From: Candidatus Hodarchaeota archaeon
GTDB taxonomy: Archaea; Asgardarchaeota; Heimdallarchaeia; Hodarchaeales; Hodarchaeaceae
Reading direction: 5' to 3'
DNA length: 23,694 nucleotides
Assembly (NCBI GenBank): GCA_016839785.1
Contig: JAEOTQ010000010.1
Coordinates: 1 to 23,694, forward strand
Below are positions 1 to 23,694 of the stretch, in pieces (within the stretch, counting starts at the first letter, position 1; the number at the start of each line of letters is the position of its first letter). The position numbers and the translations under genes were made by a program. The notes beneath the pieces are model-generated. The model was not told where the DNA came from, ran no database searches, and saw only the letters and a list, made by a program, of their open reading frames with translations.

Positions 1-230
1 ATTCCAAGCACTTTGGCCCCATATCGTGAACGTAATTCAGGAGTATTTGCTGGTACAGGTACCCATGTTCCTGTACTTTGTTCACAGGCTGCAGCTCTGC
101 CCATATACCATGGGTCCATTCGAGGACCTAGTTGAACCATGTAAGTCCCGATTATGTATTCCTCTGGATTAATCCCCTCTTGTAAAGCTTCTTCTACTGG
201 ATCATATTGTGCAAAAATATCTTTAGGCAT
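1..230 (-). CDS. RuBisCO-like protein (form IV RLP), N-terminal part; runs off the window edge
   Basis: Not in the ORF track. Manual translation from ATG 230 gives MPKDIFAQYDPVEEALQEGINPEEYIIGTYMVQLGPRMDPWYMGRAAACEQSTGTWVPVPANTPELRSRYGAKVLG. YI.GTY and EQSTGTW..VP..T.E.R....AKV are RbcL N-domain signatures, and EQS is typical of form IV. A GAGGT SD lies upstream. Confidence 0.88.
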   Translation of the reverse strand, partial: MPKDIFAQYDPVEEALQEGINPEEYIIGTYMVQLGPRMDPWYMGRAAACEQSTGTWVPVPANTPELRSRYGAKVLG

Positions 231-395
231 TTTAATACCTCAATTAGTAGTCAAGTTGATTGAACCCCTCACTCTAAATTCCTCTGATAAATCTTACGTT
301 GGGCTCTCTCTCTCCCTCTATATGAAAAAATGCGTTCAAAAGTAGAAAATAGTGGTATAATCAAAAATAAGGAACAATTGAATCAAATTATCGAT

Positions 396-545
396 TTATT
401 CATATTTTAGAGGTTCTGGTAGATCAGGATCGTTTATCTGTCGGGAATCTGCTAAGCGTTGCCGACATTCATAACATAAACCTGATGTATGGTGTCGAGT
501 CATCAACCGTCCGCATTTTTTGCATGGTCCGAGTACGGTACCCAT
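396..545 (-). CDS. 49-aa zinc-finger microprotein (CxxC...CxxC)
   Basis: Below the ORF-track cutoff: MGTVLGPCKKCGRLMTRHHTSGLCYECRQRLADSRQINDPDLPEPLKYE*. Strong GAGGTGG SD upstream, and co-oriented with its neighbours. Confidence 0.75.
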   Translation of the reverse strand: MGTVLGPCKKCGRLMTRHHTSGLCYECRQRLADSRQINDPDLPEPLKYE

Positions 546-604
546 CTGTTGTCCACCTCACTTGGTTAATTAATTATCAAGATATTCTTGATTTGGAGAT
601 ATTA

Positions 605-1225
605 TTAATTGTTCGACCGACGCCAATCCAGAATTGAAGTCTGTTCGAATACTTTGTAGATTACAATACCTAGATATCCGCCCAATAAGACTCCTGAGAA
701 AAAACTGAACACTATTATGAGGAGAAATACTTCAGGTGGAAAATTTCTACCAATGAATGTTTCTATTTGAATTATTATATTTGATACTGATGCTAATCCA
801 GCAGAAATTGCGATAGCAACATGATGTAAACTTTTACCTTTGAATAATCGTGTGAGTATATACATTGACATTTCAAAGACTAAAGCGGCTCCCACAGCTA
901 ATATAAAAGCAAAAATGACAAGAGTATTTCCACTGAATAACTCTACTATTCCCTTTATTACTCCTGCAAGGAGAACAGCACCTATTTTCTCATTAACTAG
1001 GAAATAAATTAAGACAAACCAAACAATATGTAATCCTGAAGCGATCTGGCCACTTCCAGGTATACCTAAGGGTAGGAAAATCGTACGAGCTATATTTGCT
1101 ATGACAGAGCTCGAAAGCCCACCAAGGGCTGCGAATAAAGCTATTATAACTAAGTCTGATGTTTCAAAGTAATAAGATATTTGTTGTCTATTTTTTGGCT
1201 TATTATTATCAGAAGAAGGTTCCAT
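605..1225 (-). CDS. ECF transporter S component (substrate-binding membrane protein)
   Basis: 206 aa with about 6 hydrophobic helices and an N-terminal DLVIIALFAALGG helix carrying the AxxxA motif. GGAG SD upstream. Confidence 0.7.
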   Translation of the reverse strand: MEPSSDNNKPKNRQQISYYFETSDLVIIALFAALGGLSSSVIANIARTIFLPLGIPGSGQIASGLHIVWFVLIYFLVNEKIGAVLLAGVIKGIVELFSGNTLVIFAFILAVGAALVFEMSMYILTRLFKGKSLHHVAIAISAGLASVSNIIIQIETFIGRNFPPEVFLLIIVFSFFSGVLLGGYLGIVIYKVFEQTSILDWRRSNN

Positions 1226-1281
1226 TTATTCACAAATCTCCTCAGACTGACAGTTTATTCTAATGGAAAGAGAAAGTGTTT

Positions 1282-3072
1282 TCAGTATAAATAGCTCTTA
1301 TCCTGGGGTATCGCATAGAGTAATTCAATGTCTTTTTCCAATTCATCCTCCAATCTTCCACATTGCTCCTCTAGCTTCTCTTGCTGCTTATTCTGAAATT
1401 TTTTTGCATAAATTTCTTGATATAGTTTCTGCAATTCTCGCGCAAGTTCTGCAATCCTCTTTGCATACTCTTTTGACTCTTTTGATTTTGGAATTAGAAT
1501 TGGAAGGTTCAAAATCGAATTCTGCACAAAATGGGGAAAATCAGTTCTTTCAGGGTCAAAGAATTTCGATTGGATATATCTCATCATTAATTTTGAGTTC
1601 AAGATTCCCAAAAGGTATTCAAGGATAATAGTTACAAATTCTTCAGTTAATTCATCTCGTCGTTTAAATATGTAAACTACCTGCGACACCCAACGATTTT
1701 GATAATCGATAACCCAATTCATGGTATTTCCAGTTTTTCTGACTAATAATTTGGGCCCTTGATACAATTCTGGAGATTTGTAGTTGATTCCTTGGCAAGC
1801 TATCGTTATATACTTGTGGTTGTGAGTGTAATATCTCTGAATTTGATACCCCGCCAAGAATGGTTTATCATATTCGGAATTTAGTGGATTTTCATGAACG
1901 ATTTCGGAATGAACATCACTAGGATCTACGAAATGATTACAGGTCGAGTTGATGCACTTCCTTCTTGTACGAGGAGGAGGATTCCAAGTTCCACAGCGTA
2001 AACATTGAAGTACTCGTCCTTTTCTCCCAATTTCTACTCCTCTTCCATTCATCACGAATGTACTAAGACGAGTGACTTCTTTTTGATCAGTGTATAGGTC
2101 CTTCTCCATTAGTTGTACCAATGCTGCATTTGGCCCTGCAAATATATCGAATTCTTTTTGAGGGTTCTTCTGAAATCGGATTTGAGGACAGTTGAATGAA
2201 TTACAATCCTCTAATTTCATCTGCAGATTGGCTAAAAGCTGTTTTTCATCTTTTGAAATTCTTGGTACGATACGAATGAGATGACACTCATCAGCTCTAA
2301 TCTTTCTAATGATTACTATCAATGAAGGTTGGATTACTCCTGGAAAAATCCCTTCTCCTAGATTCACTAAATGAGTTATTTGGCATTTTTTTAGAATGAT
2401 TTCTCGTATCTTTTCATAATTCGGATTGGTCAGAAGGGTGTTCGGAACAACAAACCCCAAGTATCCATTATCGCGTAATCCAAGTATACTTCTCTCTAAA
2501 AATAAACTCCATGAATCCATCTGTGAAGTAGCAGTTTTTAAATGCTTTAATTTCCCTTTAATTTTCGAAATATCTGCTCCCCAGGGTGGGTTCCCTAGGA
2601 TGACATGAAATTTTCCTCTAGTTTTAGGAAAATTCTTTTCCCAATCCATAAGAAACGAATCCTGAGTACTATGTGATGTGCTACGTTTTGGCAGAAGGGC
2701 ATCAAATGTTTTGACATTATCTGAATAATTCGGATACCCTAATGCTATACGTGTCATCTTAACTTTGTTTGGATCAATATCGATCCCATACAGATGATTA
2801 AAAACTACATTCTTTTTAATTTCATTAGAAGTTGAATCTTTCGCGCTTTCAGCCTCCCAGAGATTAGTAAGAAAATCTTTTGCCGCAACCAAAAATATTC
2901 CTTCCCCTACTGAAGGATCTAAAATGAACAGATCATCCTGATCGCTAATTTTTTCTTCTTGTAAATATGTCCAAATAGTATTCTTTACAATGTAATTGGC
3001 TATGTATGAAGGAGTAAAAAACTGGCCTAGTTCTTTGATTCTATCTGGAAGATTTTGTTGCATTTCTCGCAC
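1282..3072 (-). CDS. Amino (probably N6-adenine) DNA methyltransferase, gamma class (M.TaqI/Eco57I-like), with C-terminal target recognition domain
   Basis: Motif X GQFFTP, motif I ILDPSVGEGIFL, motif II LYGIDID, motif IV GNPPW, motif VI LGFVVPN. The C-terminal region is TaqI-like (KLLVRK...YLLGILNSKL). The start may be ATG 3063. Confidence 0.9.
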   Translation of the reverse strand: MREMQQNLPDRIKELGQFFTPSYIANYIVKNTIWTYLQEEKISDQDDLFILDPSVGEGIFLVAAKDFLTNLWEAESAKDSTSNEIKKNVVFNHLYGIDIDPNKVKMTRIALGYPNYSDNVKTFDALLPKRSTSHSTQDSFLMDWEKNFPKTRGKFHVILGNPPWGADISKIKGKLKHLKTATSQMDSWSLFLERSILGLRDNGYLGFVVPNTLLTNPNYEKIREIILKKCQITHLVNLGEGIFPGVIQPSLIVIIRKIRADECHLIRIVPRISKDEKQLLANLQMKLEDCNSFNCPQIRFQKNPQKEFDIFAGPNAALVQLMEKDLYTDQKEVTRLSTFVMNGRGVEIGRKGRVLQCLRCGTWNPPPRTRRKCINSTCNHFVDPSDVHSEIVHENPLNSEYDKPFLAGYQIQRYYTHNHKYITIACQGINYKSPELYQGPKLLVRKTGNTMNWVIDYQNRWVSQVVYIFKRRDELTEEFVTIILEYLLGILNSKLMMRYIQSKFFDPERTDFPHFVQNSILNLPILIPKSKESKEYAKRIAELARELQKLYQEIYAKKFQNKQQEKLEEQCGRLEDELEKDIELLYAIPQDKSYLY

Positions 3073-3170
3073 ACAACAAGAGAAAAAATTTTATTGTGCT
3101 AGATTGCCTAGCACAGAGAATGGACTGAGTATAAAAAAGGAAATAACCGACTTATCTTGCCTTATATCCC

Positions 3171-3599
3171 TTATGGCATGATATCAGTATCTTTGATTGT
3201 TTTTCTTTTCGCGTGTCGAGCAATATCAACCGCAGATTTCGATAGAGTGTAACAATAAGCTTCTAATTGCTTATTAAGATACTCGACCGCATCTCCGCTA
3301 ACTCTTTCAGCTCCAGAATCTCTTATGACTCTTTCTACACGAGCTTTTGCGAATGCTTTAGATTTGGGTCCAGTAGGAGATGATTTTGGGGTTCCCACTT
3401 TAGATACCGCAACTTTGATATCATCGCCCTGTACAGTTTTCCTTCCTGCCGCTTTGGCAAAATCAATTGCAGATTTAGATACATCTTTACCAAAATCAGC
3501 GACTAATTCGTCCATACGGGCAATACTCTTTGCAGAAACGCGTTCAGCGCCTGCACCTTTCATGATTGCTTCAATTCTTGCCTTAGCAAAGACAGCCAT
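3171..3599 (-). CDS. Archaeal histone doublet (two tandem histone folds)
   Basis: Two HMf-like repeats (FAKARIE..GAERVS..RKTVQGDDI and FAKARVE..GAERVS..RHAKRKTIKDTDI) joined by a Lys/Pro/Ser/Thr linker. AGGTGA SD upstream. Confidence 0.93.
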   Translation of the reverse strand: MAVFAKARIEAIMKGAGAERVSAKSIARMDELVADFGKDVSKSAIDFAKAAGRKTVQGDDIKVAVSKVGTPKSSPTGPKSKAFAKARVERVIRDSGAERVSGDAVEYLNKQLEAYCYTLSKSAVDIARHAKRKTIKDTDIMP

Positions 3600-3852
3600 T
3601 TTTTCTTTTCACCTTTTTCCAATGATGTTTTTGATTCGAAATTCCACTAATAGAATGCAAATCTAGGGATTCCTCGAAAGAAAGCCACTTTTAAAGATTT
3701 ACATTTGAAATTATTCCATCACTAATTGTTATACAGAGTATAATTGAGCAGTGACTCCTTTAAATGCTTTTCTCTGAAAACATGAAAAAAGAAAAGATTG
3801 GAACCCCAAGGGGCTTATCTTCAAAAATGAAGGAGTAAGAGAGTTATTATCT

Positions 3853-6663
3853 CTATGAACGATTAATAAATTTCGTTTGTGCCAATTTAATGACATCTAA
3901 CATAGCAGTTGCAATAATAACGACTCCGAAGATAAGTATCCATTGGATAAATGTGATAGGAGCCAATTCAAAGATATTCGCCAGTGGTTCAATGTAAACG
4001 ATGAACAAGTGCAGAATAAATGCTAATGCTACAGCGCCAATCAAATAAAGATTGTTAAATGGATTTGTAACCCAAACACTTTGATTATCAGGGGCCCTAG
4101 AGACAAATACTTGGAATAATTCGAAAACTACCGAAACAGTTAATGCTAGTGTTCTCGCTGTGACTAAGTTTTCTCCTGTGAATCCTCCTCCGAATCTCAA
4201 GAAGAAAATCATTGTGGCCACAAATGATATTATTCCTGCAACCAGAGAAAAAATCAGAATTTCATTAAGCATATTACTCTGCCTTCCACGAGGTTTCGCA
4301 CTCATTATATTCGGATCTCCTGGATCAATAGATAATGCTAGTGCAGGGAGACCATCCGTTAGCAGGTTGATCCATAAAATTCCTAATGCAAGATACGGGG
4401 AAGGTAAATCTAACAGTACAGTAGCGGTAAAAACAACTAATATTTCATCGAAATTTGAGCTCAGGAGATATCGAATGAACTTTTTCATATTGGCGTAAAT
4501 GATACGTCCTTCTTCGACTGCACTGACGATGGTACTAAAATTATCATCCATTAACACCATATCACTTGCCTCACGAGCAACATCGGTTCCAGTTATTCCC
4601 ATCGCTATTCCAATGTCTGCTTTTTTCAATGCGGGGGCATCATTAACACCATCACCAGTCATTGCAACAACTAATCCAAACTCCTCTTGTAATGTTTCGA
4701 CTATTCTTCGTTTTATACTTGGTGAAGCTCTTGCGCAGACGTCTAAATCTTTTAATACCTCTTTAAATTCTTCATCATCCATAGCTTCGAGTTCAGTTGA
4801 TGTATGGGCTAAATAGAAGGTATCTTCGTATGGTTTCAAGTCGAGAGATTTCGCAATGGCCAAAGCTGTATCAAGTTGATCTCCAGTAATCATGATAATA
4901 CGAATACCTGCATTCTTACACTTGCGAATTGCGTCCTCTACTTCAGTTCTAGGAGGATCAATCATAGCAATAAGCCCAAGAAATGTCATTTGAACCTCTA
5001 CAGATTCTTCAGTAAAGTCCGTTTCATCATTTGAGAGTTCTTTTTGAGCCACTCCTAGAACACGGAAAGCCTGACTGGCAAGCTCTGAATTATTATTTAT
5101 TATATCTTGACGTACCTTCTCTGTTAATGGGACTCCTTTTCCATCCAATAATACGTGTGTACATAAATCAAGAACTATACCAGGTGAGCCTTTCATGAAT
5201 GCCCATGTTTGTTCAATACCAGGTCGTTTCCGACTGAAAACCATTGTCATTCTTTTTCTATCTGAATCAAAGAAGATCTCACCATTCTCTTTAAGTACGT
5301 ATCCTTCCTCCCAGCTTGTTAGAAGAGCTGCCTTCATTCCTGCGACAATTAATGCCCCTTCTGTAGGATCTCCCTCGACATCCCACTGATTTTTTTCATG
5401 AGAATAATTTACTGCTGCTGTGTTACACAATGCTCCCGCTTTCAATAACTGATAAGAATCTCTATGATCTTTTACATTAATTTTCTCATTATCCTTGGTT
5501 TGAATAAAATTCCCTTTGGGTAAATACCCTGTTCCTGTAATATCAATATATCCCATCTGGGGAGTCCATAATTTTTGCACAGTCATCTTATTTTGAGTTA
5601 AAGTACCTGTTTTATCAGAGCAAATGACTTCAACAGATCCCAAGGTTTCTACAGCTGGAAGCTTTCTTATAACGGCATTTTTCCTCGCCATACGTTGAAC
5701 ACCGATTGCAAAGGTCAATGTTATGGCTGCAGCTAGTCCTTCTGGCACAGCTGAAACAGCTAAGGCGAGAGCGGTCTCAATAACTTCTATGAGTTCACCT
5801 TCCCCATGTTGAAACGCTTGATCCAGCATTTCAAAAAATGTATGCTCAGCTTGAATAATTTGAGCAACAAGAACAATAAACACTACAATTAGTACAATCG
5901 CCCCTAAAACTTTTCCTAATTGCGAAAGTTGAATTTGCAAAGGAGTCTCCTGCTCTTCTGTTTCAATTGTTGATTTAGCAATATGGCCCATTTGGGTATC
6001 CATTCCCGTTCCTGTTACAATGGCACGTCCTCTTCCTTTTACTGTTGTGGTACCCATGTAAACTAAATTCGTTCGGTCAGCGATAGGCATGGTTTCGTCA
6101 TCAAGAAGAGAGGTTGTTTTATCGACAGGAACAGATTCGCCTGTCAGAAGACCCTCTTCTACTCGAAGACGGCTTGCTTCAAATATTCTTCCGTCAGCAG
6201 CAATCGTTTCTCCCTCGTAGCAAAGAAGAATATCACCAGGCACAATTTCTCGCACATCAATCCTCGTTTCAATTCCATCACGAATTACCAAGGTATCATC
6301 GCCTGTTAATTCTTTTAACTTCTCAAGAGCTGCTTCAGCTCGATATTCCTGAACAAATCCAAGAATTGCATTCAATATCACGATGATAATTATGATTCCT
6401 GCTTCAATCCACTCACTAAAGATTATTGAAAGAATAGCCGCCCCAAGAAGTAGGTATACCATAAAATCCTTGAATTGAAGGAGAAAAATCTGTAACGGTG
6501 AGATTGTTTCTGCAGCAATTAATTCATTATGTCCATACTTTTCTATGCGTTTTATTACATCTTCACTAGATAAACCTCGTTGGAGGTCAGTATTGAATTC
6601 TTTTTTCAGATCCTCAACGGTTTTTGTGTGAACTGGAACATTAGGGGAACTAGAATTACTCAT
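3853..6663 (-). CDS. P-type IIA (SERCA-like) Ca2+-transporting ATPase
   Basis: [48 protein letters not shown] and [11 protein letters not shown] motifs, with about 10 TM helices. Confidence 0.95.
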
Positions 6664-6753
6664 AAGTGATTCCTTCTGTAAGAGACTGTTCAGTTAAAAG
6701 AACTATTAAAAGTTGATTTTATGGAAGGGGGAGACACATCGATCCGATGAATT

Positions 6754-7992
6754 TCAAGGGAAAGTCAATAAGTTCCCAAGTATGAACCATAGGATGATTC
6801 CAAGAAAAACGAGAATTCCGATCGACAGACCATATCTTGCAACGAATCCCGGAGTAAAAGGCTCTGGCTTTTTAAATATCTGTAAAGGTTCATTCTCATC
6901 AAAAATCATTTCTATCTTCCTTTTTCTCATTTCATCAAAGAATGGAGTTGGATCGGAAATTGCTTCAGGGGGAATAATGCCTTCCATCGCTAATTTTCCC
7001 TGTGCAAATAGTTGTGCAGTAATAGCTGCAGGATAACCAGTCAGTTCTCCCATTTCTAAGGATGGAGTTGCATACACCCAATGGATATTTTTCCCCTTAT
7101 ATGTTCCTTGGATATCAACTCTTGCTGATGAAGCAGCTACTCCACCCGTGGCAAAAATACTTTCAGTAAGATGAACTAGCTTACCTAAAACCTGTTTCCG
7201 GAATTTTCCTTGAGTTAGATGGAGCTGTTTCATGGAATCTGCGAATTTATTATTCCAATCCGGTGTTAAACCTCCCTTCAATGTACACCTTGTTACTTCA
7301 GGAAGAAATTTTGGAATAGTCACTGGTTCTGGATGTCCACAATCAAACACTCCAATTGTCCCTAGAGGTTCAGGAAAATCAAGTCTGACATTGCCTTTTC
7401 CTGCTGGGACATTTCTATACTCTCCATCAATATACGCAGGAAAATCCCCAGTTACTGCATAAAGTACATGCATAATTACCGCTAATCCTTCAGAATCAGC
7501 TGCTCCTCCTGCCCATGAGATATCAAACTCAATTGGTTTATCTTTATCTAATTTATTGTATGCATATCTTGCTAATAAATTGGTTAATCCAGGAGTCCAT
7601 CCATACCCGAGAAAAATGGGAATTTTTGCACTTTTTGCTTCTTCATCCATTTTTAGTATCTCTAGTGTTGGTCCAGAATCATCACATATATCTACTAAAG
7701 GAGTTTTAGCTTCAATAGCGGCTTTAACGACTTTTGGCCCGAAAAAATAGAATGGACCTATTGCAGAACAGGCTACATCATACCTTTCTAGTAGATCTAC
7801 TAATTGGGAATGTTGAGTTGCATCTACCTTTCTATAATCTAGTCGAGGGTCATTTAGTTCATTAATTAGTTGTCTCGCACGTTTTTCATTGATATCAGCT
7901 ACGGTAATATTTGTCCAATCGCCAAATTTTACTGCATCTCTCAAAATATATGATCCCATATCCCCTGCCGCACCAAGAATTAATAGCTTCAT
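6754..7992 (-). CDS. Saccharopine dehydrogenase family NAD(P)-dependent oxidoreductase with C-terminal membrane anchor
   Basis: Rossmann motif LILGAAGDMG, plus IGPFY, VDICDD, GYGWTPGLTN and GHPEP. Hydrophobic tail YGLSIGILVFLGIILWFILGNLL. Confidence 0.85.
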   Translation of the reverse strand: MKLLILGAAGDMGSYILRDAVKFGDWTNITVADINEKRARQLINELNDPRLDYRKVDATQHSQLVDLLERYDVACSAIGPFYFFGPKVVKAAIEAKTPLVDICDDSGPTLEILKMDEEAKSAKIPIFLGYGWTPGLTNLLARYAYNKLDKDKPIEFDISWAGGAADSEGLAVIMHVLYAVTGDFPAYIDGEYRNVPAGKGNVRLDFPEPLGTIGVFDCGHPEPVTIPKFLPEVTRCTLKGGLTPDWNNKFADSMKQLHLTQGKFRKQVLGKLVHLTESIFATGGVAASSARVDIQGTYKGKNIHWVYATPSLEMGELTGYPAAITAQLFAQGKLAMEGIIPPEAISDPTPFFDEMRKRKIEMIFDENEPLQIFKKPEPFTPGFVARYGLSIGILVFLGIILWFILGNLLTFP

Positions 7993-8282
7993 TTTTCAAC
8001 CCTTATCCTTCAGATAGAGTAGTTCACTTGATAAGGATTATTACACATCTGAATTTTTTTTGGGAAGTCGGTCGTGCATTATTTGAGATAAGCCCATTTT
8101 TCGGTGTAAAATCGTTAGACTTCCAAAATTAATAACTACTTTTCAATACCAAAATTTTATTTATTCACAGAAAGAGCTGTTTTAACATATTTTCCTACAG
8201 GGAATGGAAAAGAAAATATGAACTCCCAATAGGAGAACTACTTTTTATCAGATTTAATCAAATTAAAGTAAGTGAATACACA

Positions 8283-9515
8283 ATGAAGGATATGTATCAA
8301 GTATTATCAACCTTAGGATTCACAAAGGAAGAGTCTGAAGAAAATGAAATGATTTTAGATCTCGTAGATGAGATTTGTAGAAAGGAAATCGAACCTTATG
8401 CACAAGAAATGGATGAGATGGGTTGTAAACATGATCCAAAAACTGGGAAGGTGGCTTATCCCCCACAAGCGTATAAAATCTTGAAAAAACTCGGGGAAAG
8501 CGATTTAATGGGATTAGCAATTCCCGAGAAGTACGAAGGTATGGGCCTCTCATTCGCTTTGGTAAATGCTTGCTATGAAAGATTTTCTCGGGCAGATGCA
8601 AGTACTTCATTATTGTTTGGACTTCAGAACTCCTCATCAGATGTTATTGAGCATTTTGGGACAGATGAAGCAAAACAGCAATATCTACCGAAACTTGCCA
8701 GCGGAAAAAAGTTTGGTGGACTTCTCTTTACTGAGCCTGGTTCAGGTTCAGATCTGGGGTCTTTAAAGACAAAGGTGATTGATAATGGTGATCATTACCT
8801 TGTAAATGGTTCAAAAAACTTCATTTCCAACTCAGGAATTGCCGATACATACCTATTTCTAGGTTCTACTGATCCTGAACAGAAATCAAAAGGTTTAACT
8901 GCCTTCATTCTCGATACAGAGAACAATCCTGGATTTAAAGTCTCACGGATTGAAGAGAAGCTTGGATTACATGGGAATGCGACTGGAGAGGTGACACTTC
9001 AGGATGTGAAAATCCCAAAAGAAAATATGCTTGGAAAAATGGGTCGTGGTTTCAGTGTTGTTCTTTATGAATTATCAGCCGCACGAATTGGTATTGGTGC
9101 CCAAGGAGTTGGAATAGCTGATGCGGCTTATCGGAAGGCAGTAAATTATGTGAAGTCCCGTAAGCAGTTCGGTCGTCCAATTGATAGTTTTCAGGTTACC
9201 CAATTTAAAATGGCGGATCTTTTTACAAAAATTCACACTGCACGTATTGCCTATCTCGTTGCAGCGCGCATGAAAGATAGAAATTTGGATTTTGCCGAAT
9301 ATGCAAGTATTGCCAAGTTATATGGATCTGAAATTTCGCAAGAGGTAACATATGAGGCTATTCAAATGCATGGCGGCTATGGTTATGTCAAAGAATATGA
9401 TGTAGAACGCTACTATAGAGACGCTCGTATCACTCCCATTTATGAGGGTACAAATGAAGTCCAACGAATTGTCATTTCACGTGCTGAAATGGCTAAGAAT
9501 TACGCTCCAGAATAA
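8283..9515 (+). CDS. Acyl-CoA dehydrogenase (SCAD/MCAD-type catalytic Glu)
   Basis: FTEPGSGSD, NGSKNFISN, RKQFGRPI, AIQMHGGYGY and RITPIYEGTNEVQR motifs. Confidence 0.95.
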   Translation: MKDMYQVLSTLGFTKEESEENEMILDLVDEICRKEIEPYAQEMDEMGCKHDPKTGKVAYPPQAYKILKKLGESDLMGLAIPEKYEGMGLSFALVNACYERFSRADASTSLLFGLQNSSSDVIEHFGTDEAKQQYLPKLASGKKFGGLLFTEPGSGSDLGSLKTKVIDNGDHYLVNGSKNFISNSGIADTYLFLGSTDPEQKSKGLTAFILDTENNPGFKVSRIEEKLGLHGNATGEVTLQDVKIPKENMLGKMGRGFSVVLYELSAARIGIGAQGVGIADAAYRKAVNYVKSRKQFGRPIDSFQVTQFKMADLFTKIHTARIAYLVAARMKDRNLDFAEYASIAKLYGSEISQEVTYEAIQMHGGYGYVKEYDVERYYRDARITPIYEGTNEVQRIVISRAEMAKNYAPE

Positions 9516-9540
9516 AATTCTGGAGATATCTCCATTTTAT

Positions 9541-9563
9541 CAAAAAAAAGGGGGAGGAAAAAG
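9541..9563 (-). terminator. Polypyrimidine/oligo-T archaeal terminator of the MFS gene
   Basis: The minus strand reads CTTTTTCCTCCCCCTTTTTTTTG directly after the stop codon, between convergent genes. Confidence 0.5.
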
Positions 9564-9566
9564 TGT

Positions 9567-10820
9567 TTACCGAAACACACTTGCATATACCTTATTAAGG
9601 TGAAATTCCCTGAAATTTAAAGCAAGGAATCCTATAGTGCAGATGATGATTCCAATAAACCCAATTACTAGTGCACTCTGTCTAGAAAGCTCAAAGATGT
9701 TAATCGCAGTCGAAAATGCAAAGTAAAGAGACGATCCAACTAAAGAGATTAGTGAAGAAAATGTAGCTCGCTCCATAGATGAGATCTGATCTTGAATAAT
9801 TGCCTGGGTAAGTGGAGTTCTTGAGCCTCTTGTCAATTGGCCAAATAGGGATAGAACAATGACACCTAGTAATGAAGATCCAGCCATCAAACCGAGAAGA
9901 TATATTCCGTCAATTAAGATTAGGAGGAATAGCATTTGAGAATTCGCTAATCGAGATACTTTTGATCTAATTGCCAATGAGCTTAAACCAGCAGTGAGAT
10001 TGAAAAGGGCAATGATCAATCCCATTCCTAACGCATCGACTGTATAATCGTTAATAAAAGCATGTTGTGACGCCCAAAAGCCAATACTCGAAAATACCAT
10101 ACCTGCAATCATAACGATTAATACTAATTGAAGTTCTTTTTTCGTGGAGAGGGACTTTGCAGCAGTTATTATTGCCGCTCTTGGTGATTTGGCTTGAATT
10201 CGTGGAGGTTCAGTGTAACCTAATGTAACTAGCAAGGCAAAACCAATATGTCCTAAGACTGTCAAAAATATTGGTAGCTTCAACAAGGTTACCGTAGCAA
10301 TTATTCCTCCTAGTATTGCACCAATTGCGCTAGCACCGAACATAATACTCATTCTATTAGATACTAATTTGCCAAAATACCCATTTGGATTACTTTCCCT
10401 AGTTAGCAGTGAATCATAAACAAGTGCTGTATCACTACCAGTTTTAAAGGTAATTCCTATTCCTGCTAAAAATTCTCCAATTGCAAACATCAGGAACGTA
10501 TCTCCAATTGCATAGAAGAATATTCCAGCTCCAAATAATATATGAAATAATGCCGTACATCCCTTTCGTGACCAGTAGTCTGCAAATGAACCACTTGGAA
10601 CTTCAAGTAGTAGTATTGGAATCATAAATATTCCTTGCAGTACTAGCATTTCACTGAAAGTTAAACCAGCTCGGATCCATACCAACGCGAGTACAGGGAC
10701 CAGTAACACTGTGACATCAATTCCTGTTATCTGGAATATACGTATATTCATGTTTAGCTGTTCTTGGGTTAAACCTACATGTTTCTCTAGATAGTTTCCG
10801 TCATTAAACATGTTTGTCAC
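9567..10820 (-). CDS. MFS transporter (efflux-type)
   Basis: 417 aa with about 12 TM helices, motif A-like LEVPSGSFADYWSRK, SGSD-like TGSDTALVYDSL and ERATFSS. Start is GTG 10820 or ATG 10811. Confidence 0.88.
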   Translation of the reverse strand: MTNMFNDGNYLEKHVGLTQEQLNMNIRIFQITGIDVTVLLVPVLALVWIRAGLTFSEMLVLQGIFMIPILLLEVPSGSFADYWSRKGCTALFHILFGAGIFFYAIGDTFLMFAIGEFLAGIGITFKTGSDTALVYDSLLTRESNPNGYFGKLVSNRMSIMFGASAIGAILGGIIATVTLLKLPIFLTVLGHIGFALLVTLGYTEPPRIQAKSPRAAIITAAKSLSTKKELQLVLIVMIAGMVFSSIGFWASQHAFINDYTVDALGMGLIIALFNLTAGLSSLAIRSKVSRLANSQMLFLLILIDGIYLLGLMAGSSLLGVIVLSLFGQLTRGSRTPLTQAIIQDQISSMERATFSSLISLVGSSLYFAFSTAINIFELSRQSALVIGFIGIIICTIGFLALNFREFHLNKVYASVFR

Positions 10821-10873
10821 TTCATTTCGTGTATCTGTATCATTCTATTCACCAATTGCACTATATTTACGTT

Positions 10874-10934
10874 AAAAAATCTCGGGGAGCTAATATATCA
10901 ACGCTGATTGATATAAATGGATTCACCGAAGATT
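10874..10934 (-). terminator. Long hairpin followed by a U-tract upstream of the MFS start (attenuator-like), or an operator palindrome
   Basis: Perfect inverted repeat TATATCAA (10894-10901)/TTGATATA (10908-10915), with outer pairs TCGG/CCGA and AATC/GATT. On the minus strand the 3' arm runs into a T6 tract (10879-10874). Confidence 0.5.
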
Positions 10935-10995
10935 CCCAGAAACAATGACAAGAAGGTTACACGGGGTTGGCTATTCTAAAGGATCTTCAATCTGT

Positions 10996-11067
10996 TCAGA
11001 AACACATGATAGCTGGAGTGACAAGTGCATTAAAATAATCACAAGGAGAGAAATTTAGACTTGTCAT
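10996..11067 (-). CDS. Putative 23-aa leader peptide (uORF) MTSLNFSPCDYFNALVTPAIMCF
   Basis: ATG 11067 to TGA 10996, preceded by GGTTGG and by a TTTTAAAA TATA-like box at about 11106-11113. Lies inside a leader with several possible pairings. Confidence 0.4.
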   Translation of the reverse strand: MTSLNFSPCDYFNALVTPAIMCF

Positions 11068-11133
11068 TGATTTTCCAACCGCACTCGCTTCTGCAAACTC
11101 TGATTTTTTAAAAGTTTGTCTCTTGACAGTTTG

Positions 11134-11280
11134 CTACTCTTCTTTTATTAGTCGCTGAAATATCCTTGGACGCAAATAGAAGTAATATATGATTGCTGCT
11201 GAAATTAGCATAAAACCACTTACCAAGAATAGCAATTGTTCTATCGTAACTGATTGGGCATAGAAGTAAAATTTTGTCAT
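11134..11280 (-). CDS. 48-aa single-pass membrane microprotein
   Basis: Not in the ORF track: MTKFYFYAQSVTIEQLLFLVSGFMLISAAIIYYFYLRPRIFQRLIKEE*. One TM helix followed by a basic patch (positive-inside pattern). AGGAG upstream. Confidence 0.65.
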   Translation of the reverse strand: MTKFYFYAQSVTIEQLLFLVSGFMLISAAIIYYFYLRPRIFQRLIKEE

Positions 11281-11341
11281 TTCATGAATAACTCCTGATA
11301 TTTTTCCTCTTTTGAGTTTAAAATAAAGTGAAAATATAGAT

Positions 11342-11890
11342 CTATTCCAAAGAACTGTCCAATACTTGAGTCAAAATCTCTGTGTAAATTGTTAAATCTC
11401 TCTTACTGAACAGTACGAAGTGTACTTCACGAATGCTATTACTTGGTAAGCAATCTAATACAGTATCTATGGCAATCGGGGCCGCTTTCTGGATTGGAAA
11501 ACCATAGATTCCCGTTGATATTGAGGGGTAGGATATCGAGGTAGCTCCTGCGAATTCTGCTTGTTGAAATGAATTCCGATAAGAATTTTTTAGCAATTCT
11601 GATTCATTCTGGTCTCCTCCCCTCCATATTGGGCCAGGTGTATGAATTACCCACATTGCTTTTAGTAAACCGCCATGTGTGACTTTAGCTTCACCTGTTT
11701 TACACCCTTGGGGGTATTTTGCTATACACTCTTCAAGGATTTCAGGCCCTCCAGCCCGATGAATTGCACCATCTACGCCTCCTCCCCCCCTTAATGAAGT
11801 ATTAGCTGCGTTAACTATCGCATCCGTTTCTTCTAGAGTAATATCACTCTGAATTAATAGAATTTTTGTGCTTTTAATTGTAACTTCCAT
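11342..11890 (-). CDS. ymdB: Macrodomain O-acetyl-ADP-ribose deacetylase / ADP-ribosyl hydrolase (YmdB/MacroD-like)
   Basis: SDIT, DAIVNAAN, GGGGVDGAIHRAGG, VIHTPGP and PSISTGIYGFP motifs. Confidence 0.93.
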   Translation of the reverse strand: MEVTIKSTKILLIQSDITLEETDAIVNAANTSLRGGGGVDGAIHRAGGPEILEECIAKYPQGCKTGEAKVTHGGLLKAMWVIHTPGPIWRGGDQNESELLKNSYRNSFQQAEFAGATSISYPSISTGIYGFPIQKAAPIAIDTVLDCLPSNSIREVHFVLFSKRDLTIYTEILTQVLDSSLE

Positions 11891-11904
11891 ATGTTCATCA
11901 AGCT

Positions 11905-12834
11905 TTAATACTTTTCTGAGAGTCTAACTCTACGTGTGCCCTCGTCAAAAGTAACCATGCCGACATCCCGAAAATGTTGAACGATCTGTTGAACGGTGAA
12001 TGTTGCAATTCCAGTCATTGATGAAAGTTCATCTACTGTTACTTGCTCCAGACTTAAAAGATGATTAAGGACACGTCCAGATTCAGTTTCAGCTAAGAAG
12101 GTCTTGATGATCTTATTATTACTAAGAGTATCTCGTGTATCATCAGACATTGATTGAATCTTTGTATGAGCACGTTCCAATTCGTATTTTTGCATTTCTG
12201 TCTCATCACTTAATTTTTTCACCCGATGCTCAAGCTCCATTGCTTCCTCTTTTCGTTTTGTTAGCTCCTCTATCTTCTTATCACGAGAAATCAACAGTTC
12301 TTCCAGCTCGTTTATCTTAGCTTTGTATTTGTCAACCTCCTCCGTTTTATTTTGATTTTCACAATGAAGAGACTCAATATGACGCTGTGTAAGCGATTCC
12401 TTTTCAATGGCCAATGCTTCTTTCTCTTTTAATTGTTTTACAAGCTCTGCATATTTATCCGTCATTATTTTTTCTTTTTCTACCGCAATTGCAGAAGTTT
12501 GACGTAATTCTTCTAATACATCGACATACTTCTTCGTAAATTCTTCTACTTGTTCATTAATAGCAAAGGCCCAATTACTTGAATTTGTATCCAATTGTTC
12601 AACACGTTGGGATAAATCTAGTGTTTGATTGTTGAGTTCTAAGCTCAATGTTTCAAGTGATGTTCGTAACTCGTCCAAAGTGTTAGTTACTTCCTTTTTA
12701 CTCTGAGAACGAGCATCAACTAAGCGTTGTTCAAGATTTTGTGAAAGATCACTTAATCGTGATGCAGTACTTTCGATTTGTTCCTCAATGGAATCAAGTC
12801 TACGTTCCGATGGTCCCTTTTTTTTCCAGAACAT
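11905..12834 (-). CDS. Long coiled-coil protein with C-terminal winged helix-turn-helix
   Basis: About 230 aa of E/K/L/Q-rich heptads, then RVLNHLLSLEQVTVDELSSMTGIATFTVQQIVQHFRDVGMVTFD..RVRL (wHTH pattern). N-terminus is MFWKKKG. Confidence 0.75.
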   Translation of the reverse strand: MFWKKKGPSERRLDSIEEQIESTASRLSDLSQNLEQRLVDARSQSKKEVTNTLDELRTSLETLSLELNNQTLDLSQRVEQLDTNSSNWAFAINEQVEEFTKKYVDVLEELRQTSAIAVEKEKIMTDKYAELVKQLKEKEALAIEKESLTQRHIESLHCENQNKTEEVDKYKAKINELEELLISRDKKIEELTKRKEEAMELEHRVKKLSDETEMQKYELERAHTKIQSMSDDTRDTLSNNKIIKTFLAETESGRVLNHLLSLEQVTVDELSSMTGIATFTVQQIVQHFRDVGMVTFDEGTRRVRLSEKY

Positions 12835-13031
12835 TGGTATTCCCTTTATACATTCAATGGCAATAAATTATCATAAATCAATTAATCGTTTTTGAAATAA
12901 TGACACAATATAGACTTTTCTATTCTTAAACAATAACTCACACAGAAATAAATTTTTTAAATGAAGTCAGATGATTCAATTCACCTGTTCAATGAGATCA
13001 ACGAATTGCTTCCAAACATTGTTTCTTTGAA

Positions 13032-14015
13032 GTGAAAATAATGAAAACTGTGAATAGAGACATTTTATTAGAAAAAGAGATTATCTGGAGAGTAAAGAAG
13101 GGATTGGAGTTCAATCCTGAGTCGGAAACTTTTCTTAATTATTTGATTAAAGAGAAAGCACTATATGATAGGTATCGACCTCTGAATAAACTTATACCTA
13201 TAGTTGGAGTTATTATTGGACTTACTTTTCTGTTTCTTTATACATCCATGATGCTGGTTGATTTTATGATTATTTTTTTCTTAGAGGGGCAATATCTTGG
13301 GCCTCCTGATCTACAATCAGATTTTTTCTCACTATTAGTATTAACCTCTGTTTTGGCATCTGTACTTGGTCAAATATTAGTTATCTTCACTCTAAGTTTT
13401 AAATATTTCTTCACAAAAGACAATTGGTCCAAATTTCATGATCAGACTATTTCACTAGTCGAAAGATTATCAGAGATGAATCTATTACAAGAATACATAC
13501 AATTAGAAACGGATGAAAGTGGTGAAAAGCACTTCAAGCTGAGGAAACTTTCTGTTGACCTCCAAGTTCAATGGATTTTTCCGTTTATTTTCAACGCATT
13601 TCCTCCTTTATTGATTGAAATCATGTTTCTTTCTTTACTTCTCCCATTCTCTATGGCTACACTGTTTTCCCTATTAATAGCAATTGTAGAGGGTAATTGG
13701 ATCATTGCTTTAGGAATGACGCTAGTAATGGCTTTGATAATAGTCGGACTCTACTCTAATACGTTAACTATATTACGAAGCTGGTCTAAATATACTCGGA
13801 TACGAAATTTAATGATTACCCGTCAACAAGGAATTCTCCACCACCTGATTCTCACTGGCGAAGGTGATTTGACCATTTTAAGAAATGAAAACAACCTTTC
13901 CAGATTGGAAAGGATGCATTCCTTTCCCCTCCCTAGTTTATTTAGAATAACCGCATTTATTCCCTTAATCGGGTCCTTACTCGGATATTTGGTAGGATTT
14001 ACGCTTCTGGTCTGA
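13032..14015 (+). CDS. Hypothetical multi-pass membrane protein
   Basis: 327-aa ORF with about 5 hydrophobic segments and no recognised family motif. Start uncertain (GTG 13032 or ATG 13041). Confidence 0.7.
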   Translation: MKIMKTVNRDILLEKEIIWRVKKGLEFNPESETFLNYLIKEKALYDRYRPLNKLIPIVGVIIGLTFLFLYTSMMLVDFMIIFFLEGQYLGPPDLQSDFFSLLVLTSVLASVLGQILVIFTLSFKYFFTKDNWSKFHDQTISLVERLSEMNLLQEYIQLETDESGEKHFKLRKLSVDLQVQWIFPFIFNAFPPLLIEIMFLSLLLPFSMATLFSLLIAIVEGNWIIALGMTLVMALIIVGLYSNTLTILRSWSKYTRIRNLMITRQQGILHHLILTGEGDLTILRNENNLSRLERMHSFPLPSLFRITAFIPLIGSLLGYLVGFTLLV

Positions 14016-14024
14016 AAAATCATC

Positions 14025-14462
14025 TCAGAGTTTATACCCCATTTCTGAAGATAGAGACGTTTTACTTCGAATATAAACTCCACTTCCACGTGCAACTTCT
14101 TCATCTTGGTCAGTTAGAAGTATAGATTGCCCAATAAATTGGCTACGAGTAGCATTAACGAGTTTACCTTTCGCTATTAAAGTTCCAGTAGATACAGGGC
14201 TTGTTAAATATATTGTAAAACTTGCAGTTAAGACTAAAACGTCTTCTATAATCGAATTGACCGCAAAATATGCTGAATCATCAAGCATTTTCCAATATAC
14301 TGATCCATGAACTGCGTCTGCAGCATGATGAAATTCAGGCTTTAATGCTACTGTAACTGTAGCACTCTTATTTGATATTGCAATCGTTGCCTTATAAAAT
14401 TCATTCAAAGGATGGTTGTGATACATATTTGAAAGCTTAGTGTGATGGTTACTCCAATTCAA
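14025..14462 (-). CDS. PaaI family (hotdog-fold) thioesterase
   Basis: HHAADAVHGSVYWKMLDDSAYFA motif and C-terminal EVARGSGVY strand. Start uncertain. Confidence 0.85.
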   Translation of the reverse strand: MNWSNHHTKLSNMYHNHPLNEFYKATIAISNKSATVTVALKPEFHHAADAVHGSVYWKMLDDSAYFAVNSIIEDVLVLTASFTIYLTSPVSTGTLIAKGKLVNATRSQFIGQSILLTDQDEEVARGSGVYIRSKTSLSSEMGYKL

Positions 14463-14575
14463 TTTCCATTACCTATGGACTATCATTAAATTTAAAATAA
14501 AGGCTTTTTCTGATCTTCAGGGGATATTCTCTCCAGTATCACTCACTCCAAGTCTTATAATGGAGTTCTTTGGTT

Positions 14576-14836
14576 ATGAGCAAGCAAAATAAGCAAATAA
14601 TGCCCCACATTGAAGTAATTGTTCCAAATGATATTTGTAGTTGCTCATTCTCGGTCTGGATGAACCGTGTTTGGGATATCCTTAATGAATTTAAAGATCA
14701 AATTCACATTACCAGTCTAACTTCTGATTCTACTAGAGCAAGAGAGCTTGGAGTGACTGGACGGTCAGTAGTCATTAATGGAAAAATAATCCCTGTTTTT
14801 TTGCTCAAGGATCGAATTGTTGATCTGATTGTCTGA
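14576..14836 (+). CDS. Small thioredoxin-fold-like protein with CxC motif
   Basis: IEVIVPNDICSCS followed by a helix, and ARELGV..SVVINGK resembling small thioredoxin-like proteins. GGAG lies upstream of ATG 14576. Confidence 0.55.
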   Translation: MSKQNKQIMPHIEVIVPNDICSCSFSVWMNRVWDILNEFKDQIHITSLTSDSTRARELGVTGRSVVINGKIIPVFLLKDRIVDLIV

Positions 14837-14844
14837 AAAGTAAA

Positions 14845-15837
14845 TTAAATTAGCTCTGGATCAAGTGATTGAGTGTTAAATTGCCTCATGAGCTTACTGT
14901 ACTCCACTCTACTAAAGGAACATTCTTTCAAGCAGATTGAACATCCGTGATATTCCAAAAACACTGGAAAACAGTATTCATTATCGATATGAGTTAAAAG
15001 GCCATTTTCATTCTTGATTGGATAATCTCGAATTGCAAATCCAGGACACTTCCTCACACATCGAAAACATTTTTCACAGAATTCCTGAATCATTTTGCAG
15101 TTATTTTTTTCTGCAAACGGTAAATTCTGAATGTTAGTGTAAATTGCAGTGAGTCGAACACGTGAACCATGTTCAGGAGTGATTAGTAATCCGTTTTTCC
15201 CCCGATATCCTAAATCAGCTGATTCAGCAAGTGGAGGGTATAGCACCAAGCCTCCCAGTGGATGTCCGGCTTGAGCGGAGTATCCAGTTTCCCTTAAGTA
15301 CTTTGTTAATTTATTCGAGGCTTTTCCAAGTCTATCATAAGTTTGCATTATCATAGTTGCAGTTTTACCACTCGGAGCTTGTTCTATCTTTTCTTTATCC
15401 ATCTCCATGGTTAAAACTATGGCATTGTCATGCAAGACAGCTTTTTCCTTAAAAATAAATTTTCTTGGTAACTTTGCATATCCAATGGATGCGATATTCA
15501 ATGATTTAGCATATTCCTCAAATTCTTGTAAGAATTCATCACTGATCGAAGTTTTTGGTTCTTCTGGATTGTGATTTATAGATTTGAGAGATTTGATGAT
15601 GTTCCTCATTATAGAGGGAATTTCTTTCATTGTTCTAAGCGAGGAAAAAAGCTTAAGCTTATCTGCGGGATATTCGATGGCTTCGAATACAATTTCAAAC
15701 CGTATTGGTGACTCTTCTACACTCTGATAAGTGTTAGCTATCTGAGTTAATTGCTCTTCCAGCTCAATGAGGTTCTGAAAGTTTCTCTTCCCCAATGTAC
15801 TTAACATTTTTTTAACGAAGCGAGATTTTATTCCCAT
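14845..15837 (-). CDS. Cobalamin- and 2x[4Fe-4S]-dependent reductive dehalogenase-like / QueG-like enzyme
   Basis: SIGYA, LAESADLGYRGKNGLLITPEHGSRVRL, CEKCFRCVRKCP and C-x9-CSICLKEC motifs. No Tat RRxFxK signal. ATG 15837 preferred over TTG 15852. Confidence 0.8.
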   Translation of the reverse strand: MGIKSRFVKKMLSTLGKRNFQNLIELEEQLTQIANTYQSVEESPIRFEIVFEAIEYPADKLKLFSSLRTMKEIPSIMRNIIKSLKSINHNPEEPKTSISDEFLQEFEEYAKSLNIASIGYAKLPRKFIFKEKAVLHDNAIVLTMEMDKEKIEQAPSGKTATMIMQTYDRLGKASNKLTKYLRETGYSAQAGHPLGGLVLYPPLAESADLGYRGKNGLLITPEHGSRVRLTAIYTNIQNLPFAEKNNCKMIQEFCEKCFRCVRKCPGFAIRDYPIKNENGLLTHIDNEYCFPVFLEYHGCSICLKECSFSRVEYSKLMRQFNTQSLDPELI

Positions 15838-15888
15838 TATCACACTTACCAAGAATAATTTTTGTTTTCTGGAAATTTCTGCAGCTTT

Positions 15889-16212
15889 TTATTCTGGTCT
15901 CCGTTCAGGAATCATTCCGATACGTCCACCTAAATCAGTTGATGGATCAAAATATAATGCACAGTAACAATGTCCAAAATCTTGGATATCTGGATCTGAA
16001 TACTTACAAGGACAAATGATATCTCGGTCCAGATGATGATCGTTTTGAGAATCACGACAAGGACAATTATAATACCCGTGTCTGTTAAAATTTTGCATTA
16101 ATCCTTCAACAAGATCTTGTAAAGTCTGTGAATTATCGTTTAACACCCATCCCTTCCGCTCTGCAATCTTTGAGACATAAGAACTTACGTCTTCATACGA
16201 TTTTTTATTCAT
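15889..16212 (-). CDS. Ferredoxin:thioredoxin reductase catalytic (beta) subunit
   Basis: GYYNCPCR, IICPC and GHCYCALY motifs. ATG 16212 overlaps the upstream TGA (ATGA coupling). Confidence 0.92.
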   Translation of the reverse strand: MNKKSYEDVSSYVSKIAERKGWVLNDNSQTLQDLVEGLMQNFNRHGYYNCPCRDSQNDHHLDRDIICPCKYSDPDIQDFGHCYCALYFDPSTDLGGRIGMIPERRPE

Positions 16213-16520
16213 TTCAGCATGTCCTCCCATATGTCGGGATTATAACCAGAATCAACAGCCAATTTATCTACAACAATGAAAGGGAAGCGAGGACGTACAC
16301 CAAAGGTGGCATGCAACTCAGCTTTCAATCGATTCTTTTCCTCGAGAGGGATTTTATCAACATCCAAATAAGAATATGCATAGCCATTTTCTTTTAACCA
16401 TTCTTTGCCTTTTTTGCACCACATACAGGTACTTAAGGTAGCAACGAAGATTTTATGTCTATTACGAGAGCCTTCTACGTTCACTACATTATCAGGTATT
16501 TTTATTTGATCCAGTGACAT
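16209..16520 (-). CDS. Glutaredoxin/NrdH-like redoxin
   Basis: LSTCMWCKK active site, cis-Pro motif RFPFIVV and SGYNP. Translationally coupled to the FTR gene. Confidence 0.9.
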   Translation of the reverse strand: MSLDQIKIPDNVVNVEGSRNRHKIFVATLSTCMWCKKGKEWLKENGYAYSYLDVDKIPLEEKNRLKAELHATFGVRPRFPFIVVDKLAVDSGYNPDIWEDMLK

Positions 16521-16693
16521 TGTTATTCACTTTGTAAAGCGATACTATAATTCTGAAGGTCTGGGGGGAGTTTATTCCTATCTTTTATGTAAATAATGGA
16601 TAAAATCGAAAAGAACCACGATCGATTATGAAGCAAACCTAACCTAATAACTTAATAAGAAGTTAGATTTGAGTTTCTTGTTACTTGAGGTTA

Positions 16694-17209
16694 TCATTTC
16701 TGGATTGAGACTAACCGTTCAACAATGACAATTAGCGCTTTCTTAATCATAATAAATGATCTTTCGAACGGAGGGTCAAAATATGGATCAGGAACATCTT
16801 CATTTCGACCATAAACAAAATCTAACAATGTAAAAGCTTTATCTTTATGTTCAGTTGGAATTGATCTAAGATGTGATCGTTCCATCACCAGAATTAAATC
16901 CACAGAGTCAAACATCTTCGGATAATCAGGAAAATACCGTGGAATAAATTGATCTATTCGTTTTTGAGGAACTCCTTCTTCAAGTAACATTGCAGCGGAT
17001 TCCTCAGAAATTATAGAGTTACGATACCTAACTCCTCCTGATTCGACCTGAACTTTCTTCCCTAGATCAATATCAGCATTTAAGAGAAGATGTTCAAACA
17101 AAATTTCTGCATATGGACTGCGAATTATATTACCAGAGCAAATAAAATTAATAGTAATTGAATTTTGGCTAACAAACTTTCTAACGAACTTTTCTAGTTG
17201 ATCCTTCAC
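16694..17209 (-). CDS. Low-molecular-weight protein tyrosine phosphatase family protein
   Basis: P-loop FICSGNIIRSPYAE, DLILVME and DVPDPY motifs. GTG start. Confidence 0.88.
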   Translation of the reverse strand: MKDQLEKFVRKFVSQNSITINFICSGNIIRSPYAEILFEHLLLNADIDLGKKVQVESGGVRYRNSIISEESAAMLLEEGVPQKRIDQFIPRYFPDYPKMFDSVDLILVMERSHLRSIPTEHKDKAFTLLDFVYGRNEDVPDPYFDPPFERSFIMIKKALIVIVERLVSIQK

Positions 17210-17277
17210 TTTTACTCAATTTTCCAATTAATTCTCTACCGATTTTTATTTGTAGTAGTGACTCTTTCTATTGGAAT

Positions 17278-18009
17278 TTAATCGATTCTGGGAATCAAAT
17301 CTAGTAATTGCTGTGGAGCGTTGATATGATAATCACAAGAAGGTTCCTCACACTTCAGAGAATGTAAAACATGGATAGTTTTAATTCCCATTTCTTTAGC
17401 ATATTTTAAATAAGCTGAAGAATCATCCACGATCACACCATCTTCCGAGGAAATCTTCATGTCGGTTAAGATCTTTTTATAAAATATCTTACCTCCTTTC
17501 AATGTATCTATAAGATCTGGACCATAAAGTTTTGTAAAACAATCATTAACTCCCATTCCAAGGAGATATCCTCTCAAAGACCATGAAGATTCCCCTGACG
17601 CAGTACAAAGGGTATACCCTCTATCTTTTAAGCTAATTATGGTGTCAACTATCCCAGGATATGCAGAATCAACTCTGGGGGTAATCCATTCCTCTACTTC
17701 ACGACCAAGTTGAAATCGTTGTTTGACGGGAGGAGGTTCAATTTCAGCGAATATGAACATATCAGTAATCCACTGACTCACTGTTTTTTTCCAAAATGTA
17801 TTATATTCTATTAATGGAGTATTTTTTATTGTAGAATTGTAATCGTCCATCAACCGGTTGAATGCGTAATTATTTGCGGATTTCCAAATGCTGTTGGCGC
17901 CTCCATATCGAGGAACGAAAAATTTGGCAATTAATTCCCTCCATTGAGGTTCACGACTAATATTGTCATTCATAACCCCACCATCATCAAGAAAAATTAC
18001 TTTCACCAT
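17278..18009 (-). CDS. HAD superfamily hydrolase
   Basis: Motif I IFLDDGGVM, motif II TASG, motif III Lys and motif IV IVDDS..GIKTIHV. Probably leaderless from ATG 18009 (the track gives 18021). Confidence 0.85.
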   Translation of the reverse strand: MVKVIFLDDGGVMNDNISREPQWRELIAKFFVPRYGGANSIWKSANNYAFNRLMDDYNSTIKNTPLIEYNTFWKKTVSQWITDMFIFAEIEPPPVKQRFQLGREVEEWITPRVDSAYPGIVDTIISLKDRGYTLCTASGESSWSLRGYLLGMGVNDCFTKLYGPDLIDTLKGGKIFYKKILTDMKISSEDGVIVDDSSAYLKYAKEMGIKTIHVLHSLKCEEPSCDYHINAPQQLLDLIPRID

Positions 18010-18034
18010 AGGACATAACATCTTATTTGATACA

Positions 18035-18043
18035 TTATATAAA
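18035..18043 (-). promoter_or_regulatory. TATA box of the HAD gene
   Basis: TTTATATAA on the minus strand about 26 nt upstream of ATG 18009, the usual spacing for a leaderless archaeal transcript. Confidence 0.55.
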
Positions 18044-18082
18044 GAGCACTCTAATTCGGTTAATCTTGTTTCAAGTGGATGG

Positions 18083-18132
18083 TATATGAATTTATATATT
18101 TTGGTAAACGCAATATATGAATTGAATTCATA
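18083..18132. promoter_or_regulatory. Candidate transcription-factor operator pair in the divergent promoter
   Basis: TATATGAATT occurs at 18083 and 18114, and a perfect palindrome TATGAATT-G-AATTCATA spans 18116-18132. Confidence 0.4.
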
Positions 18133-18320
18133 AATTACTTCTTAGAATTTGAAAAAAGGAAAATTGAAATTTCAGCCTAGAATGAATGCGTCCAGTATTT
18201 TAAAACTTGAATATAGGCCATTTCACTATTATTTACTCACCCCCTCCCCAGTAGAATGACGATTTAATGTAAATGTGATTATAAATAACTTTTTCAAGCT
18301 TGAATTTTGAAGTCCTTCCA

Positions 18321-19181
18321 ATGCAAATACACCTTGATTGTATTCCATGTATTCAGAAACAGGTTTTACAGACCGCACGGCTAGCTACAGCAGATAAAGA
18401 CATTCAAAAACAAATACTTCAGGAGACTCTCCAAACCATCCTTGCGTCAGAATGGAATACACGAACTATTCTACTGGCTTATGAAACTCAAGCAATAGTT
18501 AGTCGATTAACTGGTAATGAAGATCCTTATTTCAATTTGAAGGAAAAGTACAATAAATTTGTCCTTACTCTGTATCCTGAATTACAAAAAATGGTACAAA
18601 CTTCGAATAATCCCTTATTAACGGCATGTAAACTTGCAATTGCAGGAAATATCATAGATTTTGGGGCTTTAAAGCCATTCAATGTAAAAGATGAAATTAC
18701 GAAAGTTCTAAAGAATGATTTAACTATTGATCACAGTTATCTCTTAAGAAAGCGCTTAAAGAGAACAAAATCTCTTATATATCTCGCAGATAACTCTGGA
18801 GAAATCGTTTTTGATAAATTACTCATAGAAACAATCCTTCAAGAGTTCAATCCACAACGAATTACTTTTGTTGTTAAAAAGGATCCTATTCTGAATGATG
18901 TAATGAAACTGGATGCAGAAACTGTTGGAATTACAACCATTCCCCAGGTCGAGTTATACGAGGTAGGACGAGATCGACGGGATCCTAGCTTTATAAAATT
19001 TCTAGAAGAAACTGATATTGTCATTAGTAAAGGTCAAGCGAACTTTGAAGATCTACACGATCGTGATTACATATTTTTTCTTCTTATCTTAAAATGTGAT
19101 GTCATTGCAAAAGAGGTGGGACTTCCGGAAGGTAGTACCCTTCTGAGTACTGGTTCTAATACTTTTATTCATAAGGAATAA
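18321..19181 (+). CDS. ARMT1-like / DUF89 damage-control phosphatase
   Basis: N-terminal DCIPC, DPY, AIAGNIIDFG, YLADNSGEIVFD, PILND, ISKGQANFE and LKC motifs. ATG 18321 preferred. Confidence 0.92.
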   Translation: MQIHLDCIPCIQKQVLQTARLATADKDIQKQILQETLQTILASEWNTRTILLAYETQAIVSRLTGNEDPYFNLKEKYNKFVLTLYPELQKMVQTSNNPLLTACKLAIAGNIIDFGALKPFNVKDEITKVLKNDLTIDHSYLLRKRLKRTKSLIYLADNSGEIVFDKLLIETILQEFNPQRITFVVKKDPILNDVMKLDAETVGITTIPQVELYEVGRDRRDPSFIKFLEETDIVISKGQANFEDLHDRDYIFFLLILKCDVIAKEVGLPEGSTLLSTGSNTFIHKE

Positions 19182-20457
19182 TTTCAATTCTAGGTAGTTC
19201 AATAACAAAGCGAGTACCTTTGGTGTAATCATCTCTTACTCTATTTTCCACCCAAATTCTCCCATCAAACTTTTCAATTACAGTTTTCACAATAAATAAT
19301 CCCAATCCAGAACCCTGAGGTTTCTCTTGGGATCGAGCCCGAAAAAGCCTTTGAAATACTCTAGGCTTGAGTTCTTCTGGAATTCCCTCTCCCTGATCTT
19401 CTATCTCGATTTTAATTACTTCTGAATCGTTTTCAGTGATATTAACATTAATATTTTTCACTGTATGGTTATCAGCCAATATTGCATTCTGTAAAAGATT
19501 CATAAAACAGTTATCAATAATCGTTGTGCCATTAACAAAAATTTCATCGTTAGAAATCGTAATTTGAATATCTAATTCTTCATCTGGAAACATAGACTCA
19601 ACTGATTTAATAGCTCTATTGATTACTCCTCCAATAGCAATGGGTGTATAATCAGTTCTTCCTAGTCGTTTTAAACTAGACAAAACCCTCACCTGATCAA
19701 TAATGGTTTGAACTCGGGTAAGAGCTTGAATTGCTGTTTGAGTAAAGAATTGTCCATCTTGATTTTGGGGTTCCAACATTGTCTTTACTTCCTCTAGACA
19801 GCTCCAGATAACCATTGATTGACTAGAGACATCATGGGTGAGCAAATCTACCATAAAATCTAATTCATCCATGGTTTCATTAGCTCTCTCAATCGCAGAT
19901 TTTTGAATTATAACGCTACCGAGTTCTGCAGTGATTGATTCTATAAACGTAACTTCATGAGCATCAAATGGTCTATTTCCTGTACGAGCTACTTGAATTA
20001 CACCGTGTGGAATATTATGGTACATGATTGGACTAGATAACAAATTAGTCATACCCAAATCCTTTACGACTTTATGTGCTCTTTTAGATATATTCAAAGT
20101 TGATATATCATTTATTACGATAGTTTTTTCGTCTAAAACTGTTTGTGCGGCAAGACCCTTAATGGTAGAATAGTTCTTATCTTTCAAATGTCCAAGAGAG
20201 GGAAAAAGAGCTTGTTGCTTGATAGTATTATGAAGTGAAAGTGTACCTCCCACTTCAGCGACTAGGACCACAGTATCTTTTTCTAGTAAAAAGATTCCTC
20301 CCATCACTGCATCTATCTTCTCGGTGACCGTTTTTATAATATAATCTAACATTGTCTGAAAATCATACTTAATAAATGCCTTAGTGATTGAAACAACAGT
20401 TTCTAATATCTGATTTTCGGATTCGGATTTGGAGATTTTCGTCAAGAGGCATGACAC
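19165..20457 (-). CDS. Cytoplasmic GAF-domain sensor histidine kinase
   Basis: GAF region (LLSSPI..GVIQV..PFDAHEV), H-box LTHDV, N-box NLLQNAI, G1 DQGEGI, F-box VFQRLF and G2 GSGLGL. No TM helices. Confidence 0.92.
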   Translation of the reverse strand: MSCLLTKISKSESENQILETVVSITKAFIKYDFQTMLDYIIKTVTEKIDAVMGGIFLLEKDTVVLVAEVGGTLSLHNTIKQQALFPSLGHLKDKNYSTIKGLAAQTVLDEKTIVINDISTLNISKRAHKVVKDLGMTNLLSSPIMYHNIPHGVIQVARTGNRPFDAHEVTFIESITAELGSVIIQKSAIERANETMDELDFMVDLLTHDVSSQSMVIWSCLEEVKTMLEPQNQDGQFFTQTAIQALTRVQTIIDQVRVLSSLKRLGRTDYTPIAIGGVINRAIKSVESMFPDEELDIQITISNDEIFVNGTTIIDNCFMNLLQNAILADNHTVKNINVNITENDSEVIKIEIEDQGEGIPEELKPRVFQRLFRARSQEKPQGSGLGLFIVKTVIEKFDGRIWVENRVRDDYTKGTRFVIELPRIEIIPYE

Positions 20458-20532
20458 CGTTGAATATGTTCTTACGTGAGGATTGTAGAATGTTTCATAA
20501 ATCCTACGGCAGAGTATCTTCTAGGTAGGACG

Positions 20533-21444
20533 TTAGGATTCGCTCTTTGTTGACTGAGGTTGGATAATGGAAGAATAAGATTTTCCCTTTTGAATCTCTG
20601 AAATCAATCCTTGAAGTAAAGGATCAAAACCAAATCCTGTTGAAGATTCAGTTTCGTATATTAATCTAATAGGTACAAGCAATTTTCTAGAAAGATATCT
20701 CCTGACGTTCTTAACTGATCCGATATCAATTTTATTAGCAGCAATCACATATGGTAAATCCCAGAAGTTACGAATTTCCTCTAACAATTCTTTCGATGCA
20801 TTGATAGATTGACTTTCTGAAATATCTATAAAAAAGATGTAACCATCAGATTCTTTACTAAATTTCCACCAGTGTTGCTGGAAGGCCATTCCGAGATCGT
20901 AAAAACGTAACTGTTGATTTACTGGGGAGTTCTCTTGTGTAACTATGTTTACTAGTTTCGTGGGTTCATATGTGTTGAAACCTGCTAGCTGCTGGTCTGT
21001 TAGATATTGTTGAACAAATGTAGTTTTTCCTGAACGAGCAAGTCCTAATAATGAAATACGTAACGTTTTCGAGGAGTCCACCATTCTAACAATCGTATCA
21101 CAAATGTCCTGAAAATCCCTTTGGAACGAAGATTGATGTTTTTCAAAGAGGTCGGATTTGTACGACTTTCCTAGTAGTTTTAAAAACGATTGAAGCTTTG
21201 AAAAAGAAGTGTTGATACTAGCAATTGCTACCAAAAGTACTTGTTGTGACTTTAAATAGGAAAAGGCTAGGAGTTTATCACCACAAACCCATCCTTGAAC
21301 AGGCCTAGCATTTTCTTTCTGAATGAGCAGGCTTCGAATTGCAGGCAAGGAAATCGAAAGTTGACAATCATCGGGTGTAACAGAAATTGTCGAAACAATT
21401 TCTTGATTATTGTCATCATAAACCTTGACTGAAAGCAATGTCAT
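20533..21444 (-). CDS. Longin-like domain fused to an Arf-related small GTPase
   Basis: G1 GLARSGKTT, G2 YEPT, degenerate G3 DLGM, Arf-like WWKFSKESDGYIFFID and G4 NKID. The N-terminal ~120 aa show a beta-beta-alpha-beta-beta-beta-alpha-alpha pattern (longin assignment inferred). Confidence 0.8.
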   Translation of the reverse strand: MTLLSVKVYDDNNQEIVSTISVTPDDCQLSISLPAIRSLLIQKENARPVQGWVCGDKLLAFSYLKSQQVLLVAIASINTSFSKLQSFLKLLGKSYKSDLFEKHQSSFQRDFQDICDTIVRMVDSSKTLRISLLGLARSGKTTFVQQYLTDQQLAGFNTYEPTKLVNIVTQENSPVNQQLRFYDLGMAFQQHWWKFSKESDGYIFFIDISESQSINASKELLEEIRNFWDLPYVIAANKIDIGSVKNVRRYLSRKLLVPIRLIYETESSTGFGFDPLLQGLISEIQKGKSYSSIIQPQSTKSES

Positions 21445-21648
21445 TCAATCGACACCTAGAGAATTTATCCCAGTTAAAATTCTATTTAGAGATATTCTAC
21501 AGAATAATTGAGGGTAAAATTAATAATAAATAATTCTCGACAAATTATCCGCAGAATTTAAATTATATTTGACGGATAACTTCCTAACTCCCCATTATTA
21601 AGCCGTAATACTTTTTTATATGATGTATGTATTTGGATGGATTGAATA

Positions 21649-22305
21649 ATGGTTTCTGAAAAACAAAAAAACTTAATATGGGTAACTAGGCTTAGTTTTG
21701 CTCTTTTGGGCTGGTTTACACTCTTTATGAGTCATTACCTACAAATGGTAGATTTTGGTTCACTATCATTTTCTCTAGGAATTAAAATCCTAAGCTCTTA
21801 CTGATACTTTACAATGCAAACGAATTTCTTCGTATTGATTTGGTTAAGTTTCGCATCATTTTATTACAACAACCCCAATGTCATAGCCAAGTTACATGGC
21901 CCCGTGAAAGGAGCTCTTACAATTTATATTTCAGTGACTTTTCTCGTTTTTACTACGATATTAAGTCCATTATACCAACCCACAGGATTTGATGCTTTTT
22001 TTAATATTGTCTTACATTATATAATTCCACTAATATTTATATTTGATTGGATCACAACAGAAAAGGTATCCTATCAGTGGAAATATTTAATGATCTGGTT
22101 GATATATCCAATAACCTATCTATTTTTTTCACAAACGCATGGAGCTTTGACAGGAAGTTACCTGTATCCTTTTCTAAACAGTAGGGATTTAGGTTTCTTG
22201 AACTTCATTGTAAATGTAATTCTACTTCTGATACTCTTTGTCTCATTATCTTTACTCTGTTTTCTTGCCTCTAAAATGTTAAAAATAAGAAACAAAACAT
22301 TCTAA
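21649..22305 (+). pseudogene. Pr6Pr / FAR-17a/AIG1-like membrane protein interrupted by an in-frame TGA at 21802-21804
   Basis: The frame continues from ATG 21649 (MVSEKQKNLIWVTRLSFALLGW...SSY*YFTMQTN) into ORF 21814-22305. Family motifs YFTxxxN, LHYIIP..DW, YP..Y and YLYPFL are present. Confidence 0.75.
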
Positions 22306-22326
22306 AAAAAGGAAAAAGGGGAAAAA
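22304..22326 (-). terminator. Polypyrimidine terminator of the second acyl-CoA dehydrogenase gene
   Basis: T/C tract with several oligo-T runs on the minus strand just after the stop at 22337. Confidence 0.45.
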
Positions 22327-22336
22327 TGGATGAGAA

Positions 22337-23608
22337 TTAAGCCATTTTAACCATGGTATTGATAGTTCGAGAACCTATGAGGAGTTGAACGTTTCTGGTT
22401 CCACCAACTACCTCGGATATTTCAGATAGACCTTGATAATGCGGCATTTTGGTCTGATCAGTGACACCTGTTCCACCCATTGCGTGCATAAGTTCATAAC
22501 ATAGCTCATGATTCAAATATGAGCAATATTCTTTCATGTGTGATGAAGTTGCAACTAAAGGATTCATTGTTGGGGGAATATCGGCTAATTCTTCCTTCTT
22601 TGCATCGTATGTTTCAGCAAGTTTAAGGAGAGCCATTGTCGCAGTTGTTAATCGGGCGTGATACTTTGCCATAACTGACATTCCCACCGCTTGATGCCTT
22701 AAGATCTTCTCACCAAATTGCTTTCGTACGGTTGTATAGATAGAAGCAAGAGTAAAAGCACCCCACATGTTACCTACACATTCAGCTGCGATTCCGATAC
22801 GTTCTGGTACTAACCCTTCAAAGAGGATTTCGTAACCTGCACCATTGTCTCCTGTAATATAATCTGTTGGGATATGTGAGTCTGTAAAGATAGTTTTTCC
22901 TATATGAAGTTTATTCACTGAAGGAATACCAATTCTCTCAGCTTTAAAGCCAGTAGCCCAGTCTTTATGTGATGCTCCTTGAACCATTGTTCCTCGGGGA
23001 TCTTCTGGATTGTAAACAGCATAAACTACACAGATATCTGCCTTTGGACTATTCGTTGTGTAACACTTTTCTCCATTGATGACGATTCTATCATCAACCT
23101 TTTCTGCTTTTACCTTCATATTAACAGCATCGGATCCTTGTAAGGGTTCAGTTATACCAATACACCCAATTTTCTTTCCATCAAGGAGATCCTTCAAATC
23201 ATTCACAAGAGGGTCTTTACCCTCGTTATGATGAGCAATAGGGTTTATCGCAAGAACAGAGGCCCCAAGAGCCATACTCAATTGAGGATTGAATATATCC
23301 ATTGTCCACTGTCTCAGAATCTCAGGTTTCAACCCGATTTCTAAATCATCACGATGGGGATATTCATTGGTTCTGTTAATTAACCCATGACTTCCAGCCC
23401 AGGGAAATAAATCATAAACATCCAGTTTATTATGACCACGGGTTCCGCCAATCTCTTCTTCTTTCTCTAAACAGATATTCTGAATCTTTTCGACGAATGA
23501 TTTATCCTCATCCGAAAGCAACATCATCATGTTCCCATTGAAGATTCCATATTGCTTATTCAAGTTCATTTCAGACAGAACAGCATCTTCTAATAATTGT
23601 GTTTTCAT
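22337..23608 (-). CDS. Acyl-CoA dehydrogenase (IVD/LCAD-type catalytic Glu position)
   Basis: ITEPLQGSD, NGEKCYTTN, LVPERIGIA, RKQFG, MGGTG and EVVGGTRNVQ motifs. Confidence 0.9.
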   Translation of the reverse strand: MKTQLLEDAVLSEMNLNKQYGIFNGNMMMLLSDEDKSFVEKIQNICLEKEEEIGGTRGHNKLDVYDLFPWAGSHGLINRTNEYPHRDDLEIGLKPEILRQWTMDIFNPQLSMALGASVLAINPIAHHNEGKDPLVNDLKDLLDGKKIGCIGITEPLQGSDAVNMKVKAEKVDDRIVINGEKCYTTNSPKADICVVYAVYNPEDPRGTMVQGASHKDWATGFKAERIGIPSVNKLHIGKTIFTDSHIPTDYITGDNGAGYEILFEGLVPERIGIAAECVGNMWGAFTLASIYTTVRKQFGEKILRHQAVGMSVMAKYHARLTTATMALLKLAETYDAKKEELADIPPTMNPLVATSSHMKEYCSYLNHELCYELMHAMGGTGVTDQTKMPHYQGLSEISEVVGGTRNVQLLIGSRTINTMVKMA

Positions 23609-23694
23609 CTCTCTTCACTTTTTACAAACATGTATTTCATAGCTGTTGAACCATTCTCTTCATCAGCTATCTGATAATTAAGATTCTTAGAGTC

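Follow-up and report, generated by a model that had tools for sequence, protein, structure and literature searches.

Control of a gene through translation of a short open reading frame (ORF) in its leader and re-pairing of the leader RNA is textbook knowledge for bacteria, in which transcription is coupled to translation. In the trp and his attenuators and in tnaC, a leader ORF, alternative pairings and a U tract precede the structural gene. In ermC, cat and cmlA (an MFS gene), translation attenuation likewise works through a leader with a short ORF and an RNA that re-pairs upon ribosome stalling. Start codons are found inside pseudoknots in the autoregulated mRNAs of the Escherichia coli alpha operon (S4) and phage T4 gene 32, and riboswitches of the preQ1-like type are built on H-type pseudoknots. 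Few cis-regulatory RNAs of any kind are, to our knowledge, known in archaea, and among the matches listed in a literature search there was no described archaeal case of control by a leader ORF and RNA re-pairing. In Bacillus subtilis, the bmrB leader of bmrBCD, which governs a multidrug ABC exporter, acts by ribosome-mediated transcription attenuation (PMC4191407).

Here we analysed a 23,694-nt stretch of archaeal DNA (the window), on the minus strand of which a 5' leader with a short upstream ORF (uORF) precedes an MFS transporter gene (Table 1). The original prediction was of a leader-peptide attenuator or RNA switch. Its sequence elements are all present at the positions that it gave: the TATA-like box, GGTTGG (11080-11075), the uORF, the start segment CAATGACAAG with a perfect 10-nt and an 8-nt complement, CCAACC, a hairpin, the T6 tract and an in-frame ATG at 10811. 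As for the attenuator itself, the uORF, the covariation and the alternative pairing partners held in a comparison with relatives. The fold stability did not exceed that of shuffles, and the terminator stem and the sequestration of the MFS ribosome-binding site were not conserved. Taken at the level of the sequence, the conserved uORF in a conserved knotted fold looks like the ribosome-read switches of bacteria.

Table 1. Features of the leader and the MFS gene, with positions in the window.
Feature	Position	Strand	Remarks
TATA-like box TTTTAAAAAA, putative leader promoter	11104..11113	-	Kept with its spacing in relatives
S1a, GGTTGG(A), 5' strand of H1, predicted RNA 5' end	11074..11080	-	Pairs with S1b
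A, CAATGACAAG, contains the uORF AUG	11060..11069	-	5' strand of A:C; also of A:B, in a register moved by 3 nt
uORF, 23 codons and TGA (MTSLNFSPCDYFNALVTPAIMCF*)	10996..11067	-	Conserved ORF, 18/18 f1 leaders
B, ACTTGTCA, within the uORF (codons Leu-Val-Thr)	11019..11026	-	Alternative local partner of A
S3a, TTGAAGAT, 5' strand of H3	10983..10990	-	Begins 5-7 nt past the uORF stop
S1b, CCAACC, 3' strand of H1	10965..10970	-	
C, CTTGTCATTG, 3' strand of A:C	10943..10952	-	12 nt past S1b
S3b, ATCTTCGG, 3' strand of H3	10926..10933	-	
H4, local hairpin TATATCAAT / GTTGATATA	10894..10915	-	4-nt loop
Oligo-T tract, T6	10874..10879	-	Candidate archaeal terminator, TATA box or both
SD-like GGTGA	10853-10849	-	GGTGA(T) retained in most leaders
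Mini-ORF, 8 codons	10843-10817	-	Stop overlaps the MFS Shine-Dalgarno
MFS Shine-Dalgarno (SD), GAAGTGA	10823-10817	-	
MFS transporter gene	9567..10811	-	Pfam MFS_1, E 1.6e-12

Occurrence of the leader and its transporter gene

A homologous leader was found 5' of the orthologous MFS gene in all 17 genomes of the same genus with an assembled 5' end of the gene (17 of the 22 genus genomes). With one further distinct metagenome contig that carries it, this family of leaders, f1, has 18 members. The comparative searches found the f1 leader nowhere but upstream of this MFS orthologue, and no second copy was found in the 4.04-Mb assembly. The genes upstream of the leader differ between genomes, with the MFS neighbour constant; in the window, the gene 0.8 kb upstream has weak matches to helix-turn-helix proteins of the TrmB/MarR type, which fall under the curated cut-offs. 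The element as a whole is confined to the Heimdall-group class of the Asgard archaea, with 26 leaders in three families (f1, f3 and f7); of 400 genomes sampled from the phylum, 33 have the adjoining transporter subfamily. The other family within the order has a similar SD region, and no homologous leader was seen there by eye. Nor was a uORF leader recognisable in three of the seven f5 orthologues found (L107, L111 and L112; 25-31% identity) or in one f7 genome, the MFS gene of which has internal stops.

The family searches gave no substrate for the transporter, only the generic MFS_1. Matching clusters in the Atlas are named 'MFS transporter', the one match in NCBIfam, to the HP1165 family, was sub-threshold (18.5 bits vs 700), and no relative was found in PDB by sequence. 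The original prediction had spoken of an exporter and of drug resistance; the MFS assignment stands, but neither export nor resistance is supported beyond this generic match.

Conserved helices across the uORF

We examined the predicted pairings over the alignment of the 18 f1 leaders. The helix between the start-codon segment and its downstream complement (A:C) was paired in 97.8% of cells and had changes on both sides at 4 of 10 pairs, which bears out the predicted pairing as one beyond chance. A second helix with such compensatory changes, H3, joins the stretch after the uORF stop to S3b (89.4% paired; changes on both sides likewise at 4 of 10 pairs). RNAalifold, run unaided, returned a single helix, which was A:C, and an unbiased stem scan placed A:C (9 columns) and A:B (8 columns) at the top, with never more than 4 columns in 20 column-permuted alignments. 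For A:C and H3 jointly, none of 500 shuffles attained the pairing or the covariation of the real alignment, and pairing in slid controls was 53% at most, although the shuffle controls overstate the significance since the leaders are kin. G-U pairs are found in 8 cells of A:C, which fits an RNA of the minus strand rather than a DNA palindrome.

The 5' end of the predicted RNA is held in a further helix, H1, in which 123 of 126 cells were paired over the seven core positions. This crossing GGTTGG:CCAACC pair of the original prediction is thus retained, and in f3 it recurs with other sequences. H1 varies little within the genus; AGTTGG/CCAACT is a double change in two related genomes, and internal mismatches occur in two genomes. 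For the 8-nt partner inside the uORF, the pairing stood (95.8% of cells), but only one of its 8 pairs had changed on both sides (3 cells), which is weak in comparison with shuffles. B and C pair with the same nucleotides of A; the covariation of A:C is strong and that of A:B weak.

H1 and A:C follow the H-type order 1-2-1'-2' in both f1 and f3. Their linkers are about 5 nt (S1a-A) and 12 nt (S1b-C) in the window, and about 0-9 and 0-12 nt in the duplex searches of f1 and f3. With H3 included, the strand order 1-2-3-1'-2'-3' implies that the closed form would be an H-type pseudoknot with a third crossing helix, predicted to extend over the 5' end, the start and the post-stop region of the uORF. 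The large loop, made up of most of the uORF, is variable in sequence.

Other parts of the proposed fold fared less well. The stem over the uORF stop was paired at 45% in relatives, equal to slid and shuffled controls, and the predicted stability above shuffles was not seen for this one sequence taken alone (MFE -67.1 vs -66.1 +/- 4.7, z -0.22). The Rfam scan gave no gathering-score matches in the window and two sub-threshold matches at chance level in 10700-11400; a match to the snR75 covariance model scored 13 bits against a threshold of 40. C/D box RNAs are recognised by a C box RUGAUGA, a D box CUGA and a terminal stem. A C/D box sRNA was rejected: AUGACAA is without the GA of the C box, and in relatives the CUGA at the stop of the uORF is replaced by TCTAA or TATAA.

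In f3, all eight genomes with an orthologue have a TATA box and a uORF together with analogues of H1, A:C and H3, in the order of f1 and with unrelated sequences. The site equivalent to S1a is occupied by different sequences, the H3 analogues begin at -2 to +5 nt from the uORF stop, and pairings like A:B, again with different sequences, are seen in f3 and f7. Cognate duplexes were more stable than cross-family ones (-11.7 vs -7.0, -16.0 vs -11.7 and -12.2 vs -7.9 kcal/mol); the f3 helices had, however, been identified through a duplex search of those very sequences. The f7 genome with a uORF had A:B-like and H3-like helices only, analogues of H1 and A:C not being evident.

The uORF, the T tract and the transporter start

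As predicted, the uORF is conserved: it is kept in all 18 f1 leaders, with 23 codons in 16 of them and 20 codons in the two that have an in-frame 9-nt deletion, and its stop (TGA or TAA) shares one alignment column throughout. The uORFs of f3 have 25-29 codons and that of f7 (one genome) has 25. The uORF frame is the sole frame open throughout, the other two having stops in 16/16 and 14/16, and a hidden protein gene was rejected, as no frame on either strand stays open through the leader in each of the 18. The uORF is presumed to be translated. The peptide, 23 residues long in the window and largely hydrophobic, may itself matter little, since the entropy by codon position (0.55/0.86/0.77) is not coding-like and synonymous changes are only modestly in excess (287:475 in the uORF frame vs 233:705 and 351:648 in the others); constraints on the RNA could account for part of the ORF conservation. 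Many conserved codons lack synonymous variation, with no or almost no change in GCA, AAT, TGT and GTG. Pro18 and Leu15 are preserved via synonymous codons in several lineages, and a C-terminal [AILV]-V-x-T-P-like motif is seen again across families.

A TATA-like box lies 24-34 nt 5' of S1a in each of the 24 leaders for which this region is available (17 f1 and 7 f3). Conservation of the leader begins at GGTTGG, and by the spacing between TATA box and start site in archaea we predict a transcript start at about 11083-11080. Further downstream, the long hairpin ending in T6 of the original prediction survives in part. A hairpin at the H4 position is found in 18/18 leaders with differing stem sequences (mean z -2.2 vs mononucleotide shuffles, z < -1 in 17/18) and T5-T9 at the T-tract site in 17/18, the remaining leader having TTTTATTT, but the base of the hairpin adjoining T6 was paired at 51%, the same as slid and shuffled controls. 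A scan with consensus bacterial promoters and terminators gave no terminators, and no terminator hairpin of bacterial type next to the T tract is kept in relatives. Nor was there a convincing helix joining the fold to the T tract; a candidate fifth helix was just 76% paired. We know of no need for hairpins in archaeal termination. The T tract is a candidate terminator: T5-T8 also occur past the stops of further genes in the window, and poly-U is described as an archaeal terminator signal in PMC10450193.

At the transporter gene itself, ATG 10811 is most likely the start; the alternative in-frame GTG at 10820 falls inside the SD. GTGA-N5/6-ATG is common to all leaders in the alignment, and an SD of the AAGTGAA type also precedes other genes in the window. 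By our own reading of the alignment, four of the five closest genomes have the mini-ORF, and in the other one a 7-nt deletion shifts it; the remaining leaders lack it. The ribosome-binding site of the MFS gene has no consistent partner in the leader, its best duplex partner lying in at least seven different segments across the 18 leaders, and relatives do not consistently have an equivalent of the predicted 9/10 pairing at the MFS start. A pairing of the SD-like GGTGAT with B was dropped since it amounted to only 5-6 bp by eye, in a shifting register.

Proposed mechanism, alternatives and known systems

We favour, with moderate confidence, a translation-sensing, cis-acting 5' leader of the MFS mRNA that would read the translation of its own uORF, with read-through at the oligo-U tract as its probable output. 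Transcription would begin about 25 nt past the TATA box, at GGTTGG, and the uORF AUG would follow 13 nt downstream of GGTTGG without an SD. While the downstream block is still missing from the transcript, the start segment could pair locally with the uORF-internal segment. The block after the uORF, made up of CCAACC, C and ATCTTC, would then pair with the RNA 5' end, the start-codon segment and the post-stop stretch, respectively, to give the closed, knotted fold with its short linkers, the uORF in the large loop and the third helix crossing. A ribosome at the uORF start or stop would cover or melt strands of these helices and the closed fold would prevent initiation on the uORF, so that uORF translation and fold would be mutually exclusive. 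The transporter would most likely be affected by altered read-through of RNA polymerase at the oligo-U tract. Fold switching and the direction of control are inferred in this scheme. More tentatively, the three-helix crossing pseudoknot may clamp the uORF at the 5' end, the AUG and the stop, and it may be only a ribosome that loads during transcription, or stalls near the conserved Pro-containing C-terminus or the stop, that holds the fold open and allows the polymerase to pass the oligo-U.

That the unit of about 205 nt from GGTTGG to the T tract is instead a separate small gene, either a small RNA or a pseudoknot-gated microprotein mRNA, we consider unlikely. The MFS gene, which has its own SD, would in that case have its own promoter, for which the T-rich box might double; the T tract resembles the leader's TATA box, being its reverse complement, but a second promoter motif is not conserved from the T tract to the MFS gene, and the distance between T tract and GGTGA ranges from 13 to 24 nt across leaders. 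The unit has its own TATA box, and its T tract is like those after other genes; it nevertheless stands solely 5' of this MFS orthologue despite changing upstream neighbours. A metatranscriptome contig (151 nt, on 10865-11015) bridges the T tract; it is a weak hint against separate genes, as DNA in the library may be its source. It is the sole contig over 9500-11900 from the one RNA library among 20 listed runs, and the lack of cover elsewhere in that span, the MFS gene included, has no weight. The product could be the 23-residue peptide, acting for instance as a partner of the transporter or as its cargo, as the synonymous conservation of Pro18 and Leu15 and the motif shared across families would suggest, but its sequence is loosely constrained and 20-23 residues are short for a membrane helix.

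Less probable still is a ligand- or protein-binding RNA, that is an aptamer (riboswitch) or a site for a regulatory protein of the kind seen in autoregulated mRNAs of bacteria, with the uORF as expression platform or by-product. Pseudoknot aptamers typically have such crossing helices and short conserved linkers, and the (nearly) invariant codons GCA, AAT, TGT and GTG point to constraint at the RNA level, but no Rfam family was matched and the large loop of the knot is variable. The helix-turn-helix gene upstream, with its weak matches under the cut-offs, would fit a regulatory protein. Against this reading, the ORF is found in three families with differing sequence and length; each time the AUG falls on the first two helices and the stop beside the third, and an in-frame indel leaves the ORF intact. 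Finally, chance complementarity in an AT-rich spacer, or DNA repeats (TGACAAG operator half-sites or a mobile-element remnant), is highly improbable: the fold energy equals that of shuffles and TGACAA-like words occur at three nearby gene starts, but the compensatory changes in 18 leaders and the analogous layout in f3 speak against it, the strand-specific G-U pairs and the different words of the f3 complementarity led us to reject the operator, and the single copy in the assembly the repeat or mobile element.

If the translation-sensing leader is real, it would be the first leader-peptide attenuator on the eukaryote-like transcription and termination machinery of archaea, and this class of switch would lie in the closest archaeal relatives of eukaryotes. 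The leader might then report the substrate of the transporter via nascent-peptide arrest, and it raises the question of the cargo of this uncharacterised MFS protein. It also offers a mutable construct with which to ask whether a translating ribosome can steer archaeal polymerase and poly-U termination, it bears on initiation on short-leader mRNAs without an SD in Heimdall-group archaea, and its unusual three-way crossing topology is relevant to RNA structure research.

As in bmrB, alternative RNA pairings overlap with a small ORF immediately 5' of a transporter gene, and uORF translation is proposed here to decide downstream transcription. In the bacterial leader the terminator falls within the small ORF and three alternative stem-loops are nested (PMC4191407), whereas the one predicted here has crossing helices and a U tract 115 nt past the ORF with no conserved adjoining stem. 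Of the hallmarks of the trp and bmrB attenuators, a short leader ORF is found by conservation in 18/18 f1 and 8/8 f3 leaders and a shared segment has alternative pairings (A:B or A:C); a U run is found in 17/18 with the adjoining stem at control level, and runs of regulatory codons are absent from all f1 and f3 leader peptides. The missing terminator stem lowers the case for membership in this class, not the analogy, since archaeal terminators may need no stem.

The likeness to trp, his and tnaC lies in the leader ORF, in a segment that pairs with either of two partners and in the U tract ahead of the structural gene. Those leaders have regulatory codon runs, a hairpin abutting the U tract and nested 1:2/2:3/3:4 hairpins, in contrast to the pseudoknot and the archaeal transcription and termination machinery here. 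The leaders of ermC, cat and cmlA similarly place a short ORF before a gene, there one for resistance or efflux. Their hairpin sequesters the downstream ribosome-binding site, for which the 18 leaders have no conserved partner; the conserved helices here hold the 5' end, the start and the post-stop region of the uORF itself. In this the leader comes close to the alpha-operon (S4) and gene 32 mRNAs and the H-type riboswitches, in which the initiation region of an ORF lies within a pseudoknot that governs ribosome access, as predicted here. There the knot controls the main gene itself and has a protein or metabolite as its ligand, whereas here a 23-codon uORF would be gated, and spanned from end to end.

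Gene content around the leader

The product of the gene downstream of the leader has Pfam MFS_1 as its sole match (E = 1.6e-12). No curated subfamily was found for it and no solved structure is related to it by sequence, while its Atlas neighbours are generic, so that the label 'exporter' in the original prediction is only a guess. The ATG at 10811 is likely the start of this gene and GAAGTGA its Shine-Dalgarno (SD) sequence, since form and spacing resemble those of the other genes in the window, which have SD sequences of the AAGTGAA or AGGTGA type 7-9 nt upstream of the ATG and T5-T8 tracts downstream of their stop codons. AAGTGAA at this distance precedes the genes starting at 8283, 16520 and 23608 as well as the MFS gene, and looks like the usual SD form of the genome. 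Profile matches also identified a P-type ATPase and acyl-CoA dehydrogenases in the window, in addition to the three proteins in the table.

The leader lies in a 310-nt spacer on the minus strand between the MFS gene and a 48-codon ORF (11280-11134). This ORF is preceded by the SD sequence CAGGAG, contains one hydrophobic stretch (MTKFYFYAQSVTIEQLLFLVSGFMLISAAIIYYFYLRPRIFQRLIKEE) and ends 20 nt upstream of the TATA box of the leader. It is conserved in the four closest genomes aligned, including the segment YYFYLRPR, and probably encodes a real small membrane protein; its product has no Pfam or NCBIfam match. At the other end of the spacer (10817-10853, minus strand), an 8-codon mini-ORF (ATG at 10843) follows the SD-like GGTGA, and its TGA overlaps the SD sequence of the MFS gene. 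Four of the five closest genomes have this mini-ORF, and in the fifth a 7-nt deletion has shifted it; it is missing from the remaining members of the genus, which have a strong SD-like AGAAGGTGAT with no start codon after it.

Features of the leader and selected proteins encoded in the window (S1a:S1b is helix H1, A:C and S3a:S3b (H3) are the other two long-range helices, and B is an alternative partner of A)
Feature	Position	Strand	Basis
TATA-like box TTTTAAAAAA	11113-11104	-	read from sequence
S1a GGTTGG	11080-11075	-	read from sequence
A CAATGACAAG, contains uORF AUG	11069-11060	-	read from sequence
uORF, 23 codons, TGA stop	11067-10996	-	ORF scan
B ACTTGTCA	11026-11019	-	read from sequence
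S3a TTGAAGAT, 3' of TGA stop	10990-10983	-	read from sequence
S1b CCAACC	10970-10965	-	read from sequence
C CTTGTCATTG	10952-10943	-	read from sequence
S3b ATCTTCGG	10933-10926	-	read from sequence
H4 hairpin	10915-10894	-	read from sequence
T6 tract	10879-10874	-	read from sequence
GGTGA	10853-10849	-	read from sequence
GAAGTGA	10823-10817	-	read from sequence
MFS ATG	10811	-	read from sequence
142-residue protein, two histone folds	3171-3599	-	profile matches
Arf/Ras-type GTPase, N-terminal extension of ~120 residues	20533-21444	-	profile matches
Eco57I/MmeI-type N6 DNA methyltransferase, TaqI-like specificity domain	1282-3072	-	profile matches

Conservation of the leader in the genus

The window sequence taken alone is no proof of a structured leader. 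A repeat finder recovered the complementarities listed in the original prediction (I4, I17, I7), and the expected stability above shuffled controls was not observed: the minimum free energy of the 331-nt leader was -67.1 kcal/mol as compared to -66.1 ± 4.7 for the shuffles (z = -0.22), 41 of 100 of which were as stable. An Rfam scan of the window gave no match at the gathering score, and at E up to 10 the interval 10700-11400 gave only two sub-threshold matches; a scan for bacterial consensus terminators found none, and there is no second copy of the leader in the same assembly.

MFS orthologues within the genus are 48-83% identical to that of the window, and their upstream regions align to the leader nearly without indels until the alignment is lost upstream of the TATA box. 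In a pattern search of the 24 genomes of the order, 17 members of the genus were found to carry the leader, the genome of the window among them, and four chance matches arose elsewhere; in the five genus genomes that have no leader the orthologue is missing or represented by a 3' fragment only. The same pattern yielded 19 loci in all species genomes (16 true, 3 chance) and 8 in metagenomes (3 true, 5 chance), which together added one distinct leader sequence. All true copies are located directly upstream of an MFS orthologue, and the carriers are Asgard archaea (Hodarchaeota, Heimdallarchaeota and Promethearchaeota MAGs).

A:C and H3 both show compensatory changes, which affect the two partners of 4 of the 10 pairs in each helix. 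A:C was the single helix returned by RNAalifold for 16 leaders, and 97.8% of its cells were paired in the covariation alignment (A3), with variants such as GACAAG/CTTGTC, GACGAG/CTCGTC and GATGAG/CTCATC, while H3 with its inner extension was 89.4% paired. For the two helices jointly, none of 500 shuffles equalled the real alignment in pairing, in double-change cells or in covariation score, and slid partners were at most 53% paired. When every antiparallel stack of columns in the alignment of 18 leaders was examined, A:C came out at 9 columns (100% canonical) and A:B at 8 (96%), whereas 20 column-permuted alignments gave stacks of at most 4 columns. Of the two proposed partners of A, C is strongly supported. 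A:B is 95.8% paired with one of 8 pairs changed on both sides, and barely differed from the shuffles except in covariation score (3 of 500). The predicted GGTTGG:CCAACC pairing also held up, the 7-bp core of H1 being paired in 123 of 126 cells (one wobble, two mismatches); its flanking pairs are variable and its one double change, AGTTGG/CCAACT, occurs in two related genomes. The H4 hairpin is present in all 18 leaders with quite different stems (mean z = -2.2). In a candidate fifth helix, CUGAAAU, which lies between S3a and S1b, would pair with AUUUCAG downstream of H4 (76% paired, a level reached by 1 of 500 shuffles). Not conserved were the proposed stem over the uORF stop (45% paired) and the base of the long hairpin adjoining T6 (51%), and the suggested pairing with the MFS start region has no fixed partner across relatives. 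The original observation is real, and comparison with relatives places its core far beyond chance.

The uORF was conserved as anticipated: an ATG-started ORF is found at the same place in all 18 distinct leaders, and their stops, TGA or TAA, share one alignment column. The ORF is 23 codons long in 16 leaders and 20 codons long in the two that each carry a 9-nt in-frame deletion, and the other two frames contain stops in 16 of 16 and 14 of 16 sequences. The entropies at the three codon positions (0.55/0.86/0.77) do not follow a coding pattern and speak against a strongly selected peptide, and the ratio of synonymous to nonsynonymous changes, 287:475, is just a moderate improvement on those of the other frames, 233:705 and 351:648. 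The conserved codons GCA, AAT, TGT and GTG show no synonymous change, while Pro18 and Leu15 do vary synonymously. We read this pattern as a requirement for an ORF of fixed position and length, with a weakly constrained peptide and RNA-level constraints that overlap the coding sequence.

Leaders in other families of the class

Of 400 genomes sampled from the phylum, 33 were found to have the transporter subfamily, and every one of these belongs to this class. In another family (f3), with orthologues of about 30% identity, all 8 genomes having the gene carry a leader of unrelated sequence and the same plan. About 25 nt downstream of a TATA box, a first strand (for example AGAGUUAAG, GAGUUAUG or GUGUUACG) adjoins the AUG of a uORF of 25-29 codons, and its complement (CUUAACUCU, CAUAACUC or CGUGACAC) follows the stop. 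The next strand is complementary to uORF codons 3-6, for example AAGAAUGGACGA with UCGUCCAUUCUU, and the last to a stretch starting -2 to +5 nt from the stop; strand order and short linkers are the same as in the genus. With windows set by the AUG and stop alone, cognate duplexes had energies of -11.7, -16.0 and -12.2 kcal/mol versus -7.0 (sd 1.9), -11.7 (sd 2.7) and -7.9 (sd 2.3) for cross-family duplexes, and in 16, 16 and 14 of 23 sequences, respectively, the cognate partner outdid every cross-family one.

In a third family, one genome carries a uORF of 25 codons whose C-terminal motif is similar; it has strong helices like A:B and H3, and no clear H1 or A:C. Of the seven orthologues of family f5 (25-31% identity), three were inspected and show no such leader. 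In the other family of the order, the MFS orthologue at G022:C626:3218-4367 matches in two pieces (query residues 26-142 and 147-382), possibly split by a frameshift, and no homologous leader was seen upstream of it.

Between the fold and the MFS start, f3 loci L086-L090 contain a small hairpin, UCUCC-UAUU-GGAGA, in which an anti-SD is paired with an SD-like word. It precedes the actual SD sequence, GGAG, with which a further pyrimidine stretch could pair in two of the genomes. On our reading, this suggests a translational output in f3.

Topology and possible mechanism

The strand order S1a, A, S3a, S1b, C, S3b implies that all pairs of the three long-range helices cross. H1 and A:C are predicted to form an H-type pseudoknot whose linkers measure about 5 and 12 nt and whose large loop contains the uORF; H3 can join the end of this loop to the 3' tail. 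Support for all three helices comes from two families, and the three downstream strands are gathered in a single compact block. For these reasons we regard the closed form as a real fold, which would grip the uORF at the 5' end, at the start and just after the stop. A ribosome that initiates there would have to cover S1a and A, and one that terminates S3a, so that the fold and uORF translation should be mutually exclusive. A:B is plausible as an early intermediate, before C is transcribed.

All 24 leaders whose available sequence extends far enough have a TATA-like box 24-34 nt before the first strand, and leader conservation starts at that strand. Given the usual archaeal spacing from TATA box to start, the RNA would begin 1-3 nt before S1a. 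In that case H1 would tie up the extreme 5' end, and a leader of 9-14 nt lacking an SD sequence would precede the uORF. The T-tract region GATTTTTTAA (minus strand) is an exact 10-nt reverse complement of the leader TATA region (10872-10881 versus 11102-11111; I8), and could thus double as a TATA box, either of the MFS gene or of an antisense transcript.

The oligo-U tract is conserved in 17 of the 18 leaders of the genus, and oligo-U is the archaeal terminator signal (PMC10450193). Read-through of this tract would be the best candidate for the signal to the MFS gene. In 4 of the 7 f3 leaders analysed, by our reading, U4-U5 either closes the 3' strand of H3 or comes after it, which hints that H3 could be a terminator-like stem there, preventable by a ribosome at the uORF stop. 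Of 20 sequencing runs that contain part of the window, one is a metatranscriptome, with a single 151-nt contig (10865-11015) that runs from the uORF interior across the T tract. Contigs indicate neither transcript ends nor strand, and this one may derive from DNA in the library. Its one difference, a plus-strand C>T at 10902, changes a G-U pair of H4 to A-U.

Judged by these comparisons, the element is a leader with a uORF and a pseudoknotted fold, conserved in Heimdall-group archaea and tied there to a single transporter subfamily. Its best-supported reading, to which we give slightly better than even chances, is that of a translation-sensing switch; attenuation at the U tract is a plausible further step, put forward tentatively and with low confidence. 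Full-text literature searches on leader peptides, uORFs and attenuation in archaea, and on structured RNAs of the Asgard group, gave no description of such an element among their top results. In function, the bmrB leader of B. subtilis (PMC4191407) comes closest, followed by the erm/cat/cmlA and trp/tnaC leaders. The present leader does not qualify as a member of these types on three counts, namely the terminator stem, the regulatory codons and sequestration of the RBS.
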